A DNA stretch of 64,000 bases from IMG/VR virus record IMGVR_UViG_3300009082_000016, positions 108,724 through 172,723 of that record; one strand, written 5' to 3'. Positions 1 through 64,000 of this stretch are shown here, piece after piece. This stretch comes from a virus. The position numbers and the translations under genes were made by a program. A model generated the notes under the pieces. The model made no database searches and had not been told where the DNA came from. It was given only the letters and a program-made list of their open reading frames with translations. How positions within the stretch are numbered: the stretch's first letter is position 1; the number at the start of each line of letters is the position of its first letter.

Positions 1-159
1 GACGAGGTAGGTGCCGTGTACCTCCGGCTTCAGGTCTGACGTACGCAGGACGCAGAACCCGACCTCGATGATCTCGCTCTCCTGACCGGACGGTGGATCA
101 CCCTCCCAGCAGGTGGATTCCACGTCCACGACCAGCACCCGGTTCAGCTTGATCGGCAT
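1..159 (-). CDS. DEDDh 3'-5' exonuclease (ERI-1/KapD-like), N-terminal part, runs off the window
   Basis: Hand translation MPIKLNRVLVVDVESTCWEGDPPSGQESEIIEVGFCVL: ExoI motif D-x-E-x-T-C followed by EIIEVG. Confidence 0.8.
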   Translation of the reverse strand, partial: MPIKLNRVLVVDVESTCWEGDPPSGQESEIIEVGFCVLRTSDLKPEVHGTYLV

Positions 160-169
160 CAGAACTCCA

Positions 170-403
170 TCACCTGCTCCAGCACGCGATCGACAGCTCG
201 TCCAGGGTGTTCGCCATCCGCCGCAGGTCCTTCGACGAGAGGACACAGCCGAGACCCTGGTCCAGGGCCAGGTGCCCGTCGGTCAACTCGCCGCGGACGT
301 CACCGATGAACGCCTTCGCCTTCTCCCGGCTGTCCGCCACGACGTAGTCCAGGAAGAGTTCGTCGTCGCTCGAATCCGCCGAGACCACGAGGTACTTCTT
401 CAC
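170..403 (-). CDS. hypothetical protein
   Basis: GTG start after GGAGGA, overlapping the upstream stop. Confidence 0.6.
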   Translation of the reverse strand: MKKYLVVSADSSDDELFLDYVVADSREKAKAFIGDVRGELTDGHLALDQGLGCVLSSKDLRRMANTLDELSIACWSR

Positions 404-738
404 CGATCCTCCAGGAAACCCCAATAGAAGCGGGGCCAGTGCTGGAACGTCAGCGTCCCCCGCTTGCCATCCGAGCGCCGGCGCACAACGACGTAGGGGG
501 CCATGAACCCCTCGACCTCGAAATCGCGCTGCATCTCGGTGACGTCCCAGACCTGGTCGTGCTCCTTCTCGAGCGCCTCCCGCTGGGCCTGCTTCGCGTT
601 GATCTCGTCGACCGCCTTCATCCGGGCGTCCTCCGAGGTGTCCTGCCCCGTGCTGACGGGGTCCGGGTTGAAGTTGATGACCTCCACGTTGGGGCCGAAC
701 ACCTTCTTCAGCTGTTCTCCGAGCTTGCTGTTGTTCAT
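400..738 (-). CDS. conserved-looking hypothetical protein
   Basis: GGAAGGG RBS; C-terminal QVWDxxEMQRDFEVEGFMAPYVVVRRRSDGxRGTLTFQHxPRFY block; coupled overlaps. Confidence 0.7.
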   Translation of the reverse strand: MNNSKLGEQLKKVFGPNVEVINFNPDPVSTGQDTSEDARMKAVDEINAKQAQREALEKEHDQVWDVTEMQRDFEVEGFMAPYVVVRRRSDGKRGTLTFQHWPRFYWGFLEDR

Positions 739-1064
739 CCCTTCCTCCCTTGGGGGGTGCCGGTGTGGCGCCCCTTCAACGACGCGAAGTACTTGCCTGC
801 CTTGTTGACCGCCGTCTCCAAGTGCCGACATGCTCTCTCCCCCCAGCGAATCCGCTCCGCCAGGCGCTCCTTTCGCGGCACCTCCACGTCGGACCAGGGC
901 GGCAGCGTGTTCAGGGCCTTCTGCGCCCGGATGCCGTCCAGCACGCCGACCGCCTGATCGGCCATCTCCTGCAGGATCAGCCGTAGGAAAACGAGGTCGG
1001 TTTCGGGGGAAGTCGGAAGAGGCAGCTCCGCAATGTTGGGGGGGTCATCGTCGTCCCGCATCAC
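735..1064 (-). CDS. hypothetical protein
   Basis: ORF with RBS and 4-nt overlaps at both ends. Confidence 0.6.
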   Translation of the reverse strand: MMRDDDDPPNIAELPLPTSPETDLVFLRLILQEMADQAVGVLDGIRAQKALNTLPPWSDVEVPRKERLAERIRWGERACRHLETAVNKAGKYFASLKGRHTGTPQGRKG

Positions 1065-1267
1065 GTCTCCTCGTCCAGGGGCAGGATGGCGTAGTTGGCC
1101 ACGAAGGCCACTTCCCGTTTCGCTCGCTCGAGCTGCTGGATCACCTTGGACTGGGCCTTCATGAACATGATCCGATGGTTGCTCTCGACGACTTCCACCG
1201 TCTCCAGGTACCAGGTGTGGTCCATGCGACCAACGGCGATCTCCACCCGCCGCTTCCGGCCGCGCAT
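1061..1267 (-). CDS. hypothetical protein
   Basis: TGATG coupling; MRGRKRRVEIAVGRMDHTWY. Confidence 0.55.
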   Translation of the reverse strand: MRGRKRRVEIAVGRMDHTWYLETVEVVESNHRIMFMKAQSKVIQQLERAKREVAFVANYAILPLDEET

Positions 1268-1566
1268 CAACCCGCCTTCACCTTCCGGTGGGACTTCTTG
1301 ACACCACCCTTCGGCTTCACCGGAATCCTGGCCACGTGTCGGAAACGCTTGTAGCTCGTCTCGATACGCCACCGCGTCCTTGTCCCGACCTTCCCGTAGG
1401 GCTGGAGCGGGTCGGGAACGACGCACGACGCCTCGCCATGGTCGGCATCCTCTTCACCAGACCCACTCGCACCCCAGCAGAACGCCTTGAGCGGCACGCC
1501 GTTGTACCAGTGCTTCTTGCGCCCGCATACGGGGCAAGGACCGATCACGTCGTCGTACTTCTTCAT
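1267..1566 (-). CDS. small Cys-containing hypothetical protein
   Basis: CPVC motif; AGGAG RBS. Confidence 0.55.
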   Translation of the reverse strand: MKKYDDVIGPCPVCGRKKHWYNGVPLKAFCWGASGSGEEDADHGEASCVVPDPLQPYGKVGTRTRWRIETSYKRFRHVARIPVKPKGGVKKSHRKVKAG

Positions 1567-1784
1567 CCCGTCTCCTTCTTGCCCTTCTCCTGGAACGCAC
1601 CGACCGTGCCGGCGTGGTTGCATTCCTGGCAGATGATGCCGGACTTGTCGTCCCACTCGACCTCGTGGAACTCATCCGCCCCGTCGTCGTGGAAGTTGAA
1701 CCACGCCACGCCGCGGATACGGAAGTACTTCTCCTGCCCGCATTCGGGGCAGCGGATTCCTGCCAGGCAGTTGGTGTTCGGCAT
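1563..1784 (-). CDS. zinc-ribbon protein
   Basis: NCLAGIRCPECG...CQECNH; GGAGG RBS. Confidence 0.7.
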   Translation of the reverse strand: MPNTNCLAGIRCPECGQEKYFRIRGVAWFNFHDDGADEFHEVEWDDKSGIICQECNHAGTVGAFQEKGKKETG

Positions 1785-1915
1785 CAGCCCTCCTCCACGC
1801 TAGAACCGCCATCCATTGCGGACGCAGTTTTCAAGATGCTTCACCTGCGCGTTGAGGATCTCCACGCGGGCAGACAGACACAACACGCCGACCCCCAGCA
1901 GGATGACGGCCAGCG

Positions 1916-2524
1916 TCACGGCTTGCCCTCCACCGGGAACAGCGCGTCAGTCGCATCCGGCCACGTCTGATCGCACACCTTGCGCGGCGTGTTCCATGCA
2001 CACTGGTCGCCCTCACCGTAGATGCTCGTTCCGTTCGAGGCACGTTCGCAGCAATAGAGAACGCGGGCTTCGTCGAGCTCACGCATCGTGGCCTTGCACT
2101 TCGTCTCCCACTCCATCGAGGCGTTCGACCTGAGAACGCAGAGTTGCCGCGATTGCGAAAGATCGGCTTCCGCCTTCTGACGCAGCGTTTCTTCGATGCA
2201 CAGTTTCTCGTGATCTTCTCTGAGCGATGCGGACAACTCGTCGCGCTCACGCTCGGCCTTCTCGGCGCGGGCAGTGGCGGCGTGGTACTCGTTGCGGAAC
2301 GTGTCCCTGTAGCTCCGCATCTCGTCCCTCTCGGCAAACGCACCGAGCGCCTCTTGCTCGATGCCGGCGAGCCGCGACACCTCGGCACGGAGGGCTTCGC
2401 AGGTGTCACACAGGTCCGCCACCGACACTGGCAACACCGCACCGCCAGCGCCTAGCGCGTTGCACGACACGTTGCCCATCATGTTGCGGGCTGCTCGCAC
2501 GAGTTCTTTCGTCAGCGTGGTCAC
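1916..2524 (-). CDS. coiled-coil hypothetical protein
   Basis: GTG start overlapping upstream TGA; heptad-like RAEKAERERDEL. Confidence 0.6.
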   Translation of the reverse strand: MTTLTKELVRAARNMMGNVSCNALGAGGAVLPVSVADLCDTCEALRAEVSRLAGIEQEALGAFAERDEMRSYRDTFRNEYHAATARAEKAERERDELSASLREDHEKLCIEETLRQKAEADLSQSRQLCVLRSNASMEWETKCKATMRELDEARVLYCCERASNGTSIYGEGDQCAWNTPRKVCDQTWPDATDALFPVEGKP

Positions 2525-2754
2525 CAGTCCATCTCCTCTTCCATCTCCACGACCTCCTCCACGATCTCTTCCTCGTCGTCCTCGATTCTGGTCCAACCGT
2601 ATGCGTACACAGGCCACCCGCTGAAGAACACCCAGGTCATGAACTCGCCATTCCACGCGCCGGCCACGCTCGTCACCATACCAAGCCACGTCAGCACCCA
2701 GAACGACACCGATCTTGCCAGCGCACTACCGAAGACCCAAGTCGGCAGCGTCAT
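2521..2754 (-). CDS. small membrane protein
   Basis: Hydrophobic Trp-rich segments and an acidic tail. Confidence 0.5.
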   Translation of the reverse strand: MTLPTWVFGSALARSVSFWVLTWLGMVTSVAGAWNGEFMTWVFFSGWPVYAYGWTRIEDDEEEIVEEVVEMEEEMDW

Positions 2755-2960
2755 CGGGCCACCCGCAACTGCTTGCAGTCCGCCGCGCTCTCTGCCGCAT
2801 CTTTGTCCCCGAACATTGCATTGTAGTTCAGCCAGTCGCAGTAGTGATCCTTCCACGTTGCGATGTTCGGATCGACCAGAACGCAGACAGGGCATGTCGC
2901 CCAGCCAGCCTCCCCGCTCCATTCGTGACCGCACGCACGGCAGCGATACCGCGCAGCCAT
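2751..2960 (-). CDS. zinc-ribbon protein
   Basis: YRCRACGHEW...CPVC. Confidence 0.65.
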   Translation of the reverse strand: MAARYRCRACGHEWSGEAGWATCPVCVLVDPNIATWKDHYCDWLNYNAMFGDKDAAESAADCKQLRVAR

Positions 2961-3411
2961 TTTCACTTCGCCACCTTGGTTCGTTCCTTCGTCAGCGCGG
3001 TCATCGGCCCTACCCCTTCTCTCCCAGGTCCCGCCGGATGACAATCCGCTCCAGCCGATGGCAGGGCTTGCAGCGGACGTAGTACGCCCGCCCCACGAGC
3101 GTCTTCCGCTTGTACTCGCAGCTCAGGCACCACTTCGTGCCCGTGAGCAGGACGCAGTCGCCGGTGTCCTTGAACAGCGGGCACTTCGTCGAGCAGTGCC
3201 GGTCACCCAGCGTCCGGATCCGAACCCCGTCGATCAGCCGGTTCCGCGCTCTCGTCGAGGGAGATCTCCCCATACTGGAGCGCGAGGAAATGGTAGTCGC
3301 ACGACCGGCAGAACGCCCCCCTCTCGGTGATGTACGTTTCATGTCCCGTCTCCCTTCGATGCTGAGCGGCATCTTCCTTCGCGTCCCGCAGGCTGCCGAA
3401 GTCAGTGCCCA

Positions 3412-3618
3412 TCAGACCTCGGACCCCACGCCGCCCTGGCGCTTCGACCCGGACTCAGGCACGACCACGGTCTGCAACTGCGGCTCCGGCGGCACGGGGA
3501 GCCTTCCCGTACCGCCACATCGCGGGCAGACCGTCATCGACAGGACATCGTCACCCGACTCGTCCTCCAGCTTCCCTGCCCCGTCACAGATGTCGCAAGT
3601 CACCCAGTACTGGCTCAC
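3412..3618 (-). CDS. DnaJ-type CxxCxGxG zinc-finger protein
   Basis: CDICDGAG and CPRCGGTG motifs. Confidence 0.65.
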   Translation of the reverse strand: MSQYWVTCDICDGAGKLEDESGDDVLSMTVCPRCGGTGRLPVPPEPQLQTVVVPESGSKRQGGVGSEV

Positions 3619-4133
3619 GGTTCCCTCCTGCAGGCCCTCTCGGCCTTGGCATTCTGGATCGCACGCTCCCACCCCCGGCGCCGGCCGATGTGCGGCGGGT
3701 CCGCGTAGTACCCCAGCTTCTCCTCCTTCGCCGTGAGCAACGCCCACTCCGCGTAGCGCGGATCGCCCTTCCCGATCATCAGCTCCTTGCGGTGAAGGAT
3801 GCTGGGGTTCTCCTGGGCCTCGCGGTGGAACTTCTTCCTCCCCGTCGCCAGGTTGTAGATCGTCGAGTGCAACAGGGCCGGGTGGGAGTGGTCGACAAAC
3901 CGCGGGTACCACAGGAAGCTGACGATCGGCTGGTGCAGGTGGATCTTCAGCACGTTCCAAGGCGGGCTTGGCTCGGGCAGCGCCAGCTTCAACGCCCCCG
4001 TCACGTAGAACCGCAACTCGGTGGGCAGCCGCGGGATCGACAGCCGGTGGACGTAGAGCGCGTTGCCCGTGCTCTTCCCCACCTCGGACCGCCGGGATGC
4101 GGCCCGGAGGGCAGCCAGGTCGAGGTGTGCCAT
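3615..4133 (-). CDS. stand-alone homolog of the C-terminal domain of DNA phosphorothioation-associated putative methyltransferases
   Basis: Motifs GK-x3-ALYVH, SFLWYPRF-x3-HPAL, ENPSILHRKE, LTAKEEKLG, IGRRRGW match that domain; no SAM-binding motif. Confidence 0.75.
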   Translation of the reverse strand: MAHLDLAALRAASRRSEVGKSTGNALYVHRLSIPRLPTELRFYVTGALKLALPEPSPPWNVLKIHLHQPIVSFLWYPRFVDHSHPALLHSTIYNLATGRKKFHREAQENPSILHRKELMIGKGDPRYAEWALLTAKEEKLGYYADPPHIGRRRGWERAIQNAKAERACRREP

Positions 4134-4136
4134 CCG

Positions 4137-4535
4137 CTACTTCTCCGGAAGCTCGAGCCAGCGATGGCAGTGGTTCTCGACCCAGGTCTCAAACAGGTAC
4201 CGTTGTGGATCGTCCACCCCGGGCCAGCCCCACGAGGTGATCTCGGCCAGCCGCTTCTCGAGCGACTGGATCTCGTTCGAGTGCCGGGACATCTCGAGGT
4301 GGAAGAACCGGGTCAGCACCTGCCGCTGACCGTTCTCCTGCATTGAGTCCAACCGCTTCAGGTCGTCCACGATGCCCACGATGTCCCGCCGATGGGCGCG
4401 GATCTGGTGGCGGCACAGCCAGTACTCCAACGCCCGCGGGATCCAATCGGCCATCGTCTGGTCCAGCGGGACACGCCCGGCAGCCTCACGGACCAGCTCA
4501 GCGTAGCGAATCGTCTTCCGTGGCTTCGTGCTCAC
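4137..4535 (-). CDS. hypothetical protein
   Basis: ORF tiles between neighbours. Confidence 0.55.
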   Translation of the reverse strand: MSTKPRKTIRYAELVREAAGRVPLDQTMADWIPRALEYWLCRHQIRAHRRDIVGIVDDLKRLDSMQENGQRQVLTRFFHLEMSRHSNEIQSLEKRLAEITSWGWPGVDDPQRYLFETWVENHCHRWLELPEK

Positions 4536-5359
4536 TTCACCTTCTCCGTTTCCTCCCCCGTCTCCTTTTCCGTCGCCTTCAACCGCTCGCGGGCCAGCTC
4601 GCGCATCCTGTTCGACAGCGCCCCCTGGTCCGGCGTCGACACCTCATAGGGCAGCCAGTCGCGCTCGATGCGCTTGCGGAACGACGACCACGTCTCCCGC
4701 GTGTACCAGTTGCGCCCCAGCGCCCAGATGCCACCCGGCAGCGTGGTCGTCGGCGTGCTGCCCAGATCGAGGCTGCCGGCGATGCCAAGCACCACATCGA
4801 TCGACGCGGCACGCATCTTCACCAGCGTGGTGTCGAGGCAGTGGATCTCCGGGTCGTGGGCTTCGCACTGCTCGGGCGTCGCCCGCACGTAGTACGCCCG
4901 GCACGACGTCGGGCGGGCCTCGTAGATCGAGCACTTCCCATCCTGGAGGAACAGGCAGGGCACCCGCCGCTCGTACCACTCGGTGTGCGACACCTTCGCC
5001 TGCTCGTCGTGCCGTTGCCGGCACTGCTCCAGGAAGTCGCGCTTGAGCAGGTTGTGGTAGTCCAGGTACGCCGTGGCGATCAGCGCGTCGAGCGGGGAGA
5101 CCACCACGGGGATGGTGCAGCAGCTGCCCGTGTGGCAGTCCTTGCAGGCCGGCTTGATGCCCTCCTTCTCGGCCGCTTCGAGAATCTTCGCGACCAGCTC
5201 ATCGACGCCCTCGAGCATCACGATCGCCATGGACATCATCTTCCGGAAGGTGAGCGGCCCGCTCTTCCGGACTTCCTGGACCCCCTTCCGGACGGTCTTG
5301 TCCATCCGCTCGAGCTCCTCCTTGGCAATCGCGTCGAGAGTTGCTTGCTCCAATCCCAT
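4532..5359 (-). CDS. YkgJ-family cysteine-cluster (Zn/Fe-chelating) protein
   Basis: CKDCHTGSCC and CLFLQDGKCSIYEARPTSCRAY. Confidence 0.85.
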   Translation of the reverse strand: MGLEQATLDAIAKEELERMDKTVRKGVQEVRKSGPLTFRKMMSMAIVMLEGVDELVAKILEAAEKEGIKPACKDCHTGSCCTIPVVVSPLDALIATAYLDYHNLLKRDFLEQCRQRHDEQAKVSHTEWYERRVPCLFLQDGKCSIYEARPTSCRAYYVRATPEQCEAHDPEIHCLDTTLVKMRAASIDVVLGIAGSLDLGSTPTTTLPGGIWALGRNWYTRETWSSFRKRIERDWLPYEVSTPDQGALSNRMRELARERLKATEKETGEETEKVK

Positions 5360-5405
5360 CCCGAAAACCTCCTCTTGGTCTGCTCCACCCGCGGATACCA
5401 TGGCT

Positions 5406-5978
5406 CTACCACTTCTTCCGGGGATCGGCCTTGAGGCCCGTCATCCCGAAGATTCCGTGGGCCTGCACCGTTTGCGGACACCAGCGGGTACTGCCCGGTG
5501 CCCCAATCGAATCGATCTGCTGGGTGTGGAGCACCCAATGCTGTTCCAGACGCTCGGCGGACACCGTAGTTCTGCATCGCACACAGCAACACGGCCGCAT
5601 CAAGGTAACCGGCGTCAACAGCTGATGCAACCCGGCGTTGTAGAACTCCTGACTGGAGTGCCGAAGTTCCTTGTCGATCCCGTCCGACAGGCCCTTTCTT
5701 GCCGCCGCCAACGACGCCTCCCCGTCGTCTCTCCCCCCCGTGCGAGCTCCGGAAGTCAGCCCACTTCTTCTTGCCGCCCAGACGGACAGCAGCTGCAGTC
5801 TTCCTACCGCTCGACGCGCAACGACGGCATAGCGACCAGCCCTGCTAAACCTGGTCGCCTCGCGACAGCACCACTCCACGGCCGACACGGACCCGTAAAC
5901 CGTTTCCACCATCGTGTCCGCCGACAGCTGCTGGGTCACCTGCACCAGTCCGTCCTCCCTGGCTTCCTCCGGAGTCAT
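5406..5978 (-). CDS. hypothetical protein
   Basis: ORF fills the gap; C-terminal Cys cluster. Confidence 0.4.
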   Translation of the reverse strand: MTPEEAREDGLVQVTQQLSADTMVETVYGSVSAVEWCCREATRFSRAGRYAVVARRAVGRLQLLSVWAARRSGLTSGARTGGRDDGEASLAAARKGLSDGIDKELRHSSQEFYNAGLHQLLTPVTLMRPCCCVRCRTTVSAERLEQHWVLHTQQIDSIGAPGSTRWCPQTVQAHGIFGMTGLKADPRKKW

Positions 5979-5982
5979 GCTC

Positions 5983-6345
5983 TCACCAGGGCTTCCCGGA
6001 GCGGCACACCTTCCTTCTATCCCACGGGCGCATGCCGGGCAAGAACTCGGCCCAGGCCACCCGCGGCGGCGCCACGTGCTTCATGTCGAATGGCGCCTTG
6101 CCGATGCGCCGGTCGACCTGCCGCAGGATGCGGGCGATCGTCTCGCGGCTGACGCCCACCATCCGCGCCACCCGACTCGCCGTCAAGCCGAACATGTAGA
6201 CGGTGCGGAACACGAACTGCTCCCGCGGCGGCATCGAACAGAGCGCGGCGCAGAGCCCCACCTGGAACTCGAGGGGCATGTTCTGGACCCACGGGGCGAG
6301 GGAACCACGCCGGCCGCGCTGCTTGGCGCCAAACATGTTCGTCAT
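5983..6345 (-). CDS. sigma-70 region-4-like HTH protein
   Basis: ALCSMPPREQFVF...GLTASRVARMVGVSRETIARIL. Confidence 0.7.
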   Translation of the reverse strand: MTNMFGAKQRGRRGSLAPWVQNMPLEFQVGLCAALCSMPPREQFVFRTVYMFGLTASRVARMVGVSRETIARILRQVDRRIGKAPFDMKHVAPPRVAWAEFLPGMRPWDRRKVCRSGKPW

Positions 6346-6707
6346 CCTCCACCTGCCAGCTTCTTCCCCTCTTCGCAGTCGCAGAGGATGTCGTTGGAGA
6401 TGTGCCCCGTGTCGAGGCACTTCTCGCACTCCATGATCAGGAACTCCTTCCGGCCCCTCACGTCGGCGAGGTAGTCGGTGACCGCGTCCAGGAAGTTGGT
6501 CAGCCCCTCCATGCAGTCGTCATCGTCCTTGCTGAACTGGATCAGCTCCGGCCCCGGCGTCCCGTACTCCACGCCCCGGGCCATCTGGGCGCGGCGGAAC
6601 CGGCCCGATAGCTCCAGCAGGCAGAGCCGCTGCTTCTTCCAGAGCTCAGGGTCGAGCTTCTTGAGAATGTCCTCGATGGTCGCGAATCCAAGATCTCCAC
6701 AAGCCAT
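6342..6707 (-). CDS. hypothetical protein with C-terminal Zn knuckle
   Basis: AAAGGAG RBS; CEKCLDTG...CDC. Confidence 0.65.
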   Translation of the reverse strand: MACGDLGFATIEDILKKLDPELWKKQRLCLLELSGRFRRAQMARGVEYGTPGPELIQFSKDDDDCMEGLTNFLDAVTDYLADVRGRKEFLIMECEKCLDTGHISNDILCDCEEGKKLAGGG

Positions 6708-6725
6708 GTGCTTCTCCTTTCCTAT

Positions 6726-6871
6726 GGTGGCTTCCAGCAGGGACCGGCCGAAGCCGATCCCTGCGACCTGGTGGCGTCAGTCAGAGGCTAGTCCGATTCC
6801 TGTCGCAGCTAGCCGTAACGATCCAGGGCATGCCGGAGTCCCACGTCAGCGGGCCCCTGCTGGAAACCACC
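6726..6871 (-). ncRNA. putative guide-like structured RNA, unit C (third transcribed)
   Basis: 17-bp terminal stem 6726-6742/6855-6871 (one G.U on minus strand); conserved 5' hairpin; C(UUCG)G 3' hairpin; 73-nt pentamer-periodic core. Confidence 0.8.
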
Positions 6872-7018
6872 TTCTGGATCACAGGAGGGACCGGCCGAAG
6901 CCGATCCCGCATCCGAGACGCTAACCTTGCTAGCACGGCCACGCCTAAACGTGACTAGTGGAGCCCGTACCAGCCTTGCCGGAGTCCCACGTCAGCGGGC
7001 CCCTCCTGTGATCCAGAA
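6872..7018 (-). ncRNA. putative guide-like structured RNA, unit B
   Basis: Perfect 18-bp terminal stem 6872-6889/7001-7018; same conserved hairpins; 72-nt periodic core. Confidence 0.8.
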
Positions 7019-7169
7019 CGTCCCCTCCCCGAGGGACCGGCCGAGGTCTAAACCACGGTCGGTCCCGCGGGCTTGCCGGAACTAGGCGGGCCACACCTGC
7101 CCTTGCCTTGTTGAGGCCTTCCCCGAGATGCCGGAGTCCCGCATCAGCGGGCCCCTCGGGGAGGGGACG
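7019..7169 (-). ncRNA. putative guide-like structured RNA, unit A (first transcribed)
   Basis: Perfect 17-bp terminal stem 7019-7035/7153-7169; conserved 5' hairpin; longer 3' hairpin; 66-nt periodic core; starts 5 nt after the upstream stop codon. Confidence 0.8.
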
Positions 7170-7174
7170 TCGAT

Positions 7175-7807
7175 CTACGCGGCCTCTTCCAGGATCCTGT
7201 TGAGCCGGTTCCGGATCCGCGTGAGCGCGGTGCGAAGCACGGGCAGCACCGTTCCCAGGAGCTCGGCCGCCCTGCGGTTGTTCTCGTACTTGTTGAGCAG
7301 GCCCTCGATGTCGTCGATGATCTCCCGGAGAAGGAGGGTGCCGGTGTTCCGCCTGCGGAGCCGTTCCACCGTGTGCTGGTAGGACTTCTTGCTCGTGGCC
7401 GAGGTCCGAACCGACACATTGCCGGTGACGACAATCTGGACCTTCTTGATCTTCACGACCCAGGCATAGCCCCGGGCCATGAGCCGCGCTTCCTGCTTCC
7501 ACTGCTTCTCGGCCGCCTCGCTCCGGTTGGCCGTGAAGCCGACGGAGAGGTTCTCCTTCACCCACGCGGGGACGGGCTCACCATCGAATCGGCCGTCGCG
7601 CCAGGCCGCCACGATGTGGTCGGTCTCGACGGATCCGTTCGCCTGGGTGTTCAACCAGTCGATCGCCCTTCCGTAGAGCATAGCCTGCGCGTCGGTGTAC
7701 ACCGGCGTCCGTGACTGGTAACCGACGAGCGTCGCCCCTTCCGGCAGCTGGCCCGGCTGAACGACGTCCTCCTCGTAGCTGATGATCTCCTTCTTCTCCT
7801 GGGCCAT
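7175..7807 (-). CDS. partner protein of the RAMP-like gene
   Basis: TGATG-coupled to the RAMP-like gene; helical motif VETDHIVAAWRD...SEAAEKQWKQEARLMAR. Confidence 0.7.
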   Translation of the reverse strand: MAQEKKEIISYEEDVVQPGQLPEGATLVGYQSRTPVYTDAQAMLYGRAIDWLNTQANGSVETDHIVAAWRDGRFDGEPVPAWVKENLSVGFTANRSEAAEKQWKQEARLMARGYAWVVKIKKVQIVVTGNVSVRTSATSKKSYQHTVERLRRRNTGTLLLREIIDDIEGLLNKYENNRRAAELLGTVLPVLRTALTRIRNRLNRILEEAA

Positions 7808-8475
7808 CAGCCTTCCTTCACCAGGCGCTTCGCTCCGGCGATCGTGAAAACGCCGTTGGCCTCGTGGCATCCCCGTCCCGGGCGCCCCTGACCCAACCCG
7901 ATGAACTGGCCGGCATGCTGCACGATGCTCGCCAGGAGATCGAGGCTGACGACGTCCGGCTTGTGGATGACCGTCACCCTCGTGTACCACGGCGGATTGA
8001 AGTGTGGACGGTACACGGTGGCGGGGAAGTGGGTGCGCGTCTCCTCCTTCTTGTCCTTGTTCCCACGGAACACGATGTCCTTGCTGCACATCTCGATGTC
8101 CTCACAGATGATCGGGTACACCCCACTCGGCACGCGAAACAGCCGGATGTTCTCGGCCGGAAGGTGGAGGATCTCCGTCGCCGCCTGGACGAAGCATCCA
8201 TGGAACGCACCCGAAGGGATCCCGAACGGGTGCTTCTTGTCCCCCGTCAGATGCAGGCAGCCCTTCGCCTCATCCTTCGGGTCCAGCTTGGCCGGCTTGG
8301 GAGGGTAGGGCTCTCCCTTGCCGCGCTCGCTCATCGCACGCATGAAATCGGCCAGGGCTGCCCGCGGCTTCCCCGGAATGAAAGGGGCCTCTCCCACGAG
8401 ATCGAAGGCGGTATACCAGAGCTCGAGGGGCTTCAACTTGATCTCCACCTCTTCGGCCTGCATCTTCTTCGTCAT
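7807..8475 (-). CDS. stand-alone Cas7/RAMP-like protein
   Basis: N-terminal FDLVGEAPFI strand; FGIPSGAFHGCF (RAMP IPxSxxKG-like); YRPHF-x3-W; C-terminal Gly-rich loop GQFIGLGQGRPG...NGVFTI. Confidence 0.8.
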   Translation of the reverse strand: MTKKMQAEEVEIKLKPLELWYTAFDLVGEAPFIPGKPRAALADFMRAMSERGKGEPYPPKPAKLDPKDEAKGCLHLTGDKKHPFGIPSGAFHGCFVQAATEILHLPAENIRLFRVPSGVYPIICEDIEMCSKDIVFRGNKDKKEETRTHFPATVYRPHFNPPWYTRVTVIHKPDVVSLDLLASIVQHAGQFIGLGQGRPGRGCHEANGVFTIAGAKRLVKEG

Positions 8476-8483
8476 GTCCTCTC

Positions 8484-8768
8484 CTAGTCTTCGAGGTTGG
8501 CGATCCAGACGAGGCCATCCTCGAAGTGCTGCTCCCTCGCGATGCGGCAGATCTCCTGCCACACATCCTCGGGAATGCTGTCACGGTCCGACCCCTCTTC
8601 GTGGTCGAACGTAATGAACACGTCGCTGTACTCGCCTGGGACTTCGCCCTTCCGGTGCCACGTCGCGATCGGCTTGCCGGAGTTGAGCCAGTCCATGAAG
8701 TCCTTGCGCTGGTACCACTCGGAGGCGTCGATGCGGAGCACCCGCCCGACATACTTGAACACGGCCAT
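8484..8768 (-). CDS. hypothetical protein
   Basis: TGATG coupling; ATWH-x5-PGEYSDVF motif. Confidence 0.65.
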   Translation of the reverse strand: MAVFKYVGRVLRIDASEWYQRKDFMDWLNSGKPIATWHRKGEVPGEYSDVFITFDHEEGSDRDSIPEDVWQEICRIAREQHFEDGLVWIANLED

Positions 8769-8986
8769 CAGCGATCCTTCCCGTAGTACTCGAGGCACTC
8801 CTTGCACCGCAGGAACCCGGCATCGTCATCCTCCGGGTCGCCCTCGAGCACCGCGCCTCCCTGATCGATCTGGAAGGCACCGCAGACCGTGTCCTGGTCG
8901 TTGGACCCCTCGAACTCGCAGTCCTTGCCGCCGGCGCCGCAGTGCTTCCCCTCGAACCGGATGGTCCGCTTGGTCTCAATCTCCAT
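8768..8986 (-). CDS. small Cys-rich protein
   Basis: HC..C..C..RCKEC pattern; GAGGAGG RBS. Confidence 0.6.
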   Translation of the reverse strand: MEIETKRTIRFEGKHCGAGGKDCEFEGSNDQDTVCGAFQIDQGGAVLEGDPEDDDAGFLRCKECLEYYGKDR

Positions 8987-9354
8987 TAGCCCTCCTCATG
9001 CCACACCACCTTGATGCGGTATGTGGTCCCCTCAGGGGTCTCTGCCTCCAGGAAGGAAGGCCACCCATCGAGGGGCACGGACTCGAAAATGAGCCGGCCG
9101 TCCAAGCTGATCTCGAAGGAGCCCCAGTAGTTGTGCTGACCCGAGCAGAGTTTGACGGACACGAAGGCCCCATCGTCCAACCTGACCGCCGGAGCCTCCC
9201 GGGTATCATCGTAGTACGCCCGGGTGCTCCCGTCCCTGGGGGCCGGACCCTTCCGCACCCCCTTCAGGTTCTCCGGGAACACGATGTCGATCAGCTTCTT
9301 CCAGGAACTCGGCAGGACAATCTCACCCCGAACGGGCTGGGTCTTCTTGCCCAT
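8986..9354 (-). CDS. hypothetical protein
   Basis: Coupled ORF with GGAGG RBS. Confidence 0.65.
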   Translation of the reverse strand: MGKKTQPVRGEIVLPSSWKKLIDIVFPENLKGVRKGPAPRDGSTRAYYDDTREAPAVRLDDGAFVSVKLCSGQHNYWGSFEISLDGRLIFESVPLDGWPSFLEAETPEGTTYRIKVVWHEEG

Positions 9355-10013
9355 CAGCCCTCCTCCGCGTCGTCGTGGATGAAACCGGAGCCGGCCGCCA
9401 TCCCCAGCGTCACGTGGGCGCCGGAGTCGACCATCGCCCGCATCGCCTGGCCGAGCTCGAAGCTGCGGCGCACGTTGGCCTTCGCCTTCTCCCGGTCAGG
9501 GCCGGGGGAGTGGAACGCGAGCCGGATGTCGACCTCGCCGCTCGTACAGCGAGCACAACAGGCGGGCATCTTCAGCGTCGGCTCCGGGATGACGTCCAGC
9601 AGGAACCAGACGTCGTCCAGGCCCATCCCGTTGAACCCCGCCATGATCAGGGACGAGCCGATGCACTTGAGCTGCGACTCGCGGTCAGCCGGGGGGATCG
9701 GCGCGGGCTCGGTCCTGTCGACCTTCTTGCCCATCATCTCCTCGAAGTAGCTGTCGGCCATCGCGGCGCCCATCGCCACGTTGTCCACCAGCTTCTGCTT
9801 CCCCTCGGCGATCGCCGCGGCGGCCTCGCTCTCCAGCTCCACCTCGCGCTCCGCACCGGCACCGTAGAGCACCACGGTGATCCCGGCGTCCGCCAGGACG
9901 CCCTCCCACCGGAGTCCGTCCCTGATGCCTTTCCGCTGGAAGTCGAAGCCACACAGGGCGGCGTGCTCCAGGATCGACATCGCCCCCTGCGTCGGGTCCT
10001 TCTTCTCCACCAT
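9354..10013 (-). CDS. hypothetical protein
   Basis: Coupled ORF with GAGGAGG RBS. Confidence 0.65.
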   Translation of the reverse strand: MVEKKDPTQGAMSILEHAALCGFDFQRKGIRDGLRWEGVLADAGITVVLYGAGAEREVELESEAAAAIAEGKQKLVDNVAMGAAMADSYFEEMMGKKVDRTEPAPIPPADRESQLKCIGSSLIMAGFNGMGLDDVWFLLDVIPEPTLKMPACCARCTSGEVDIRLAFHSPGPDREKAKANVRRSFELGQAMRAMVDSGAHVTLGMAAGSGFIHDDAEEG

Positions 10014-10216
10014 CAGCCCTCCTCGAACAGCGCCGCGACGTCATCGTGCGCGTTCCGGTCCAGGATCACCTGCTTCCGGGTCTGCTCTTCGACACGGAGC
10101 CGGTAGCCGTAGCCTCCTGCGGCCTCCGCCAGGCTGGCGAAGTCCCGGCAGAGCCCACGAGGCTCTTCCTTCGGCAGCCACAGGACGAACGTGTGCTTCC
10201 ACAGCTTCTTCGCCAT
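10013..10216 (-). CDS. hypothetical protein
   Basis: TGATG coupling at both ends. Confidence 0.55.
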   Translation of the reverse strand: MAKKLWKHTFVLWLPKEEPRGLCRDFASLAEAAGGYGYRLRVEEQTRKQVILDRNAHDDVAALFEEG

Positions 10217-10815
10217 CAGCCTACCCCCCCTGGCACTACGAAAGTCGGATCGAACAGGGCCAGGTACAGGAACACAGCGTCCACGATCGGTGCCGCTGTC
10301 TTCGGTTCGCGGATGTACCACTCCCAGCCGCAGTAGCCGAGGACGCACAAGCACCCTTCGGCCAGGTCCTTCTTCTCCAGGTACTCGCTGAACGCGAAGT
10401 ACTTGCGGTCGATCTCGCCGGTGCGGTTGCTGATCACCCGCACGAGCAGGCCCTCCCAGTGGTCGTGGGTTCCATGCTCGGACAGCTCGATCACCGCAAC
10501 GCGGTTGTTGTCCATGGGGATGAAGCCCTGCGGCCCGATCCACATGACGCACCCGGGCCACGGGAACGCCTCCCGCGTGAACCGCTGGCGTGAGCCTTCG
10601 GGTTCCCTCACGGCCCCCTTCTTCTCCTTCACGACCCCCTTCTTCTCCTTCACGAGGTACGACAAGGCCCCGCACTCGGGGCACTCGCAGGCAGGCACTT
10701 CCCCGCCGGGCTCGGTGCGCTGCTCGAGATCGGGGATGACGGCGTTCGCGGGGACATTGAACACCTTGCCACAGTCGGCGCACTCCGCCCGCTCCGGCTT
10801 CTTCTCCTTGCCCAT
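10216..10815 (-). CDS. zinc-ribbon domain protein
   Basis: CADCG...EPGGEVPACECPECGAL. Confidence 0.65.
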   Translation of the reverse strand: MGKEKKPERAECADCGKVFNVPANAVIPDLEQRTEPGGEVPACECPECGALSYLVKEKKGVVKEKKGAVREPEGSRQRFTREAFPWPGCVMWIGPQGFIPMDNNRVAVIELSEHGTHDHWEGLLVRVISNRTGEIDRKYFAFSEYLEKKDLAEGCLCVLGYCGWEWYIREPKTAAPIVDAVFLYLALFDPTFVVPGGVG

Positions 10816-11279
10816 CAGCGCACCCCGATCACGGTGAGCAGGCCGAGATCGTCCATGAGGGCAGCCAAGCCCCAGGCACTGTCATCGTCGGGCCCGTCCC
10901 CGCAGGTCCTCTCCCCCACGAACAGCAGCTGCTGGGACTTGTCGTCCGGGTCGTCCCGGCGAACCATGTCCCGGTAGTCGCCGTTGGCCCACATGTCGAC
11001 GAACCGGTCCACGAGCTTGGGCGGCATCTGCTTCACCTTCTCCCGAACTTCCTCCAGCTCATCTGCTTCGGACTTCGGCCCGATACCGAGAGTCACGTAG
11101 CACCGGGCGGCGGAGCTGCTCGTGGCCTTCCCCCACTGGACCAGGAACTCCTTGAACTTCTCCGTCGAACCTCCCAGGTGCATCCGGAGCTCGGTGTAGA
11201 GCTTCTTCGCCTGACGGATCTTCACCCTATGCAGCTTGGCCGGGCCCTTGAGCAGGAACCCGCACAGGTCAGCTCCCAT
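10815..11279 (-). CDS. hypothetical protein
   Basis: AAGGAG RBS; MGADL start. Confidence 0.65.
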   Translation of the reverse strand: MGADLCGFLLKGPAKLHRVKIRQAKKLYTELRMHLGGSTEKFKEFLVQWGKATSSSAARCYVTLGIGPKSEADELEEVREKVKQMPPKLVDRFVDMWANGDYRDMVRRDDPDDKSQQLLFVGERTCGDGPDDDSAWGLAALMDDLGLLTVIGVR

Positions 11280-11280
11280 C

Positions 11281-11715
11281 TCAGTTCTCCTTCCTGCCGA
11301 ATGCGGCGGTTGCAATCAGGATACCGGTCCCGATCTCGCGGACCTGCATCTGCCAGTGGCCGCGGCCCCACTTCTCCTTGGCCCGGCCGCGGGCGCCTGC
11401 CCAGGCGTGGGCCAGGACCTGGTGGGCCAGGCCGAGACGCCCCTTGTACCGGACGTCCCTCTCATCGATGGCCCAGTACTCGATGATGGGCCCGCCGATC
11501 GCCTCCTTCAGCGAACAGAGGAAGGGCCCGTAGGTCTCCCCCGGCATCGACCAGAACGCCTCCGCCCCCACGGGCTCGAGGTCGATGCGCCGCTCCTGCT
11601 GCTCCTTCTGCGCGATTTCCGCCCGCTGCGGGCAGGGCACGCTCGGATCCTGCGGCGGGGCGCACTTGTACTGCCCGTTGTACGGGCAGCCGCTGCACTG
11701 CTCCCGCGCTGTCAT
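11281..11715 (-). CDS. hypothetical protein
   Basis: Coupled ORF with N-terminal Cys cluster. Confidence 0.55.
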   Translation of the reverse strand: MTAREQCSGCPYNGQYKCAPPQDPSVPCPQRAEIAQKEQQERRIDLEPVGAEAFWSMPGETYGPFLCSLKEAIGGPIIEYWAIDERDVRYKGRLGLAHQVLAHAWAGARGRAKEKWGRGHWQMQVREIGTGILIATAAFGRKEN

Positions 11716-11951
11716 CAACCGCCGGCCTCGTCGATGCCGAAGCGGCATCCGCACTCGCAGGTGTAGAGGTCGATGTTCGTCTCGTAGTCGTACGAGCTGT
11801 AGCGGTACTCGCCACATTCGAGGAAGCCGGCCCTGAACGTCTTCCTCTTCGCCTTGGCGGCAGTATCCGAGTTGTCATCGGGGACCACCATCCGCCAGCT
11901 TCGCTGCGTGATGTTCACCCTGCAACGGGGGCAATAGACAGGCTTCTTCAT
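11715..11951 (-). CDS. zinc-ribbon protein
   Basis: CPRC...CECGC. Confidence 0.6.
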   Translation of the reverse strand: MKKPVYCPRCRVNITQRSWRMVVPDDNSDTAAKAKRKTFRAGFLECGEYRYSSYDYETNIDLYTCECGCRFGIDEAGG

Positions 11952-12280
11952 GCCGTGCCCTCTCCTTCCTCGGAATCGACGTTCTCATCATCGCCGGATT
12001 GGAACGGACGGTAGGGGTACAACGGGCAGGCCGGGCTGGTGCAGAGCCGGATCTCGGACCGCACCCAGCACACGCACTCCAAGCAGAACGCCTTCATCGC
12101 CGCCGTGCGGCTCTCGCCGGACATCGCCCGGGCGTAGTTGTTCACGGCGGAAGGTGCCCGCTTCTCCAACTCCAGGATGCGGTCCTGAACCTTCGGGTGG
12201 TCCAGCATGTTCTCCCGCTTCCTGACGCTGCGTCCCTTCTCGGCCAGCGCCTTCCGTGCAGCCTCGAGTGACTTGCTCAT
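11948..12280 (-). CDS. phage Cys-rich hypothetical protein
   Basis: AMKAFCLEC...EIRLC-x4-CPLYPYR motif common in phages. Confidence 0.7.
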   Translation of the reverse strand: MSKSLEAARKALAEKGRSVRKRENMLDHPKVQDRILELEKRAPSAVNNYARAMSGESRTAAMKAFCLECVCWVRSEIRLCTSPACPLYPYRPFQSGDDENVDSEEGEGTA

Positions 12281-14304
12281 AGGTCGATCAGCCTTCCTTT
12301 CTTCGGCGGCGGCTCCTGCTCGTGCTCGGGCTCATCCTGCTCGAAACTCGGGCCATAGTCGATTGCAACGAAGTCCGCTTTCACCCCTTGCACCTCGAGC
12401 GAACCCGAGATCTTGCCGGGTGGCACATAGTTCGGGGGGAAGTACTCCGCCGGCACGGCCGTCTTCTTGAAGATCTCCTTGTTGATCGCCGACGTGATCG
12501 TGTCCTTGGGCGGCACCACGAACGTCGAGAACGCCTTCTCCTTCAAGACGTCGAAACCGTTCAGAACGCTCGCGTCGTACCAATCGGCCAAGCTCTGTGA
12601 GTACATCCACAACTTGTTATCCCCGCGGTTGAGGCGCACTTCGCGATCGTCGCCGGGGGCTGAAGGCACCCAGTCCAACGCGGGCTTCCACACCCACGGC
12701 TTGGCCCCCAGCACCCAGCTCCAGCCCGACGACGTGCCCCCCGCATCACCGGGGAACGGGTTGCTCGGGTTCACGCCGCCCCCCAGCCACCCCTTCGCAT
12801 ACGACTGCACCATCTGGAAGAAGGTGCCGCCGATGTCGAACTCCGCCAACCACTTCTCGAGCACGCCCTTCGGGATGGCAGCGTAGTTGCTGATACCTGG
12901 GCCGAGGTTGTTCACCACCAGTCGGCACCAGTTCAGGAACTTGACGGGGTGAATGTCCATCCGGTACACGTCCCGGAACATCGCCCAGTAGAAGAGCGTC
13001 AAGACCCGGCGGTCGACGAAGACGGAAGACAACTTCATCACCCCTTCCACGACGTAGGAAACGGCGACCTCGTACGGCCCGTCGATCTTCACCTTTGGCC
13101 GGCGATGGAACGCCACGTTGTCGTAGCCGTCGTAGTCTTGCGTGCAGTCGTACCACTCGGTATGCAAAGACGCACCGCTCTCCACCGCCTTTGCCACTTC
13201 GCCCTTCCACTTGAGCCAGCGATCGATCAGCTCCGGAACCGAGAACCCGGTGACCAGCAGGGACTCGGTGTCCACCGACTGCACCGAGTAGGTGATCAGG
13301 TCCATCAAGTCGACGGGCGTCGGGACGTCCGGCATCCCAAGCAGGTACTGGCAACGCTGCCAGAGCTCGTAGTGGCGCAGGCTGATGTTCCAGGTGTACT
13401 CGCGGATGTGCCCCAGCGAGTCCCGCCACCGGTACTCCAGGTTGTAGGTGCCCTCACCCAAGGGGGTGGGCTTGGCCAACAGGATGTGCGTCAGGAACAA
13501 ACTGCCCGCGACTTCATCCACGTCGTCGGAGTCGCTGGTCCTCCACTCGTCGTAGACACTACGCAGCCACGAGAACGACAGGTCCCGACTTCCCATGCCG
13601 CACGTCTGGCAATACTCGATCAGCGCGTAGACGAACTCGGGCTCGGGGGTGTTCGTGGCCCCGGACGACTTCACCCGGTTGTAGAAGGGCGCCACCTTCG
13701 GTGTCACCCACCCCACCGATGTGCCCGTCTTCTTGTGCTGGAACGCATTCCACAGCCCTAACAGCGAGTTCTTGGGCAGGTCACCCAGGCCGGTCATCCC
13801 ACGGGAGACCGACTCCTTGACGAACTCGTCCACCAGCTGCTCCAGGTTCTCCGGGATCGTGCCGCCGAGCGCCTTCATCATCGCCATCCGACCGGAGGTG
13901 ATCGACTGCCAGAAGGCCTTCTTCGGGTTGTCGTCGATCGCGCCCCAGTCGGCGTCCGTCTGGTCACCGAGATTGACGACCTCGTCCAGCTCCTCCATCG
14001 TCGGCAGGATCTTGCACTTCGAGTCGAGCCACAGGTGGAGATAGCTGATCTCAGTCCCAGACCCGGACATATCTGCCGTGTGGGTCAGCTGGTTCAGGAC
14101 CGAGAGCGTGAACATCGGCCACTTCGCCTCGTACAAGCGGCACTCGACACGGCCGTAGGCGATCTTGCCATCGGGGAAGTGGACATGCGCCTCCTTCCCC
14201 GAGTTGAAGTAGGAGGCGAAGCGTGTGTCGAGCTTCTCGACCGAACGGCCCTCCTCCTTCATCTTGAGCAGGAGGGCCTGAAACTTGGACAACTCCAGGC
14301 CCAT
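12277..14304 (-). CDS. large hypothetical protein (675 aa)
   Basis: Long ORF with AAGGAGGG RBS; no recognisable motif. Confidence 0.7.
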   Translation of the reverse strand: MGLELSKFQALLLKMKEEGRSVEKLDTRFASYFNSGKEAHVHFPDGKIAYGRVECRLYEAKWPMFTLSVLNQLTHTADMSGSGTEISYLHLWLDSKCKILPTMEELDEVVNLGDQTDADWGAIDDNPKKAFWQSITSGRMAMMKALGGTIPENLEQLVDEFVKESVSRGMTGLGDLPKNSLLGLWNAFQHKKTGTSVGWVTPKVAPFYNRVKSSGATNTPEPEFVYALIEYCQTCGMGSRDLSFSWLRSVYDEWRTSDSDDVDEVAGSLFLTHILLAKPTPLGEGTYNLEYRWRDSLGHIREYTWNISLRHYELWQRCQYLLGMPDVPTPVDLMDLITYSVQSVDTESLLVTGFSVPELIDRWLKWKGEVAKAVESGASLHTEWYDCTQDYDGYDNVAFHRRPKVKIDGPYEVAVSYVVEGVMKLSSVFVDRRVLTLFYWAMFRDVYRMDIHPVKFLNWCRLVVNNLGPGISNYAAIPKGVLEKWLAEFDIGGTFFQMVQSYAKGWLGGGVNPSNPFPGDAGGTSSGWSWVLGAKPWVWKPALDWVPSAPGDDREVRLNRGDNKLWMYSQSLADWYDASVLNGFDVLKEKAFSTFVVPPKDTITSAINKEIFKKTAVPAEYFPPNYVPPGKISGSLEVQGVKADFVAIDYGPSFEQDEPEHEQEPPPKKGRLIDL

Positions 14305-14316
14305 CGGCCCTCCTTT

Positions 14317-14931
14317 CTACATGCGCCTCCGGTCTTCCTGCATCGTGAGAGGCAGCACGGACACCCGTCCCTGGACGCGGGACCTGGTCTCCTCCGGCGG
14401 CCAGACCATCCAGGCGTAGGTCGTTGCGTCCGTGCCATGGAACTTGAAGCTGGGCCGGTTGGGCAGCACGTACAGGTCGGGCGGGTGCTCCCGTAGCAAC
14501 GCGTTCCGTTGCAGACCCTCGAGGAAACCGACACGCAACAGGAGGGCGATCCACTCCGCCCGCTTGAACAGCATCTCCAGGATGCGCTGGGCCTGCCGGT
14601 ACGGCGGGTTGGTGATGGCCACGTCGAACACCTGGAGAAACAACTGGCTCACCGCCAGGCTGCCGCATACGTCGGCGACGAGCAGGCGGTCGCAGGGCGC
14701 CTTAGCCAGATCGTCCCGGTGGCTGGGATCGATCTCCACCGCGGTCCAGTGGATGGGGTCCTTCCGGACTTCGTTGACCGCCCGGATGATCGCCCCCTTG
14801 CCGGCGCACGGCTCGAGCCATGCGCCCCCCGGCAGCTGCGGCACCGCCTCGAGCAGTCGGTGAACACACCATGCCGGCGTCTCGTAGAAGTCGTGCTCGT
14901 CCCGCTCCCTGCCCCTACCCGTCGCGGACAT
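14317..14931 (-). CDS. orphan DNA N6-adenine methyltransferase
   Basis: DFYETP, LEPCAGKGAI (SAM-binding motif I) and ITNPPY (catalytic motif IV). Confidence 0.9.
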   Translation of the reverse strand: MSATGRGRERDEHDFYETPAWCVHRLLEAVPQLPGGAWLEPCAGKGAIIRAVNEVRKDPIHWTAVEIDPSHRDDLAKAPCDRLLVADVCGSLAVSQLFLQVFDVAITNPPYRQAQRILEMLFKRAEWIALLLRVGFLEGLQRNALLREHPPDLYVLPNRPSFKFHGTDATTYAWMVWPPEETRSRVQGRVSVLPLTMQEDRRRM

Positions 14932-14943
14932 CCGTCACCTCCA

Positions 14944-15342
14944 TCAGACCTTGCCCCGCATCGCCACCCCGAGGAACTCGAGGGCCCGACGCAGCTGGAA
15001 CCCGGACGCGTCCAGCCACGCCCGCTGGAACACGGTGAGTTGCTGGTTGCCCGCCACCTTGCCGGACAGGAACGCGCGGAAGTCCGTCTCCACGCCCGTG
15101 AGGGCCTCGTGGAAACCGGCCGCCTCGTCCAGCACCTCCTTCTGCCGGGCCAGCTCATCCTTCGTCGGCGGCTCGCCGGGGGGCAGGACCAGACGGGTGC
15201 CCAACAGGTCGTCGGTCACCACCTGGCGCATCGGGGAGTCGGACGGCAGCGGCGGGGGCGTCGGCTTGCGCTGTGCCTTCGCCCTCTTCGCCTTCTTCCC
15301 GCCCTGCATCTCCTTCTCGAGGTCATCGTATTCGTCAGCCAT
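14944..15342 (-). CDS. hypothetical protein
   Basis: Tiling ORF. Confidence 0.6.
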   Translation of the reverse strand: MADEYDDLEKEMQGGKKAKRAKAQRKPTPPPLPSDSPMRQVVTDDLLGTRLVLPPGEPPTKDELARQKEVLDEAAGFHEALTGVETDFRAFLSGKVAGNQQLTVFQRAWLDASGFQLRRALEFLGVAMRGKV

Positions 15343-15619
15343 GTCGTTTTCGCGCCTCCATCAGCGCCTTCACTGCCAGCTTGCGGACGGACTCGAGCTC
15401 CGACCGCTTCGGAGGCCGCTTGCCCGTCACGCAGGCGATGAGGTCGCGCAGCGCCAGCTCGCCATCCCTCCGGCTTGCCTGCACCAGCACGCGTACTTCG
15501 CCGCTCGGGTCGGCATAAAGGTTGGCCCCCGAGGCGAGCATCTCGAGCCCGCCCTCGGGGTGCCACCGCGTCTGCATGCCCGCCTTCTGGGCGGCACGCT
15601 CGATCTCAGAGAGGGTCAT
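15335..15619 (-). CDS. hypothetical protein
   Basis: Tiling ORF with AGGA RBS. Confidence 0.5.
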   Translation of the reverse strand: MTLSEIERAAQKAGMQTRWHPEGGLEMLASGANLYADPSGEVRVLVQASRRDGELALRDLIACVTGKRPPKRSELESVRKLAVKALMEARKRHG

Positions 15620-15857
15620 CGGGTTCCTGCGAGCGGTCGAGATCGCCCATCTGCGAGGCAATCTCTTCCCACATCGAATACTGCGTGCTGTCGATCTCGT
15701 CGTCCCGGACAGCATCGAGTGTCAGGCCCTCGTGACTGCAACCGACGTGGACCTGGTCCTTCCCGCCCTCGCCGAGGCCTTCGACGATCACCTTCACGCT
15801 GTTGCGAGGAGAGGCGCCGAGCGGCTCCCCGTCGACGAGGACCTTCAACCGCACCAT
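15606..15857 (-). CDS. hypothetical protein
   Basis: TGATG coupling; GGAGG RBS. Confidence 0.55.
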   Translation of the reverse strand: MVRLKVLVDGEPLGASPRNSVKVIVEGLGEGGKDQVHVGCSHEGLTLDAVRDDEIDSTQYSMWEEIASQMGDLDRSQEPDDPL

Positions 15858-16777
15858 CAGAGCTTCCTCCCGGCGAACGACTCCCGGCCTGGCCACTTCT
15901 GAACCTTCGGGTAGAGCCGCGGGGCCTTCTTCGACAGCGGCTCCTGCCACACCAGGACCGGCAGCTGGGACCTGCCCAGCATGCCGACCCACAGCTCGCT
16001 CAGAACGTCCAGCGGCAGTACCGCCCGATCCGTCGACGCCCCGGTCTCGGGGTAGTTCGCCGCGGCGAGCGCCGTCTCGGGCGACGGCGCCACCACCACC
16101 TCGGCCATCATCCCCTTCGGTGACCGGGAGATCACCAGCCACTTCGGCGGCGCCTTCTCCGTCTGCGCCTTCTCCTCGGCCAAAGCGTCCGCGATGATCT
16201 TGTCGTACGCCTTCTTCTGGGCATCCGGCGTCGTCGCCGCCGCGACCATCAGCCCCTTGGCGTAGATGATCATGTTGGTCGACGACGTCAGCGGCCAGCA
16301 GTCGTGGACCCCGCGGTGCAGGAGCCGGTTCAGGACTTCCAACTTCCAGGCCGCGGACTCTTCACACAACGTGAGCAGCTTGTAGGTCGCCCCGATCCCG
16401 ACCGTGCAGGCCGGGTCCAGGTTCTCGAAGAACCCGATCGCGTCACGGAACCGCTGCCCGTTGTTCCCAATGCGCCCCAGGAAACGGTCGAAGACCTCGC
16501 TCTCCCAGGTGTACGGATTGAGCGTCGGACCCAGGACCGAAAACGCGACGCGGCCGACTGCCAGGGTCCACATGACGGACTCGTCCCCCCGGCCCAGCTT
16601 GATCTCGCGGTCCTCTTCGTTCAACAGGGTGCCGTAGACCGACGCCCGACGCCGCGGGTCCGCGTGCAGAAGCGAAGGGAAGTAGCCCGCGCTCGCAATG
16701 CCGTACGGCCGGCGCACGAGCTGCTGGATGAAGGCCTCCACGAACTTGGGGTCCTGGACGTCGTCGAAGGTGCTCAT
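15857..16777 (-). CDS. hypothetical protein
   Basis: TGATG-coupled 306-aa ORF. Confidence 0.65.
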   Translation of the reverse strand: MSTFDDVQDPKFVEAFIQQLVRRPYGIASAGYFPSLLHADPRRRASVYGTLLNEEDREIKLGRGDESVMWTLAVGRVAFSVLGPTLNPYTWESEVFDRFLGRIGNNGQRFRDAIGFFENLDPACTVGIGATYKLLTLCEESAAWKLEVLNRLLHRGVHDCWPLTSSTNMIIYAKGLMVAAATTPDAQKKAYDKIIADALAEEKAQTEKAPPKWLVISRSPKGMMAEVVVAPSPETALAAANYPETGASTDRAVLPLDVLSELWVGMLGRSQLPVLVWQEPLSKKAPRLYPKVQKWPGRESFAGRKL

Positions 16778-17175
16778 CAGTGTTCCCCGGGGAGGAGGAC
16801 GACCCAGACGGGCTCCCCACCGACCTCGCCCGGCTCGACCCAGAGCTTGATCTCCGGCAGATCGAAGTCGACGAAGTCGAACTTCTGCGTGACCACGGGC
16901 TTCTTGTCGCTGTCGGGGATGCAGGTCAGCAGCGCCGACTTGTTGGCCTTCACCTTCAGCTCCCAGACCTGGAAGTCCCGACACATCTCGTCCGCGGCCG
17001 CGGCCTTCTCGACCTGGCTGGCGATGGCGTTGATCAGCCAGAAGGCGCCATTCTTCCCGCCCTTCTCGGCGACGTAGTGCGCCCCGTCCGTGAGCACGAC
17101 CTTGGGGAACAGCGGGCGCAGGCTGTAGTAGGCCTCCGTCCCGCAGAAGCCGTCGAGCGTCCTTTGGTCGATCAT
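16777..17175 (-). CDS. DUF6876-like protein
   Basis: FCGTEAYY...LTDGAHYVAE...AFWLINAIAS...DFDLPEIKLW...LLPGEH. Confidence 0.75.
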   Translation of the reverse strand: MIDQRTLDGFCGTEAYYSLRPLFPKVVLTDGAHYVAEKGGKNGAFWLINAIASQVEKAAAADEMCRDFQVWELKVKANKSALLTCIPDSDKKPVVTQKFDFVDFDLPEIKLWVEPGEVGGEPVWVVLLPGEH

Positions 17176-17891
17176 TCTGGTCCTCCTGCCTCCGGAGCCA
17201 GGCTTCCCGGCTCCTGGATGAACTGCCAGAGCAGCTCGCTGCAGACGACGATATCCGCGTCGCTGCCCTGGGGAAAGACGTGGTAGCTCATGTTGCCCTG
17301 CCGGTCGGACCGCCACTCCATCCTGTCAAACAGCGGGTTGCCACCCCGATGCCGCAGGAAGTTGCGGTCGCCAGGGCCCAGGTGCATCCCCATGTTGTAG
17401 TCGAACCTGAGCCCGTTCGGCGTCCAGTCGGGCGTCGCCAGCCAACCTCGTCCAGGCACGTGGAACGACACCCGGATGTTGAAGTACGTGGCCGGCGCGG
17501 ACGAGTTGAAGTCGATGCACATCGCGTCGGGGATTTCGGCGTCGACCGGCGGGCAGCCCTGGCCCTTCAGCTCATCCAGCTTGTCCTCCGCTTGGCGCAG
17601 ATCCCGCGAGCATCCATCCAGGTTGGCCTCGATGACGACGGTGGACCGCCGGCACTCGATGACGTCGTTCAGCGCCCGGAGATGGGCCGCCTTCAACTCT
17701 TCGACGCGCGTCTCGGCGACCGAACGCGCCGGCCGGCACTCGACAAACTGATCCCGGTACCGCTCCTTCTCCTGCGCGATCCGGGTCATGTCGCTGGAGA
17801 CGAATCCCAACGCCACGCAGGTCAGCATCAGGCCGGAGCCGAAAAGCACGAGCGCCACGAACAGGATGTTGCGCTTCGTCTTGTCGATCAT
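17172..17891 (-). CDS. membrane-anchored coiled-coil protein
   Basis: N-terminal hydrophobic helix followed by coiled coil. Confidence 0.6.
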   Translation of the reverse strand: MIDKTKRNILFVALVLFGSGLMLTCVALGFVSSDMTRIAQEKERYRDQFVECRPARSVAETRVEELKAAHLRALNDVIECRRSTVVIEANLDGCSRDLRQAEDKLDELKGQGCPPVDAEIPDAMCIDFNSSAPATYFNIRVSFHVPGRGWLATPDWTPNGLRFDYNMGMHLGPGDRNFLRHRGGNPLFDRMEWRSDRQGNMSYHVFPQGSDADIVVCSELLWQFIQEPGSLAPEAGGPE

Positions 17892-18043
17892 GCGGGGTTG
17901 CGGAACACGCGCTTGCAGTCCGCACAGAGGAAGCGGTTGCGGGGCAGCGCCACCTCAACCCGCTTCCACTGCTTCTTCTGCGTTGCCTTCTGGATCGGCT
18001 TCCGCTCGGAGATGTTCTTGCTGCTACAGAACGGACATTTCAT
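17888..18043 (-). CDS. small zinc-ribbon protein
   Basis: Hand translation MKCPFCSS...CADCKRVF; GAGGAG RBS. Confidence 0.6.
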   Translation of the reverse strand: MKCPFCSSKNISERKPIQKATQKKQWKRVEVALPRNRFLCADCKRVFRNPA

Positions 18044-18055
18044 CGTCTGCTCCTC

Positions 18056-18295
18056 CTACTCGGTCGCATAGGCGTGTACCAGCCGGCCGGCGCTGAACTG
18101 GAACACGACGAACATTCCCGGCCACGCCTCTTCGGGCTGCCAGGGCTTGCCTTCGCTGCCCACGGCAGCGCGATGCCGCTCGACATCATCGTTCTGGATG
18201 ACGATATGCTCGCCGAGGCAGCCATGTGGGTGCTCCGTCAGGAACGGGATGTCCGCCCGCCGGAGCATCTCCATTAGCAGCTCACGATCGGTCAT
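18056..18295 (-). CDS. hypothetical protein
   Basis: MTDRELL start; GGAGG RBS. Confidence 0.55.
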   Translation of the reverse strand: MTDRELLMEMLRRADIPFLTEHPHGCLGEHIVIQNDDVERHRAAVGSEGKPWQPEEAWPGMFVVFQFSAGRLVHAYATE

Positions 18296-18744
18296 TCGTC
18301 CTCCAACTGGTACTCGCCGGGCGCCAGGCCAAGCATCCCGAAACGCTGCCAGAGCAGATCCAGGATGAGCTTGGCCGACAAGACGGCCATCTTCTTGGTG
18401 GCTTCGGACATCTCTCCCCAGGTGGGGATCGTCCTGTTCCCACACTCGCTGCAGGCAACCACGTTGGCGGAATGGACCAGAGCCGCGAACGTCTCGATGT
18501 GGGGCCAGTTGAACTCGACACTGTTGAACCGTCGCTCCCAGTAGGTCGCTGCCTCGTCCTCGATCTGCGGCTGGCTCCTGTCCTTCTCGGCCTGATCGAA
18601 GATGGCGGCCTCTTCCGACTTCACACGGAACTCGTACCGGTCGTCCGGCAACGGCGTCATCTCGAACCAGCAGCTGCGCCACAGGAGGTACTCGCACACG
18701 GCCCGGGCTCTCCGGGCCCCGACGATCACCTTGGTTCCTTCCAT
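18292..18744 (-). CDS. hypothetical protein
   Basis: Coupled ORF. Confidence 0.55.
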   Translation of the reverse strand: MEGTKVIVGARRARAVCEYLLWRSCWFEMTPLPDDRYEFRVKSEEAAIFDQAEKDRSQPQIEDEAATYWERRFNSVEFNWPHIETFAALVHSANVVACSECGNRTIPTWGEMSEATKKMAVLSAKLILDLLWQRFGMLGLAPGEYQLEDE

Positions 18745-19259
18745 CAGCTCTTCAACCACCTTCCCTTGGAATCCCGGGGCCACTTCTTCATCTCCTCCCG
18801 CAGGGAGGACCGCTCGGCCTCCGTCATCGGGTAAAGCTGGCTCGACGAGATCCACGGCACGAGCGACTTCGGCCGCTTCAGCTCCCCCGTCCGGGTGTTG
18901 AAGAACGGCGGGCCTGGGTAGAGCTCAAGGTTGTGGTGGTTGTGCAACTCCACCGGCACGAGTATCTCGAGGTCTTCCTCGAACACCGGCCGCTCCACCG
19001 ACCGCATCGCCGGCCGCACCAGCCAGATCGGGACCGCCTTGAGACCGCGGAACGAACGGCCTTCACCGTAGTAGGTACTCACGCCCTCCCAGCGGACGCT
19101 GGCGCCCGTCACCGCGGCCCGGTAGTACAGGCTCTCCAGAAGCGGGACGCGCTTGATGGTGCGCTGATCCTTGTTTCGGTTCCCATCAACAGGCTGGTAC
19201 TCGATCTCGATCCGGCCCCGGACCAGGACCACGTCACCGATTCGGAACTTCGGCTGCAT
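18744..19259 (-). CDS. hypothetical protein
   Basis: AGGAGG RBS; PKFRIGDVV start. Confidence 0.6.
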   Translation of the reverse strand: MQPKFRIGDVVLVRGRIEIEYQPVDGNRNKDQRTIKRVPLLESLYYRAAVTGASVRWEGVSTYYGEGRSFRGLKAVPIWLVRPAMRSVERPVFEEDLEILVPVELHNHHNLELYPGPPFFNTRTGELKRPKSLVPWISSSQLYPMTEAERSSLREEMKKWPRDSKGRWLKS

Positions 19260-19273
19260 CAGACCTCCTTCCC

Positions 19274-20290
19274 TCAAGACTCGCCGAGCAGCTGCTCGAG
19301 CTCACGCTCGGCGGCCTTCTGGGCCACCAGGAGCGCGTCGACCCGCTCACGATACCGACCCACGGATTTCCGCAGGTCGCTCAGATCCGGCTCTTCACCG
19401 CCGTCCACCCAGCGGGTGAACAGCTTCATCAGCTCCGAGCGCGTCAACACCGGGGCCTCCGGAACCGACGGCTCGATGGCGGGCATAGGAGGGGCCGATG
19501 GCCCGGCAAACGCCGGCGCCTCGATCCGCTCATCGGCACCTGGCGCTTCCGGCACGACCGGGACGGGCACCGCGGCGGGCTTCTTCACAGCCACCATCTT
19601 CTCGGCGATCTCAGCCAGATCATCGAGCTTCGACCAGGGCCACGCCTTGCCGCCGTTCGGGCCGGCCCCCAGGTCGATGGTCGGCGCCGGGAACGAGCCG
19701 TTCTTGATCCAGTTGGTCAGCGTTGTGCGATGCACGCCGATGAGCGAAGCCAGGGCCTGGATCTTCACGTACTCGCCAGCCTTCGAATCTTCCTCGTCGG
19801 CCTTCGGCTCTTCTGCCGCCTCGCAGGCAGGCGCAGGCGCCGGAACCTGCGGCTCGGCCTCGATCGGGTCCGGATCCCACTCCCGGATGGTCAGCCAGTT
19901 GAGCGCGAGGCACTCGCCCCGCAGCTGCTGGGCCTTGTGAACTTCGCGCTCTTCCTCCCGCGAGATCGACTTGTCCTTCACCCAGCCGCTCAGGATCGCG
20001 AGGCGTGTCGGGGCTCCCGATGGGTAGGGAACCTGGGTTGCGAACAGCCGATGGTCGTGCTCCTTGAAACACCACAGGCCCTTCCCGCCGTTGCCCATGG
20101 GCTTGAACGAGTCGTGCGACGCAGAACCCATCCCCTCTCTGGCGAACCGCTGCCACGACCGCTCGAAGCGTTTGAACAGCACCTCGGGCACCGACTCGAT
20201 GAACTCGCGCCCGGGTATCCGGCCGCTCCGCACGAACAGCCAGATCTCACCCCGGGGGCCGGACAGGAACTTCACTGCGCCGTTCGCCAT
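19274..20290 (-). CDS. RelE/ParE (Gp49-like) toxin-fold domain fused to an AlpA/excisionase-like HTH
   Basis: N-terminal PGREFIE...FKPMG..GLWCFK...HRLF...ILSGWVKDK...EVHKAQQLR; central LASLIGVHRTTLTNWIKNGSFPAP. Confidence 0.7.
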   Translation of the reverse strand: MANGAVKFLSGPRGEIWLFVRSGRIPGREFIESVPEVLFKRFERSWQRFAREGMGSASHDSFKPMGNGGKGLWCFKEHDHRLFATQVPYPSGAPTRLAILSGWVKDKSISREEEREVHKAQQLRGECLALNWLTIREWDPDPIEAEPQVPAPAPACEAAEEPKADEEDSKAGEYVKIQALASLIGVHRTTLTNWIKNGSFPAPTIDLGAGPNGGKAWPWSKLDDLAEIAEKMVAVKKPAAVPVPVVPEAPGADERIEAPAFAGPSAPPMPAIEPSVPEAPVLTRSELMKLFTRWVDGGEEPDLSDLRKSVGRYRERVDALLVAQKAAERELEQLLGES

Positions 20291-20316
20291 GTCCTTCTCC
20301 TGGGCCGACTCCACCA

Positions 20317-20820
20317 CTAGCCGGGCTTCTCGGCGTCCTTCAACTCGTCCAGCAGCTCGTACGCCTGGGTGGACGTCGTCGGAATCACCTTGCGGAGCAG
20401 CCTCAGCAGTGCCTGCAGCGTGGGGATGTCCTTCGCGGTCACCCAGAACTTCAGGCTGCTGTCGTTCAGCTGATCGATGTCGGGCGACTGCTCCTCGACC
20501 CACAGGTCCTTCGTGCCCTCGGACATCTTCTTCCCGAAGACGCTGAAGGCGACCTTCACCTGGACGCGGTACGCCGGGTGGTCCTTGTCGACGATCAGGA
20601 CCGGGTCCTCGAAGTCCTCGCCGCACGAGCTGCACGTGAACCCGTTCGAGTCCTCGACGTCGTCGACCTCCTCGGGCTCGAACGACTCCTCGAAGTCCTC
20701 GTTGACCTCGTAGTCGGCGGAATCAGGGCCGCTGAACCGGACCTCGATGTTCCCGCCCAGCGTCGCCTTCGCCCGGGCCTTCTCGTGCCCGCAGTGCGGG
20801 CAACCGTACTTCTTGCTCAT
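20317..20820 (-). CDS. zinc-ribbon protein
   Basis: CPHCG...CSSCG. Confidence 0.6.
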   Translation of the reverse strand: MSKKYGCPHCGHEKARAKATLGGNIEVRFSGPDSADYEVNEDFEESFEPEEVDDVEDSNGFTCSSCGEDFEDPVLIVDKDHPAYRVQVKVAFSVFGKKMSEGTKDLWVEEQSPDIDQLNDSSLKFWVTAKDIPTLQALLRLLRKVIPTTSTQAYELLDELKDAEKPG

Positions 20821-21044
20821 CGCTGCTCCTCCTTCTCCATCCGCCTCCAGATCCGGCTCACCCAGAGCAGGAAGCGGCGCTCGCTCAACCCGCAGCCACG
20901 CATCAGCGTGACCGCCCAGAAGATGCACGCGCCGGCCACGACCCGCACCGAGCGGGAGGCCTTCTCGCCGCGAAGGATGCGCGACACCGAGTTGCCCACG
21001 TACACGCGGGCGCTCGCGTCGGTGATCGGCTTATCCTTCATCAT
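20817..21044 (-). CDS. hypothetical protein
   Basis: GGAGG RBS; coupled. Confidence 0.5.
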   Translation of the reverse strand: MMKDKPITDASARVYVGNSVSRILRGEKASRSVRVVAGACIFWAVTLMRGCGLSERRFLLWVSRIWRRMEKEEQR

Positions 21045-21432
21045 CGTCCTCCAACATGAACTGGGACAGGGGGTCGGTCTCCTCGCCGGAATCGAAGTCC
21101 AGCTCAGCGAACGGGTCGGGCGCGGCGCATGCCGCGCAGGCCCGGAGCTCCCGGTCCCCGAAGAACGCGACGATCGCCCTGGCTTCCTCCCCGTCCTCGA
21201 GGTGCGGGTGGTACGGGAACAGGACGCGACCGCTTGCCTGCGTGAGGTCGTCGGTGATGGCCCGCCTCTCGAACACCCCCTTGAGGAGAATCCTGCCGAA
21301 CTCGTGCAGGAAGCTCTCCGAGGGGATTCCCCTCTTCCCGCACAGGCAGCAGACCCTGCTCCAATCCTGTGGGACATCTCGTTGAAGGAACCAGACGTAC
21401 CACAGGGGTGACTTCCCCTCGTAGACCGGCAT
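21031..21432 (-). CDS. hypothetical protein with Cys pairs
   Basis: GGAGG RBS; CCLC and CAAC. Confidence 0.55.
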   Translation of the reverse strand: MPVYEGKSPLWYVWFLQRDVPQDWSRVCCLCGKRGIPSESFLHEFGRILLKGVFERRAITDDLTQASGRVLFPYHPHLEDGEEARAIVAFFGDRELRACAACAAPDPFAELDFDSGEETDPLSQFMLEDDDEG

Positions 21433-21855
21433 GACCACCTCCCACTGCGGCTTCGACGTTGGCTCGCAGGCACCACACCTGGAGTAGCTGGTGAACGAGC
21501 GGACGCGCGTGCATCCGCTCGAGTTTCTTGATGGCAGCACGAACCTCCTCCAGGAATCGTGATCCGCGGCTGGTCAGCTTTCCGTCCTTCACGAACGGAA
21601 GCCCCAGCGGTGGAAGTCGAACCACGCTTTCCCCGAACTCAACTCCGATCAGGTACCGGAGGAAACCGAGTACCTGACCGATTCGAACTCCCCTCCCTAC
21701 CCACCTTCCCACGACGGGTACGAGTAGCGGGTCGAGCGCAGCTCGACCCAGCACCAGCGCCCTCTTCGCGTCCTTCCTGTTCACCTACACCCTCCTACAC
21801 GACGACTTCTCGCTTCTGTGGTGGCAGTTCTGGACCCTTCTATGCTCTGAGAACT

Positions 21856-22101
21856 CTGTTGTCCTATCGAAGGGTCTCTGTTGTCCTAGTCGGTGGGACC
21901 CTATTGTCCTAGTGGGGGTCCCTGTTGTCCTAGTGCCACGTTTTCGTGATCTTGGTAGGACAATAGGACCCCTCTGCGCCGAAATACAGAGGACTTACGC
22001 TTGGTTTACCCCACACAGACGATAGGACAATAGGGTCCCAGGGACTCTGTTGTCCTAGTGAGGGTCTCTATTGTCCTAGTCGGTGGGACCCTGTTGTCCT
22101 A
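21856..22101. repeat. iteron-like array, putative replication origin
   Basis: Nine copies of CTRTTGTCCTA: direct at 21856, 21878, 21901, 21922, 22047, 22068, 22091 (21-23 bp spacing); inverted at 21956 and 22023; essentially non-coding. Confidence 0.8.
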
Positions 22102-22482
22102 CCGGTGGAACGTCTCGAGGGTGGCCCGGACGTGCGCCCGGGTCAGTTTTGCCAGCTCGACGAACTGGAGCCGGCAGAAGCCGCACAGGTGGCTGTACTC
22201 GAGGTGCTCGTCCTCGCCGGCGGCTTTGAGGCTGATGCGGAAGCCGCCGCGCACCCGCCGGGCAGCGGTCGGCTCGTGGCAGCGGTCGCAGCGTGGGGTG
22301 TTCGAACGCACCCGGAAGAGGACGACCATCGGCTTCCCGTCGGGGCCGGCGATGACGTCCCTGGCCAGCAGTCCCTTCTTCACCATCTGCTGCGTCTGGC
22401 TGAGGATGACGGACGCCCCATCGAACATGCGACGGAAGCCGTCGATCTCGGGGGACGGTTCCCCTGGCTTTTTTCCTGCCAT
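22099..22482 (-). CDS. Zn-finger hypothetical protein
   Basis: AAAGGAG RBS; CDRC...LCGFC. Confidence 0.6.
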   Translation of the reverse strand: MAGKKPGEPSPEIDGFRRMFDGASVILSQTQQMVKKGLLARDVIAGPDGKPMVVLFRVRSNTPRCDRCHEPTAARRVRGGFRISLKAAGEDEHLEYSHLCGFCRLQFVELAKLTRAHVRATLETFHR

Positions 22483-22497
22483 GGCTCTCCTTTTTTC

Positions 22498-22653
22498 TCA
22501 GCGGGAGGCCCAGACGAGCCCCGCCGCAAGGGTGAGAACGACGCCCAGGAAAGCGGGCATCGCTCCGTACTCGATCAGCTTTTCCCCGACTGCAAAGGAC
22601 AGGAGGACTGCCACGCTGATTCCCAGCACGGCACGCCCCGGGTCGAGGCGCAT
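22498..22653 (-). CDS. small two-TM membrane protein
   Basis: Hand translation MRLDPGRAVLGISVAVLLSFAV...FLGVVLTLAAGLVWASR. Confidence 0.5.
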   Translation of the reverse strand: MRLDPGRAVLGISVAVLLSFAVGEKLIEYGAMPAFLGVVLTLAAGLVWASR

Positions 22654-22819
22654 CTATCCCGAGATGTCCCCGCCCCCGATGACCCCGCCGCCGGAGACCT
22701 TCGCCAGAGCGGCAAGAGCCAGGGCGACGTGCCGGTGGGCTGCGATCGTTTCGTTCAGCGCGGTCTGCGAGAAGGCGCCAGGCCGATCGGGAGGACCGCC
22801 GCGGGGAAAAGAGACGGGC

Positions 22820-23164
22820 CTACTCGAGCTCTTCTTCAGAGCGAACAGGCGGCTCTGGGCCTGGCCCAGGTTCTTCAGCGCGTCCTTCAGGAGCGTGGCC
22901 GGACTTGCGGTTCTGGTAGGCACAGTTTTCCGTCGCCTCCTCCCACGATGCCCGCTTCTGCGCGTGCATCATGCCCAGGATAGTACCACGCCTCTTGTAC
23001 CTGTAGCGAGAGTCCCCTTGCTCGATCTTGACCTTGAGATAGTAGTAGATTTCGTAGAACGAGGGGATCGGTGGATCGGGGCGGAAGTCCCGGTAGCGGC
23101 ACGCCCGCTCGCAGCCGTCGCAGCGAACGTGCCGCCAGTACCAGGTCTTGTCACGCCGGGACAC
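22820..23164 (-). CDS. hypothetical protein
   Basis: YKRRGTILGMMHAQKRASWE block; CDGC. Confidence 0.55.
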   Translation of the reverse strand: MSRRDKTWYWRHVRCDGCERACRYRDFRPDPPIPSFYEIYYYLKVKIEQGDSRYRYKRRGTILGMMHAQKRASWEEATENCAYQNRKSGHAPEGRAEEPGPGPEPPVRSEEELE

Positions 23165-23458
23165 CTACGGCTCCGGGAGGTACTCGTCCGGATCCAACTT
23201 CGCCTTCTCCCGCATGCCAAGCGCCTCGAACATCGCCGTGAGCGCCCGGACCGCGTCGAGCTCCGTCACGCCGTCGGGGACGCGGAAGTAGCGCCCGCTG
23301 TCCTCCTTCTCGAGCTGGATGCCGACGTGCCCGTTGCCCAGGTCGGTGATGCCCAGGACCTTCACCTTCTTGGAGGCGCCGCCGACGCGGCGGATCACCA
23401 GGGCCATGAACTTCGTCCAGGCGACGATCAACCCGGGCGTCGTGTCGGATTTCACCAT
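23165..23458 (-). CDS. hypothetical protein
   Basis: GAGGAG RBS. Confidence 0.6.
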   Translation of the reverse strand: MVKSDTTPGLIVAWTKFMALVIRRVGGASKKVKVLGITDLGNGHVGIQLEKEDSGRYFRVPDGVTELDAVRALTAMFEALGMREKAKLDPDEYLPEP

Positions 23459-23748
23459 GTGTGCCTGCTCCTCGCCCTCGGCTCCGTGCCGAGCTCCTTC
23501 TTCTCGATCCTGGTGGCCACATCGTTCCGACGCTCGAGCTCCAACTGCTCCTGCATGTCGATCGGAACGACGATCCGTTCGAACGCCCAGTCGGCACCGT
23601 CCTGGATCTGGTCACCCAGCTCGAGGGCGATCGCCCTGCTGTCACCGAAGGAGAACTTCTCCAGCTGGTCGCGGTCGACGGGGTACGCGGCCGCCTTGCG
23701 GCGGACCAGGGCGATCTCGCCCGCCCGCAGGAACCCGATGACCCTCAC
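23452..23748 (-). CDS. hypothetical protein
   Basis: Coupled ORF. Confidence 0.55.
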   Translation of the reverse strand: MRVIGFLRAGEIALVRRKAAAYPVDRDQLEKFSFGDSRAIALELGDQIQDGADWAFERIVVPIDMQEQLELERRNDVATRIEKKELGTEPRARSRHTW

Positions 23749-24266
23749 CCCTTCTCCTCCGGGGGCTTCACCTCGGCATCCTGCGCCGCCTTCTGGCTCT
23801 CGAGGTGCTTGCGGATCATCGCCTCCATCTCCTTCGAACGAATCTGGGCCACCGCGTGGGCGTTCTCCAGGATCCGCATCGCGACGCGGGCGCCCAGGCC
23901 GACCGGGTCGGCCTTGATGCCCCAGACCGAGCTGACCATCACCGTCTCGATGACCGCCAGCACCTTCTGCGGCTCCATGCCCGAGAAGAGACGGGCCAGG
24001 AAGATGGCGTTCGGCGACAGCGCCGTGTCGTGGTCGCCGCCCATCGGGAACGTGAGCAGGGCCATGTGGTGCTTGTCCCGCACCGCCTCCCCGGCCGGCG
24101 ACGTGGACAGGTAGAGGCAGCCGATCGGCGCAGCCCCGACCAGCTCCTGCAGTGCCTCCTGTTCGCCCCCGGGCAGGGTTTCGAGCTCCTTCTGCAGCCG
24201 GGCGATCTCGTCGGAGATGTGCTCGCAGACCTTGTTGTACTCGACCAGGAACTCCTTGGCGTTCAT
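23745..24266 (-). CDS. hypothetical protein
   Basis: Coupled ORF. Confidence 0.6.
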   Translation of the reverse strand: MNAKEFLVEYNKVCEHISDEIARLQKELETLPGGEQEALQELVGAAPIGCLYLSTSPAGEAVRDKHHMALLTFPMGGDHDTALSPNAIFLARLFSGMEPQKVLAVIETVMVSSVWGIKADPVGLGARVAMRILENAHAVAQIRSKEMEAMIRKHLESQKAAQDAEVKPPEEKG

Positions 24267-25693
24267 TCGTCGACTCCCTTCTTCAGCTGGATGCGGTAGT
24301 AGGTCAGCACCCAGCCTGGTGTGAACCCCACCCTCTCGGCGCGGGGGTTTTCACGCGCATCCTCTCCGGCCTCCTCGATGATCTCGACCAGCTTGCGCCG
24401 GACGGCATCCTCCTCTTCGGCAACATGCAGCGGCAGCCGCCCGACCTTGTGGAACTCCTCCCGCAGCTTGATGAGGCTCTTCCGCATCGCCACCGTGTAG
24501 ACGGCCTTCGCCGGCGCCCACAAGCGGTTGTACGTCGCCTCCCACGTCTTCCGGATGAAGGTGTCCCAGGTCCGCGCTTGATCGCGGCTCAGATGGTACA
24601 CCTCGTCCGGCGGTGTCCTCTTCGGCTCGGGCTTCCCCTGATAGGTGCCCACCGACACCACGGCCATCGATTTCGGCCGTGCGTCGGACAGATGCCGCAA
24701 CCGGACCTGGTAGAACGCCTTCTCGGGCGGCGTGAGATCGCGCTGTAGCGACTCCCGCAGCGCGGTCGAGCTCTCGAACGAGTCGAGCAGGTCGATCTGC
24801 TCGTCCGTGTAGTCCCGGAAGCGGGAGCGCAAGGTTGCTGCGGCGTCCGGGGGGAGAGCTTCCAGGACGTCGCGGACCCGGACGAGTTTCGCCACGCGTT
24901 CGTTGTAGCGGTAGATCAGGATGTTGGCCGCGTTCGTCACGGACAGGTCGTCCGACCGCTTCATCTCCAGAATCTGTGCCCGCAGCGCCTGCAGCGGCAG
25001 GTCATCAAAAGCACGGACGGCCTCCAGCGGGAGCTCCGACGCCGCGGCGACGGGTTCGACCTGCCCCTCCGGTTCGACCTGCCCCTCCGGTTCGGCCTTC
25101 TTCTTCGACTCTTCCATCCTCAGGTCCCTCGGCTTCGGGCGGGACAGGTACGTTTCGCCATACCCGTTGTCGCCCTTCTCTCGAAGGAGACGCAAATCCC
25201 GCAGGCGCGTCAACCACCTACGGATCTTCTTCCACTTCATGCCGGTCTGCTGGACCATCGAGTGCCGGAACAGGCGGTCGACGGCCACCTCCGGCGATCC
25301 GGGTCGCACGAACGTGAGGGCGGAGACCAGCACCAGGGCGGCCTGGCAGCTGCCCGTCCGGCGTGTAAGCTCGGCGAGCGTCGCCAAGTCGTACTCGGCG
25401 TAGAACTTCCCCGGCGCGTCGGGGCGGGCGTCCTTCGGGTCATCCACGACCCCGTCGTCAAGCATCCCCAACATCTGGAGCTGGCGGAGATTCCGGGTGA
25501 CCGTGCGGTAGTGCTGACCGGTCGCCCTGGCGACTTCCACGGGCAGGGGGAGCTCGGGCCTCCCGTTCCGAATGACCAGCAACGACCGGACGCCCAGGAA
25601 GGTGTAACGGCCTGCCCATTCCACACGCGCCGGCTGCCCGTGCCCAGCAAGCATCATGAGCAGCCTCACCGAGATGGTCGGGGCGTCCGGCAT
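24263..25693 (-). CDS. putative replication initiator (tandem winged-HTH-like N-terminus)
   Basis: EVARATGQHYRTVTRNLRQL..LGML and MVQQTGMKWKKIRRWLTRLRDLRLL HTH-like segments; lies between helicase/ParB and the iterons. Confidence 0.5.
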   Translation of the reverse strand: MPDAPTISVRLLMMLAGHGQPARVEWAGRYTFLGVRSLLVIRNGRPELPLPVEVARATGQHYRTVTRNLRQLQMLGMLDDGVVDDPKDARPDAPGKFYAEYDLATLAELTRRTGSCQAALVLVSALTFVRPGSPEVAVDRLFRHSMVQQTGMKWKKIRRWLTRLRDLRLLREKGDNGYGETYLSRPKPRDLRMEESKKKAEPEGQVEPEGQVEPVAAASELPLEAVRAFDDLPLQALRAQILEMKRSDDLSVTNAANILIYRYNERVAKLVRVRDVLEALPPDAAATLRSRFRDYTDEQIDLLDSFESSTALRESLQRDLTPPEKAFYQVRLRHLSDARPKSMAVVSVGTYQGKPEPKRTPPDEVYHLSRDQARTWDTFIRKTWEATYNRLWAPAKAVYTVAMRKSLIKLREEFHKVGRLPLHVAEEEDAVRRKLVEIIEEAGEDARENPRAERVGFTPGWVLTYYRIQLKKGVDE

Positions 25694-25696
25694 GGC

Positions 25697-26545
25697 CTAC
25701 TCCGCGGAGGCACCCTTCTTCGGGCGCATGCCGCGGACGCGGGCCTTGGCCGCCTCGATCTCCTTCTGCAGATCCTTGGGCACGTCCTTCTTCTGGATCG
25801 CCACCGCGATCCCGTCCGACATGCCCTTGTGGTACTCGCTCTCATGCACCTTCGGAGCGAGCACATCGAGCATCAGGGCCAGCGGCTTGTAGCCGAGCAC
25901 CTTGAAGGCGCCGGCCTCCTTGCTGGCCTTCTTCTTGGCGCCCTTGTCGCCCTTCGCCGCCTCCAGCGTCTCGAGGTACCGCTTCAGGGCGGACTCGAGC
26001 CTGGCCTCCGTCCAGCCGTCGGAGATCCACTGCTCGGCCGTCGAGAAGGGGAACTTCCCCTCGTCGATGGCGCGGAGCATGGATTCCGGGGCCTTGTTGC
26101 GGACGGCCAGCACGCGACTGGCCCGGGACGCCGTGATGCCGCACCGCTTGGCGACCTCGCCGAGCTTGTGCCCGCGTCCGACCATCATGCGGAGGTAGTC
26201 CGCCTCGTCGAGCGGGCCGTGCTCGTGCCGCTGGTCGTTCGCGATGAAGCTCATCACGAGGGCGTCGGTCTCGTTGCCCTCGTACAACTTGACCTCGACC
26301 TCCGCGAACGCCTTCGGGTCGCTCTCGCGGATGGCCTGGATGGCCTCGAAGCGATGCCGGCCGTCGACGACGTCGTACGTCGTCGTGTCCTTCCCGCCCA
26401 CCCGGCTGCGGACGGGACGAACGAGCAGCGGGACCTGCAACCCTTCGGTCGCGATGGACTTCGACAGCCCGACGATGTCGCCCTGGGTGCGGCGGTAGCT
26501 GGGCAGTCGATCGACGTGCAACGACTCGAACGGAACCTTTGCCAT
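25697..26545 (-). CDS. ParB/Srx-domain protein with HTH
   Basis: LSKSIATEGLQVPLLVR...YDVVDGRHRFEA...IANDQRH; GEVAKRCGITASRASRVL. Confidence 0.85.
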   Translation of the reverse strand: MAKVPFESLHVDRLPSYRRTQGDIVGLSKSIATEGLQVPLLVRPVRSRVGGKDTTTYDVVDGRHRFEAIQAIRESDPKAFAEVEVKLYEGNETDALVMSFIANDQRHEHGPLDEADYLRMMVGRGHKLGEVAKRCGITASRASRVLAVRNKAPESMLRAIDEGKFPFSTAEQWISDGWTEARLESALKRYLETLEAAKGDKGAKKKASKEAGAFKVLGYKPLALMLDVLAPKVHESEYHKGMSDGIAVAIQKKDVPKDLQKEIEAAKARVRGMRPKKGASAE

Positions 26546-27885
26546 CAGTCCTCCTCCTTCCGACTCGTTTTGTCTGCATATTCGGAGATGCCGCTCTTGT
26601 CGGTCATCCTCCGAGCCTTCTTGCCGCGGTTGGCGATTTTCAGAAGCTCGACCTCAACCGCGGCGGTGTTCTTGAGCAACATGAGCTCGCGGTAGTCCCC
26701 GAACGGCGGCGGATTGATCAGCAGCCCACCCAGCGGGAACTCCCGGGACTTCGCGACGTGGATCAGCAACTTCGTGCTGTCGTCATCGTCGATGTAGATG
26801 TGGGTGCGGTACAGGATGTCCGCCCTCTGGGAGACGACGTCGCTTCCGTACAGGTCGTCTCCGCCTCCACCACCGCTGCTCTGCTCGGACTTCTTCCGGC
26901 TGGCATGCAGCGTGGCGACCACGGGGATCTTGTGCTCCCGCGACATCTGCTGGAGCAGCTTGATGCCCTTGGTCAGCGACTTCCGGTCCTCCGGGTCGAT
27001 CTTCGGGTCCATCTCGAGGTAGGCGCTGTCGATGAACAACGCGTCCGGCTTCGCCAGATCGACCTTCCGCTGGACCTCCGACCCCTTGATGGAGTCGGGA
27101 CCGACCAGGTGCAGGTTGGCATACTCGCCGGCGCCGCCCATCGAGATCAGCTCCATGACCTGGAGCAGGGCGCTGCGCTGGTCGTCGTTCATGTTGTCCT
27201 GGCGCACCCGCTCGTAGGGCACGCCCGCGATGAGCGACGCCAGCCGCTGGCAGATGATGTTGAGCGGCAGCTCGCAGGACACGAGCATCAGGTTCAGGTC
27301 GGTCCGCTCCTTCATCAGGTGGGCGATGATCGACAGCAGCGCCCAGGTCTTCATCGTCCCCGGGCGCCCGTAGATGATGCTGACCTCCGAGCCCATCAGG
27401 CCCAGCGAGGCTGTGGTCAACGAGTCCCACGGGAACGGCAGACCCTTTGGGACGGCACGACCTTTCTCCAGCCGCTCGGCCAGCTCCCGCATCGGAAGCC
27501 TCACCGGCACGACCGACTTGTCCCCGTGCCCGATGAGCGCCTCCCGCATCTGCTCGTAGGCCTTGCGCCCCACGTTGTGCGGGTCCTTCCGAAGGTCGAG
27601 CGGGTCGGGCAACGCCTGCTCCAACTCCCGCGCCAGGGAGAGCTTGATGATCTCCTCGGCCAGCGTCTTCACCCCCAAACCCGTAGGGATGTCGATCCAC
27701 TCGGTGAACCCCGACCGCTCCATGAAGATGTCCTTGGTCGGGATGTCCCCGTTGTGCGACTCGGCGAAGCGGAGCAGGAACTCGTAACCGGCCCGCTCCC
27801 GCGGGTTGCCGAAGTGCTCCGGGTCGAGCCCCAACTTCTTCGCCGTTTCCAGATCCCGCTGCTCGACGATGGCAGTCAGGACCAT
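26545..27885 (-). CDS. DnaB-like replicative helicase
   Basis: Walker A YGRPGTMKT; VSCEL; Walker B LFIDSAYL; HKIPVVATLHASR; YGSDVVSQRAD; VAKSRE. Confidence 0.88.
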   Translation of the reverse strand: MVLTAIVEQRDLETAKKLGLDPEHFGNPRERAGYEFLLRFAESHNGDIPTKDIFMERSGFTEWIDIPTGLGVKTLAEEIIKLSLARELEQALPDPLDLRKDPHNVGRKAYEQMREALIGHGDKSVVPVRLPMRELAERLEKGRAVPKGLPFPWDSLTTASLGLMGSEVSIIYGRPGTMKTWALLSIIAHLMKERTDLNLMLVSCELPLNIICQRLASLIAGVPYERVRQDNMNDDQRSALLQVMELISMGGAGEYANLHLVGPDSIKGSEVQRKVDLAKPDALFIDSAYLEMDPKIDPEDRKSLTKGIKLLQQMSREHKIPVVATLHASRKKSEQSSGGGGGDDLYGSDVVSQRADILYRTHIYIDDDDSTKLLIHVAKSREFPLGGLLINPPPFGDYRELMLLKNTAAVEVELLKIANRGKKARRMTDKSGISEYADKTSRKEED

Positions 27886-28044
27886 GCTTTCCTCGTGGAT
27901 GGTACACCTCCCTTCCCAGGCCTCGGACAGCGGTAAGAACGGGCCGGAAACCCGCTGGGAGGTCCGAGGCGAGGGTGATCGTCGTGCTGATCAGGCACGC
28001 CGCCGGCCCGGCAGCCCTCTATCGGGGTTGTGGCCGTTCGTCAA

Positions 28045-28920
28045 CTAGACATCGATGACGCGACCGAGCTTCTCGGCCTGCGGCACAACGTCCTCGAGCA
28101 CCGCGAGCGCCATCGAGAGGTCGCCCTTGAAGTTCTTGAAGTCGTCCGCGGTCTTGCCCGCCAGGATCTTCCCGACCTCCGTCACCAGCGGCGCCAGCGG
28201 CGGGTCGTCCTGCTCGTGGAACTCCGCGCAGTAGAGCTGCAGGCCGGCGACGACGGACTGGTAGATGCGCTTGCCCTTCTGGAGCTCGGACAGGAGCGTC
28301 TTCGCGCCGTCGATGAACTCGTCCCGCTTCTCCTGCTGGCCGAGCTTGTCCGCCTTTTCCAGCGTCTCCTGCAGCTGCTTCACCTGCGCCGCCTTCACCT
28401 CGGCGGGGACGTTCGGGTCGTCGATGATGACGACGTGCAGGTCGGACAGGCGGATCTTGAACCGGTCGAGGATGGCTTCCCGCGTCTTGGGGAAGTCCTC
28501 GTCGTTGTACAGGTTCTGCAGGTCGTCCTTCGCCGCGGCCTTGATCTCGCCGATGTTGTCGGCGAACACCTCGGCGAGGGCCTCGCGCTTCTGCTCGTAG
28601 TCCTTCACGTACTTGAGCAGCTCGTTCGCGTCGTACCGCGGCTGGCGCTCGCCGGGCGTCTCGCTCGGGCTGGGCTTGGTCCGCTTCCAGTAGGTCGACT
28701 TGAACTCGGAGTCCAGGGCGTTGATGTCCGCCAGGAACTCCTTCCGGATGAACTGCTTCTGGAGCGACAACTTGTCCCGGGCGACCTTCTTGCCGCCGTT
28801 GTCGTCCTCCCCCTTGACCTCCTTCACGAGGTCGCCGGAGATCGTCTTCTGCGTGCCGATCATCGACACGCGGAGCCGGAACGCGCGGTAGCCGGCGAGG
28901 ATCTTCACCTCCTTGATCAC
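28045..28920 (-). CDS. helical hypothetical protein (possibly DUF3150-like)
   Basis: Coiled-coil-rich with LQNLYNDEDFP motif; context next to the AAA/DUF1257 module. Confidence 0.5.
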   Translation of the reverse strand: MIKEVKILAGYRAFRLRVSMIGTQKTISGDLVKEVKGEDDNGGKKVARDKLSLQKQFIRKEFLADINALDSEFKSTYWKRTKPSPSETPGERQPRYDANELLKYVKDYEQKREALAEVFADNIGEIKAAAKDDLQNLYNDEDFPKTREAILDRFKIRLSDLHVVIIDDPNVPAEVKAAQVKQLQETLEKADKLGQQEKRDEFIDGAKTLLSELQKGKRIYQSVVAGLQLYCAEFHEQDDPPLAPLVTEVGKILAGKTADDFKNFKGDLSMALAVLEDVVPQAEKLGRVIDV

Positions 28921-29510
28921 GGCGACTCCGCCGCGGCGCCCGACCGCTGGACCGATTGCTGGGCCCACCGCTCGACCGTCGTCTCGACAACCTGGTTCAC
29001 CACGCTCCGCCACGACTCGGCCTGGTAGTACTTGTGGATCGACCCCGCGTGCCAGAACACCCGGAGCTCGTGCCGGTCCAGCTGCGTGTCGCTGCAGACG
29101 ATCTGGTGCCGGATGCCGATCAGCCGACCCTGCAGGTCGTCGCGGATGAGCTCGAGCAGCATCAGGGCATGTACGCGGTCGGGGAGAAGGGGGTTCTCAT
29201 CGTCCTCCGTGCGGAACGTGGCTTCGATGACGGCCGCGAGCCACTTGACTCCGTGGTAGACGAAGCTCCGATCGAAGCAGACGCGACACGGTCTGAACTG
29301 CCGAGCGCCCTCGGCGTTGATGTAGTCCGACTCCGCCTCCGTGAGGGGCCAGAACTCCGGGTGACCGGTGTCGTCGTCGATGTAGCCGTGGTCCAGGGAC
29401 AGGATCGCAAAGTCGCGAGCGCAGAAGTTCCCGGCATCCTTCCCGTCCCTCGTCAGGATGACGGGCGTCCCCGAGGCCTGCGCGTTGCGCGAATCTTGGC
29501 TCATTGGCAC
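28917..29510 (-). CDS. hypothetical protein
   Basis: Tiling ORF. Confidence 0.55.
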   Translation of the reverse strand: MPMSQDSRNAQASGTPVILTRDGKDAGNFCARDFAILSLDHGYIDDDTGHPEFWPLTEAESDYINAEGARQFRPCRVCFDRSFVYHGVKWLAAVIEATFRTEDDENPLLPDRVHALMLLELIRDDLQGRLIGIRHQIVCSDTQLDRHELRVFWHAGSIHKYYQAESWRSVVNQVVETTVERWAQQSVQRSGAAAESP

Positions 29511-29791
29511 TTCTCCTCTCTCAGCCTGAGCGTGCAGCGGTCACGCCCGGGCTTGCAGCAGTACCGCTCTCGTACGTCGATCGAATACCGCCCCCGACAG
29601 CGGTCGGACTCGAACTGCGTCGTCGGGCGGCGGTAGAACACCTCCCAGGCGTCCTCCCCCGAATCGCAGGGGAACGACCCGACGGTCGCCGGGTCCAGCG
29701 GCCGGCGGAACCCGCCGTCGGGGACGTCGGGAACCGGGGCGCTACAGCCCAGGAACGCCGATGCCAGTACGAACCAGATCGTCGTTTTCAT
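29501..29791 (-). CDS. putative small lipoprotein
   Basis: Signal peptide MKTTIWFVLASAFLGC with lipobox. Confidence 0.5.
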   Translation of the reverse strand: MKTTIWFVLASAFLGCSAPVPDVPDGGFRRPLDPATVGSFPCDSGEDAWEVFYRRPTTQFESDRCRGRYSIDVRERYCCKPGRDRCTLRLREEKCQ

Positions 29792-30296
29792 CCAACAGGA
29801 ACTCGACCTCGGGGATATCCTCGAGGTCCTCCCGGGTGATGCGCCCCGTGGGGAAGCGCAGCTCCTGGTTCTTCGAGGACAGGAGCGGGGGGTCGCCCTC
29901 GGTCCGCGGGCAGGTCTTGTCGTACGGGCCGGCGACGATGAGGTCGAAGAGGCCCATGACGGGCCCCATCAAGAGGTGGAGTGCTGCCGCACTGTATCCC
30001 GTGAACAGCACCCAACGCAGATCCGGCCGCTGGTCGGTCACCGCCGCGACCAGCAACTCGACCCAGCCTTCCTGCTCCAACGGCTCGCCGCCGGAGAGGA
30101 CGACCGTGTCGATGTCCGGCGTGGCGAGAATCCTATCGACGAGATCCAACAGAAGGATTTCCGTCCCGCCGGCGGGGTCCCACGTCTCCGGGTTGCAGCA
30201 GCCCTCGCAGTGCCTGCTGCAGCCTTGGAACCAGACGACGAATGATCGGCCGGGCCCGTTGGCGAGCGAGCCCGAGAGCGTGGCATGGATTCGCAT
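29742..30296 (-). CDS. radical-SAM 4Fe-4S protein, NrdG/activase-like
   Basis: NGPGRSFVVWFQGCSRHCEGCCNPETW; LSGGEP; SSKNQ. Confidence 0.88.
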   Translation of the reverse strand: MRIHATLSGSLANGPGRSFVVWFQGCSRHCEGCCNPETWDPAGGTEILLLDLVDRILATPDIDTVVLSGGEPLEQEGWVELLVAAVTDQRPDLRWVLFTGYSAAALHLLMGPVMGLFDLIVAGPYDKTCPRTEGDPPLLSSKNQELRFPTGRITREDLEDIPEVEFLLDENDDLVRTGIGVPGL

Positions 30297-30301
30297 CTGC
30301 C

Positions 30302-30493
30302 TCAGTGCTTCAGGCCGATCTTCTGCTGCTGGTGGGCGGTGTACTCGATCGTCTTGTGGGACGAGACGACCTTCCCGCCCAGCGCCGCCTGCAGGTCCTT
30401 CAGCTCGTGCGTGCAGCTGGGGCCCTTGATGCCCTCGACGGTGAACTCGGTCGTCCCCTCCTCGAAGTCGACCTCGATGATGACCTTCTTCAT
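30302..30493 (-). CDS. DUF2997-like protein
   Basis: VEGIKGPSC...LQAALG...KTIEY. Confidence 0.75.
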   Translation of the reverse strand: MKKVIIEVDFEEGTTEFTVEGIKGPSCTHELKDLQAALGGKVVSSHKTIEYTAHQQQKIGLKH

Positions 30494-30503
30494 GCCCGTC
30501 CTC

Positions 30504-30947
30504 CTACTTCACCCAGATCATGCGCTTCTTCGTCGCGCTGACCGGGATCGTCTGCTGCAGCCGGTAGCCCTTCCGCAGCATCACCTTCTCCTGGACGTGC
30601 ATGCCGTAGTGGCCGGACAGCTTCTTCAGGAACCTGCCGTCGTACGACATCCCGACCTTGCTGGCGCTCGGGTCGATGTGCTGGTCGTACTCCGACACCC
30701 GCATCTCGTAGCTGCCGTCCGGCATCCGCTCGAACCCGATGTCGTTCGAACCGACACCGACGTGCTCCTTGCGGACGATGATGTTGGCCTTCTGCACGCG
30801 GCGGTCACCGCGGTAGCCGCGCAGGTTCTCGGCCTGCTCGTGGACCTCGATGTGCTTCCGGTCGAAACCCACGTCCACGAGCGCCTTGACCAGGCTCTCC
30901 TCCTCCGCCGAAACGAAGGAGGTCTGCATCTTGTGGTACTCGCTCAT
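30504..30947 (-). CDS. DUF1257 (Ycf35)-like protein
   Basis: MSEY..MQT...LVKALVDVGF...LRGYRGD...NDIGF...SEYD. Confidence 0.8.
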   Translation of the reverse strand: MSEYHKMQTSFVSAEEESLVKALVDVGFDRKHIEVHEQAENLRGYRGDRRVQKANIIVRKEHVGVGSNDIGFERMPDGSYEMRVSEYDQHIDPSASKVGMSYDGRFLKKLSGHYGMHVQEKVMLRKGYRLQQTIPVSATKKRMIWVK

Positions 30948-32587
30948 GCCTCTGCCACTCCTCCGCCGCCGCCCAGGTCCATCAACCGACCGACCTGTTC
31001 GTACGACGTCGCCCCGTCCTGGGGGCCCTGGTACAGACCGGGATACGACGCCGAGCACCAGCAGCCCTTGGCCGCCGCACGCATCGCGTCGATCTCCATC
31101 ATGCGGGAAATGCCCGTGGGCACCATGCCCATCGCGGCCGCATCGACCAGCGTGAGACCGCGGTCCTGCGCCTTGCGGCAGCAGTTGCGGATGTCCGCCC
31201 CGCTCCAGCGGGTATCCTCCGGCAACGGCTGCGGGGCCAGCCCGTGCGCCTGCATCTGCTTCTGCCAGATGACGGCCTTCTCCTCGGCCGACGGCAGGTC
31301 GACGTAGTACTTGCCCTCGGAGCTGAACCGGCGGTCCATCTCCGCGGGAATGTTTGCCTCGCGGTTGCTGTCGCCGATGAACACCGGGTCGTCGCCGATC
31401 GCGGCGAGAATCTTCATCACCATGGCGGACCGCTCTTCGGACACGCCGACGAAGCGGTTCATCATGCCGCCGACGCGGACGACCAGGAACAGCACGCCCA
31501 GCTTGTTGCCCAGGGCGCGGATGATGTGCGTCTTGCCGGTGCCGGGCGGGCCCTGCAGCCGGTAGCCGCGCACCTTCTTGTTCTCCATGAGCTCGAGCAG
31601 GTCGGCGATGATGTGGTCCGTGATGCCGGTGTTGTCGCCGCCGCCGGCGCCCATCATCTGCTTGTCGATCTCGGGGAACTGGGCGATGTAACCGACCCGG
31701 CGCTTCGACTTCCCGAGCGAGTCGAACTCGGCGATCAGCTGGGTGATACCGCCCAGGTCGGAGATCAGTTCCTTGCCGTCGCGGTAGACCTCGATGCCCG
31801 CGGCCTCCTTGATCCACTGGATCTTGCGGACCCAGAGGCGGCCGATCTCGATGCCCGTCGGCGTGAGCGCCATGGCGACCACCTGGTCGATGATCTTCCC
31901 GGGCAGGGCGCGGCACGCGTTCACGGCGTGCCACATCTGGTCATCGGTCAGCTCCGGCGCCGCCGGCTTGCCGGCCTTCTTGAGCCCGTACTGCAGGTCG
32001 TTGAACCGGTCCTGGATGATGCCCTTGATCTCCTCCGGACCGGGCAGCGGCTCATCAATCACCGAGATCTCGTTGACCTCGGGAGGGAAGGCCGGGAACA
32101 CCGGCGAGAGCAGCACGACGCTGCACCCCTGCGCCTTCAGCTGGCTGCTGATCAGCTGCAGGGCCTGCACGGTGTCGTTCGCGGCGTTCGGCTGCTCGAC
32201 GCCCAGCTGCCGGTGCATGTTGAGCATGAACAGGACGCCGCGCTTCGGCAGCTTCAACGCCCCGAACAGGGCGGAAACAGGGTTCACGAACTGGACCGGG
32301 TCGGGGAAGATCTTCTTCACCGCCTGCGACCAGGCGCCGTTGTGCTTCGCGAGATCCGGCTCTGCGGAAACGAAAGCGGTCACGCCGCGCAGGGAGTCCC
32401 ACACGGCGATGGGGGTGTCGGCGCTGACGCCCGACTTCGCCGGGAGTCCGGCGCGGAACTCCAGGAGCTTCCGCACGACCTTGTCCTGGGTCGTGAACGG
32501 ACAGGGGCACGACACCGCGATGACCGGCGTCGAAACGGCGTGGGCCCGCACGACCTCGGCGCCCACGTCGAGAACCGTCGTGTTCAC
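30944..32587 (-). CDS. Ycf46-like AAA+ ATPase with permuted motif order
   Basis: DLGG; GPPGTGKT; FVGVSE; PAEMDRRF; VDLP; WSGADIRNCC. Confidence 0.85.
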   Translation of the reverse strand: MNTTVLDVGAEVVRAHAVSTPVIAVSCPCPFTTQDKVVRKLLEFRAGLPAKSGVSADTPIAVWDSLRGVTAFVSAEPDLAKHNGAWSQAVKKIFPDPVQFVNPVSALFGALKLPKRGVLFMLNMHRQLGVEQPNAANDTVQALQLISSQLKAQGCSVVLLSPVFPAFPPEVNEISVIDEPLPGPEEIKGIIQDRFNDLQYGLKKAGKPAAPELTDDQMWHAVNACRALPGKIIDQVVAMALTPTGIEIGRLWVRKIQWIKEAAGIEVYRDGKELISDLGGITQLIAEFDSLGKSKRRVGYIAQFPEIDKQMMGAGGGDNTGITDHIIADLLELMENKKVRGYRLQGPPGTGKTHIIRALGNKLGVLFLVVRVGGMMNRFVGVSEERSAMVMKILAAIGDDPVFIGDSNREANIPAEMDRRFSSEGKYYVDLPSAEEKAVIWQKQMQAHGLAPQPLPEDTRWSGADIRNCCRKAQDRGLTLVDAAAMGMVPTGISRMMEIDAMRAAAKGCWCSASYPGLYQGPQDGATSYEQVGRLMDLGGGGGVAEA

Positions 32588-33087
32588 TACTTCCTCCTCA
32601 GGAACTCGGCGATCTTCCCGTCGACGATCAGCTCGCGCTTCTCCAGGTCCGTGATGGCCCTGAAAACGGCGCTGGGCTTCAGTCCGGAATAGACCGCCAT
32701 CTGTGTGGCTCCCTTGGTCACCCGCCCCTCCTGGTCCGCGAAACCGAGGATGTAGAACAGGAACACCTGGAGCCGATCGGGAACCTGCATCTCGTACAGC
32801 GTGTTGAGTGCCGCCACCGAGATCCAGGATTTGCGGGACGAGTCATTCGGCTGGTACCCCAGCCAGTCCGACGTCACCATTCCCAGCCTGCGGAGCTGGG
32901 CCAACCGCTCGGCCACCGAGCCAAGTTTGCGCTTCGAGATGCGGGCGATGCGCTCCGCCTCGGCCGGATGGGTCGCATCCTTCGTCAGGGCCCGCAGGTA
33001 GACAAAGATGATGACGGCGTACGGGTCGAGCTCGATCAGCTGGTTGAGGGCGCGAGTGCTGACCCACGCCGCGTACTCGCCAGCCAC
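32587..33087 (-). CDS. tandem winged-HTH protein
   Basis: Internal duplication AWVSTRALNQL / SWISVAALNTL, each followed by an HTH-like segment. Confidence 0.6.
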   Translation of the reverse strand: MAGEYAAWVSTRALNQLIELDPYAVIIFVYLRALTKDATHPAEAERIARISKRKLGSVAERLAQLRRLGMVTSDWLGYQPNDSSRKSWISVAALNTLYEMQVPDRLQVFLFYILGFADQEGRVTKGATQMAVYSGLKPSAVFRAITDLEKRELIVDGKIAEFLRRK

Positions 33088-33794
33088 TGCTCGAGCTCCT
33101 TGATGCGGTTGAGCGACCGTTGGATCGCCATTTCGACCCGGACCCGGTTGAACTCGACCGGCGTCATGTTCGACGTCGGCCGCAGCACCGGCTGGGTCGG
33201 TTCGGTCACCTTCGAGGCGACCAGACCGGAAATCGAGCCGATGCCGGCGCCGAACATCGGGTCAGCGCCGGAGAGCAGGGCCCCCGTCGGAGCGCCGGCC
33301 AGGATGGCCGACATCGGACGGACTCCTTCACCACTGCGGACGTCCCGCAGGACGCGGGCACCACCGCCCGTGGCGAGGCCGGTGAGGACGGCCTTGAACA
33401 TGGGGTTGAAGTCGGTCGGCAAGACCTTCTCCCCACGCGCCACCCGCTGGGAGTACTCCTTCTGGGCCATGGACGCCATGCCGGCGCCCAGCAGCGCACC
33501 GATGGCACTCGCCTTCCCGCGCTGGTCCCCCGGCGCCGTGATGGCAGAGGCCAGCGCCGAGAACGGCATGTACAAGAGGGGGTCGAGGATACCGCTGCGC
33601 TTCTGCATTCGAGCCTCTTCCACGAGCCTCGCGGGGTCGGCGTTCTTCCAGTTCCCGTATCTCCGGTCCCCAACCCTTTCAAACGCATCCTGATCCCGGA
33701 AGTCCCTACGCCGGCGCCTGTCCTTCGCACCTTTCACGGCCAGGTAGGTACCACCCACGATTCCAGTAGCCGCCAAGGCGGGAAGTAGGTTCAC
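33036..33794 (-). CDS. Gly/Ala-rich (glycine-zipper) protein
   Basis: GxxxG repeats (GALLGAG, GAGIGSISG). Confidence 0.55.
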   Translation of the reverse strand: MNLLPALAATGIVGGTYLAVKGAKDRRRRRDFRDQDAFERVGDRRYGNWKNADPARLVEEARMQKRSGILDPLLYMPFSALASAITAPGDQRGKASAIGALLGAGMASMAQKEYSQRVARGEKVLPTDFNPMFKAVLTGLATGGGARVLRDVRSGEGVRPMSAILAGAPTGALLSGADPMFGAGIGSISGLVASKVTEPTQPVLRPTSNMTPVEFNRVRVEMAIQRSLNRIKELEQWLASTRRGSALAPSTS

Positions 33795-34156
33795 AGGTCC
33801 TCCACCTTCTTCCAGCCGACCAGGCCGGCCGGGTCCTGCGTCACCCAGATGCCGGCGGGGTTGCGGGTGCGCTGGGCCACGAACTCCTCCACCGTCGTGC
33901 GGGTGATGGGGACCGTCTTCGTGATCTGCGCCGAGAGCGTCGGCGGCCAGTCCTGCGGGTTGTCGTCCGACCGCGGGTGGGGGCTGTTCGCGTCCCGCCA
34001 CCGCACCCACATGACGTACGTCACGATGCCGTTGGCCCGCTCGATGTCCGTGATGAGCTGCTCGATTTCCAGGTGCTTTCCCTGGAAAACCGATTCCGAC
34101 AGCCGCAGGTTCGCCGCGACGGCCTTCCACTGCTGATCGGTGAGCGAGATGGTCAC
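33791..34156 (-). CDS. hypothetical protein
   Basis: Tiling ORF. Confidence 0.6.
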   Translation of the reverse strand: MTISLTDQQWKAVAANLRLSESVFQGKHLEIEQLITDIERANGIVTYVMWVRWRDANSPHPRSDDNPQDWPPTLSAQITKTVPITRTTVEEFVAQRTRNPAGIWVTQDPAGLVGWKKVEDL

Positions 34157-34165
34157 GGGGACATC

Positions 34166-34585
34166 CTACTCCTTCGGCTTTTCCTGGACAACCCTCTCGC
34201 GCAGCCGCTCCAGGTCCTTCTGGATGTTGCCCGCCACCTTCTTCACCCGCCGCTCGAACCCTTTCTCGTTCGCCACCGTTTTCCCGATCGTCAGATCGGA
34301 CGGGGCGTGGGACGGGGTGATGTTCATCCCGCCCTTCACCAGACGGGCCAAAGCCGTCCGTTCCACCGAGCGGGCGGACAGGTGATCGTAGGTCCCGGCC
34401 TTGCGCTTCCGCTTCGCCGTGCGACGGATCGCGTCGTACGCCCAGGTCGCCGCGTGCGGGAGGTCGTTCTCCATCAGGTCGCGGACGAGGTTGGCCGCCT
34501 CGGTCAACTCGGAGTCGGTGAGGTTGCGCTGGATGGCGAAGCTCTGAAGCTGCCTCGCCCGGGTCTGATCCTGCTCGTGGGCCAC
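34166..34585 (-). CDS. hypothetical protein
   Basis: GGAGG RBS directly after the E1 gene. Confidence 0.6.
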   Translation of the reverse strand: MAHEQDQTRARQLQSFAIQRNLTDSELTEAANLVRDLMENDLPHAATWAYDAIRRTAKRKRKAGTYDHLSARSVERTALARLVKGGMNITPSHAPSDLTIGKTVANEKGFERRVKKVAGNIQKDLERLRERVVQEKPKE

Positions 34586-34586
34586 T

Positions 34587-35261
34587 CTACATCACCTCCA
34601 TCGTTCCCCAGTGGACGGTCGTCTCGAAGGGGATGGGCTCGTTGCGAAGGAACCGGAACAAGAGCGACCCGATGACGGCGCTGATGCCGGCGCCGGTGAA
34701 GAAGGTCGCCCGCGCCGTGCAAGGCTCGTTCACCGTGCCCTCGTTCGGCAGCGTCTGCTCGTACCGCTCCGCCTGCTCGGGCGTCACGGCGAAAATGCGG
34801 GACACGAGCGCCCCCATGCGCCCGTCGATGTACAGCTTCGGGGGAAGCACCTTCATGCCGGCCCAAATCTCCTGCCGGGCCTCCATGCTGTCAACCCCGG
34901 AGATGTAGACGGCGTCGATGTCCACCGGCGGGGCCCACCGCCTCTGGTTCACCTGGATGTTCGCTCCGATGAACTGGCGAATCATCTCCTTGAGGGCCTG
35001 CACCTTCGGACGACCGACGTCGTCCAGACGGTAGAGCTGGGTCGGGATGTTGTGGGGTTCAACGATGTCCGGGTCCCACACCTCCATCCTCGAAATCCCC
35101 ATCTTCGCCGCTGTAAGGGCACTGACTCCACCGATGCCCCCCGTTCCGATCAAGACCACGGAGGTCGCACTGACCGCAGACGGTGAAATGAGCCCGCTCT
35201 GCCGCAGAAAGTCCGGCTGCACAGTCTCCCGCGTCCCCCGCATCCCTCGCGAATCCCGCAT
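34587..35261 (-). CDS. ThiF/E1-like ubiquitin-activating enzyme
   Basis: IGTGGIGG; WDPDIVEPHNIPTQ; GRPKV; GVDSMEAR; IDGRMG; candidate catalytic Cys in EPCTAR. Confidence 0.92.
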   Translation of the reverse strand: MRDSRGMRGTRETVQPDFLRQSGLISPSAVSATSVVLIGTGGIGGVSALTAAKMGISRMEVWDPDIVEPHNIPTQLYRLDDVGRPKVQALKEMIRQFIGANIQVNQRRWAPPVDIDAVYISGVDSMEARQEIWAGMKVLPPKLYIDGRMGALVSRIFAVTPEQAERYEQTLPNEGTVNEPCTARATFFTGAGISAVIGSLLFRFLRNEPIPFETTVHWGTMEVM

Positions 35262-35976
35262 CCTGTGCCTCCTTCTTGAAGTACTCCTGCATGTCGTACG
35301 TCTCACTCGGTCCGTGCATGCCGTACAGTTCAATCGGGCCGTGCATGCCGTACCCGCCGTACCCGCCGTAGGACCCGTAGAACTGCTCGACCACGTCCTC
35401 GGCCAACTCCTTCTTCAGCCGGTCGTAGTCGATCGGCTCCGGCTGGCCAAAGGTGAAGATGGGCAGTTCGTAGTCGAGCGGCACCGGTCGGCTGGTCACC
35501 AGCGAGCACTTCCACTCGCCCCGATGGTTGATCACCAGGGCGACGCCCCAGTCACGGAAGAGCGACCGTTTGGTCGCCTCGTCGGTGCCGGACCAGAACG
35601 CGCTCATCGAGTTGTGGCTGTGCCACCAGAGCCGCGGGTCGACTCCGTATTCGGCGTAGCAGTCCCGCAGGACCTGATGGGTCCGCGGCGACGTCTGATC
35701 GACGTCGGTGTTCGCACCAGTACAGCTCTGCGGCACCCGGTACAGCTTCTTCAACACCAGGTCCCCCTTCTCGACCACGACCGCGCCGAACCCCGAGCAC
35801 TCGCAGCTCAGGAGCCGGCAGCGGGCCTGGATGTCGTCCCACAAGGGGCGCGGGACCAGCAGTCTCGGCGCACTGTCCGGCGGATCGTCGGGATTTCGGA
35901 ACAGGGGGGTCCTCGAACAGACCGTGAGCTCCGTCTTGTCCTTCACGATCTCGATCGACTTCTTCTCATCCGGCAT
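35059..35976 (-). CDS. JAB/MPN+ metallopeptidase (Ubl processing or deconjugation)
   Basis: ECSGFG; JAMM motif WWHSHNSMSAFWSGTD. Confidence 0.88.
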   Translation of the reverse strand: MPDEKKSIEIVKDKTELTVCSRTPLFRNPDDPPDSAPRLLVPRPLWDDIQARCRLLSCECSGFGAVVVEKGDLVLKKLYRVPQSCTGANTDVDQTSPRTHQVLRDCYAEYGVDPRLWWHSHNSMSAFWSGTDEATKRSLFRDWGVALVINHRGEWKCSLVTSRPVPLDYELPIFTFGQPEPIDYDRLKKELAEDVVEQFYGSYGGYGGYGMHGPIELYGMHGPSETYDMQEYFKKEAQDAGFARDAGDAGDCAAGLSAAERAHFTVCGQCDLRGLDRNGGHRWSQCPYSGEDGDFEDGGVGPGHR

Positions 35977-37279
35977 CGCGGTCCTCCTTCTTGCTGCAGT
36001 AGACGGTCGCCGGGCAGTTCGCGCACTCCGGCGACAGGGACTCGATCACGCGCGGCGCGAGCCGGCTCTCGCACGCCGTGCGAGGGCACTCGGCGCAGAT
36101 CGACTCCGTCGCGTGCTCGGTCGCGCAGGTCTCCTCCGTCAAGGCGTGTTCGCAATCCGTATTTTCGCAGTCGACACAGTTCCAGAAGGTCTGGTCGTTC
36201 GTCTGCGAGCGCCAGCACCGGTTGCGTTCGCGATCACGATAGATGCAATCCGCGTTGCACTCCAGGCAGTCCGCCTGATCGTGATCGTCGTGGCACCGGG
36301 TGGCAGCATCCTCCCGGAACGGACAATCATCCTCGTCGCAGCAGACACAGTCACGGGCACTGGCCGTATCGTAGCAGCGGTCGTACCGGTTGTTCCCCTC
36401 GTCGTCGCTCTCCTCGTCCATCCGACGGTAGGACCCCTCCGGGTAGTAGGACTCGAGGAACTCGCGGATCAACGCGCAGCATTCGCCGATGCGGCCGGCT
36501 GCCAACGTGGCGTGTACCCGGGCACCGATGTTGCCCCAGCACGGGCGGCCGTCGCTCGAGATGTGCGGATGGTAGTACGACTCCGATCCCGGGAGGTACT
36601 TGCCGTTGCCGGCAGAGTGGATGGTGATGTCGAGGGTCTCGAAATCCATCTCGACATCGTACGGCCCCAGCACGTAGGTGCTGCGGGGGCTGTTGATGTT
36701 GTGCATCTCGATGGTGCCGGTCCGGATGACCATCTGGGATCCCGTGATCGGGCGTGGTGTGCCGAGCCGCAAAACCAGGCCCACCTCGAACTCGATATCG
36801 ATCTTCTCGTCGTTGAGGCTCTCGAACAACACCCGAGCCCCGAGCATGTTCCGGTACTTCTCGGCCAGGGCGGCCTCTGTTTGGCCGATTTCCGCTGCAA
36901 TCGACCTCGCCCGTTCCCCCGCGGCCTGGCAGAACGCCTTCCGGTACTCCTTCCAGTTCCGGGAGAGCTGGCCGGAGTCGCTCAACTCCTCCGGCGGATA
37001 CATGCTCCCGACGACTGCAAAGAACGTGTCGACCTTCGCCGGGTTGATCCGGCTGTGCAGCGTGATCTGGAGCGGGAACGAGGTGCTGATCCAGCCCAGC
37101 AGTCCCAGGTCGTCCGGGTCCTCGACTACCACGCCCCGATTCGGTCGGTAATCTCCGATCGAAACGGAGACCGTACCGGTCGCCGAAGGGTTCGCGACCT
37201 TGTTGGCGATCGAGGTCTTCCATTTCGACGCGTACCACAGGCACGCGTCGCGAACAGCACTTTGGAGATCCATGTGCAT
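35966..37279 (-). CDS. prokaryotic E2-like conjugating enzyme with Cys-rich tail
   Basis: YHPHISSDGRPCWGN (E2 HPN/HPH...G.xC motif); operon context. Confidence 0.78.
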   Translation of the reverse strand: MHMDLQSAVRDACLWYASKWKTSIANKVANPSATGTVSVSIGDYRPNRGVVVEDPDDLGLLGWISTSFPLQITLHSRINPAKVDTFFAVVGSMYPPEELSDSGQLSRNWKEYRKAFCQAAGERARSIAAEIGQTEAALAEKYRNMLGARVLFESLNDEKIDIEFEVGLVLRLGTPRPITGSQMVIRTGTIEMHNINSPRSTYVLGPYDVEMDFETLDITIHSAGNGKYLPGSESYYHPHISSDGRPCWGNIGARVHATLAAGRIGECCALIREFLESYYPEGSYRRMDEESDDEGNNRYDRCYDTASARDCVCCDEDDCPFREDAATRCHDDHDQADCLECNADCIYRDRERNRCWRSQTNDQTFWNCVDCENTDCEHALTEETCATEHATESICAECPRTACESRLAPRVIESLSPECANCPATVYCSKKEDRDAG

Positions 37280-37330
37280 GCGCGAGAGAAGAGGGAGCCG
37301 GACCGAAGTCCGGCCCCCCCTCCGCTCGTC

Positions 37331-37552
37331 CTACGACCGGCCGCCCACGACGTTCGGGACGCCGGTGACCAGGATGACGCTTCCGTCATCCTTCAGGATC
37401 GTGTCGGGGTAAACGACGTGGTCGTTCCCGAACTTCAGCGACAGCTTGTTGAGGCTGACGCCGGCCTTGTCGGCCGCGTCCTGCATGGAGGAGTCGGCCG
37501 GCACCTCGACCTCGTGCTCACCCCCGCCGAACACCATGATCCTGACCTTCAT
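37331..37552 (-). CDS. ubiquitin-like beta-grasp protein
   Basis: 73 aa with beta-grasp pattern; ends NVVGG-RS; first gene of the E2/JAB/E1 operon. Confidence 0.85.
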   Translation of the reverse strand: MKVRIMVFGGGEHEVEVPADSSMQDAADKAGVSLNKLSLKFGNDHVVYPDTILKDDGSVILVTGVPNVVGGRS

Positions 37553-37674
37553 GCGAACCTACCTTTCTTGGCGGGTGCTACCCGCCGTTCCCGGGAACAA
37601 AAAGGCTGCGGCCCTGCCGGCACCATGCCGGAGCGCCGCCCGTAGTCGAACAAAGAAGGGACCGACAAACGGGA

Positions 37675-38433
37675 CTAGGACCAGAAGGCGAGGTTGAAGG
37701 CGGCACTCAGCGCCGCGGGGAGGTCAACTCCCCAGACCTCGAGCTTGTCCGGCACGTCGGCGCCGGCGAACTCTTCGATGGAAATCCCCGGCGTGGGCGC
37801 CAGGGAGAACGTGATGGGGGCGATCACCTCCCGGAGGACGTTGCCGCGCAAGGCACCGACGAACTCGACGAGTCCGTCGCCGTAGTCGCCGTGACGCTCG
37901 AACGAGACGCCCACGGCCATCTCACCCCGGAGCACCCGCCCGAGGCGCGGGTGCTCGATGGTGGGGAACATGCGCCCGTCCGGGTCGACCCAGACACGGG
38001 TCTCCCCGTTCCGCCCCTCGATGGGCGCGGAGCGGCGCAGCAAAAGGTGCGGGTAAACCCGCACCGGCGAGTCGTCTCCCCCGAAGAGGCGGATGAACTC
38101 CGCCGCCTCCTCCATCACCCCGTCGATCGGGGCGGTGATCACCGCGGACACGAGTCCGCGGATCCTTCCGGTGCCCCGGCAGACGGGGCAGGGGACCAGG
38201 GCCGCGGTACTGCCACGGTCCTGCCTGAGGTACTTGTGCCCCAGGCATTCCGTGCAGGTGGTCTCCCGGACCCGGCTGTCGCCGGGGTCCCGAGGCTCGA
38301 AAGCCTCGAGACGCACCCCCGAGACCACCAGGTCGGGGGGAATCGGCGACGTTGTCATTTCCAAGAACGCCGCCTCGCGATCGAGACGGGCGTCCAGTGC
38401 CTCCGGCAGTACGATCCGCAGTTCCTTCGCCAT
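37675..38433 (-). CDS. hypothetical protein with RHH-like N-terminus and CxxCxG Zn finger
   Basis: GGAGG RBS before MAKELRIVLPEALDARL; CTECLG and CPVCRGTG. Confidence 0.6.
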   Translation of the reverse strand: MAKELRIVLPEALDARLDREAAFLEMTTSPIPPDLVVSGVRLEAFEPRDPGDSRVRETTCTECLGHKYLRQDRGSTAALVPCPVCRGTGRIRGLVSAVITAPIDGVMEEAAEFIRLFGGDDSPVRVYPHLLLRRSAPIEGRNGETRVWVDPDGRMFPTIEHPRLGRVLRGEMAVGVSFERHGDYGDGLVEFVGALRGNVLREVIAPITFSLAPTPGISIEEFAGADVPDKLEVWGVDLPAALSAAFNLAFWS

Positions 38434-38574
38434 GCTGACCTCCGCGCTATCGGGCCTTGCGTAGAACTTCCCCTTCTCCGGCCCAAAAAGAGGGGAAAGA
38501 ACCGGCCGAACGTCGTTCGGGATTCCAGATGCCTTATAGCGGAAGGCGCCCCACTTTTTGCAGAGCATGCTAGG

Positions 38575-38988
38575 ATGGGCTCGATGAAGGAGCTTTTCGA
38601 GGATCTGCTGGGCGTGGAGGCGCAGGAAATCCTGGTCGACACGCTCCAGCGCCGAGCCGAAGTGATGGCCCCGGGCGAGGTCGACGCCGTTCACCGGTTT
38701 TCAGCCGGCGAACCCCTCACGGAGATGGACAAGCTGTCGCTCAACGAGCTCGTCACGGCCATGGCGGACGATTTCGGCACCCGCCGGCGCTCCCAGGAGC
38801 TCCAGCGCATGATGCGGGAGGCCACCCCCCCGCCCGTGGAAGACGAAGAGGACTGGCTTCCCGAGGACGAGGAGGAGGTCCTGGGGGGCCCGGACGGCTC
38901 GGTAGGCCCGTTGATGGGGGAAATGCTCGAAGATCTCAAGGAAAATGAACCGGAAATGCCCGGGGACGACGACTTCGAGGACTTCTAG
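38575..38988 (+). CDS. acidic hypothetical protein, the only credible plus-strand gene
   Basis: Natural-looking acidic sequence filling the gap; converges on 38985. Confidence 0.6.
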   Translation: MGSMKELFEDLLGVEAQEILVDTLQRRAEVMAPGEVDAVHRFSAGEPLTEMDKLSLNELVTAMADDFGTRRRSQELQRMMREATPPPVEDEEDWLPEDEEEVLGGPDGSVGPLMGEMLEDLKENEPEMPGDDDFEDF

Positions 38989-39233
38989 TAGCGCCTGCCG
39001 CGGGCTTCCATCATCTTCCAGATCGAGGTCGGGCTGGCGTAGGAGTATCGGGGGAACTTGGTGGCCCCGGCGAGCATCGCGGCGAGGCCGCCATAGCCCT
39101 GGACCATGGCGGGGTCGACGCCCGACTGGGCCATCAGGACGTCGGCGGCGGACGGGGCGCCCTGGGCGTACTTCCGAAAGGCGTCCTGGAAGGCGGCCTC
39201 GTGGACGAGAGCGATGGCGTTCCCCTGGGTCAC
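38985..39233 (-). CDS. hypothetical protein downstream of tail tube
   Basis: GGAGG RBS. Confidence 0.55.
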   Translation of the reverse strand: MTQGNAIALVHEAAFQDAFRKYAQGAPSAADVLMAQSGVDPAMVQGYGGLAAMLAGATKFPRYSYASPTSIWKMMEARGRRY

Positions 39234-39243
39234 GGGACCTCCG

Positions 39244-39966
39244 CTACTCGGCCATCACCTCGGGCGGCGGGCGCAGGAACTCGTTGGTGCCCGTCATCAG
39301 CGGGATGACCTTCGTCTTGATCGGGACCAGCAGCTCGTACTGGATGCCGACCGACTCCTGGACGATGGTGCCCATGGCATCGGTGGCCCAGGTGTGGGTC
39401 GGGACCACGCAGTGCTCGAGGTAGAACGCCCCGAGCGTCTGCAGGTTGCTGTCCTTCAGGAAGAAGGCGAGCCCGACCGGCTGGTTGAACAGGTCGGACG
39501 CGAGGTTGAGGAAGAGGTTCTCGAAGCCCGGCGGGACGATGACGTCGTGCGGGTTCGCCATCACCGTCGCGCCGAGGTTCGGCCACATCCACTTCACCGT
39601 GGTCGGGCGCAGCACGTCCTGGTAGTAGGCGTAGACCATCCGCAGGAGCGACGCGCCGTGGTAGTGGATGCGCGAGAGGCCGACCTGGCCCACCGTCCGG
39701 CCCGGGATGAAGTAGCTGCGGTCGCTCCCAAGCTCGAAGATGCGGCTGAAGTTCTTGTTCTGGCCCAGGTTGAAGTTCTGGATGATGCCGATCGGGTAGA
39801 CGATGTCATCCAGCTGGACCGAGCCGCCGCCCAGCACGGAACTGCCGACGACGGAGAGCCGCGGCGGGCCGGCGGAGACGGAGAAGAAGTTGCCCGCAAC
39901 AAATTGCCCATCTCTCAGGCCGCGTTGAACATACGAAGTGTACGGGTTCTGATCCGAAAAGCTCAT
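39244..39966 (-). CDS. tail tube protein
   Basis: PIGIIQNFNLGQ...RIFELGS...YFIPG; downstream of sheath. Confidence 0.75.
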   Translation of the reverse strand: MSFSDQNPYTSYVQRGLRDGQFVAGNFFSVSAGPPRLSVVGSSVLGGGSVQLDDIVYPIGIIQNFNLGQNKNFSRIFELGSDRSYFIPGRTVGQVGLSRIHYHGASLLRMVYAYYQDVLRPTTVKWMWPNLGATVMANPHDVIVPPGFENLFLNLASDLFNQPVGLAFFLKDSNLQTLGAFYLEHCVVPTHTWATDAMGTIVQESVGIQYELLVPIKTKVIPLMTGTNEFLRPPPEVMAE

Positions 39967-40625
39967 TGATTCCGCTCCTTTCCGGTCTCATCCTTCACGA
40001 TATGGACGAGATTCCGGAGCTCACGTTCCTTCTCGTGCGGGCAGTACCCGTAGAAACCTCTGGACAGGTTGCAGTTGTGGCACAGGACGCGGAAGCCGAC
40101 CGGGTAGCCGTGCTTCTTGATCCAGCTGTAGATGGTCCGGGCCCCACTGGCCTTGATCTCCTGGCGGTGCTGTGCCCCGTCATTGTTCTCGTGGTCCATC
40201 GACAGGAACTCGATCCTGGCTTCCCCGCAGCACGCGCACTTGGGCGGGTCACCGCCATAGTGCTTCAGGACTTCTACCCGAAGCTGGTGGGTCCACTTGC
40301 GGTGCAGTTCATTCCAGCAGGGCTTGCAGTAAGACTGCGTCGTCCTGTACCGCTTGTCCTGATGGAAGAACTCGATCGTGTTGGGGTAGACCTTACTGCA
40401 ACGCCGGCAGGTCTTCATCCCTTCGGGAGCATCGTCGATCATCTGGGCGCTGTAGTCAGATCCTCTCTTCGCCGCGTAGGCCGCCGTAGCCCGCTTCGTC
40501 CAGCAGGCCTTGCAGGTGTTTCGCCGGCCTTCACCCAGCTTCACAAACTCCTCCGCCCCCTTCGTCTCCCCGCACTTGCGGCAGGTACGAACGGTCGGAG
40601 GGTTCTTGGCCGGGCGTCCCGTCAC
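39963..40625 (-). CDS. free-standing HNH endonuclease with Zn-knuckle repeats
   Basis: Two CxxC...CxxC modules; CACCGE..IEFLSMDH...VLCHNCN. Confidence 0.8.
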   Translation of the reverse strand: MTGRPAKNPPTVRTCRKCGETKGAEEFVKLGEGRRNTCKACWTKRATAAYAAKRGSDYSAQMIDDAPEGMKTCRRCSKVYPNTIEFFHQDKRYRTTQSYCKPCWNELHRKWTHQLRVEVLKHYGGDPPKCACCGEARIEFLSMDHENNDGAQHRQEIKASGARTIYSWIKKHGYPVGFRVLCHNCNLSRGFYGYCPHEKERELRNLVHIVKDETGKERNQ

Positions 40626-40633
40626 GTTCTCCC

Positions 40634-43600
40634 CTACACGACGATGCGGACCCGCACGCGGTTGAGCGGCGGCTCCAGTTCGGCGTCCAGCTCGACGAGG
40701 ATCTCGTCCTCGTCGCCATCGCTCAGCCCCTCCGCCAGGTCTTCCGGCGTCGCCTTGAACGGCCCGATCGTGACCGTCGGGTCGTGGGCGCCCTTCCAGA
40801 CGTGGTTCTGGACCAGGAAGTCGAGCACGCCCTGGACGATCACGGTGAGCTGCTGGACCGACTGGGTGTTGACGGTCATCGTCCCGACCATCGGCTCCAG
40901 GGCGCTGCGGATCGCCTTCGCGCCGTAGTCGAGGGCGCAGGTCATGCTGAACTCGCGCGTCTTGACCGACGTCGGGTCCGAGGTCAGCTGCATCCGGGTG
41001 AGGACGGACCCGGTGACGTCGTCGTTCTTCCACCACCAGATGCCGTAGCCGGCCGCCTGGTCCATCTGCGCCTCGGTGAAGTAGCCGTTGGCGTTGAAGA
41101 CGCGGGTGAACCCGGTGACCGGGCTCTTCGACTGCGGCTTCGACGGCAGCATCTTGCACCGCTGGGCCATGGTGGCCGCGGCGAGGTAGTAGGTCGGCAG
41201 CCGCTGGGCGATGCCGCCGACGGTCGCCTCGCAGTCGCCGGGGGCGCCGACGAGGATGCGGCGGAACTTGAAGGTGGTCGCCCGCTTGCCGATGGCCTTG
41301 GCGATCGCCTCCTTGTCCGGGAGGCCGGCGGTGTCGAGCAGCAGGTCGCCGCGCACCGAGATCGAGAACGTCTTGTCGATGATCGCCCCCGTCCACAGCG
41401 TGGGGGCGGCGGGGTTCCCGGCCCAGAACGAGTCGGTCGTGGTGTAGGTCTTGGTGCAGATGACCGTCGTACCGGCGTACGACTTGACCATGTAGTGCTT
41501 GGTGTCGCCCTCGATGCTGAGGTAGACGCCGTCCGAGCCGTCGGCCGCGAAGGACGAAGCCGTGACGCCCGCCGCCAGGAACAGGTCGGCGAGGTCGGGC
41601 AGGTTCGTCTGGAACGCGACGTCGGTGCCCGCGCCCGGATCGGCCGCGTTGCCCTGCGTCCCCGAGCCGACCAGCGCCGGCTCGTCCCGCGTCGGGATCG
41701 GGAACGTGATCATGCCCGCCCGCTCGCCCTTCTGCTTCGTGTGGCTCATGTAGACCACGTGCTGGTCGAGCAGGATGCCGACATCGAGGTCCTGCGAGAG
41801 GACGGCGATCGGGTAGGTCACGTTGTAGGACTGCAGGACGGCGAAAGCCCGGGCGTACGCCGCCGGCGTCCCCTCCGGGTAGTCGTCGGTGACCTCGTCG
41901 ACGCCCAGCAGGGCGATCGGGACGATGTCCGAGTTGAGCAGGGAGAAGTACCCGGCGAGCCCCAGCGGGTTCTGGGCGTCCAGCGGGGAGAACTGGCTCT
42001 CCAGACCGGCGAAGTCGTTGCCCAGGATGAGCACCGGGCCGACGTCGCGGGTGGTCGCCTTGGCGGTGACATCGAGGCGGAGCGCCTCGTAGAACACCGG
42101 CAGCTGCGCCTTCGCGTACGTCACGTTCATCGTCGGGTACAGCGGCTGGCCGAAGTTGCCGCGCAGGGTGTCGTGCCGGAACTGGGTCAGGTACTCCGTC
42201 ACGTACAGCTCGGGGCTGGCGTAGTCGGTGACCTGCTTCGCATCGGTCTGCGCCGACACGTTCTTCGAGACGATCCACCAGGTGTGCTTCGTCGGGTTGG
42301 TGGTGATCGGGTCGTCGAAGTAGTCGATGCGGAACTCGTGGTCGAGCCGGATCTGCGCGTCCACCGAGCCGGCAACGCCACCGATGACGATCTGGCTGAT
42401 CACCGCGAACAGGGAGCCGTCGACCCACAGCTCATCGCCGACGCGGACCTGCTGGTAGTTGCCGCGCCAGGTCTTCGGGTAGGTGCCCGCGCCGAACAGC
42501 CAGACGGCGTGGGTGCCCCACACCCGGACGATGCTCTCGCGCCCGAAGCGGGACGACTGGATGCGGACGGCGCCCGGGGTGACCGGATCGTCGATCGCCG
42601 TGACCGGATCGGGGCCGTAGGCCGGGAAACGGTCGTTGATGGCGTCGAGCACGTCGGCCTCGACGACGCCCGTCGCGTTGGAGATCTGGATGCGCTGGGC
42701 CGCCCAGCCGTCGATCTGGACCCAGAAGTCCAGGGCCGCGTACGTCTGCGACCAGCGGCAGGGGTTGACCTCGAAGCCCCACACGCCGGTCTCGAGGCAG
42801 CGCCAGTAGGTGCCGCCGTTCGACGTGCCGGCCAGGATGTTGACGACCGCCTTCGGGAACTCGGCCTCGAGGTCCAGGTCGCCGACGCGGGTGAGCACGA
42901 AGGGCACGCCGGGGCCGCCGGCGGTGGTCACTTCGTAGACGCCGTTGGTCACGCTGCCCGCCTCGTCCTTCACGAGCAGGCGGTTGGTGTTGACAAGCGC
43001 CACGCCGTCGATGAGCGGCAGGCCGACGCCCACGCCGTTCTCCGTCAGGGTGAACGCGGGCCCGGCCGCGTAGGTGCAGGCCGGCAGGGCGCCCGTGGTC
43101 GCCGCGTGGCAGGCCGGCTTCGCGACACCGGCGCCGCCGACCCACGGCGGGATGGTCGTGTTGACGAGGACGGCCGAGGTCGGCGCGGCGTCGAAGTCGG
43201 GGAGGTAGTCGTCCTGGGCGACCGACAGCATGTCGGCGATGTCGCTCGGGTACGCCTTCTGGGTCCCGGCGGACGCCTTGAACAGCAGGAGCGGGGTGGT
43301 CCCGTCGCCGTCACCGTCGTCCAGCATGTCCAGGAACGACTGGCCGGCGCGGCTGATCGCCTCGGTCCGGTACAGCTCCTTCTTCACCGCGGTCTCGCTG
43401 GTGAGGAAGCCGCGGACGGTGTCCTCGAGGATGTCGAGGTCGGGGCGCAAGTTCCACGGGTCGGGCAGGAGGTTCTGGGTGACGAGCAGCCGGTCGTTGC
43501 TGTACTGGTCGTAGCCCAGGGAGAACCACGCCCGCGGCAGGTGCAGGCCGTCGGCCAGCACGGTCGTCGCGCTCGTCCAGGTCGCCTTCAGGCTTGCCGA

Positions 43601-44044
43601 CTCGCCCTTCGAGGTCGTGCGGATGCGGGGGAGCGAGAGCGTGGACGACACCGGCACTTCGTCGGCGATGAGCTCGAGCAGGAGGGTGGCGATCTGCTCG
43701 TTGAGGTACGTGATGAAGGAGCGGAGGGTCCAGGTGGCCGCGGTGAAGGTCACCGACTTGGACGGACCGTTGTTGACCTCAAGGGCCAGCACCTCGGGCG
43801 CGGCCGTGATGATCGAGGCCGTCGGACTGATGCCCGCGAGGTACAGATGGGGCTGGTAGAGCGCCGGCAGCTGGATGCGGGCGTCCTCATTGAGGCTCCC
43901 GTCCGTCAGCGTGACCTCCAGCACCTTCTTGCACGGGCCGACGACCACCGGCAGAAGTACCGGGGAGCTCACGGCCGCGGGGGTGCTCCGTACGGCCTGG
44001 ACGACGTCGACTCCGGGCTCACGAATCGGGGTGGGGTCGGTCAT
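40634..44044 (-). CDS. contractile tail sheath protein (1136 aa)
   Basis: N-terminal EPGVDV; C-terminal QLTSDPTSVKTREFS...LDY...PLNRVRVRI; upstream of tube. Confidence 0.82.
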   Translation of the reverse strand: MTDPTPIREPGVDVVQAVRSTPAAVSSPVLLPVVVGPCKKVLEVTLTDGSLNEDARIQLPALYQPHLYLAGISPTASIITAAPEVLALEVNNGPSKSVTFTAATWTLRSFITYLNEQIATLLLELIADEVPVSSTLSLPRIRTTSKGESASLKATWTSATTVLADGLHLPRAWFSLGYDQYSNDRLLVTQNLLPDPWNLRPDLDILEDTVRGFLTSETAVKKELYRTEAISRAGQSFLDMLDDGDGDGTTPLLLFKASAGTQKAYPSDIADMLSVAQDDYLPDFDAAPTSAVLVNTTIPPWVGGAGVAKPACHAATTGALPACTYAAGPAFTLTENGVGVGLPLIDGVALVNTNRLLVKDEAGSVTNGVYEVTTAGGPGVPFVLTRVGDLDLEAEFPKAVVNILAGTSNGGTYWRCLETGVWGFEVNPCRWSQTYAALDFWVQIDGWAAQRIQISNATGVVEADVLDAINDRFPAYGPDPVTAIDDPVTPGAVRIQSSRFGRESIVRVWGTHAVWLFGAGTYPKTWRGNYQQVRVGDELWVDGSLFAVISQIVIGGVAGSVDAQIRLDHEFRIDYFDDPITTNPTKHTWWIVSKNVSAQTDAKQVTDYASPELYVTEYLTQFRHDTLRGNFGQPLYPTMNVTYAKAQLPVFYEALRLDVTAKATTRDVGPVLILGNDFAGLESQFSPLDAQNPLGLAGYFSLLNSDIVPIALLGVDEVTDDYPEGTPAAYARAFAVLQSYNVTYPIAVLSQDLDVGILLDQHVVYMSHTKQKGERAGMITFPIPTRDEPALVGSGTQGNAADPGAGTDVAFQTNLPDLADLFLAAGVTASSFAADGSDGVYLSIEGDTKHYMVKSYAGTTVICTKTYTTTDSFWAGNPAAPTLWTGAIIDKTFSISVRGDLLLDTAGLPDKEAIAKAIGKRATTFKFRRILVGAPGDCEATVGGIAQRLPTYYLAAATMAQRCKMLPSKPQSKSPVTGFTRVFNANGYFTEAQMDQAAGYGIWWWKNDDVTGSVLTRMQLTSDPTSVKTREFSMTCALDYGAKAIRSALEPMVGTMTVNTQSVQQLTVIVQGVLDFLVQNHVWKGAHDPTVTIGPFKATPEDLAEGLSDGDEDEILVELDAELEPPLNRVRVRIVV

Positions 44045-44052
44045 GGCTTCTC

Positions 44053-44835
44053 CTACTCCTCTTTCGGCTCAGCCGTTCGTGTCGATGATGGCATAACCGA
44101 CGAATCTTGGGAAGAGGGCCGCTCCCAGCGGCGGGCGTCCTTCCCGATGTCGGCAGGGTCCAAACTGCGTGGCGCAGCCGATCCCACGTTCAACGGGGGA
44201 GGCAACTGCGCCAGTTGACCTGTGATGCGGGTGCGGATGGCCTTCAGGATCGGATCGCCGAGCGGGAGCGTTCGGGTGCGCCGCATGCAGCGGTAGGGCA
44301 CGACCGCCGGCACGGCGATCAGGCCCTTGCTCTCCCCGTCGACCAGCGACCCGGCGGGGCCGGGCTGCTCGACCGTCAAACCTCCGCTCACCAGGAATCC
44401 GTAGTGCGCCAGGATCTCCTGCTGTGACCAGATCATCTCGGCGGTGAAGAAGGCCAGGTTCTCGGCCTCCGCCTCGTCCCTGGAGATGTGCTGGATGATG
44501 AACATCCCATTGAGCAGGTCTTCCCGGATGACGGAACCGTCTCGCCAGTTCCCGCCGGCGAGGGCGCCGATGCCGGTGGCGGCGAACTGCATGCCGCTAC
44601 GGGAGACGACAATCGCCGGGTACGTGCCGAACGACTCCGGCTTGACCGGCGCGAACGCGCCGACGAACACCCGCGACTTCTGCTTGTCCTCGTCCCAGTG
44701 GTACTGGTCGGTCTGCGCGTAGTAGACACCCTGCACGAACCCGGTCATCACCTGCCGGGCAAACAGCACCGGGTTGCTGGCCCAGGTGTCGGCCGACGAC
44801 CACTTCTCCACAACCGGGATCTTCGGAGCAGGCAT
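44053..44835 (-). CDS. putative tail completion/terminator protein
   Basis: YPAIVVSR motif; position between neck and sheath. Confidence 0.55.
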   Translation of the reverse strand: MPAPKIPVVEKWSSADTWASNPVLFARQVMTGFVQGVYYAQTDQYHWDEDKQKSRVFVGAFAPVKPESFGTYPAIVVSRSGMQFAATGIGALAGGNWRDGSVIREDLLNGMFIIQHISRDEAEAENLAFFTAEMIWSQQEILAHYGFLVSGGLTVEQPGPAGSLVDGESKGLIAVPAVVPYRCMRRTRTLPLGDPILKAIRTRITGQLAQLPPPLNVGSAAPRSLDPADIGKDARRWERPSSQDSSVMPSSTRTAEPKEE

Positions 44836-45239
44836 CAGTCAAACGCCGCGTGAGGCGCCGTCCGGACCGCGGTGCGCCCCGTCACCCACGGCTCCTCCTC
44901 CCAATCCTTGAGCTGCCACCGCTTCGGCGGCATCTTCCGCGCCATGTCCTGGCGGGTGACCAGCTGCCCCGGCTCGAGCAGGCTGAGCTTGCGGAGCATC
45001 GCCGCACCCTTCGCGAGTGCGTTGGACCGTTCGCCGAGCGGTTCGGTACGCGCGGTGCCACGGCCGCTGTAGTTCCAGGGCTCTTCGTCGTAGTCCCGGT
45101 CGGTGTGGGCCCGGTTGGGCAGTTTCCGGGACATGATCTCGCGGGTCAGGAGCGTGCCGGGCTCGAGCAGGCTCTGCTTCGCCATCCACGCGCCCGCGAG
45201 CTTCGTGAAGACGTGGAGCATGACCGTCTCGGGATCCAT
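44835..45239 (-). CDS. hypothetical protein with internal duplication
   Basis: Two copies of SLLEPGxLxTR...EEPW..GR. Confidence 0.6.
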   Translation of the reverse strand: MDPETVMLHVFTKLAGAWMAKQSLLEPGTLLTREIMSRKLPNRAHTDRDYDEEPWNYSGRGTARTEPLGERSNALAKGAAMLRKLSLLEPGQLVTRQDMARKMPPKRWQLKDWEEEPWVTGRTAVRTAPHAAFD

Positions 45240-45247
45240 CTGGCACC

Positions 45248-46069
45248 TCACACGGTCGTACGATACCGGTAGTTGCGCTCGGCGGCAAGCGCCAGCCGGG
45301 ACAGGTCGGCGACGTTCACCGGAACGCGGAACTCGACGTCGCTCGGGGCGCACAGCGCCATCGTGATCTCCTGATGCAGCGTCGTTCCCAGGCGCTCGGT
45401 CATCTTCACGGAGGCCGCACGCCAGCGGGTGTGGTTCGCGACGACGATGAGGTCGCGGTTCTTCACGGTGGGGAAGGCGCCGGCGTAGGCCACGGTCGGT
45501 GCTTCCTGCCGGACAACCGCGCCGCCGACCTGTTCGGCGTACGGGATGGGCAGCACCTGGAGCCAGATCTCGATCGGGTGGTGGAAGCCGCGGGCGAACC
45601 CGGTGCCGTAGCACTGCTCGCAGCTCGACTGCGTCACCCGCTGCGTGATCGGGTCGTAGCAGTTCTTGCAGAGCGTGCCGTAGGTACGGATCGGGAACAG
45701 CCACGACCGGCGGCCGTTGAGCTCGTGGGTGACAACCTCCCAGTGCCGACGGACTTCGGTGGCGATGAGGTCGGGCTCATCTGCCATGGAGATCGGGCCC
45801 CAGTCCTTCACCTCTCCGGTCTTCGACGTCACGCGGAGGACGTACACGTAGTCGCGGTTCGTGTGGAGCGGCTCGATCTGGTTGTCGAGGTAGAGGAAGC
45901 GGTCGACGAACGGCCCCGTCACGGGGGTCCAGGGTCCGCCCTCGCTCTCACCGCGCAGGATCTGGAACGTGTAGTCCAGCGTCTCCTCGGGGGTCGGGAC
46001 GACCTCCCACGAGACGATGCTCGACCGGAGGTCAAGGGTGCGGACCTTGAACTCGCGGATTTCGAGCAT
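45248..46069 (-). CDS. putative head-closure/neck protein
   Basis: FN3-like N-terminus; CKNC...CEQCYGTGFARGF; position. Confidence 0.55.
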   Translation of the reverse strand: MLEIREFKVRTLDLRSSIVSWEVVPTPEETLDYTFQILRGESEGGPWTPVTGPFVDRFLYLDNQIEPLHTNRDYVYVLRVTSKTGEVKDWGPISMADEPDLIATEVRRHWEVVTHELNGRRSWLFPIRTYGTLCKNCYDPITQRVTQSSCEQCYGTGFARGFHHPIEIWLQVLPIPYAEQVGGAVVRQEAPTVAYAGAFPTVKNRDLIVVANHTRWRAASVKMTERLGTTLHQEITMALCAPSDVEFRVPVNVADLSRLALAAERNYRYRTTV

Positions 46070-46072
46070 GGA

Positions 46073-47542
46073 TCAGTATCCGGGGGTCGGCTGAGTGGCC
46101 CCGCCCCACGCCGCACGGGAAACCCCCATGCGGGAACGGAACCGGTTGACGGCCCCGGCCTGGGCGGCGTTCATGAGCTCGCCGCCGGTGATGCTGGCAT
46201 CGCCCATCGTGTTGCGCCGCGGCTTGACCCCGGGTGGCAGGTTCCGGGCCTGCTCCTGCTCGCGCCGCTGGAAGTAGCGGTGCGCCAGGAGTCCACCCAG
46301 GAGCAGGCCGCCACCGACCATGACGACCTTGCCCGGGCTGACTTTCATCGCGGCGAGACCGCCGCGGATGAGACCGCGCGGAACGTGCTTCGGGATGGTG
46401 ACGGCCGCCTTCTCGAACGAGGCCTTCTTGGACTTCCCGATCAGGAGGTCCGACAGCCCCTTCTCGGCGTCGTGCAGGAGGTCGCCGGCGGCCGTTCCCT
46501 CGAGGTCCTTCGCGATCCGATCGACCGCGGCGCCCGTCGGGGAGCGCGGGAGGGACGCGTGGACTTCCTGGGCGACGCTGATCGCCTGTCCGAGATCGGG
46601 CGTCGCGGCCGTCTTGTGCATCGCCAGCTTGAGGGCGAGCGCCCCGTCCGAACGGGAACGCCGGCGGCCCGCGGCAAGCGCCGCGGTGACCTGCATCCCC
46701 GGCTGACCGCCCTGCTGCTGAGCCGCCATCTGCTGCATCACGGCCAGCTCCTGCGGACTCGGACCACCTTGCTGACCGCCCTGCTGCTGAGCCGCCATCT
46801 GCTGCATCATGGCCAGCTCCTGCGGACTCGGACCACCTTGCTGACCGCCCTGCTGACCGCCCTGCTGACCGCCCTGCTGACCGCCCTGCTGCTCCGGCCC
46901 GCCCGGCTGCTGGCCCTGCATCTGCATCTGCTGCATCTGCTGCATCTGCTGCATCTGCATCGCCTGAGCCTGCATCGCCTGCTGCGTCGGGTCCATCTCG
47001 ATCGCCTGGAGCAGCTGCTGCTTGTACTGCTGCCAGGCCATCTCCTTCTGCTGCGCGGAGCGGGTCGCCGCGGCGGCCTCCATCTTCGCGCCGATCGCTT
47101 CCTGGCCGGCCTGCATGGCCTGCATGGTCGCCTGGCTGACCTGGGCGCCAAGTTGCTGCTGCATCTGCTGGGCCTGCTGCGTGACCTGCTGGGTCTGCGA
47201 AGCCGCCTGCCCAAGCTGCTGGACCTGCTGCTGCAGCTGCTGGATGACCTTCTGGGCTTCCTGGCCCGCCTGGGACGCCGACATCACCTCCCGCTGCAGG
47301 CCCTGGATTTCCGCCTGTTGCTGGGAGACGACCTGCCCCATGTCCCGCATGGCCGTGTCGCGCGGGTCGTCGACGATCTCGTCGGTGACCAGACGCTCGC
47401 GCACCGCCCTGCTGATTGCGTCGTCCGGGCGGACGAGCTGCGCCGTCTTCGCGGCGGGGAGCAGGAACTTCTTGTACCAGCCCGCCTTCTTGACCAGCGA
47501 AGGCTGCGGACCGAGTTTCCTCAGAAGCTCGTCGTGAGTCAT
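46073..47542 (-). CDS. Gln-rich low-complexity virion-region protein
   Basis: Q/M/G-rich tract with QQGG repeats. Confidence 0.7.
   Translation of the reverse strand: MTHDELLRKLGPQPSLVKKAGWYKKFLLPAAKTAQLVRPDDAISRAVRERLVTDEIVDDPRDTAMRDMGQVVSQQQAEIQGLQREVMSASQAGQEAQKVIQQLQQQVQQLGQAASQTQQVTQQAQQMQQQLGAQVSQATMQAMQAGQEAIGAKMEAAAATRSAQQKEMAWQQYKQQLLQAIEMDPTQQAMQAQAMQMQQMQQMQQMQMQGQQPGGPEQQGGQQGGQQGGQQGGQQGGPSPQELAMMQQMAAQQQGGQQGGPSPQELAVMQQMAAQQQGGQPGMQVTAALAAGRRRSRSDGALALKLAMHKTAATPDLGQAISVAQEVHASLPRSPTGAAVDRIAKDLEGTAAGDLLHDAEKGLSDLLIGKSKKASFEKAAVTIPKHVPRGLIRGGLAAMKVSPGKVVMVGGGLLLGGLLAHRYFQRREQEQARNLPPGVKPRRNTMGDASITGGELMNAAQAGAVNRFRSRMGVSRAAWGGATQPTPGY
46703..46890. repeat. coding tandem repeats (69-bp duplication plus 12-bp QQGG units)
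   Basis: GPSPQELAxMQQMAAQQQGGQ twice; CTGACCGCCCTG units. Confidence 0.8.
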
Positions 47543-47584
47543 GGCGTCATCCTATCACAAGGACGAGGAAAGCCCCAAGCCCCC

Positions 47585-47896
47585 CTACCGGACCTTGGTG
47601 AACAGGCCCTGCTCGGCGTTGTAGTCCCACTTCTCCTTGGTATGGTCGATCCCCAGCCCGGCCGCCACGGTGTCCACCGTCTCCTGCAGCTGCTTCCGGG
47701 CCAGTTGCACGGCCTCGATCCGCCTCTGGATGATGTCCTTCGCCGGGGCCGGGCAGATCCGCACCTCCGGCTTCGGGGGCTGCTTCAGGAGCGGGTCGTC
47801 CCCCGGAGCGAGCGGAACGACCGGGCCCGGCTTCGGAACCGCGAGATTGGGAACAGCCTTCAGTACGCCCTTCTTGGTCTTCATCTTCTTCCCCAT
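47585..47896 (-). CDS. hypothetical protein
   Basis: AGGAGG RBS. Confidence 0.6.
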   Translation of the reverse strand: MGKKMKTKKGVLKAVPNLAVPKPGPVVPLAPGDDPLLKQPPKPEVRICPAPAKDIIQRRIEAVQLARKQLQETVDTVAAGLGIDHTKEKWDYNAEQGLFTKVR

Positions 47897-47905
47897 GACG
47901 ACCTC

Positions 47906-48229
47906 CTAGCTCCTGCTGACTCCGACCACGTCGCTGATCTCTCCGAATGGCGGATACCCGGCCGGATAGTACGCTCCGGCCGAGTCGATGCGATCGTACG
48001 ACACCCAGTAGTAGAACGTGGACGTCGACGAGTGGTAGCCCCGGTTGGTGATCTGCACCAGCGGTGTGCCCCCTCGTCTCGCCGTACGAAACGCCGGCAC
48101 TCCTGCTACAAGTTCCGCGTCGAGCGGCATCGCCCTCCGGGTAATGGACTTCGCTTTCTGTGCTACCCGCACGACCGGCCTGAAGAGGTCGAAAGCAGGG
48201 TCCAAGTAGATGACGAGACGGGAGGCCAT
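47906..48229 (-). CDS. hypothetical protein
   Basis: Tiling ORF. Confidence 0.5.
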   Translation of the reverse strand: MASRLVIYLDPAFDLFRPVVRVAQKAKSITRRAMPLDAELVAGVPAFRTARRGGTPLVQITNRGYHSSTSTFYYWVSYDRIDSAGAYYPAGYPPFGEISDVVGVSRS

Positions 48230-48232
48230 GCT

Positions 48233-49414
48233 CTACTCGACGGTCCGGATGGCCCACAACTTGACGTCGCTCCCAGACTCCGACTGATCCCTCGTCGCCA
48301 GCCACGCCAGAGAATCAGGACCGGCCCCCACCAGCGTATCCTCCGGGGAGATGACCGTACCGTAGGTCATGTTGCACAGGCGCTCGAAGTAGCCGCGCAG
48401 CTGGTTGCCTCCGCTGATCGGCGACCCGTACATGCTGTAGGCACCAAAGAAAACAGCCGGGGTGACGATGAACTCGTCGTAGGAAGTAGGGTCAACGACA
48501 TCCCGAGCGATCTGCCCTCCGGTATAGATACAGGCGTACGCCTGCAAAGGCATGAGGATGCCGTAGAAGCTGGCAGACGAGTAGGCCTGAGCGGTTCCGG
48601 TAAACCTAGTGGTCGCCGGGTTGTAGAGGAACACGGCACCGTACCGGGGGCAGCCGCGGGCGTACCCACCGTACACGTTCGACCACGCCCACAGAAAGGT
48701 GGGCATCGGATCGCGCCCAACGCGAGCGTTCGCCGCGAACGTGGTCGACGTCGACGTGTCGTTGAGCACCGTCATGGCGGAGCCGTCGTCCACGGACTGC
48801 ACCGTGCAGCGCAGCAACAGCCCGCTGTCTCTGTCGATGATGAAGACCTTCTGCCCCGCGTCGAACCCACTGGTGCTCACGACCGTGATCTGCTTGGTGC
48901 TCGAAGCGGGGATGGTCTCCGAACCGGCGGTGACCGTGAGCCCGGTGATGTGCCCAAGGTAGCCCAGTCGGGTGATGGTGCCGAATGCCACGGTGGAGTA
49001 GTACCCGTCCTGCTTCGTGCAGATGACGACGCCGTTCTTGTCCCCGTAGATCCATCCGATGAACGTGCCGGTCGCGTCATGCTCGAAGAGCGTCGGGACA
49101 CCTGAAGACCATCCGATCTCGTTCCCGTCGTTCGCACCGGGGGTGCCGGATGACTTGTAGTAGGTCGCTGTCCGGAAGTAGACCTGCTGCTTGGGCGCCG
49201 TCTGCGCGACTTGCGTGATGCGGATGTAGATCAGCTCGTTCCCGGACTCTCCAGTGGACTTGTAGATCTTGTCCGTGATCCCGCTCGTAGCGACGACCTC
49301 GTTGTGCAGCGTCCAGCCCATGTCCGCCAACACCTTGTAGAGGCCGTTGGTCGCATTCTCCAGAAAATCGGTGATGCTGGTGTAGGTCACCCCGTTGCGG
49401 TACTCGAACGACAT
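48233..49414 (-). CDS. virion structural / fibre-associated protein
   Basis: T/G/Y-rich beta-type composition; ITVVSTSGFDAGQ motif. Confidence 0.55.
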   Translation of the reverse strand: MSFEYRNGVTYTSITDFLENATNGLYKVLADMGWTLHNEVVATSGITDKIYKSTGESGNELIYIRITQVAQTAPKQQVYFRTATYYKSSGTPGANDGNEIGWSSGVPTLFEHDATGTFIGWIYGDKNGVVICTKQDGYYSTVAFGTITRLGYLGHITGLTVTAGSETIPASSTKQITVVSTSGFDAGQKVFIIDRDSGLLLRCTVQSVDDGSAMTVLNDTSTSTTFAANARVGRDPMPTFLWAWSNVYGGYARGCPRYGAVFLYNPATTRFTGTAQAYSSASFYGILMPLQAYACIYTGGQIARDVVDPTSYDEFIVTPAVFFGAYSMYGSPISGGNQLRGYFERLCNMTYGTVISPEDTLVGAGPDSLAWLATRDQSESGSDVKLWAIRTVE

Positions 49415-49417
49415 GGA

Positions 49418-49945
49418 TCACCTCATCTCGAGCTGGGCCCCGTACAGGATCAGGCTGTTGGCGGCACTGCCCGACTTGATCCGGACTTCGTAAACCTTCG
49501 TCCCCGAGGGCAGCGTGAGAGCGGAGCTCTCGTACCGGGTCGGCGTACCACCGGTGATGTCGAGGACGGCAACGGACGACTCGTCGGTCAGGTTGTAGAG
49601 CTGGACGTAGCCCGTGATCGCGGAGCCGAGTTGCGCGGCCACGGCCACGAACTTGATCGTCTTCCCCGAGAAGGAAGCAGGGCTGAAGGGCACGGCGCCG
49701 ACGACGTAGTAGCTCGTCTCGGTCGTGTCCCACCGCCCGGCGATCCCGGTGTTCTCGCTGCCGGCGCCGCCCGCCCCGCCTGCCGCCCACTTCCGCTTCC
49801 CCGGCGAGGCTTCGTCCTTGGTCAGGACGGAGCCGTCTGCGACGCCCGTGGGGTCGGGGATGAGCAGTTCCTGCAGGGTATCGCTGAGATCGACCTCTTC
49901 GAGGCCGCCATCCTTGATCTGGTCGCCGCCGATTCCAAGACCCAT
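49418..49945 (-). CDS. virion structural protein
   Basis: QIKDG fibre-like start; context. Confidence 0.5.
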   Translation of the reverse strand: MGLGIGGDQIKDGGLEEVDLSDTLQELLIPDPTGVADGSVLTKDEASPGKRKWAAGGAGGAGSENTGIAGRWDTTETSYYVVGAVPFSPASFSGKTIKFVAVAAQLGSAITGYVQLYNLTDESSVAVLDITGGTPTRYESSALTLPSGTKVYEVRIKSGSAANSLILYGAQLEMR

Positions 49946-50015
49946 GAGCAGGAGCTTACCAGCAGCCCAGAAAGATGACTAGGGGGGAGGTACGGCTAGC
50001 AGAGGGACGGCTGGA

Positions 50016-52196
50016 CTAGAAGCGACCGATCACGGCCTCCAAGGTGGAGCCGGTGGTGGGCGTGAAGTCGAACTTCACCGTGTCGGCAGCGTCGTTCATG
50101 TAGTACGTGCCCTGTCCACCACCAGTGCTGGCCGTCCGGAGCAGGCGCTGACCGTTGTAGTAGATGGCCAAGGACCCGCTGAACAGGGAGTCGTAGCCGA
50201 TCTGGGCCGGAACCACGTCGAGGTCCCACGTCACGGTGGCCGCGGGCCAGCTGGTCACCGACACCTCCTCGAACTTCGTGATGTTGACGGACCACACCTC
50301 GGTGTCCGCCTTGTACGTGTACTGGGCGCCGTTGCCCCAGAACACGTTCACCAGCGTGAGAGCGCCGAAGGACGCGCTGACGGTGATCTGGTCCCCGTCG
50401 TCCGGCTGCTGGAAGCTCCAGTTGGTTCCGTCGTACCACCCGATCTCCTTCGCATGGCCGGAGAAGGTCCCGAGAGCCGTGGGGGCGATCATGGCCCGGA
50501 GACCGGTCGGGGGCTTGCCCGCTCCGGCCGTGCTGTACAGCTTCGTCCACGTTCCGCCCCCGATGGACCGGTACTGGTAGACGTCCCCGTCGGTGTAGCT
50601 GCCACCCCAGTTGTCGACGATGTAGCAGTAGCCGTTGAGGGGGTTCGACGGGACGCTGCCACCCTGATCGGCGTCCGTGGTCAGCAGAACGATGTGAACC
50701 GGCGGGTGCCACGGGAACGTCTCGTCGACGTTCACGCCGGCGGCGTTCACCTTGATGTAGTTGCCCGGCTTGACCTCCAGCGACGTACCGTCGATGGTGA
50801 GGCCGTCGGCGTACTTCACGTACACGCCGTTCGAGTCGATCTCGAGGCCGCCCTCGTTCTTCACGAGGACCTTGAGTCCGGCGTACGCCCCGGACACCTC
50901 GGCGATCTCCAAGCCACCATCGGTCTGCAGGAGGGGGGAGGCGGTCCACGTCGCGCCGGCGTAGACGTACTCGATCCCCGTACCGTACGAGGACGAGATG
51001 ATGACCCCATCGCCCGACGACGGCACGACCGCGATCCAGTAGCTCGGGTCGTTGGTGTTGCTCGTGGTGACGGTCATGATCTGCTTCTGGTACGGAGCGA
51101 ACTCGTCGGCGGCGTTCGGGTGGACCACGAAACGGGTCCCATAGGCCGCGTAGCCACCGCTGCCCGGCACCAGCACGGACCAAGTGGTCCCCGTCCAGAT
51201 GACGAAGTCCCCGGCGTTGACCGCCACACCGCCCCACGTACCGTTGGCCGTGGCGAGGTAGGTGACTCCCGTCACGGGGGTACCCGGCGCCGTGGCCACG
51301 GCGTCGTAGACACGCATCGCCGAGACGGGCTGCTTCGACCGGTTGTAGACGCCGGCCGCATTGACACCGATGCCGGAACCTTCGAGGGTGTCGACGGTCA
51401 CGCCGGTGTTCGCCACCACGATGCCGTCCCCGGCCAGCACCATGAGAGGGCCAGTCTCCAGGGCGTGGTCGTTGAACTTGAGGCCGGGGTACCCGTACGT
51501 TCCGGTCGCCAGCTTGATCCCGATGCCGCCCACCGTGACCTGAATGCCGTACGCGGTGTTGGGCTCCGCGGAGATCTCGGACCCCGTGATGTCGATGCCG
51601 TCCCCCGCCGTGTAGATGCCGACGCCGGCGAACTGGATCCACTTGGTCGTATCGTCGTAGACGTACGCCCTGTTCTCGTACCAGCCCCCGTCGCCGTTGA
51701 TGAGAACGGCATCGCCGTCTTTGACATCGGTGATGAAGACCCAAGCGTTGGTACTGGCGTTGTAGACGGCGAAGTCGTTGGCGTAGGAGGCGAAGCTCCC
51801 GGCGGGGAAGGCACTGACGAGCACCCGAGTGCCGTTCGGCGGCTCTCCACCGGAGTTCGACACGATGACCTGCCACGCAGTCCCCTGCCACTCGATGATG
51901 TCCCCGTCGTTGTAGCCGACACCCCAGTTGTCGACGACGTAGGCCTCCCCGGATCCTCCGGGCGTGGGCGGACTTCCCCCACCGTCGGTGTCATCCACCA
52001 TGTTGAAGACCTTGACGGGCTCCTTCCACGTCACGCCGTACGCCGCGATGTCATCGACGTACTTCTTGTGGACGATGTCCGTCTCGTTGGAGAGGGAATG
52101 GGCCGCCGTGTACCCGATGACCGCATCGAGCTCCGCGATCTTCGCGGAGGTTACGGCCGCGTCGGCGAGTTGGTGTGTTCGGATCTGTACGGACAT
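50016..52196 (-). CDS. fibre-like protein with three DUF2793-like repeats
   Basis: Repeats of YxVDNWG...GD...W.GT.W...G.F....W.F; KKYVDD. Confidence 0.6.
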   Translation of the reverse strand: MSVQIRTHQLADAAVTSAKIAELDAVIGYTAAHSLSNETDIVHKKYVDDIAAYGVTWKEPVKVFNMVDDTDGGGSPPTPGGSGEAYVVDNWGVGYNDGDIIEWQGTAWQVIVSNSGGEPPNGTRVLVSAFPAGSFASYANDFAVYNASTNAWVFITDVKDGDAVLINGDGGWYENRAYVYDDTTKWIQFAGVGIYTAGDGIDITGSEISAEPNTAYGIQVTVGGIGIKLATGTYGYPGLKFNDHALETGPLMVLAGDGIVVANTGVTVDTLEGSGIGVNAAGVYNRSKQPVSAMRVYDAVATAPGTPVTGVTYLATANGTWGGVAVNAGDFVIWTGTTWSVLVPGSGGYAAYGTRFVVHPNAADEFAPYQKQIMTVTTSNTNDPSYWIAVVPSSGDGVIISSSYGTGIEYVYAGATWTASPLLQTDGGLEIAEVSGAYAGLKVLVKNEGGLEIDSNGVYVKYADGLTIDGTSLEVKPGNYIKVNAAGVNVDETFPWHPPVHIVLLTTDADQGGSVPSNPLNGYCYIVDNWGGSYTDGDVYQYRSIGGGTWTKLYSTAGAGKPPTGLRAMIAPTALGTFSGHAKEIGWYDGTNWSFQQPDDGDQITVSASFGALTLVNVFWGNGAQYTYKADTEVWSVNITKFEEVSVTSWPAATVTWDLDVVPAQIGYDSLFSGSLAIYYNGQRLLRTASTGGGQGTYYMNDAADTVKFDFTPTTGSTLEAVIGRF

Positions 52197-52258
52197 GGCG
52201 GAGAACCTCCTGGCCCCCTAGATGCCACAAGTCTACTACGAGATTTCAGAGTTGGGAA

Positions 52259-52624
52259 CTAGGCGGGGAGGTATCGGACGATGAGCTCCATCCCGGGGCC
52301 CAGAGGGAAGTCGTTGAAGGTGAACGTGTTCGCACCGGTCTCGGTGAAGTGGCCGGACGCCACGATTCCTTGGTACAGCCCGTTCACCCAGACCTCGAGC
52401 GTCCCCGTGGCATAGTTGGTAGGGGTGGTATAGCTGCCGGCCGGACCAGGGATCTGGACGGAAAGGTCGTACCGGGGAAGGGCGCCCGCCGCAATGCCGT
52501 CGACGTACCCCTTGGTGGGCAGCTCGTTGGGCTGGGCAGCCTCGACACCGGAGGCGTAGGAGAGGGGGTACCCGAACTCGTTCTGCAGCTGCTCGCGCCG
52601 CAACTTCGGGGTGTCCATCACCAC
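52259..52624 (-). CDS. small virion protein
   Basis: TKGYVD; LEVWVNGLYQ. Confidence 0.55.
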   Translation of the reverse strand: MVMDTPKLRREQLQNEFGYPLSYASGVEAAQPNELPTKGYVDGIAAGALPRYDLSVQIPGPAGSYTTPTNYATGTLEVWVNGLYQGIVASGHFTETGANTFTFNDFPLGPGMELIVRYLPA

Positions 52625-52625
52625 C

Positions 52626-52868
52626 TCATTGCGGCACGTACCTCGCCAGAAGCTGATCCGGCGGCCGGAGAACGAACTGCAAGTTCCACTGAATGGTCTG
52701 CTCGCCGACCTCCGTGAAGTTGTCGATGGGGACCTGGGGGATGCCGTTGAGCTCGAGGCGTACCGTTCCGGGACGGAACTTCTCGCTGGTCGCGAAGCTG
52801 AACACCTGCCCGTTCACCTGGGGCGTGAGATCTTCAGAAACGGTGGCCCAGTCGACTCGGACGGCCAT
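52626..52868 (-). CDS. small virion protein
   Basis: VRLELNGIPQ; similar to its neighbour. Confidence 0.55.
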   Translation of the reverse strand: MAVRVDWATVSEDLTPQVNGQVFSFATSEKFRPGTVRLELNGIPQVPIDNFTEVGEQTIQWNLQFVLRPPDQLLARYVPQ

Positions 52869-52916
52869 GACTACCTCTCGTCCGGCATCATGGCACGAAC
52901 GCGGAAAGGACGGAAG

Positions 52917-53075
52917 TCAGCCCATCAACCACCAGATGAACACCATGCACAGCCCGTAGATCCCACAGGACAGCAGGATGCTCATCAGGAAGGGCTTCCA
53001 GGAGCTGGCCTTGTCCTTGGCAGACAGGTCGTCCAAGCCCAAGCTCAGCAATCCTCGCTTGCTGTTCCCGTTCAC
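52917..53075 (-). CDS. small membrane protein
   Basis: C-terminal TM helix; AAGGAGG RBS. Confidence 0.45.
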   Translation of the reverse strand: MNGNSKRGLLSLGLDDLSAKDKASSWKPFLMSILLSCGIYGLCMVFIWWLMG

Positions 53076-53440
53076 GGCTGCCTCCTTCCTCCGGTGCCGC
53101 CCTTCTCGTCGATGAACATCTGCAGCAGGCGGTCCAGGTTGTGCTCGAGCTTCTCGAGCTGCCGGGTGTTGACGTCGATCCGCTCCTTGTACGCCCCGAC
53201 CTCGGTCATCGAGCAGGTGTATCCGGTCAGCACGGCGATGATCGCGGCCAGGAGTGCCCCGACGGCCCAGAGCTTGAGTCCGGTAGCGGTCTTGGCCATC
53301 GCCTCCCTGATCGCCTTCTCCGTCGCCTCCGTCAGGTCGTCGTGCTTGTCCCGGCACTCGCGCTTGGTGACAACTTGAGGTTCCACGGGCGTGCCCTCCA
53401 GATACTGCTCGAGCAGGTCATCAACGTCTTCCCGACTCAT
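53072..53440 (-). CDS. single-TM coiled-coil protein (lysis-associated?)
   Basis: LWAVGALLAAIIAVLTG TM segment. Confidence 0.55.
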   Translation of the reverse strand: MSREDVDDLLEQYLEGTPVEPQVVTKRECRDKHDDLTEATEKAIREAMAKTATGLKLWAVGALLAAIIAVLTGYTCSMTEVGAYKERIDVNTRQLEKLEHNLDRLLQMFIDEKGGTGGRRQP

Positions 53441-53466
53441 CAGCGCCAGAATCCTCTACCCCCACC

Positions 53467-53760
53467 TCACTCCTCCGGGGGCAGTACCACCGCGAGGTTC
53501 GCCGCGTCCCATTCCAGCGCGACACCGTACAGGGCGTCGAACGACGGTCGAACACCTGCCTTCATGATGTCCAGAGCGACATCACCGATCTCCTCCCGCT
53601 TGAGGGACGACAGGATGTCCTCGGCCCAGACCGGCAAGGTCACCTTCACCGGCTCCTTGCCGCCGATCCGGGCGGCGTACACCTGCGTCCGGATCCACGA
53701 GACCAGCGACGAGGCCGTCTTGAACTGAGCGGGGCTTGGAGGTACGGGTTCGGTCGGCAT
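53467..53760 (-). CDS. hypothetical protein
   Basis: AGGAG RBS. Confidence 0.55.
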   Translation of the reverse strand: MPTEPVPPSPAQFKTASSLVSWIRTQVYAARIGGKEPVKVTLPVWAEDILSSLKREEIGDVALDIMKAGVRPSFDALYGVALEWDAANLAVVLPPEE

Positions 53761-53877
53761 GTCTCAACTCCTATCGCGTTTCGGCTGCCGAGGGGGCCCC
53801 CCAAGGGAACCGAGGAAGGCCCCCTTTATACGCACGGGGGGCACGTCTCAGGGGGGCCGCCTCGGCAGCCGAAAAAC

Positions 53878-54657
53878 TCACGTCGTCACCCACACGGATC
53901 CCGCCACCCGGGCGGATCCGACCGTTCGGAGACGATCATCCCGGTTGGACCCAGCGGTGATCACGGTGTCCGAGAGGAAGGACCGGGCACCGGTCGTGGG
54001 ATCGTAGTAGCAGACCTTGTAGTAGTGCCTGGTGGTGTCGGTACAGGGAGAGAACTCCGTCTTGTGAACGGTGAACTGATTGGGCGGAAGCCGCTGGTAG
54101 GGGACGTAACGTCGCCCGCTGCGCTTCAGGGTCACGCCACGCAGACCTCCCGTTCGCAGCGTACGCCGCCAGAACTCCAACCCCAACCCATCCACCACCG
54201 GGAGGGCGACCTGCACCGCATCCGGCTCGTTGCCAGCCGTGTTCTGGAACCACCCCACCGAGTAGTCCGGCTCCGTCCCCGCACCTGCGATCAGCCGGAC
54301 GGGGGTGACCATCTGCGGGGAGTCCCGCAGGCGCCAGTACTTCCAGCGAAACCGCATCAGCCAGCCTGCCGGAGGAGAACCGGCGAGCTCCCAGCCAATG
54401 CAGAGGTCAGCCACCGATGCCGGCGGGGAGTACCGCCGAAGATGACCGTAGTCCGGCCCGTACGCTTGCGGGATCCAGCCGGCCCCTCCGCCGGTGTCGA
54501 TGTCGAGAGAAGTGTCCGCAGCCCGGTCGAGAAACCAGCTCCCCACCGGGATCACGTAGGCGTAGCGGCCGGCGACCGTGGTCACGATGATCTCGTGCGT
54601 CTCCACGGTGATGCCCTTCAGGAGATCACGCTCGAGCTCTGCATTCGACTTCGGCAT
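53878..54657 (-). CDS. hypothetical virion-region protein
   Basis: AGGAG RBS; N-terminal PKSNA shared with the adjacent gene. Confidence 0.6.
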   Translation of the reverse strand: MPKSNAELERDLLKGITVETHEIIVTTVAGRYAYVIPVGSWFLDRAADTSLDIDTGGGAGWIPQAYGPDYGHLRRYSPPASVADLCIGWELAGSPPAGWLMRFRWKYWRLRDSPQMVTPVRLIAGAGTEPDYSVGWFQNTAGNEPDAVQVALPVVDGLGLEFWRRTLRTGGLRGVTLKRSGRRYVPYQRLPPNQFTVHKTEFSPCTDTTRHYYKVCYYDPTTGARSFLSDTVITAGSNRDDRLRTVGSARVAGSVWVTT

Positions 54658-54673
54658 GCCAACTCCTACGCTC

Positions 54674-55597
54674 CTACACGATGCTGGTCACGATCCCGTT
54701 CTTCACGGTGATCGTCTTGCCGTCCGTCGTCGTGAACGTCCCGGTGACACCCGTGTGCGTCGAGCCACCCTCCCGCGTCTTGAAGCCCGCCTCGGCGTGG
54801 ACGTAGCCCGTGCCCGCATCCTCGTTCCGGCCTGCCGAGATTCCACCCTTCACCGTCCAATCGGACAACGGCTCGCTGTACCCGATGCCGCCAGGGCCAC
54901 AACCGTCCTCTGCGACGACACTGAACTTCTTGGTGACCGTCCCGCCTCCGCTGCGCGGGATGGCCTTGATGCAGTAGGCCCTGTCGATGATCGAACCGGG
55001 GTCATCCGCCTGCGGTTGGAAAGCGAACACGCTCACCGCATCCTTGATCCGTCCGGCGCCACCGTTGTTGCACGACACCACGCCGAACAGCGCAGCGACC
55101 ATGTCGATGATCCCGGTGCCCGAGTGGTAGACACTGGCTTCGCATCCCATCAGGTCAGGGTGGTTGGCGTAGCCACAGCCCATGTTGGAGCTGTTCCCCG
55201 GCGGAACGTCGGCGGACATCTGCGTCGCCCATCCCCGCTCCGTCGTGGAAGTCGGAGGGTTGGCGATCAGGCGTACGAACGCCGCCCGGTTCCCGTTACC
55301 GGGGACCACGGCAGCCACGGTGCTGATCAGCCGCAAGACGTACTGCTTGGGGTAGTCGAAGATCGCAAACGGGGGCCACGGTCGCTTGGGGTGGTCGTTC
55401 GTCCCAACCAACAGCGACCCGGTAGTGCTGTCCACATGGGGCATCTCGGACGGCGTGGTCGCATCGTCCCGATGGTCGGCTCCCCCTACTCCAACGATCC
55501 CAGCCAACAGGCGGCGGATCGCAGACAGCACCCCCGTCTTCGCCCGATGCTCGACGAGGTCCGCTTCGATCTGCGCGTTCGACTTTGGCACCGCCAT
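54674..55597 (-). CDS. fibre-like protein
   Basis: C-terminal GVTGTFTTTDGKTITVKNGIVTSI, typical of phage fibre/spike tips. Confidence 0.6.
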   Translation of the reverse strand: MAVPKSNAQIEADLVEHRAKTGVLSAIRRLLAGIVGVGGADHRDDATTPSEMPHVDSTTGSLLVGTNDHPKRPWPPFAIFDYPKQYVLRLISTVAAVVPGNGNRAAFVRLIANPPTSTTERGWATQMSADVPPGNSSNMGCGYANHPDLMGCEASVYHSGTGIIDMVAALFGVVSCNNGGAGRIKDAVSVFAFQPQADDPGSIIDRAYCIKAIPRSGGGTVTKKFSVVAEDGCGPGGIGYSEPLSDWTVKGGISAGRNEDAGTGYVHAEAGFKTREGGSTHTGVTGTFTTTDGKTITVKNGIVTSIV

Positions 55598-55622
55598 TTC
55601 CTCCGCAGCACCCGCCGCAACT

Positions 55623-55787
55623 TCACCGCGGCAGGTGCAGATGCCCCGTCGCCCACAGCACGAAGATGATCAGGAGGATCAACCCCAGCGGGAAGAACCC
55701 GCGGGCGCCCCATCTCCCATACCCCCACCCCCCACCACCAATGGCCACTACCAACAGGATCAGGACCAGCACCCACAACAACGACAT
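55623..55787 (-). CDS. DUF3309-like small two-TM protein
   Basis: Hand translation MSLLWVLVLILLVVAIGGGGWGYGRWGARGFFPLGLILLIIFVLWATGHLHLPR. Confidence 0.65.
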   Translation of the reverse strand: MSLLWVLVLILLVVAIGGGGWGYGRWGARGFFPLGLILLIIFVLWATGHLHLPR

Positions 55788-55815
55788 GCAACTTTCCTCT
55801 CAGACCCCGATGGGT

Positions 55816-56019
55816 CTACTCCGTCGCACCGTGCGACACCTTCTCCCAGCCCGACCGCTGCTTCACCCAGACCACGACCGGGGTGACGGACAGGTCACGG
55901 TAGACCGAGCCGATCATCCCGGCGAGCGGGTTGGGGTCACCAGTCCCGGCAAGCACCAGCCGCGCCCGCTGCGTCTCGAACTGAGCCTGCATCGACCGCA
56001 CATCATCCAGCGTAGGCAT
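55816..56019 (-). CDS. small virion protein
   Basis: GTGDPN...GSVYRD...WVK..SGW motif. Confidence 0.55.
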   Translation of the reverse strand: MPTLDDVRSMQAQFETQRARLVLAGTGDPNPLAGMIGSVYRDLSVTPVVVWVKQRSGWEKVSHGATE

Positions 56020-56028
56020 GGTTGCCTC

Positions 56029-57099
56029 CTACGTCCCGAACCCGACGATCTCGGTGAAGCCCGCGGCGCCCGCACCGGCGCACGGGTTGGAGTATCGCCC
56101 CATCGCCAGCAGAATGGACGGACCCACGTTCGTGATCTCCAAGTTCCCGTTGATGCAGGTGTTGAGGAAGTAGCTGAACGCAGCCGCGTTGGTCGACTCG
56201 GTCTTGTACTCGGTGTTGATCGTGCTGCCGATGCTCAGCCCGTTGTTGCCGTCCGGCCCGATGGCGTAGACGCCCGCGAACGCCTGCACGTCCATCAATG
56301 CGAACCCATCCCCAGTCGAGCCGGCCGGCTCCGCCTCGGTGGTGTCGTAGAACGACACCATCGGAGTGAACGACAGCGACTTGAGCATGAGACAGCCGGC
56401 GACGTTGTGCAACACGATGCCATCACCGGCGATGCAGCTCAGGAAAGCCGGGTTCCCTGCACGACAGAGGAAGAACCCGTTGGGGGCGTTCGCCACAGCT
56501 CCCGCCGCCGTGTCGGTGACGCAGTTGATGAACGCCAGCACGTCCGTGAGGAACGTGGTGGCCGCAACCGGAGCACCGAGGGCGCTGAACGAGAACAGCG
56601 CGGAGTCGTGGTTGTACTTCGAGGTGGACGGGTCCCACACGCCATCGGTGCCCGAGAACCACGCCGGGACGTTCGTCCCGCGCCCGAAGCGCAGGTTGGT
56701 GAACGAGATCGTGCTCGGCTTCTGGGGCAGCGCCACGTCCTCGACCAGCTTCGTCGTGTCACCCTTGTCGGCATGCGCCGGATCCCGGAAGTTGGCGATG
56801 CTCGCCAGCGTGCAGTCGGACACGCACATGGACTTGATGACGATCCCGCCGAGCCCGCCGGCGAGCCCGTTGAAGTGGCAGTTGTCCCGCCGGCAGATCA
56901 CGTCCTCGTCGTAGTAGCCGGGGGCCAGCAGGAAGGCAACGGCCTCCCCCACCGGCAGCGATGCCTCGGCGAAAGTGATGGCATCCTGAACCGACGAGAA
57001 CTGGGCACCCTGCCCCGCCGGGGCGATCGACAGGACGTGGTCCCCGAAGTAGGTGCTGGGGCCACCGCCGCCCCCTCCACCAGCAGGTCGGTACCCCAT
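56029..57099 (-). CDS. pectinesterase/beta-helix-like tailspike-type protein
   Basis: AQFSSVQDAI...LAPGYYDEDV motif. Confidence 0.55.
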   Translation of the reverse strand: MGYRPAGGGGGGGPSTYFGDHVLSIAPAGQGAQFSSVQDAITFAEASLPVGEAVAFLLAPGYYDEDVICRRDNCHFNGLAGGLGGIVIKSMCVSDCTLASIANFRDPAHADKGDTTKLVEDVALPQKPSTISFTNLRFGRGTNVPAWFSGTDGVWDPSTSKYNHDSALFSFSALGAPVAATTFLTDVLAFINCVTDTAAGAVANAPNGFFLCRAGNPAFLSCIAGDGIVLHNVAGCLMLKSLSFTPMVSFYDTTEAEPAGSTGDGFALMDVQAFAGVYAIGPDGNNGLSIGSTINTEYKTESTNAAAFSYFLNTCINGNLEITNVGPSILLAMGRYSNPCAGAGAAGFTEIVGFGT

Positions 57100-57101
57100 G
57101 G

Positions 57102-57845
57102 CTACACCTTCCGTCCGACGTACAGGTACGCCTTCTTGCCCGCCCCCAGCGGGGCGTGCTGGAGGAAGACCTTGGTGAAGTCGGTGTTCTCGAACGAGCC
57201 GTGGTCGGTCGTCGTCTGCGGGATGTCGTCGTTCGCGTTGTTGTTGAAGCGCAGGATGAAGTCGCCGTCGGTCTTGATGACCGCCAAGTCACGTCCGACC
57301 AGGCTGCCACCACCCTTGGTGATCTCGACGCCACCCGCACGGTTGACGTTCAAGTCGACCGCAACGCAGTCGTAGGCGTTGTCCCGGTCGGCCGGCACCG
57401 TCACGGCGATCGAGATGCTCTTGCCCGAGAACGGCACGACGTTCCCGTCACCGTCGACGATGCACATCAACGCGGGCGGAATCGGCCGGCGCAGGAACAG
57501 CTGGTAGGTGCCGCCCGCAAACCCGACCGGGATGACCGTGGCGGGCCCGATGATGGACATGACCCCGGTGACCGCCGGGACGGCGGCGACGACCGCCTGC
57601 AGCGACACGGGCGTGCTCACGCCGGGGTCGAAGTCGACCGTGGCGATTGCCCCCAGGAGCGAAGCGGCCTCGGGCCCGCCCGGCACCGGGTTCAGGACGA
57701 CGGCGATGTCATTGTCCTTGGGCTTGAGCTCCATGGACACCGGCGGCGGGCCCGGGTCGTACACCACCGTCCTGGAAACCAGGTACAGCGCGTGAACGCC
57801 GACCACCGGCACGGGCTTGTTGAGATCGGGGTGGATGACTTCCAT
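57102..57845 (-). CDS. virion structural protein
   Basis: ORF with GGAG RBS in the structural block. Confidence 0.55.
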   Translation of the reverse strand: MEVIHPDLNKPVPVVGVHALYLVSRTVVYDPGPPPVSMELKPKDNDIAVVLNPVPGGPEAASLLGAIATVDFDPGVSTPVSLQAVVAAVPAVTGVMSIIGPATVIPVGFAGGTYQLFLRRPIPPALMCIVDGDGNVVPFSGKSISIAVTVPADRDNAYDCVAVDLNVNRAGGVEITKGGGSLVGRDLAVIKTDGDFILRFNNNANDDIPQTTTDHGSFENTDFTKVFLQHAPLGAGKKAYLYVGRKV

Positions 57846-57854
57846 GGTTTCTCC

Positions 57855-58388
57855 CTACCACCAGAACCGGCCGAGGCCGTGAACCAGGGCGTACTCGCTC
57901 GCGAGGCCGGATGGCCGGACGCCCATCATCTCGGACAGGTTGGCTGACACCTTCACACGCTGTTTCAGGTTCTCGTAGCGGCCCTCGTTCTGGCCGATCC
58001 ACTGCTCGATGGCGTTCGCCCGGTCGGACAGGCCGCCGGTCATGAGACCGCCGTCGTTGAACGACAGGTTGTTCCGGATGTGGACCAGAGCCACCGACCG
58101 GAGAATGGTGAGCACGGAGCCGATGACGATCAACGGAGCCCAGCCGGCGGCGATCATCTGGTCGAGCGACTTCACCAGCGGCGGCGGGGTCGAGTTGATA
58201 TCGTCCATCGTGAGCGAGATGGCAAACAGGATGTCCCGCTCCTTCGACTCGACGCCCTCGATGAGCCGGTTCAGCTCCTTGTAGTCGCGCAGGAACGCAC
58301 GCACGCGCTCCACCATGATCGCGTACGACTTGTTCTCCGGGCTCTCGAGGAGCTTCTCAGGAGACTCCGGAACGAGGTCGTCAGCCAC
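57855..58388 (-). CDS. putative head-tail adaptor/neck protein
   Basis: VRAFLRD..ELNRLI...DDINSTPP...RNNLSFNDGG; downstream of capsid. Confidence 0.6.
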   Translation of the reverse strand: MADDLVPESPEKLLESPENKSYAIMVERVRAFLRDYKELNRLIEGVESKERDILFAISLTMDDINSTPPPLVKSLDQMIAAGWAPLIVIGSVLTILRSVALVHIRNNLSFNDGGLMTGGLSDRANAIEQWIGQNEGRYENLKQRVKVSANLSEMMGVRPSGLASEYALVHGLGRFWW

Positions 58389-58392
58389 AGAA

Positions 58393-59028
58393 TCACTCCG
58401 GCTTCGGGAACTTGCCCTTCTTGCCCTTCTTGTTCCGGTCGAACCTCTCCGGCGCCGGCTCCGCAGGACTCATCGGCGGAATGCCCGGCTGCACCGGTAC
58501 GGCCGAGATGTCACGGAGCTCGATGACCGGCGGCTTCGGATCGTGCTTCTCGACCGGATTCTCCGTGATCGGCACCACCGGGGGAGGCGGAGGCAGTTCC
58601 GGCTCCGGCTCGGGCTTCGGCGTCTTGGCCAGCTCCATCAGATCGGCAATGGAGGGCGGCTCTTCCACGGGCGCCGGCGGCGAAGACGGACGGAACGGGG
58701 TCACGGGGGCCATCACGGCCAGTTCGGGCTTCGGTTTCAGCGGCTGAACCGGGGCCGAGACCGGGACCGGTTCGGGAAGCGGAGCCACGCTGGGCACCGG
58801 CACGGGCGGCGGGTCCCCGAGCGAAACCGGCGCCGACGTCTCAGCGTCGCGGACTTCGATCAGGCCCTGCTGCATGAGCTTCAGGATCTGGTCCTTGTTC
58901 TCGCGGAGCACTGCCTCGGAGATCGGGCAGCGCACGCCGGGGACGACGCGGAAACCGCCGATCTGAATGTTGGCTCCCCCGGTCCTCCGGAGCTGAGCCG
59001 CCGTGTTCAAGATGTAGTAGCTCGCCAC
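58393..59028 (-). CDS. Pro-rich protein
   Basis: AGGAGG RBS, GTG start; Pro/Glu-rich tail. Confidence 0.6.
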   Translation of the reverse strand: MASYYILNTAAQLRRTGGANIQIGGFRVVPGVRCPISEAVLRENKDQILKLMQQGLIEVRDAETSAPVSLGDPPPVPVPSVAPLPEPVPVSAPVQPLKPKPELAVMAPVTPFRPSSPPAPVEEPPSIADLMELAKTPKPEPEPELPPPPPVVPITENPVEKHDPKPPVIELRDISAVPVQPGIPPMSPAEPAPERFDRNKKGKKGKFPKPE

Positions 59029-59149
59029 GTTGTCCTCCTGTCGAGGCCAAGAATAACAGAGGGCCGCACAGTTGGGAAGGGAGCTTCCCCGCCCCGCCTG
59101 GACGACGGGGTGGGGAAGTTCGGTGGGAGACAGGGGGGAGACCTCGAGT

Positions 59150-60001
59150 CTACCTGAAACGCTCCAGGTAGTCAGCAGCAGCACGGAGGACGGCGGGATC
59201 ATCTCCCAGCTGGCCGATGGCACGGTTGCATTTCCCGCAGAGGAGGCCGCGGACGATCCCGGACTTGTGATCGTGGTCGACGGCGAAACGAGGCTGCTTG
59301 CCCATCCGTTGCTGCTGCTTACCACCGCAGATCGCGCAGGCGCCCTGCTGCTTCTCCAGCAGGATCTCGTAGTGGTCGTCGACGCTGAAGGCCTCGAACG
59401 TGAGAGCATCAGGTCGCAGCTGCTCCAGGTACAAGGCCGCCCGACGCAGGCGGTCGGGGTCGTCTCCCAAGGCCCCGACAGCCCTGTTATGATCGACGCA
59501 GAGAAGGCCACGAGGCCTACCGGTCTTGTGGTCATGATCAACGGCAAGCAGAACTTCGACTTCAACGCCGCGAACGATCCGGGGAGGCTGCGGGTGCCGG
59601 CAGACGGCACAAACCCCGTCTTGCTCTTGGAGCAGGCGGGCGTACTCCTCGGCGGTGATGCCGTACGTCTTGAAACGCCGGGATCGATTGCACTCCCGAT
59701 TCTTCTCCCGCACGCAAGCCCGGCACCAGGCTACAAGACCCCCACTCGGACGTGGCGAAAACTCAGCGACCGGCTTGTCCTCCTCGCAGTGCGGGCACCG
59801 CTTTCGGCCGTCCACGATCGGGATCGTGTAGTGCCCGGGGCCCTTGCCCTCTTTCCGAAGATGGTAGTTCTCCAGAGCCCTCTTGGCCCAGCACGGTCTG
59901 CAGGATGCCCGGTACTGCTGTTTCCCTTCTCGTGTGCCGTTCGGGGAGAACTCAGAGAGGGGCTTCTCGATGTCGCAGATGCTGCAGATCCTCACGTCCA
60001 T
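59150..60001 (-). CDS. endonuclease VII-family HNH protein with two tandem nuclease domains
   Basis: Two copies of Q.G.CA(V/I)C...AVDHDHK.G..RGLLC...NRA.G.LGDDP; two N-terminal Zn knuckles. Confidence 0.9.
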   Translation of the reverse strand: MDVRICSICDIEKPLSEFSPNGTREGKQQYRASCRPCWAKRALENYHLRKEGKGPGHYTIPIVDGRKRCPHCEEDKPVAEFSPRPSGGLVAWCRACVREKNRECNRSRRFKTYGITAEEYARLLQEQDGVCAVCRHPQPPRIVRGVEVEVLLAVDHDHKTGRPRGLLCVDHNRAVGALGDDPDRLRRAALYLEQLRPDALTFEAFSVDDHYEILLEKQQGACAICGGKQQQRMGKQPRFAVDHDHKSGIVRGLLCGKCNRAIGQLGDDPAVLRAAADYLERFR

Positions 60002-60007
60002 AACGTG

Positions 60008-60035
60008 AGGATAGGGCTTTCCCGCAGATTGTCAA
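60008..60035 (-). promoter_or_regulatory. sigma70-type promoter, likely giving a leaderless mRNA for the EndoVII gene
   Basis: TTGACA (60035-60030), 16 bp, TATCCT (60013-60008), 6 nt, ATG. Confidence 0.55.
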
Positions 60036-60054
60036 CGGGTTCTAAGGTTGGTTA

Positions 60055-60090
60055 GGAAGAACAGCACAAGTAGTTGGAACTACTTGTACT
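60055..60090 (-). terminator. hairpin immediately after the capsid stop codon
   Basis: AGTACAAGTAGT-TCCA-ACTACTTGTGCT followed by GTTCTT (weak U tract). Confidence 0.4.
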
Positions 60091-61213
60091 AGTACTGCGT
60101 GATGATGGGATACACGAGCCCGTCGTCCACGCGGTTGTTGATCGCGCCCATGTCCTTCTCCTCCTTCGGGGTGACGGAGGAGAGGAGGCCCTGGGCGTTC
60201 GTGACGGGCTGCGCGTCGCAGGGGTACAGCTCGAGCTTCCGGATGCCCTCGACCTGGCCGATCCCCATGCCGACCATCGCCCACGCCATCCACACGACCA
60301 TGTTCTCGATCGTGTCGATGTAGAAGGACGTCTGGCCGAGCGTGTAGTTCACGCCCAGGAACTCGGGGGCGACGAAGCCGTACACGTTGCCCGGCCGGAG
60401 GACTTCCGGCTTCAGGCTGCGGACGATGTCGTAGCCGCCGAGCGTCGGGTGCTTGAAGCCCTCGATGGCCGTCTCGGTCGCGATCGCGCCGACCTCGTTG
60501 TACGGCCACGAGAACACGCCCAGGAAGTCGCCGTCGTGGATCAGCATCCGGCTCCCGGACAGGTGCTTGTCCGGGAAGGTCTTGAACAGGTTGACCACGT
60601 CCATCTTCTGGATGGGCAGCGGCACGAAGCTGTCGGGCGCCGCGGCCAGGGAGGCCAGCTCGCCCTTGAAGATCGACCGCTGCACGACGGTGCCGGCCTG
60701 GACCGTGTCCGAGCTCAGCTCCGTCGCCACGCCGCCGTTCGCCTCCAGCTGGAGGGCCTGGACCGCCGCCTCGAAGTGGACGGCCGCCGTCCGGTCCTTG
60801 ATGGCGTCCATGTCCTTCACGGAGTTGTCCTCGATCACCTTGGTGATCGGGTAGTCGTACACCAGCAGCTCCTCCTTCGGCTTCTCGTACCGGAGGGTGG
60901 AGATGCGGCCGAACGACACCGCGAACCGCTTGCCGGAGATCAGCTGCGACTCCGGCCGGCCGCGGATGGAGATCGTCATCGCCCGGCTGCCCGGCTCGAT
61001 GTGGACGATCTTCACCAGGGTGTCGTGCTCCGTGGAGATCTGGCAGTCGGCGCGGGTCACCCCCTCGGGCGGGATGATCTTGTCGAACCAGCTCGCCTCG
61101 CGGATGCGGTCCCGGAGGTAGCCGCCGATCAGCTCGGCGGTCTTGGTCTTCGTGGTGGGGTCGTCCAGCTTGGCCAGGAGCGACTCGTTGTAGATCACAT
61201 CACGTTGCGACAT
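60089..61213 (-). CDS. major capsid protein (HK97-fold likely)
   Basis: 374 aa; YLRDRIREASWFDKIIPP; APEFLG; GMGIG near the C-terminus; position after decoration/scaffold genes. Confidence 0.78.
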   Translation of the reverse strand: MSQRDVIYNESLLAKLDDPTTKTKTAELIGGYLRDRIREASWFDKIIPPEGVTRADCQISTEHDTLVKIVHIEPGSRAMTISIRGRPESQLISGKRFAVSFGRISTLRYEKPKEELLVYDYPITKVIEDNSVKDMDAIKDRTAAVHFEAAVQALQLEANGGVATELSSDTVQAGTVVQRSIFKGELASLAAAPDSFVPLPIQKMDVVNLFKTFPDKHLSGSRMLIHDGDFLGVFSWPYNEVGAIATETAIEGFKHPTLGGYDIVRSLKPEVLRPGNVYGFVAPEFLGVNYTLGQTSFYIDTIENMVVWMAWAMVGMGIGQVEGIRKLELYPCDAQPVTNAQGLLSSVTPKEEKDMGAINNRVDDGLVYPIITQY

Positions 61214-61231
61214 GGTGTTCTCCTTCCTCCA

Positions 61232-61708
61232 TCAGTAGGCGCTGAGGATCCTCAGCGCGTTGCCGGTGGAGCCCGGGAGCTCGAGGACGTACGCGCAGAT
61301 CGCGTCCGTGCCCGCCGCCGCCGTGAGGACCGACCGGTTGGCCCCGTCGAACGCCTGCAGGTCGGCCGCCAGCCCCTGCCCGAGCGCGTTGATGACGCCG
61401 GGGGTGTTGTCGTAGACCCACGTCTGGGCGTGCCAGCGGCCGCCCATGAGGAAGGTCACCAGCTTCGAGTACTGGACGTTGTAGTCCCCCCGGAGCTGGA
61501 AGACCGGGAACGCCATCGGGTTGTTCGGGCCCGCGGGGTTCCGGGTCATCTTGCCCTGGTTGATGTAGGGCGACAGGAACTCGCCCTGGTACAGGATGTT
61601 CGCCGCGCCCGGCTTCAGGATCGCCTCGTCATTGACGGGGTAGTCCTTCCGCGGGAGCGTCGCGATGTCCGGGAAGAACACCCGGAACAGTTCCTTCGGC
61701 AGACTCAT
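61232..61708 (-). CDS. putative head decoration/cement protein
   Basis: 158 aa directly upstream of the capsid gene. Confidence 0.55.
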   Translation of the reverse strand: MSLPKELFRVFFPDIATLPRKDYPVNDEAILKPGAANILYQGEFLSPYINQGKMTRNPAGPNNPMAFPVFQLRGDYNVQYSKLVTFLMGGRWHAQTWVYDNTPGVINALGQGLAADLQAFDGANRSVLTAAAGTDAICAYVLELPGSTGNALRILSAY

Positions 61709-61751
61709 CGGTCACCTCCTTGCCCTCCGGCACTCAACCGGAGGGGTTGCT

Positions 61752-62141
61752 TCATCCGCCCATGACCCAGCCGTCGAGCTCGGCCTTGGCCACGGCACTC
61801 GGCTTCGCCTCGCCCTTGTTGGCGCCGTCGATCAGCTCGCCCATCTTCGCGATGGACAGGTCGGGAACCATCCGGACAGCCCGCTCGAGGACCTCCAGCC
61901 CGTTCCCGTTCGACGCCATCTTCCGCAGGGCCGCGTCGCGAGCCTCCTCGCTGCCCCACGGGTTCGCCGCGCCGCTCTGGTCCATGGACTCCTTGATCCC
62001 GTCGATCCGAGCCTGGACCTCGAGGGAGGCCAGCTTCTCGCGGAGCTTCGAGTTCTCGGCCACCAGGAGGCGGATCGCCACCGCGCCCTGCTTGGCCATG
62101 AACGCCAACTGCCCCGCCTGCTGCTGGGAGATCTTGATCAT
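61752..62141 (-). CDS. head-assembly-region coiled-coil protein
   Basis: GGGAGG RBS; coiled coil. Confidence 0.55.
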   Translation of the reverse strand: MIKISQQQAGQLAFMAKQGAVAIRLLVAENSKLREKLASLEVQARIDGIKESMDQSGAANPWGSEEARDAALRKMASNGNGLEVLERAVRMVPDLSIAKMGELIDGANKGEAKPSAVAKAELDGWVMGG

Positions 62142-62145
62142 CTCG

Positions 62146-62913
62146 TCAGCCTCCCCTGGCGATGTTCGCCAGCACCGCACTGCGAAGGATGTTCGCATGC
62201 GCCGCCTTGACCGTGGGCTCCTCGTCCCCGCTTTCCTGCTCCGCGACGTCCGGGACGGTCGCCTGATCCGCCGCCACCGCCGCCGCCCCGAGGATCGCCG
62301 CCTCGTCGGGGCGGTTCTCCTTCTCGGAGTCGTCGTTGGTGAAGGACAGGATCTGCTCCGTGCTCTGCGGCACGGCCGCTCCGGGCGTCTCCGGGGGCAT
62401 CGAAGGGGACTCACCCGCGCTCGAGAGTTCCGTCGGGAGATTCCCGACCATGGACGGGTCTTCGGCCGCGGTCCGGCGCATGGACGCGGACTTGACCCGC
62501 CCCAGAACACGCGACATCGCGGCGCTGGCCCTCGAACGGGCGTGCTTGCGAAGCGATGCCGTCACCGAAATGCCGCCCTCGTTGGAGACCGGCAGGTCCC
62601 CGGCGAGGTTGTCGATCTCGCGCTCGCCGACCGGGACGTCCCCGGTCTGCCCCGGCATCCCGAACTGGGTCTGCCCCAGCTCGGCCACCGTCAGCGCCGC
62701 CTCCTCCGTCCCGGGCTGCACCCACTGCTGGGGGGACAGCTCGGGCGGCAGGTTGTCCGAGGCCAACGCCTGCGCGACGTGCTCCAGGCCGTCCGCCAGC
62801 TTGAGCATCTCGTCGGGATCGACCGTGGCCGGCTGGTCCGCGGCCTCCTTCTCGAGGCGGTCATCGCCGGCGAAGGCATCCCGGAGCATGCTCTTCAAGA
62901 GAGATCCGCTCAT
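62146..62913 (-). CDS. acidic scaffold-like protein
   Basis: Acidic low-complexity sequence upstream of capsid. Confidence 0.55.
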   Translation of the reverse strand: MSGSLLKSMLRDAFAGDDRLEKEAADQPATVDPDEMLKLADGLEHVAQALASDNLPPELSPQQWVQPGTEEAALTVAELGQTQFGMPGQTGDVPVGEREIDNLAGDLPVSNEGGISVTASLRKHARSRASAAMSRVLGRVKSASMRRTAAEDPSMVGNLPTELSSAGESPSMPPETPGAAVPQSTEQILSFTNDDSEKENRPDEAAILGAAAVAADQATVPDVAEQESGDEEPTVKAAHANILRSAVLANIARGG

Positions 62914-62916
62914 GGG

Positions 62917-63690
62917 TCACTTCGCCTCCTTGGCTCCGCGGGCCAGGAACTGCGGGTCCCAGCTCACGGGCCAGCCACGGCTCTCGAGCAGCTCGAGCGC
63001 CGCGGCGTACTTCGCTTCGTCGCGGTTCTGGGCCAGGGCCACCTTCGAGATCGGAGTGCCGGTCTCGGGATCGAAGCCGCTGGACGCCAGGATGTCCCTG
63101 GCCGTCTTCACGACCTCGGTCTCGAACGAGAGCGAGCTCTGCTTGTCGCGCAGGACGCTGGCAAGACCAAGCCCGCCAGCCGCACCGCCGGCGGCCGTGG
63201 CGCCACGACGGGTCCACTTCGCCCCGCTCGTGGGTCCCTTGAGCCAGTCCCAGGCCTTGCCGAGGCTGCCCTTGCCGACGACGGCGTCAACCGCCTCCAT
63301 CGACGGAGCGCCCGCCTGCTTCAGGAAGGAGGAGATCTTCTCCTCGACCAGGGGGGCCGCCTCCGCGGCGATCTCCTCGGCCGAGGCCTCCTCCGGGGCT
63401 TCCGCCGCCACCTCGTCGACCGCTTCGGAAACCGCCTGCTCCAGGATCTCCTGGGCCTGCGCGGCTTCCTCTTCGGCCTTCTTCTCGGCGGCCTCTTCCC
63501 CTTCCTCCTGCTCGCCCTCTTCCTTCTCCTCGCTCTCGGACTCCTCGTGCTCGGCGCTCTCGCCCTCTTCGGACTCCTGCGCGAGCTTCTCGTAGGTGAC
63601 CGCGGCCACCTCTTCCGGAGAGAGATCGAGATCGGCAGCTTCGGCTTCCGCCGCCACCTTCTCGATCACCTCGGAGATGAGGTCCCTCAT
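62917..63690 (-). CDS. Glu/Ala-rich scaffold or internal head protein
   Basis: Very acidic N-half plus Gly/Ala hydrophobic segment. Confidence 0.6.
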   Translation of the reverse strand: MRDLISEVIEKVAAEAEAADLDLSPEEVAAVTYEKLAQESEEGESAEHEESESEEKEEGEQEEGEEAAEKKAEEEAAQAQEILEQAVSEAVDEVAAEAPEEASAEEIAAEAAPLVEEKISSFLKQAGAPSMEAVDAVVGKGSLGKAWDWLKGPTSGAKWTRRGATAAGGAAGGLGLASVLRDKQSSLSFETEVVKTARDILASSGFDPETGTPISKVALAQNRDEAKYAAALELLESRGWPVSWDPQFLARGAKEAK

Positions 63691-63704
63691 GGTTCACCTC
63701 CGCG

Positions 63705-64000
63705 CTACTTGCGCTCCCGCATCTTCTTCGCGAGCGCCATCGCGCCCAGGGTCGTGCCGGCTCCCGCCGCCGCGACGCCGCCGCGCTTGCCCCACTTCGC
63801 CACCCCCGGATTCCGCTTCACGAACTCGCGCCCGGCCTGCCGGGCCGCGCCGACGGCGCCCCGCAGGTGATCGGCCATGAGGTGCGTGTTCGGGCCGGCC
63901 TCCTTCTCGAGGAGCATCTCGGCGAGGATGTCGGAGGCCTCCTTGCGCTTCTTGAGCGCGTGGGCCGCCGCGAGGGCGCCGCCGGCGCCGAGCGCCGCCA
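63705..64000 (-). CDS. Gly/Ala-rich head-region protein, partial (start outside the window)
   Basis: Frame open to the window edge; AALGAGGALAAA repeats. Confidence 0.55.
   Translation of the reverse strand, partial: AALGAGGALAAAHALKKRKEASDILAEMLLEKEAGPNTHLMADHLRGAVGAARQAGREFVKRNPGVAKWGKRGGVAAAGAGTTLGAMALAKKMRERK

What the first reader, a model, noticed from the sequence alone, without database searches (positions are those of the whole stretch)
6726..8475. Candidate phage RNA-guided system: lone Cas7/RAMP-like gene, partner gene and array of three structured RNAs
Seen: a coupled two-gene unit (8475-7807, 7807-7175) followed 5 nt later by three abutting 146-151-nt units with constant ends and variable cores. 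No cas1/2/3/5/6 and no CRISPR repeat-spacer array occur in the window. Known: RAMP/Cas7 proteins polymerise along guide RNA with a fixed nucleotide step. Inference: the RAMP coats each variable core to form three differently programmed RNPs, aimed at competing phages/MGEs or host genes, perhaps by silencing since no nuclease is evident. From memory and unverified, it resembles the recently reported viral VIPR-type systems with GGY-NN guide repeats. This locus would be a divergent variant with degenerate triplets and individually stem-closed units.
Basis: partly seen in the sequence, partly recalled or inferred. Interest (0 to 1): 0.95.

Follow-up and report, generated by a model that had tools for sequence, protein, structure and literature searches.

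The report
Divergent phage VIPR guide-RNA system
A 173-kb uncultured phage carries a very divergent copy of the VIPR system, a CRISPR-like RNA-guided DNA silencer first described in 2026. It has a small Cas7-like protein, an orphan partner gene and three guide RNAs, and each guide is unusually packaged as its own stem-closed module.

Summary
On the minus strand lie a 222-aa gene (8475-7807) and a 210-aa gene overlapping it by one base (7807-7175). Four bases after the stop codon begin three abutting RNA units (7170-7018, 7017-6873, 6871-6726).

The 222-aa protein has a Cas7/Csm3 RAMP fold (model pLDDT 91.8; Z up to 12.8). A profile of its 53 distant relatives hits the solved SUSP1 Vipr protein (E 4e-16).

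Each RNA unit has four parts:
- a unit-specific 14-15-bp closing stem, with 11 of 14 pairs compensatory between units;
- a conserved 5' hairpin;
- a 69-76-nt unstructured core;
- a conserved 3' hairpin.

The cores carry a degenerate Y-N-N-G-G pentamer rhythm: G at position 4 in 32 of 43 pentamers, G at position 5 in 22, a pyrimidine at position 1 in 31 (p<2e-4). They are the top-scoring stretches for this rhythm in the whole phage genome.

VIPR is already in print (bioRxiv 2026) and this scan has met it in many other genomes. The closing stems, the relaxed repeat, the orphan partner gene and the long-branch Vipr are unusual.

No target was found, and no expression or binding was tested. Verdict: a new variant of a known kind, of moderate interest.

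The parts
7807..8475 (-). vipr: 222-aa minimal RAMP (Cas7-like) protein. The G-loop is GLGQGRPGRG (residues 193-202). The thumb is a beta-hairpin at about 127-159 with a 6-7-residue insertion. YRP R156 corresponds to SUSP1 R138.
   Evidence: AF2 model built on a 54-sequence alignment: pLDDT 91.8. Foldseek and VIA-align top hits are Csm3/Cmr4/Cas7, Z 12.8-9. Family profile against PDB 36pp_D SUSP1 Vipr: E 4.4e-16. hhalign against four Viprs that sit beside classical GGC arrays: 95.9%, E 5e-9. phrog_4652: E 4e-6.
7175..7807 (-). ORF B: 210-aa orphan partner gene, translationally coupled (TGATG overlap), arginine-rich helical C-terminus. It sits where the accessory gene (vap) sits in SUSP1.
   Evidence: Third-position GC 0.90. 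No Pfam, PHROG or NCBIfam hit. No homologue among 5.8 billion proteins by word-index search. No relation to SUSP1 vap1 (BLASTP E 11). Not significantly related to the phrog_15946 vap of relatives (hhalign 12% and 4%).
7018..7170 (-). vrRNA unit 1. 15-bp closing stem ACGUCCCCUCCCCGA/UCGGGGAGGGGACGU, 5' hairpin, 14-pentamer core (includes CAAGG CAAGG GCAGG UGUGG), extended 3' hairpin.
6873..7017 (-). vrRNA unit 2. 14-bp closing stem UCUGGAUCACAGGA/UCCUGUGAUCCAGA, 5' hairpin, 15-pentamer core, 3' hairpin GGGAUCGGC-UUCG-GCCGGUCCC.
   Evidence: z -6.5
6726..6871 (-). vrRNA unit 3. 14-bp closing stem GGUGGUUUCCAGCA/UGCUGGAAGCCACC, 5' hairpin, 15-pentamer core (the first nine pentamers all have G at position 4), 3' hairpin.
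   Evidence: z -5.8
8484..8765 (-). Upstream 93-aa gene, 8 nt from the vipr start, same strand. Probably co-transcribed; whether it belongs to the system is unknown.
   Evidence: third-position GC 0.89; no family hit
6342..6707 (-). Downstream 121-aa gene. Its ribosome-binding site (GGAAAGGAG) follows unit 3 directly, and no terminator lies between them, so the array appears embedded in an operon.
   Evidence: (no terminator-like site in 6000-9600)

Best explanation
The locus is a divergent VIPR (Viral Interference Programmable Repeat) system.

Shown here:
- The 222-aa protein is a Vipr-family minimal RAMP.
- The three downstream units are non-coding.
- Each unit is framed by a unit-specific closing stem plus conserved 5' and 3' hairpins.
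- Each unit holds about 14-15 pentamers with a degenerate Y-N-N-G-G rhythm, in a core that is no more structured than shuffled sequence.

Inferred by analogy with the characterised SUSP1 system:
- The minus-strand operon transcript folds into three independent modules.
- Each module is released or trimmed at its closing stem. The likeliest agent is a host double-strand-specific RNase such as RNase III, because the phage encodes none.
- One Vipr protomer binds each pentamer. It clamps the G(G)Y positions and presents the two variable bases.
- The filament pairs those bases with double-stranded DNA, skipping every third target base. It silences transcription of three different targets in a competing mobile element or in the host.
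- No nuclease is evident. ORF B would act as an accessory factor of unknown activity.
For: Protein.
- RAMP fold.
- A profile of 54 relatives hits the solved SUSP1 Vipr at E 4.4e-16 over the full length.
- hhalign to Viprs of Mycobacterium phage Saal, Gordonia phages Ecliptus and Pipp, and Cyanophage Cy-LDV1 gives 95.9%, E 5e-9. All four sit beside obvious GGCNN arrays.
- Direct BLASTP to SUSP1 Vipr gives E 7e-5 over the YRP-to-G-loop segment.

RNA.
- In the register set by the conserved UCCGG, position 4 is G in 32/43 pentamers, position 5 is G in 22/43 and position 1 is a pyrimidine in 31/43.
- There are 16 in-phase GG against 5.2 +/- 1.8 in 5000 dinucleotide shuffles.
- Units 2 and 1 are the two best-scoring 60-nt windows for this rhythm on either strand of the 172.7-kb genome, and unit 3 ties for third.
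- G autocorrelation at lag 5 is 0.23-0.30, against 0.30-0.63 in classical arrays.
- Cores are unstructured (z -1.2, -0.05, -0.7) while whole units are strongly structured.
- The closing stem covaries.
- G-U pairs in all helices fit only minus-strand RNA.

Locus.
- The gene order vipr-partner-three guides is the same as in SUSP1.
- The genome is viral and complete, with terminal repeats.
- The literature defines VIPR as Vipr plus 9-16 YNNGG repeats plus a 3' tail, with frequent internal degeneracy and related consensus motifs.
Against: - Nothing was measured: no transcription, processing, RNA binding or silencing data.
- No target was found by the 1-nt-skip rule. None appeared in the phage's own genome, in IMG/VR with 10-pentamer exact patterns, or in single scans of genome and metagenome contigs.
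- The repeat is much weaker than in classical arrays, with the second G present in only half the pentamers.
- Three SUSP1 residues that read the two guanines (H17, D177, W178) are G35, Q196 and G197 here.
- The protein sits on a long branch (1.93).
- No close relative of the protein or the RNA exists in the collections searched, so conservation of the architecture cannot be tested.
- RNase III processing is pure inference.
Confidence: 0.68

Rival explanations
1. It is a working Vipr-RNA system that uses a changed code. The protein lacks the canonical guanine-reading residues. It may read only G-N-Y, or use a different skip length or a different target such as RNA, so the published 1-nt-skip rule would not decode its guides.
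For: - H17, D177 and W178 of SUSP1 are replaced by G35, Q196 and G197.
- Position 5 is G in only 51% of pentamers.
- The thumb carries an insertion.
- No 1-nt-skip target was found.
- Non-canonical VIPR motifs are already reported.
Against: - Cy-LDV1 Vipr also has G in place of W178 and Q in place of H17, yet sits beside regular GGC arrays. These substitutions alone therefore do not change the code.
- The variable positions are 49% GC in a 66% GC genome. This fits reading of codon positions 1 and 2 with the wobble base skipped.
- The failure to find targets is expected for an uncultured phage with an unknown host.
Confidence: 0.2
2. It is a decaying or inactive VIPR remnant. The pentamer rhythm is eroding and the protein is drifting, so the locus no longer guides anything.
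For: The repeats are degenerate and lose register in the last third of unit 3. The Vipr branch is long. Guanine-contact residues are lost.
Against: - Both ORFs are intact with a strong codon signature and are translationally coupled.
- The handles are identical in all three units.
- Closing stems are 100% paired through 11 compensatory pair changes.
- The G-loop, YRP motif and fold are kept.
Confidence: 0.08
3. The three units are structured RNAs unrelated to the RAMP gene, such as mRNA-processing or stability elements, small RNAs, or repeated hairpins. Their adjacency to vipr would be coincidental.
For: - Strong closing stems and hairpins resemble processing or stability elements.
- No Rfam family matches.
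- The array lies inside an operon with no terminator.
Against: - The 5-nt G rhythm is specific to the cores and is the strongest in the genome.
- The cores are variable and unstructured between conserved ends.
- The position matches the SUSP1 guide array.
- No contiguous antisense match to the rest of the genome exceeds chance; the longest is 13-14 nt.
Confidence: 0.03

Closest known systems
Type II VIPR of Escherichia phage SUSP1 (Vipr, vap1, vrRNAs). Sources: bioRxiv 10.64898/2026.04.26.720920, .720927 and 10.64898/2026.10.15.759431; PDB 36pp.
   Same: - Phage-encoded, with no cas genes and no CRISPR array.
- Gene order is vipr, then a partner gene, then three guide units downstream.
- A small single-RRM RAMP with thumb and G-loop; R138 and R179 are conserved.
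- Each guide is a tract of about 12-15 pentamers between a conserved 5' element and a conserved 3' hairpin tail.
   Different: - The two Viprs align over only 48 residues at 27% identity (E 7e-5).
- SUSP1 H17, D177 and W178 are G35, Q196 and G197 here.
- The partner protein is unrelated (E 11).
- SUSP1 units have an AT-rich leader and a hairpin/pseudoknot tail, and no closing stem.
- Here each unit is enclosed by a 14-15-bp unit-specific stem and has a GC-rich 5' hairpin.
- The repeats are degenerate: G 74%, G 51%, Y 72%.
Classical VIPR loci of the nearest detectable relatives. These are Mycobacterium phage Saal gp51-52, Gordonia phages Ecliptus and Pipp, Cyanophage Cy-LDV1 g34-g33, and IMG/VR and metagenome loci L009 and L008. 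All combine a phrog_4652 Vipr with a phrog_15946 partner.
   Same: Same Vipr family (hhalign 95.9%). Phage-borne. 5-nt G rhythm.
   Different: - The relatives have long continuous GGCNN arrays punctuated by GGCAGGC. The arrays lie between vipr and a partner protein with an FEW(D/N)D motif, or upstream of vipr.
- The window has discrete framed units placed after an orphan partner that lacks that motif.
Class 1 CRISPR backbone proteins Csm3/Cmr4/Cas7.
   Same: Same RAMP fold, with Z 12.8-9 and about 10% identity. Presumed polymerisation along a guide RNA with thumb-induced periodic base flipping.
   Different: - No CRISPR repeat-spacer array and no cas1, cas2, cas6, cas10 or other RAMP in the phage.
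- The RNA period is 5 nt, not 6.
- The guide code is non-contiguous.

Membership tests
VIPR system | Protein homologous to characterised Vipr proteins | tested here: met
   Family profile against PDB 36pp_D SUSP1 Vipr: E 4.4e-16. hhalign to four Viprs beside classical arrays: 95.9%, E 5e-9. BLASTP to SUSP1 Vipr: E 7e-5. phrog_4652: E 4e-6.
VIPR system | Minimal RAMP architecture: single RRM core, glycine-rich loop and thumb | tested here: met
   AF2 model pLDDT 91.8. Best structural matches are Cmr4/Csm3/Cas7. The G-loop GLGQGRPGRG and the YRP thumb motif align with the family.
VIPR system | SUSP1 residues that contact GGY (H17, R138, D177, W178, R179) | tested here: inconclusive
   R138 and R179 are kept as R156 and R198. 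H17, D177 and W178 are G35, Q196 and G197. Cy-LDV1 Vipr also lacks H and W yet has regular GGC arrays, so these residues do not define membership.
VIPR system | Guide RNA with 9-16 tandem pentamers of GGY/NN or a related consensus | tested here: met
   There are 14-15 pentamers per unit. G at position 4 in 32/43, G at position 5 in 22/43, Y at position 1 in 31/43. In-phase GG 16 against 5.2 +/- 1.8, p<2e-4. Top-ranked in the genome. The pattern is degenerate, at the low end of classical arrays.
VIPR system | Invariable structured 3' tail after the repeat tract | tested here: met
   A conserved 3' hairpin GGGAUCGGC-UUCG-GCCGGUCCC is present; unit 1 has an extended version. Units 2 and 3 show no obvious potential for a SUSP1-type pseudoknot, because their loop is only 4 nt.
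VIPR system | Minimal locus with an accessory vap gene of a described class (vap1-6) | tested here: inconclusive
   A coupled partner gene is present. It has no detectable similarity to SUSP1 vap1 or to the phrog_15946 partner, and no homologue anywhere. The sequences of vap2-6 were not available here.
VIPR system | Viral or mobile-element context without cas genes or a CRISPR array | tested here: met
   IMG/VR virus record of 172,723 bp with direct terminal repeats, 100% complete. No CRISPR-like repeats and no Rfam hit. The only RAMP is vipr.
VIPR system | vrRNA is expressed and co-purifies with Vipr; silencing is programmable | not testable with these tools
   Needs small-RNA sequencing, pull-down and reporter assays.
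VIPR system | Natural targets decodable by the 1-nt-skip rule | tested here: inconclusive
   No match above shuffled controls in the phage's own genome. No exact 10-11-pentamer match in IMG/VR (all three units), in GTDB genome contigs (unit 1) or in JGI metagenome contigs (unit 2). The host is unknown.
CRISPR-Cas class 1 | Repeat-spacer array plus cas operon (Cas5, Cas6, large subunit, adaptation genes) | tested here: not met
   No repeat-spacer array. No CRISPR direct-repeat family. Only a single RAMP in the genome.
Ribozyme-interspersed VIPR arrays (hammerhead; types I and V) | Self-cleaving ribozyme between guide units | tested here: inconclusive
   A permissive Rfam scan (E up to 10) of 6000-9000 finds no hammerhead, twister, HDV-like or other ribozyme. 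The conserved CUGAYG lies in a hairpin loop, and no GAAA core is present. A novel ribozyme cannot be excluded.

The most novel reading that the evidence does not exclude
This may be an undescribed VIPR type with three features. First, each guide is made as a self-contained module, closed by its own 14-15-bp stem and flanked by two conserved hairpins, and is excised by a host double-strand RNase. The published biogenesis routes are leaders with tails, staggered cuts, and hammerhead ribozymes. Second, a Vipr lacking the canonical guanine-reading residues reads a relaxed G-N-Y/NN code. Third, it works with an unrelated, new accessory protein.
Probability: 0.35. Interest if true: 0.6.

Novelty: new variant of a known kind. 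Interest (0 to 1): 0.5.

Why it matters
VIPR is a months-old class of RNA-guided DNA binders and is proposed to be ancestral to CRISPR. How its guides are made, and how far the pentamer code can drift, are open questions.

This locus pairs one of the most divergent Vipr proteins still recognisable by sequence with guides whose second guanine is optional. Each guide is packaged in a covarying stem. That suggests a processing route based on double-strand RNases. It also offers a natural test of which protein contacts fix the GGY code.

The locus extends VIPR to a 173-kb phage that carries its own RNA polymerase. It does not change the concept of the class.

Tried and rejected
- Close relatives. 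None was found for the Vipr protein, for ORF B or for the RNA handle.
- Locus searches. Single-protein searches with P0002, P0004, P0007 and P0003 returned only two further classical VIPR loci, L008 and L009.
- Structure of Vipr without an alignment. The single-sequence AF2 model was useless, with pLDDT 37.
- ORF B as a remote member of the phrog_15946 partner family. hhalign gave 12%, then 4% with a richer profile. It lacks the invariant H..FEW motif, so this idea is rejected as unsupported.
- ORF B structure. The ESM Atlas model is poor (pTM 0.22) and gave no usable look-alike.
- Ribozymes and Rfam families. None was found.
- Phage-encoded RNase III. None.
- Self-targeting or contiguous antisense targets in the phage. 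None above chance.
- Target searches by the 1-nt-skip rule in public collections. No exact hit. Only exact patterns could be scanned, so imperfect targets would be missed.
- Loss of W178 as the cause of the relaxed second G. Not accepted, because Cy-LDV1 also lacks it yet has regular GGC repeats.
- Tree of the family. The quick tree is star-like, with the window on a long branch. Its grouping with P0029, P0034, P0048 and P0054 may be long-branch attraction. One row (L008) was translated out of frame and should be ignored.
Full report
**What is there.** The window is bases 108,724-172,723 of a complete IMG/VR virus record of 172,723 bp. The record has direct terminal repeats and 65.8% GC. All features lie on the minus strand.
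- A 93-aa gene ends 8 nt before a 222-aa gene (8475-7807).
- The TGA of the 222-aa gene overlaps the ATG of a 210-aa gene (7807-7175) by one base.
- Four bases after the stop codon of the 210-aa gene the RNA array begins.
- The ribosome-binding site of a 121-aa gene follows the array directly.
- The four genes have third-codon-position GC of 0.85-0.90. The array is flat across the three codon positions, so it is non-coding.
- No sigma-70-like promoter or intrinsic terminator separates these features on the minus strand. The array therefore looks embedded in an operon.

**The protein.**
- Pfam and NCBIfam give nothing. PHROGs gives phrog_4652 at E 4e-6.
- An exhaustive HMMER search of 1.84 billion representatives found 53 relatives of about 200 aa at 21-30% identity. 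The best has E 3.5e-10.
- A profile of these relatives hits PDB 36pp chain D, "SUSP1 Vipr protein", at E 4.4e-16 over its full length.
- With that alignment AlphaFold2 gives a confident model, pLDDT 91.8. Its best structural matches are all CRISPR backbone RAMPs: Cmr4, Csm3, and type VII and type IV Cas7, at Z 12.8-9.
- tblastn with family members found homologues in Mycobacterium phages (Saal and about 25 others), Gordonia phages (Ecliptus, Pipp, UmaThurman, ODay) and Cyanophage Cy-LDV1.
- In each locus inspected, the gene lies beside intergenic DNA packed with GGCNN pentamers.
- hhalign of the window protein against four of these Viprs gives 95.9% probability, E 5e-9, over 192 columns.
- Direct BLASTP to SUSP1 Vipr gives E 7e-5 over the YRP-to-G-loop segment.
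- The protein is therefore a Vipr. It sits on one of the longest branches of the family tree.
- R138 and R179 of SUSP1 are conserved. H17, D177 and W178, which read the two guanines in the cryo-EM structure, are G35, Q196 and G197. The thumb carries a 6-7-residue insertion.

**The RNA units.**
- Exact boundaries by the closing stems are 7170-7018, 7017-6873 and 6871-6726.
- Each unit begins and ends with a 14-15-nt inverted repeat that differs in every unit. All 14 aligned pairs form in all three units. Eleven of them change on both sides between units.
- Inside the stem lie a conserved 5' hairpin (GGGGCCCGC-UGAY-GYGGG-A-CUCC), then GGCA, then a 69-76-nt variable core.
- The 3' hairpin follows (GGGAUCGGC-UUCG-GCCGGUCCC). 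Unit 1 has an extended version.
- G-U pairs occur in every helix. They would be A-C mismatches on the other strand, so the RNA is minus-sense.
- Whole units fold far better than shuffles (z -6.5 and -5.8). The cores do not (z -1.2, -0.05, -0.7). A rigid frame around an unstructured middle is what a guide needs.

**The pentamer code.**
- The cores were read in 5-nt steps from the conserved UCCGG.
- Position 4 is G in 32 of 43 pentamers. Position 5 is G in 22. Position 1 is a pyrimidine in 31. G is depleted at positions 1 and 2.
- In-phase GG occurs 16 times, against 5.2 +/- 1.8 in 5000 dinucleotide-preserving shuffles. None of the shuffles reached 16.
- A scan of both strands of the whole phage for this rhythm ranks units 2 and 1 first and second. 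Unit 3 ties for third.
- G autocorrelation peaks at lags 5 and 10 and is negative at lags 2-3, as in classical arrays. It is weaker: 0.23-0.30 against 0.30-0.63.
- The count of 14-15 pentamers per unit lies in the published range of 9-16.
- The published work notes frequent internal degeneracy and related motifs such as NNNGG, YNNNG and NNNNG. It also reports non-canonical trinucleotides.

**Comparison with the reference system.**
- SUSP1 (NC_028808) has the same layout: vipr, vap1, then three guides downstream.
- Its units consist of an AT-rich leader, regular NNGGT repeats and a hairpin/pseudoknot tail. They have no closing stem.
- The window's partner protein is unrelated to vap1. It is also not significantly related to the phrog_15946 partner of the nearer relatives, and it has no homologue anywhere searched.
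- The main texts and figure legends of the preprints describe tandem, staggered, hammerhead-interspersed and single-guide architectures. Stem-closed modules are not mentioned. The supplementary locus tables could not be read.

**Mechanism.**
- Shown: a Vipr-family RAMP gene next to three framed, pentamer-coded, non-coding units.
- Inferred from SUSP1: one protomer binds per pentamer. The G(G)Y bases are flipped out and held. The two variable bases pair with DNA while every third target base is skipped. The result is transcriptional silencing of a competitor or host gene.
- The variable positions are 49% GC in a 66% GC genome, with N2 at 42% and N3 at 56%. The phage's own genes have GC1 0.62 and GC2 0.40. 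This is compatible with guides that read codon positions 1 and 2 in antisense orientation and skip the wobble base.
- Inferred with less support: the closing stems are cut by a host RNase III-type enzyme. The phage has no RNase III and no recognisable ribozyme.

**Targets.**
- None was found.
- The phage's own genome has no match above shuffled-guide controls at skip 0-2, and no contiguous match beyond chance.
- Exact 10-11-pentamer patterns have no hit in IMG/VR, GTDB genome contigs or JGI metagenome contigs.
- The host is unknown, and the phage has few recognisable genes.

**Verdict.** The class is already published, and this scan has met it in several hundred other genomes. The finding is not categorically new. 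It is a strongly divergent variant with an apparently undescribed guide packaging, a relaxed repeat and an orphan partner gene. Interest is moderate.

Noticed in passing
window 6755-7120 (vrRNA cores, minus strand): CTAG is about tenfold under-represented in the phage (0.32 per kb). Yet it occurs five times in the 220 nt of the three cores, four of them as in-register C-TA-G-Y pentamers. The guide dinucleotide TA fills 5 of 43 pentamers.
   Followed up: partly
window 6726-7170: The conserved 5' segment GGGACUCCGGC is complementary to the conserved 3' arm GCCGGUCCC (9 bp with a 2-nt bulge; seen by eye in the sequence). This alternative long-range helix would compete with both terminal hairpins and could act as a conformational switch on protein loading.
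   Followed up: no
window 21856-21935 and 22041-22108: Two clusters of 21-23-nt direct repeats (consensus CTGTTGTCCTAGTCGGGGGTCC, about 3.6 and 3.1 copies). They look like iterons or operator sites.
   Followed up: no
L006 1590-1850, L005 2580-2810, L001 3604-3827 and 4410-4583, L008 1450-2010, L009 1970-2400 and 2900-3100: In classical VIPR arrays of relatives, a 4-nt-spaced GGCAGGC recurs every 60-100 nt and probably marks guide boundaries. The window's cores all begin with CCGGCA. The partner gene in these loci is phrog_15946, with an invariant H..FEW motif.
   Followed up: partly
window 46702-46958: Nested tandem repeats of 69, 18, 12 and 9 nt inside a long ORF region. This is probably a repetitive protein segment.
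   Followed up: no
window 8484-8765 and 6342-6707: The 93-aa and 121-aa genes flanking the VIPR locus on the same strand have no family assignment. They are packed against it without terminators and could be further accessory genes.
   Followed up: partly

Follow-up and report, generated by a model that had tools for sequence, protein, structure and literature searches.

A probable and highly divergent VIPR locus with three stem-closed guide RNA units in a large phage genome

The DNA analysed here (the window, 64,000 nucleotides) forms the final 64 kb of a phage record of 172,723 bp in IMG/VR (IMGVR_UViG_3300009082_000016, positions 108,724 to 172,723), which carries direct terminal repeats, is rated complete and has a G+C content of 65%. 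Positions 6724-7172 of the window hold three abutting units of 155, 149 and 150 nt on the minus strand. GC3 frame analysis found no coding signal in this interval and clear minus-strand genes on either side of it. Along the minus strand, the locus consists of vipr, a coupled second gene and the three units, named here after VIPR (Viral Interference Programmable Repeat), the RNA-guided DNA silencing of phages that was described in preprints of 2026 (bioRxiv 10.64898/2026.04.26.720920, 10.64898/2026.04.26.720927, 10.64898/2026.10.15.759431). The vipr gene (P0003, 7810-8475, minus strand; 222 aa, counted from the first accepted start codon) has high GC3 in frame, homologues, a profile match and an AF2 model that supports its assignment. 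Its stop codon is overlapped by the ATG of the second gene (P0004, 7178-7807, minus strand, 210 aa), a candidate vap (vipr-accessory) gene that is named so by position only. Neither protein finds a match in Pfam or PADLOC. P0004 also has no PHROG or PDB match and no recognisable DNA-binding or nuclease domain, a word-based search for its homologues returned P0004 itself only, and its AF2 model (pLDDT 47) is not good enough for fold searching. Among the neighbours examined, none was recognised as a cas gene. With vipr, one accessory gene and neither cas genes nor a CRISPR array, in a viral genome, the locus has the minimal layout of a VIPR locus.

The surroundings of the array were also searched. 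A scan for consensus promoters and terminators over positions 6200-9200 found nothing. Directly after the array, in the same orientation and with no terminator between, positions 5983-6707 (minus strand) encode two proteins, one of 121 aa that contains CxxC pairs and one of 148 aa that contains a sigma-70 region 4 helix-turn-helix; these genes may be co-transcribed with the VIPR operon. The constant elements of the units occur only three times in the whole genome, and no further vrRNA units were seen. Relatives of the array were sought with its exact DNA pattern among viral contigs (no match), with the flanking proteins as queries (no related loci), by blastn of the array against phage records and by tblastn with a 733-aa protein encoded at 50019-52217, the last two of which returned nothing.

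Each unit contains a variable core, which we read on the minus strand from a constant ACTCC anchor. The preliminary description had divided these cores into pentamers, and its lists for units A, B and C are correct on re-reading. Position 1 is G in 11/13, 10/12 and 9/9 pentamers of the three units, or 30/34 in total, and position 3, said to be mostly C or T, is a pyrimidine in 27 of the 34 clear pentamers. The third pentamer has the form GxA in every unit (GGA in A, GTA in B and GGA in C), and the phase decays in unit C after nine pentamers. Positions 4 and 5 are free and richer in A/T, with 39% and 54% G+C compared with 65% in the genome. Position 2 is G in 17/34 clear pentamers, and the consensus is G-(G)-Y-N-N, a degenerate form of GGY/NN. 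The periodicity test that the same description had called for leaves little room for chance. Over the full spans given there, the base-by-phase chi-square is 68, compared with 12.5 +/- 5.0 in dinucleotide-preserving shuffles (z = 11), and 0/5000 shuffles score as high; the G counts by phase are 32/44, 22/43, 4/42, 4/41 and 10/41. Only periods 5 and 10 stand out, with periods 2-4, 6-9, 11 and 12 being flat. Taken singly and corrected for the best phase, the units reach a significance at which 1/20000, 1/20000 and 13/20000 shuffles attain the observed value. The 13, 12 and 9 tandem pentamers lie within the 9-16 expected of a vrRNA, with a conserved GGY-related triplet and hypervariable NN, and with G2 weaker than in the canonical form.

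At the scale of the genome, a scan for GGY places units A and B at the top score (21/27), where they tie with one unrelated site, and it shows no periodic tract upstream of vipr. Scanning for G at a single phase lacks specificity, and single units are not unique in such a scan. The other 21/27 site lies outside the window, at genome positions 51700-52000 (minus strand). About 100 nt upstream of it is a loose likeness to the 5' hairpin of the units (CCCGCTGAC...GGACTC), with neither an in-phase tract after it nor a tail. Within the window, an intergenic stretch at 49975-50012 (plus strand) shares TACGGCTAGC and GGACTAG with the core of unit C at near-equal spacing; it has no constant hairpins, and the likeness may be due to chance.

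The three units are also highly structured. Unit A (7018-7172, minus strand) has a minimum free energy (MFE) of -100 kcal/mol (z -5.8), unit B (6872-7020, minus strand) of -88 kcal/mol (z -6.7) and unit C (6724-6873, minus strand) of -84 kcal/mol (z -5.3), so that all three fold 5-7 sd better than shuffles. They share one plan, in which a closing stem arm is followed by a constant 5' hairpin, the variable core, a constant 3' hairpin and the other stem arm. In unit A, the stem arms (7170-7156 and 7032-7018) enclose the 5' hairpin (7155-7133), 13 pentamers (7132-7068) and the tail hairpin (7066-7033). In unit B, the arms are located at 7018-7004 and 6886-6872, the 5' hairpin at 7003-6981, the 12 pentamers at 6980-6921, a linker at 6920-6909 and the tail hairpin at 6908-6887. 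In unit C, the arms at 6871-6858 and 6739-6726 enclose the 5' hairpin (6857-6835), nine clear pentamers (6834-6790), an out-of-phase segment (6789-6762) and the tail hairpin (6761-6740). The 5' hairpin reads GGGG-CCCGC-UGAY-GYGGG-A-CUCC and the 3' hairpin GGGAUCGGC-UUCG-GCCGGUCCC. The tail, GGGAUCGGCUUCGGCCGGUCCC, is identical in units B and C, and unit A carries a longer variant with the same hairpin. A constant structured 3' tail is thus present, as a hairpin rather than as the pseudoknot of the SUSP1 clade.

The closing stem, of 14-15 bp, differs in sequence from unit to unit, and its pairing is supported by covariation. In an alignment of the three units, 13 pairs are 100% paired and 10 of the 13 have changed on both sides, whereas the pairing drops to 36-52% when the partner is slid by one to three columns. 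The G-U pairs are compatible with the minus strand only. Part of each core falls in hairpins in the predicted folds. An Rfam scan of 5500-8500 returned no family, and no hammerhead or other ribozyme, even at E <= 10, and the Rfam, tRNA and tmRNA scans found nothing in or near the array. The motifs CUGAUG and CUGACG had suggested a hammerhead; they have no Rfam match, CUGAYG is accounted for as the tetraloop with its closing pair, and there is no GAAA core. A retron, a type III toxin-antitoxin RNA, an integron attC site and a Y RNA were considered before the protein result was obtained and were then dropped.

What is published on VIPR gives these features a context. According to the main texts of the preprints, Vipr is a minimal RAMP protein found mostly in phages and usually encoded beside one accessory gene (vap), and vrRNAs consist of 9-16 YNNGG repeats and a constant structured tail (bioRxiv 10.64898/2026.04.26.720920, 10.64898/2026.04.26.720927). 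One Vipr protomer occupies each repeat, and the protein holds G1, G2 and Y3 in a flipped-out state; pairing with dsDNA falls to N4 and N5, in an R-loop triplex that skips every third base, and binding silences transcription (bioRxiv 10.64898/2026.04.26.720920, 10.64898/2026.04.26.720927). The natural targets reported there are satellites, prophages and rival phages, with no self-targets; they match at least 80% of the NN positions and are usually coding, with the skipped base at the wobble position. The same texts distinguish seven VIPR types, in which arrays are staggered, interspersed with hammerhead ribozymes or single. Handles can be degenerate, with NNNGG, YNNNG and NNNNG as alternative consensuses, and structured RNA may stand between the units and set them free (bioRxiv 10.64898/2026.04.26.720920, 10.64898/2026.04.26.720927). 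The CRISPR RAMP effectors have been proposed to descend from VIPR (2026 preprints).

The protein encoded by P0003 belongs to the Vipr family, as shown by its family profile. In a word-based protein search, P0003 finds only itself. An exhaustive HMMER search of 1.8 billion representatives yielded 55 distant full-length homologues at E<=1e-3, which are ~200 aa long and 24-35% identical to P0003 (best E 3.5e-10); no protein among the 1.8 billion is more than 35% identical to it. All 43 of the 43 aligned family members match phrog_4652, a family of unknown function. The profile built from the 43-member alignment matches one solved structure, the Vipr of Escherichia phage SUSP1 (PDB 36pp_D; E 6e-17, residues 2-188). 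The P0003 sequence alone gives no match to SUSP1 Vipr, and the link goes through the family profile. The AF2 model of P0003 (pLDDT 91) is a RAMP, in which a thumb hairpin and a G-loop (GLGQGRPGRG) can be made out, and its best Foldseek matches are the Cas7-family proteins Csm3 and Cmr4 (E about 1e-6, probability 1.0). P0003 thus has the features of a Vipr, namely a minimal single-RRM RAMP with a thumb, a glycine-rich loop and, via the family profile, homology to the published protein.

The residues that read the handle are only partly kept. In SUSP1 Vipr, G1 is read by H17 and D177, G2 by R138 and W178, which stacks on it, and Y3 by R179 (bioRxiv 10.64898/2026.04.26.720920, 10.64898/2026.04.26.720927). 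P0003 keeps the thumb Arg (R156, equivalent to SUSP1 R138) and the G-loop Arg (R198, equivalent to SUSP1 R179). The equivalents of H17, D177 and W178 are G35, Q196 and G197, so the full SUSP1 set is not present. These columns vary across the family, with H in 18/43 members and W in 21/43. Therefore, the SUSP1 residues define the SUSP1 clade and not the family. The loss of W178 and the relaxed G2 correlate in P0003, which is suggestive only, because the homologue P0006 also lacks the Trp and yet has a canonical GGY/NN tract, which starts a few bases after its stop codon. At that locus (L004:1796-1993), P0006 is followed by ~40 uninterrupted canonical GGY/NN pentamers with a recurring GGTCTGGCAGGT start, and the array seems to be continuous or staggered and to have no structured spacers. 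Another homologue, P0007 (259 aa; L005-L007), lies beside a convergent HNH endonuclease gene, and a gene for a YqaJ exonuclease is close by. At the threshold used, the P0007 locus showed no strong GGY tract; it is possibly a nuclease-associated VIPR type.

Targets were sought by converting each core to an NN-x pattern and scanning outside databases with the published 1-nt skip. In the phage's own genome, the best sites under the same skip match 64-69% of the NN positions, which equals the result for guides with shuffled NN order. Since the matches are no better than those of shuffled guides, the phage holds no self-target. With a 16-base seed of guide A (NN 3-10), two homologous viral contigs were found, and both matches extend to 23/26 (88%). 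The site lies inside a gene for a 517-aa AAA-ATPase, on the opposite strand. Every skipped base is the third position of a codon (peptide RRFSYGTWFFDLPN), and the contigs show two synonymous differences from each other, each at a skipped base. Read back into protein, guide A gives R-F-G-Y-G-T-W-F-F-D-L-P-(I/M), with the mismatches at two residues, those at which the family varies. The set was extended with a longer seed (NN 2-10). In metagenome contigs, at least 13 of 22 matches fall in the AAA-ATPase family, with the motif RRF[S/T/K]YGTWFFDLP[T/N], scores of 22-23/26 and 46-59% G+C; in species genomes, two of five matches do, both from Nitrospira MAGs. On a Nitrospira MAG contig (L065:1-8000), the AAA-ATPase of the targeted family lies beside a DnaG-like primase, a Gp49/HigB-like gene and TnpB. 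These neighbours indicate an integrated mobile element, and the cluster looks like a small integrated element or satellite.

Several observations bear on how much weight the guide A match can carry. Shuffled guides reach at most 21/26 on the 16 AAA-ATPase loci in 1000 trials. The best match of guide A is 23/26, with none perfect, and the target contigs have 45-59% G+C versus 65% for the phage. The metagenome scan also returned an unrelated 23/26 match, in an antiporter gene and out of codon register, indicating that a database of this size can yield such a score by chance. On balance, we consider it likely that the AAA-ATPase family is the true target class of guide A. The phage has an AAA-ATPase gene of its own outside the VIPR system (31028-32572, minus strand; phrog_8638 and AAA match), whose product is 31% identical to the targeted one (tblastn, E 1e-57). 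Its site reads RRFSSEGKYYVDLPS, and guide A matches it at 13/26 positions only. This gene is followed by DUF1257, DUF2997 and radical-SAM genes. A 4.74-Mb NCBI contig (GCA_041320475.1) encodes an identical AAA-ATPase protein; through integration or through assembly, the phage may thus form part of a bacterial genome, which could reveal its host.

Guides B and C gave a different picture. Their seeds (NN3-10 and NN5-12 for B, NN1-8 and NN2-9 for C) produced non-extending matches only, at 16-20/24 and 16-17/18, respectively; the first seed scans had returned four stretches for B and two stretches, of one sequence, for C, none of them extending. These matches provide an empirical background, in which 7/10 extra positions are expected by chance at ~0.0035 per seed. 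They contain stops or are out of codon register, and they lie in unrelated genes with no homologue in the phage. One guide C match, in a gene for a Mu-F-like head protein, is in codon register and, with 18 informative bases, is not interpretable. At <=3 mismatches, guides B and C are absent from both viral records in which the guide A site occurs (only 15-17% complete), and they are absent from all the AAA-ATPase target-family loci retrieved. The search with the dinucleotide strings and a 1-nt gap that the preliminary description had proposed gave a candidate target for guide A, at 23/26 in the AAA-ATPase family, and left B and C without a convincing target.

The locus also varies in nature. 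Runs from seven studies, of sediment, soil, wetland and wastewater, contain the stretch. An allele from a soil metagenome has six differences, all in unit A, and none in the other ~750 nt of its contig. A second contig from the same soil run (X2) carries the reference form of unit A, and both alleles appear to coexist in this metagenome. Two of the six changes fall at pentamer position 2 and none at G1 or Y3, two alter NN (CA to AA in repeat 7 and CC to CT in repeat 11), and two form a compensatory change of a U-A to a C-G pair in the tail hairpin. Read back, the variant guide gives R-F-(S/R)-Y-G-T-(F/L)-F-F-D-L-P, in which the Ser is present at that place in several family members; judged from sequence, it is plausibly a variant of the guide A protein motif. 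Transcription is weakly indicated by contigs from wetland metatranscriptomes, which match segments of vipr and of the second gene at >=99% identity. The array is not covered by the RNA-library contigs, an absence that carries no weight in either direction. In one study, a pair of RNA contigs stops at 7159 and 7161, within the first closing stem. Contigs of DNA likewise have breaks near these positions, and thus no conclusion can be drawn from the RNA contig ends.

Taken together, it is very probable that the window carries a VIPR locus whose guides silence a competing mobile element. It is improbable that the system is VIPR and that its guides regulate genes of the host or of the phage itself, or serve some other purpose, with the AAA-ATPase match being a coincidence. 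The fact that one of three guides has a candidate target, at 23/26, would be compatible with this, as would the unrelated match of the same score, the difference in G+C between target contigs and phage, and the occurrence of the AAA-ATPase family in Nitrospira chromosomal contigs. However, the Nitrospira neighbours are mobile-element genes, and matches in the phage's own genome never exceed the shuffled controls. In addition, the AAA family was the sole family found in the first, smaller viral scan, its site is in codon register, the phage carries a diverged form of the gene, and satellites, prophages and rival phages are the natural targets given in the main texts of the preprints.

Explanations that involve no guiding are weaker still. 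The period of a triplet and a 2-nt spacer, within a stem-closed loop, would suit wrapping around an oligomer, and the units might accordingly be a sponge or scaffold for a TRAP-like ring or a helical RNA-binding protein. We consider this highly unlikely, given that the neighbouring protein is a Vipr-family RAMP and that the solved complex uses the same periodicity for guiding; furthermore, the NN positions are hypervariable between units and between alleles, and the match of one guide to a coding gene keeps the codon register. Hardly credible is a reading of the period as a by-product, be it a decayed pentanucleotide microsatellite, hairpin geometry or chance, with the units serving only as RNase-processing sites or terminators. 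Three units keep the same phase from the same anchor (z = 11), conservation falls precisely on G1 and Y3, with N4 and N5 being variable, the array has a Vipr homologue beside it, and no terminator-like site is present. These facts outweigh the placement of part of each core in hairpins by the predicted folds and the lack of uniqueness of single units in the genome-wide one-phase G scan.

The VIPR reading suggests how the locus might work. The vipr gene, the translationally coupled accessory gene and the three vrRNAs probably share one transcript. The closing stem, the constant 5' hairpin and the 3' tail hairpin form a three-way junction, which could insulate the folding of each unit and offer a double-stranded cutting site for freeing the units from the transcript. 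The SUSP1 repeat tract becomes an extended helical filament, and the stem ties the ends of the tract together; the stem must therefore be cut or melted. Since no ribozyme was found, and no promoter or terminator consensus inside the operon, we infer that a double-strand-specific host RNase makes the cut. By analogy to SUSP1, one Vipr protomer would then bind each pentamer, flipping out and sequestering G-(G)-Y and presenting the next two bases, and the 9-13 NN dinucleotides of each unit would pair with dsDNA in the resulting RNP, skipping every third target base. The preliminary description had taken the triplet for a per-subunit protein handle, a role that agrees with the published VIPR mechanism and with a Vipr-family RAMP gene near the array. 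Its proposal that the dinucleotides form a non-contiguous target code likewise anticipated what the published rule would predict here, and the candidate match of guide A, at >80% of its NN positions in a coding gene with wobble skips, would be compatible with this rule. Sequence-specific binding would result in transcriptional silencing of the competing mobile element, as in SUSP1. Guide A is most likely aimed at the AAA-ATPase gene of other phages or integrated elements, at the motif R-F-G-Y-G-T-W-F-F-D-L-P. Because the skipped bases are at codon wobble positions, synonymous drift would give the target no escape.

As a divergent member of its kind, the locus suggests that the chemistry of handle reading can change widely while the 5-nt code persists, and it allows the universality of the 1-nt-skip rule to be tested on a natural example. 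The stem-closed units may represent a different mode of packaging and releasing guides. The allele that differs in one guide, and the contrast between self and non-self at the ATPase motif, would directly record an arms race in which mobile elements of uncultured communities, in soil and sediment, are engaged with each other. It is also of value that the 5-nt code could be recognised from the raw sequence alone. More tentatively, and with more doubt than confidence, the locus might represent an undescribed VIPR type or sub-type, in which stem-closed vrRNAs are freed by a host double-strand RNase, a Vipr without the Asp and Trp reads G-N-Y, and a large high-G+C phage of nitrifier-type habitats acts against an AAA-ATPase/primase element.

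Comparison with known systems places the locus among VIPR. The binding sites of TRAP (trp RNA-binding attenuation protein) consist of about 11 GAG/UAG triplets separated by 2-nt spacers, one per subunit. The arrangement of triplets, 2-nt spacers and one triplet per subunit is common to both, whereas TRAP belongs to an unrelated protein family, uses GAG/UAG triplets and does not guide nucleic acids. The Cas7 proteins of class 1 CRISPR systems (Csm3, Cmr4 and Cascade Cas7) resemble Vipr in the RAMP fold, the thumb and the G-loop, and in both cases a protomer sits on each segment of the guide and bases are flipped out periodically. The VIPR period is 5, with three guide bases displaced and a non-contiguous guide, unlike the CRISPR period of 6 with one base displaced. 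The present locus is not of the CRISPR kind, as its period is 5 and not 6 and its repeats are structured units of 146-152 nt with no repeat-spacer array.

Other VIPR arrays described in the main texts of the preprints can likewise have degenerate handles, and structured RNA that frees the units may lie between them. They differ in that the present array has no hammerhead and its units abut without being staggered, and the consensus found here, YNNG(G/N) in the published notation, is not among the alternatives NNNGG, YNNNG and NNNNG. Stem-closed units are not mentioned in these main texts. The closest counterpart, as far as it is described there, is the type II VIPR of Escherichia phage SUSP1 and a Pseudomonas fulva prophage. 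The differences from it are considerable. Here, the Vipr has no pairwise sequence match to SUSP1 Vipr and has G35, Q196 and G197 in place of H17, D177 and W178; G-(G)-Y serves as a relaxed handle; the SUSP1 pseudoknot is replaced in the tail by a simple UUCG-type hairpin; a constant 5' hairpin comes in addition, and a closing stem of 14-15 bp, different in each unit, makes a three-way junction; no upstream vrRNA was found and the second gene is an orphan; and the phage is large (173 kb), with 65% G+C, and comes from soil, sediment and wetland samples. In common with type II, the system is phage-encoded, with vipr, a second gene and three downstream vrRNAs. Both have a conserved triplet and a hypervariable dinucleotide in each pentamer (9-13 pentamers here), followed by a constant structured 3' element, and both keep the thumb Arg and the G-loop Arg (R156/R138 and R198/R179). 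Neither has a self-target, and the candidate match of guide A lies, like the natural match of type II, in a coding gene with the skips at wobble positions. VIPR having been published in 2026, the kind of system is not new, and the present locus is a highly divergent example of it.

What the first reader, a model, noticed from the sequence alone, without database searches (positions are those of the whole stretch)
6726..7169. Each array unit is closed by its own unique 17-18-bp stem, with strand-specific RNA signatures
Seen: the terminal arms differ completely between units (GGTGGCTTCCAGCAGGG, TTCTGGATCACAGGAGGG, CGTCCCCTCCCCGAGGG) yet each matches its own partner, so structure is conserved without sequence conservation. 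Units abut with zero spacer. Inside are a constant 5' hairpin CCCGC-UGAY-GYGGG (G.U in B and C, G-C in A) and a 3' hairpin GGGAUCGGC-UUCG-GCCGGUCCC (extended variant in A). These imperfect pairs are G.U wobbles on the minus strand but A.C mismatches on the plus strand, and the tetraloop is canonical C(UUCG)G, supporting a minus-strand RNA. Inference: unique stems prevent cross-pairing and recombination between units and may be RNase III-type processing sites that replace Cas6.
Basis: partly seen in the sequence, partly recalled or inferred. Interest (0 to 1): 0.8.

Follow-up and report, generated by a model that had tools for sequence, protein, structure and literature searches.

The report
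Stem-closed guide RNAs of phage VIPR
The three abutting ~147-base units are guide RNAs (vrRNAs) of a phage VIPR system, a CRISPR relative first described in 2026. Each is enclosed by its own unique 20-bp RNA helix, a packaging not described for VIPR, which most likely marks where a double-strand-specific RNase cuts the guides out of a longer transcript.

Summary
Window 6726-7169 holds three units (146, 147 and 151 nt) with no spacer between them. Each is closed by its own arm pair. Eleven of 18 closing pairs show compensatory double changes and 100% of cells are paired. G.U wobbles, gene direction and a pentamer rhythm all point to a minus-strand RNA.

The system is not unknown. The gene directly upstream (7810-8475) is a Vipr protein: a profile of its family hits PDB 36pp 'SUSP1 Vipr protein' at E 6e-17, and its model has a Cas7-like fold. 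The unit cores are 13-14 degenerate GGY-NN pentamers in a fixed frame, which is the hallmark of vrRNAs (bioRxiv 10.64898/2026.04.26.720920). This scan has already found VIPR loci on other DNA.

What looks new is the packaging. I found no unit-spanning unique helices in SUSP2, Cy-LDV1 or three related viral contigs, and the words 'stem' and 'RNase' never occur in connection with vrRNA in the three VIPR preprints.

The helices run 20-21 bp without interruption. A rod form of 25-26 bp is nearly isoenergetic with the best fold. There are no promoters, terminators or ribozymes between units. Host RNase III processing is therefore the best reading, but it is untested. The evidence comes from one genome and three units, with no relatives and no targets found.

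The parts
7019..7169 (-). vrRNA unit 1 (151 nt). 5' arm 7153-7169; invariant 5' hairpin 7133-7155; guide core of 13 GGY-NN pentamers 7067-7132; extended 3' hairpin 7033-7066; 3' arm 7019-7035.
6872..7018 (-). vrRNA unit 2 (147 nt). 5' arm 7001-7018; 5' hairpin 6981-7003; guide core of 14 pentamers 6909-6980; 3' C(UUCG)G hairpin 6887-6908; 3' arm 6872-6889.
6726..6871 (-). vrRNA unit 3 (146 nt). 5' arm 6855-6871; 5' hairpin 6835-6857; guide core of about 14 pentamers 6762-6834 (the last five are off-consensus); 3' C(UUCG)G hairpin 6740-6761; 3' arm 6726-6742, with one G.U in the unique part.
7807..8475 (-). vipr gene (222 aa), a RAMP/Cas7-like guide-binding protein.
   Evidence: Family profile vs PDB 36pp_D 'SUSP1 Vipr protein' E 6.2e-17. 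A profile built without this protein matches it at E 8e-39 and SUSP2 Vipr at 1.4e-22. AF2 pLDDT 92.7. Foldseek top hits are Cmr4/Csm3/type VII Cas7, E 3e-6.
7175..7807 (-). Accessory gene in the vap position (210 aa). Its ATG overlaps the vipr stop, and its own stop lies 5 nt before unit 1. It is an orphan protein.
   Evidence: no Pfam, PHROG or PADLOC match and no homologue; not related to the vap of L183/L184/L187.
6708..6725 (-). 18-nt linker between the end of unit 3 and the ATG of the next gene. It carries an AAGGAG ribosome-binding site, so the array sits inside a polycistronic transcript.
   Evidence: no promoter- or terminator-like site in 5800-9200.
6342..6707 (-). Downstream 121-aa Cys-rich ORF, co-directional with the array. 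Whether it belongs to the system is unknown.

Best explanation
The three units are the guide-RNA (vrRNA) genes of a phage VIPR system, lying downstream of vipr (7810-8475) and an accessory gene (7178-7807). They are transcribed on the minus strand as part of one long transcript. Each unit has four parts: a unit-specific closing helix, an invariant 5' hairpin, a single-stranded guide of 13-14 degenerate GGY-NN pentamers, and an invariant 3' hairpin that corresponds to the vrRNA 'tail'. The closing helix is a maturation and insulation device. It makes each unit fold on its own, because only cognate arms pair. It also presents about two turns of dsRNA exactly at the unit borders, which a host dsRNA-specific endonuclease (RNase III) most likely cuts. 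Cutting would free the three vrRNAs and separate the upstream and downstream mRNAs. Afterwards the conserved segments can refold into the two hairpins that cap the guide, and Vipr protomers coat the pentamer tract. Shown here: the helices, their covariation, the strand, VIPR membership and the pentamer code. Inferred: cleavage, the enzyme and the order of events.
For: Vipr identity. Pentamer code: it sits in a fixed frame right after ACUCC in all three units, scoring 81 against 57.9+-3.1 in shuffles (0/5000); G1 30/41, G2 22/41, Y3 29/41, with N4/N5 even. The same scan finds the arrays next to vipr in SUSP2, Cy-LDV1, L184, L185 and L187. Closing helices: 100% paired, with 11 compensatory pairs; 20-21 bp uninterrupted on RNA. 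A rod form of 25-26 bp lies within 0.6-2.8 kcal/mol of the MFE. All the excess structure lies in the flanks and none in the guides. No spacer, promoter, terminator or Rfam ribozyme lies between units, so a trans-acting nuclease is needed. In the published SUSP1 structures about 12 Vipr protomers coat the repeat tract as a helical filament. My inference from that is that a helix tying the two ends together cannot persist in the mature particle.
Against: There are no RNA-end data. The host is unknown, so the presence of RNase III is assumed, and the phage itself encodes no RNase III or dsRBD. The evidence is one genome with three paralogous units; no second locus with this architecture was found. 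The inner GGG:CCC pairs and the conserved hairpins are invariant, so covariation cannot tell the rod form from the hairpin form. No target was found for any guide. The pentamers are more degenerate than the published GGY consensus.
Confidence: 0.55

Rival explanations
1. Insulation and protection only. The closing helices make each unit fold independently and shield its ends from exonucleases and RNase E/J. The cuts are made elsewhere by other host RNases, for example at the junction phosphodiester or in the single-stranded joints, not by a dsRNA-specific enzyme.
For: Cognate-only pairing. The MFE keeps 14 bp of closing helix plus two hairpins, which is a stable compact fold. Other VIPR arrays are processed without long helices.
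Against: The units abut with zero unpaired nucleotides between helices, and the sequence is GC-rich, so there is little single-stranded AU-rich RNA for RNase E-type cuts. A helix joining both ends must still be removed before a filament can form.
Confidence: 0.2
2. Protein-guided processing. Vipr, which is a RAMP like Cas6, or the orphan accessory protein recognises the invariant 5' and/or 3' hairpin and cuts next to it. The closing helix only positions the hairpins.
For: The hairpins are 100% identical in sequence while the arms are free to vary, as expected for protein-recognised handles. Vipr has a RAMP fold. The accessory protein has no assigned function.
Against: No nuclease motif or family was detected in either protein. 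The published Vipr is described as a guide-coating subunit, and the papers mention no nuclease activity. This reading does not explain why 17-21 bp of unit-specific helix is maintained by compensatory change.
Confidence: 0.15
3. A regulatory RNA structure. The stack of stable helices modulates read-through, stability or translation of the flanking genes, as phage T7 intercistronic RNase III hairpins do, and guide release is secondary.
For: The array lies 5 nt after the accessory gene's stop and 18 nt before the next ATG. The fold is very stable, -286 kcal/mol over 511 nt.
Against: The pentamer code and the adjacent vipr gene show that the units are guides. Three different guide cores are not needed for a stabiliser.
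Confidence: 0.05
4. A DNA-level element, in which inverted repeats flank mobile or recombining cassettes or form cruciforms.
For: Perfect 17-18-bp inverted repeats exist on the DNA.
Against: The imperfect pairs are G.U on the minus strand but A.C on the plus strand, and unit 3's helix breaks after 5 bp when read as plus strand. The repeats lie exactly at the borders of RNA guide units on the gene strand. No recombinase lies next to them.
Confidence: 0.03

Closest known systems
Type II VIPR of Escherichia phage SUSP1/SUSP2 (Vipr + Vap1 + vrRNAs; bioRxiv 10.64898/2026.04.26.720920 and 10.64898/2026.04.26.720927; PDB 36pp)
   Same: A phage-encoded small RAMP protein followed by a coupled accessory gene and a three-unit vrRNA array downstream on the same strand. 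Guides are tandem GGY-NN pentamers (9-16 per guide) followed by an invariant structured 3' tail.
   Different: SUSP2 vrRNAs are not enclosed by unit-specific helices. Between units lies a conserved local hairpin of about 19 bp and AT-rich spacers, and the tail is a pseudoknot (paper text). In this window each unit also has an invariant 5' hairpin, the pentamers are more degenerate, the accessory protein is unrelated, and Vipr is only distantly related (single-sequence phmmer does not reach 36pp).
Staggered and compact vrRNA arrays (fig. S18 of the discovery preprint; seen here in L183, L184, L185 and L187)
   Same: These loci carry the closest detectable Vipr relatives of this protein (E 1e-10 to 1e-4). 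Their arrays are head-to-tail with no spacers.
   Different: Their units are separated only by a short GGCAG-type motif, and the array is no more structured than shuffled sequence (L187 z +0.09; sequences). They have no closing helices and no 5'/3' hairpins.
Hammerhead-ribozyme-interspersed vrRNA arrays (types I and V, fig. S19 of the discovery preprint)
   Same: A built-in RNA device at unit borders that would release individual guides from one transcript.
   Different: No hammerhead or other Rfam ribozyme matches here, even at E<=10. The device here is a plain double helix that needs a trans-acting nuclease.
RNase III processing stems, as in bacterial pre-rRNA 16S/23S stems, phage T7 intercistronic sites and tracrRNA:crRNA duplexes of type II CRISPR (established knowledge)
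   Same: The 5' and 3' flanks of a functional RNA pair into two turns or more of dsRNA at the exact borders of the unit to be released. They sit inside a polycistronic transcript and rely on a host enzyme.
   Different: Cleavage has not been shown here. The host and its RNase III specificity are unknown. The inner part of the helix can refold into two local hairpins.
CRISPR arrays processed by Cas6
   Same: A multi-guide transcript next to a RAMP-family gene. Conserved hairpins flank variable guide segments.
   Different: There are no identical direct repeats alternating with contiguous spacers, and no cas1/cas2 or Cas6. The guide information is non-contiguous, carried in the NN of each pentamer. 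The border elements are unique rather than repeated.

Membership tests
VIPR system | Vipr protein: a small (~20 kDa) RAMP with RRM core, G-loop and thumb, homologous to SUSP1 Vipr | tested here: met
   Profile of 32 family members vs PDB 36pp_D, E 6.2e-17. A profile built without this protein matches it at 8e-39 and SUSP2 Vipr at 1.4e-22. Conserved G-rich loop GxGxxRP...GxF. AF2 pLDDT 92.7 and Foldseek hits to Cas7 (Cmr4/Csm3) at E 3e-6. The link to 36pp runs through the family profile; single-sequence phmmer does not reach it.
VIPR system | vrRNA made of 9-16 tandem GGY-NN (YNNGG) pentamers with hypervariable NN | tested here: met
   13-14 pentamers per unit, in the same frame relative to the 5' hairpin in all three units. 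Score 81 vs 57.9+-3.1 (0/5000 shuffles). G1 73%, G2 54%, Y3 71%, N4/N5 even. More degenerate than the canonical consensus.
VIPR system | Invariant structured 3' tail after the repeat tract | tested here: met
   An invariant GCCGGUCCC-containing hairpin follows each core. It is supported by a one-sided U.G to C-G change and by an extended paired insertion in unit 1. A SUSP1-type pseudoknot was not looked for.
VIPR system | Adjacent vap accessory gene | tested here: inconclusive
   A translationally coupled 210-aa ORF occupies the vap position. It matches no family and is not related to the vap of L183/L184/L187 or to SUSP2 vap1.
VIPR system | Vipr-vrRNA ribonucleoprotein that binds DNA by the 1-nt-skip rule | not testable with these tools
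   Exact 1-nt-skip patterns of 10-11 repeats from each guide found nothing in IMG/VR. The best match in the phage's own genome covers 64-69% of NN, below the published 80% threshold.
RNase III substrate | About two helical turns (>=20 bp) of near-perfect dsRNA | tested here: met
   20/21/20 uninterrupted bp, and 25-26 bp with one C/C mismatch in a conformer 0.6-2.8 kcal/mol above the MFE.
RNase III substrate | Staggered double-strand cleavage that depends on rnc | not testable with these tools
   No RNA data are available and the host is unknown. The phage has no RNase III or dsRBD gene of its own.
Ribozyme-interspersed vrRNA array | A hammerhead (or other self-cleaving) motif between guides | tested here: not met
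   cmscan of 6000-8000 at E<=10 and of the whole window at gathering score found no ribozyme family.
CRISPR array | Identical direct repeats alternating with contiguous unique spacers, with cas1/cas2/Cas6 | tested here: not met
   Tandem Repeats Finder found no array. The border arms are unique. No Cas or defence family appears in the neighbours.

The most novel reading that the evidence does not exclude
This would be a distinct class of VIPR array. Each guide is made as a closed 'capsule' whose unit-specific helix is an obligatory host RNase III site. In addition, the nearly isoenergetic rod and two-hairpin forms act as a switch. The rod hides the conserved handles in the precursor. Cleavage lets them refold into the 5' and 3' caps that nucleate and bound the Vipr filament. 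Guide biogenesis would then depend on a host enzyme, in parallel with tracrRNA/RNase III in type II CRISPR.
Probability: 0.2. Interest if true: 0.6.

Novelty: new variant of a known kind. Interest (0 to 1): 0.45.

Why it matters
VIPR was described only in 2026. The three preprints in the library searched do not say how vrRNAs are cut out of their arrays, apart from ribozyme-interspersed and 'staggered' cases. This locus offers a clean, testable third solution: unit-specific double helices at every border. It points to a host dsRNA nuclease as a biogenesis factor. If confirmed, it would add to the parallels between VIPR and CRISPR guide maturation. It would also give a modular design for expressing several guides from one transcript without cross-pairing. 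The interest is limited because the system itself is already known and the evidence is a single genome without RNA data.

Tried and rejected
- **Rfam:** nothing relevant in the region at E<=10 or in the whole window at gathering score. The only weak hits were chance matches to the UUCG hairpin. ARAGORN found no tRNA or tRNA-like gene.
- **Retron, Y RNA, pRNA, ToxI-like and integron attC ideas:** considered early. They were dropped once the Vipr hit and the pentamer code were found. I did not search for a reverse transcriptase or an integrase.
- **Close relatives of the RNA:** the exact 23-mer of the 5' hairpin is absent from IMG/VR. The 19-mer gave 57 metagenome hits and 120 or more genome hits. 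All are single chance matches, lacking the GGGG prefix, the pentamer rhythm and the 3' hairpin. blastn against phage genomes found nothing. The scan's own index holds no look-alike.
- **Relatives of Vipr and the accessory protein:** the word-index search found only the proteins themselves. Single-protein queries gave L184-L187. L186 is AT-rich and has no GGY tract.
The other contigs that carry the identical Vipr could therefore not be read.
- **Single-sequence AF2 model** of Vipr was useless (pLDDT 37.5). The alignment-based model was good.
- **An apparent motif shared** between the accessory protein and the vap of related loci was not supported by BLASTP or HMM.
- **Target searches** gave nothing.
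- **No covariance model was built**, because no sequence collection that a model could search held relatives.

Full report
**What is there**

The window is the last 64 kb of a 172,723-bp IMG/VR phage record with direct terminal repeats. It is 65.7% G+C, and nearly all its high-GC3 ORFs, taken here as the likely genes, lie on the minus strand.

The 467-nt gap between the stop of a 210-aa ORF (7175) and the ATG of the next gene (6707) holds three units that abut with no spacer. They are 7019-7169, 6872-7018 and 6726-6871, in minus-strand 5'-to-3' order. Only 5 nt separate the upstream stop from unit 1. Eighteen nt, including an AAGGAG ribosome-binding site, separate unit 3 from the next ATG. No sigma-70-like promoter or intrinsic terminator pattern occurs in 5800-9200. 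The array therefore appears to sit inside a polycistronic transcript.

**The closing stems are real**

Each unit begins and ends with arms of 17, 18 and 17 nt that are complementary within the unit.
- Read as minus-strand RNA from the very ends inward, the helices run 20, 21 and 20 uninterrupted base pairs, with 1, 1 and 2 G.U pairs. Read as plus strand they run 17, 18 and only 5, because the wobbles become A.C mismatches.
- On the alignment of the three units, all 67 pair cells are standard pairs. Eleven of the 18 closing pairs changed on both sides. Shuffled controls gave 3.6+-1.6 (0 of 500 reached 11), and slid-partner controls gave 1-4.
- Cognate arms pair 14/14 in their variable part, and non-cognate arms pair 4-8/14.
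- The inner AGGG/CCCU is shared by all units, so 'completely different' is a slight overstatement.
- The 5' hairpin has G.U in two units and G-C in unit 1. The 3' C(UUCG)G hairpin has U.G in two units and C-G plus a paired extension in unit 1.
- The array as a whole is much more stable than shuffles (z -7.15), but the variable cores alone are not (z -0.5, -1.35, -0.5). The structure lies in the flanks.

**What it is**

Rfam has nothing at E<=10, and ARAGORN finds no tRNA. The gene context gave the answer.

The ORF 7810-8475 (222 aa) has 55 distant relatives of about 200 aa in a full HMMER search. A profile of 32 of them hits PDB 36pp_D, 'SUSP1 Vipr protein', at E 6.2e-17. A profile built without the window's protein still matches it over its full length (E 8e-39), and it also matches the SUSP2 Vipr (1.4e-22). 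With the family alignment, AlphaFold2 gives pLDDT 92.7. Foldseek places the model among Cas7-family RAMPs (Cmr4, Csm3, type VII Cas7; E 3e-6, TM about 0.5).

VIPR (Viral Interference Programmable Repeat) systems were described in 2026 (bioRxiv 10.64898/2026.04.26.720920). A phage-encoded Vipr protein coats a vrRNA made of 9-16 GGY-NN pentamers followed by an invariant 3' tail. The complex reads DNA through the NN dinucleotides with a one-nucleotide skip.

The cores of the three units fit this description.
- They hold 13-14 pentamers in one and the same frame, starting right after the conserved ACUCC.
- The periodicity score is 81 against 57.9+-3.1 in 5000 dinucleotide shuffles, each scored in its best frame.
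- Position 1 is G in 30/41 pentamers, position 2 is G in 22/41, position 3 is a pyrimidine in 29/41, and positions 4-5 are even.
- The same scan picks out the arrays next to vipr in SUSP2, Cy-LDV1 and three viral contigs.
- In the whole phage genome the conserved hairpin motifs occur only in these three units.

The finding is therefore the guide array of a VIPR locus. This scan has already met VIPR loci on other DNA (AI notes, not used as evidence).

**What is unusual**

In SUSP2 (type II) the vrRNAs are followed by their tail and by a conserved local hairpin of about 19 bp. Nothing unit-specific spans a guide.

In the loci of the nearest Vipr relatives I could fetch (L183, L184, L185, L187), guides follow each other separated by a short GGCAG-type motif. 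In L187, the one such array I folded, the sequence is no more structured than shuffled sequence (z +0.09).

The discovery preprint names type II arrays, staggered arrays, hammerhead-interspersed arrays and single guides. The words 'stem' and 'RNase' never occur in connection with vrRNA in the main texts of the three VIPR preprints or in the discovery preprint's supplement.

The accessory protein here is an orphan and is unrelated to the vap of those loci. Unit-spanning, unit-specific closing helices plus an invariant 5' hairpin thus look like an undescribed array architecture. I could not see the preprints' figures or data tables, and only one genome shows it.

**How it most likely works**

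With no spacer, promoter, terminator or ribozyme between units, the guides must be released from a precursor by a trans-acting nuclease. In the published SUSP1 structures, about 12 Vipr protomers coat the repeat tract as a helical filament. From that I infer that a helix tying the two ends of the guide together cannot persist in the mature particle.

The helices are 20-21 bp. The arms also continue into the conserved segments as a 26-27-nt inverted repeat. This gives a rod of 25-26 bp with one C/C mismatch, only 0.6-2.8 kcal/mol above the MFE fold that has two local hairpins. That is the size and placement of classical RNase III sites, such as pre-rRNA stems, T7 intercistronic sites and tracrRNA:crRNA duplexes (established knowledge).

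The phage has no RNase III or dsRBD gene, so a host enzyme would be used. I put about 0.55 on closing helices acting as processing and insulation devices cut by RNase III.

The rivals are:
- insulation only, with other RNases making the cuts (0.2);
- Vipr- or accessory-protein-guided cleavage at the invariant hairpins (0.15);
- a mainly regulatory intercistronic structure (0.05);
- a DNA-level element (0.03), which the G.U versus A.C asymmetry argues against.

**Limits**

There are no RNA-end data and no second locus with this architecture, and the host is unknown. No targets were found: exact 1-nt-skip patterns were absent from IMG/VR, and the best match in the phage's own genome covers 64-69% of NN.

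**Verdict**

The system is a known kind (VIPR), and the stem-closed packaging is a new variant worth a simple rnc-dependence experiment.

Noticed in passing
window 5983-6429 and 6342-6707 (minus strand): The two genes after the array are a 121-aa Cys-rich protein (C-terminal CxxC...CxC) and a protein with a sigma-70 region 4/HTH domain (PF04545, E 2.8e-7). The listed ORFs overlap by 88 nt, so the HTH gene probably starts later. Either could be a further DNA-binding accessory of the VIPR locus.
   Followed up: partly
window 4532-5401 (minus strand): A 289-aa protein with a CxxCxxCC putative zinc/iron-chelating domain (PF03692, E 1e-5).
   Followed up: no
L182 (Escherichia phage SUSP2) 3283-3320 and 1772-1810: The same conserved hairpin (CATCACTTAA...TTAAGTGATG, about 19 bp when extended) follows vrRNAs in both SUSP2 intergenic regions. 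It could be a terminator or a processing site of the type II arrays.
   Followed up: partly
L187 2000-2400 and 2900-3030; L185 690-920; L184 4040-4170; L183 3110-3310 and 3930-4030: Viral contigs and Cyanophage Cy-LDV1 with Vipr relatives carry compact GGY-NN arrays whose guides are separated by GGCAG(TT/GC) motifs. These loci share a vap family with a PLHxxFEW(N/D)D motif, which the window's accessory protein lacks.
   Followed up: partly
genome G000:C1 about 51,817-51,876 (outside the window), minus strand: The only other place in the 172.7-kb genome that reaches the pentamer score threshold (21/27). It lacks the hairpin motifs and is probably chance.
   Followed up: no
window 1-64000: Nearly all high-GC3 ORFs of the 64-kb window lie on the minus strand. 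Most have no Pfam or PHROG match; the exceptions include a DnaB-like helicase (26545-27885), an AAA ATPase (30944-32587) and a DUF2793 protein (50016-52196). There are no tRNAs and no Rfam families. The phage is very distant from anything in the phage genome collection; the best DnaB hit is 21% identical, to a Bacillus phage.
   Followed up: partly
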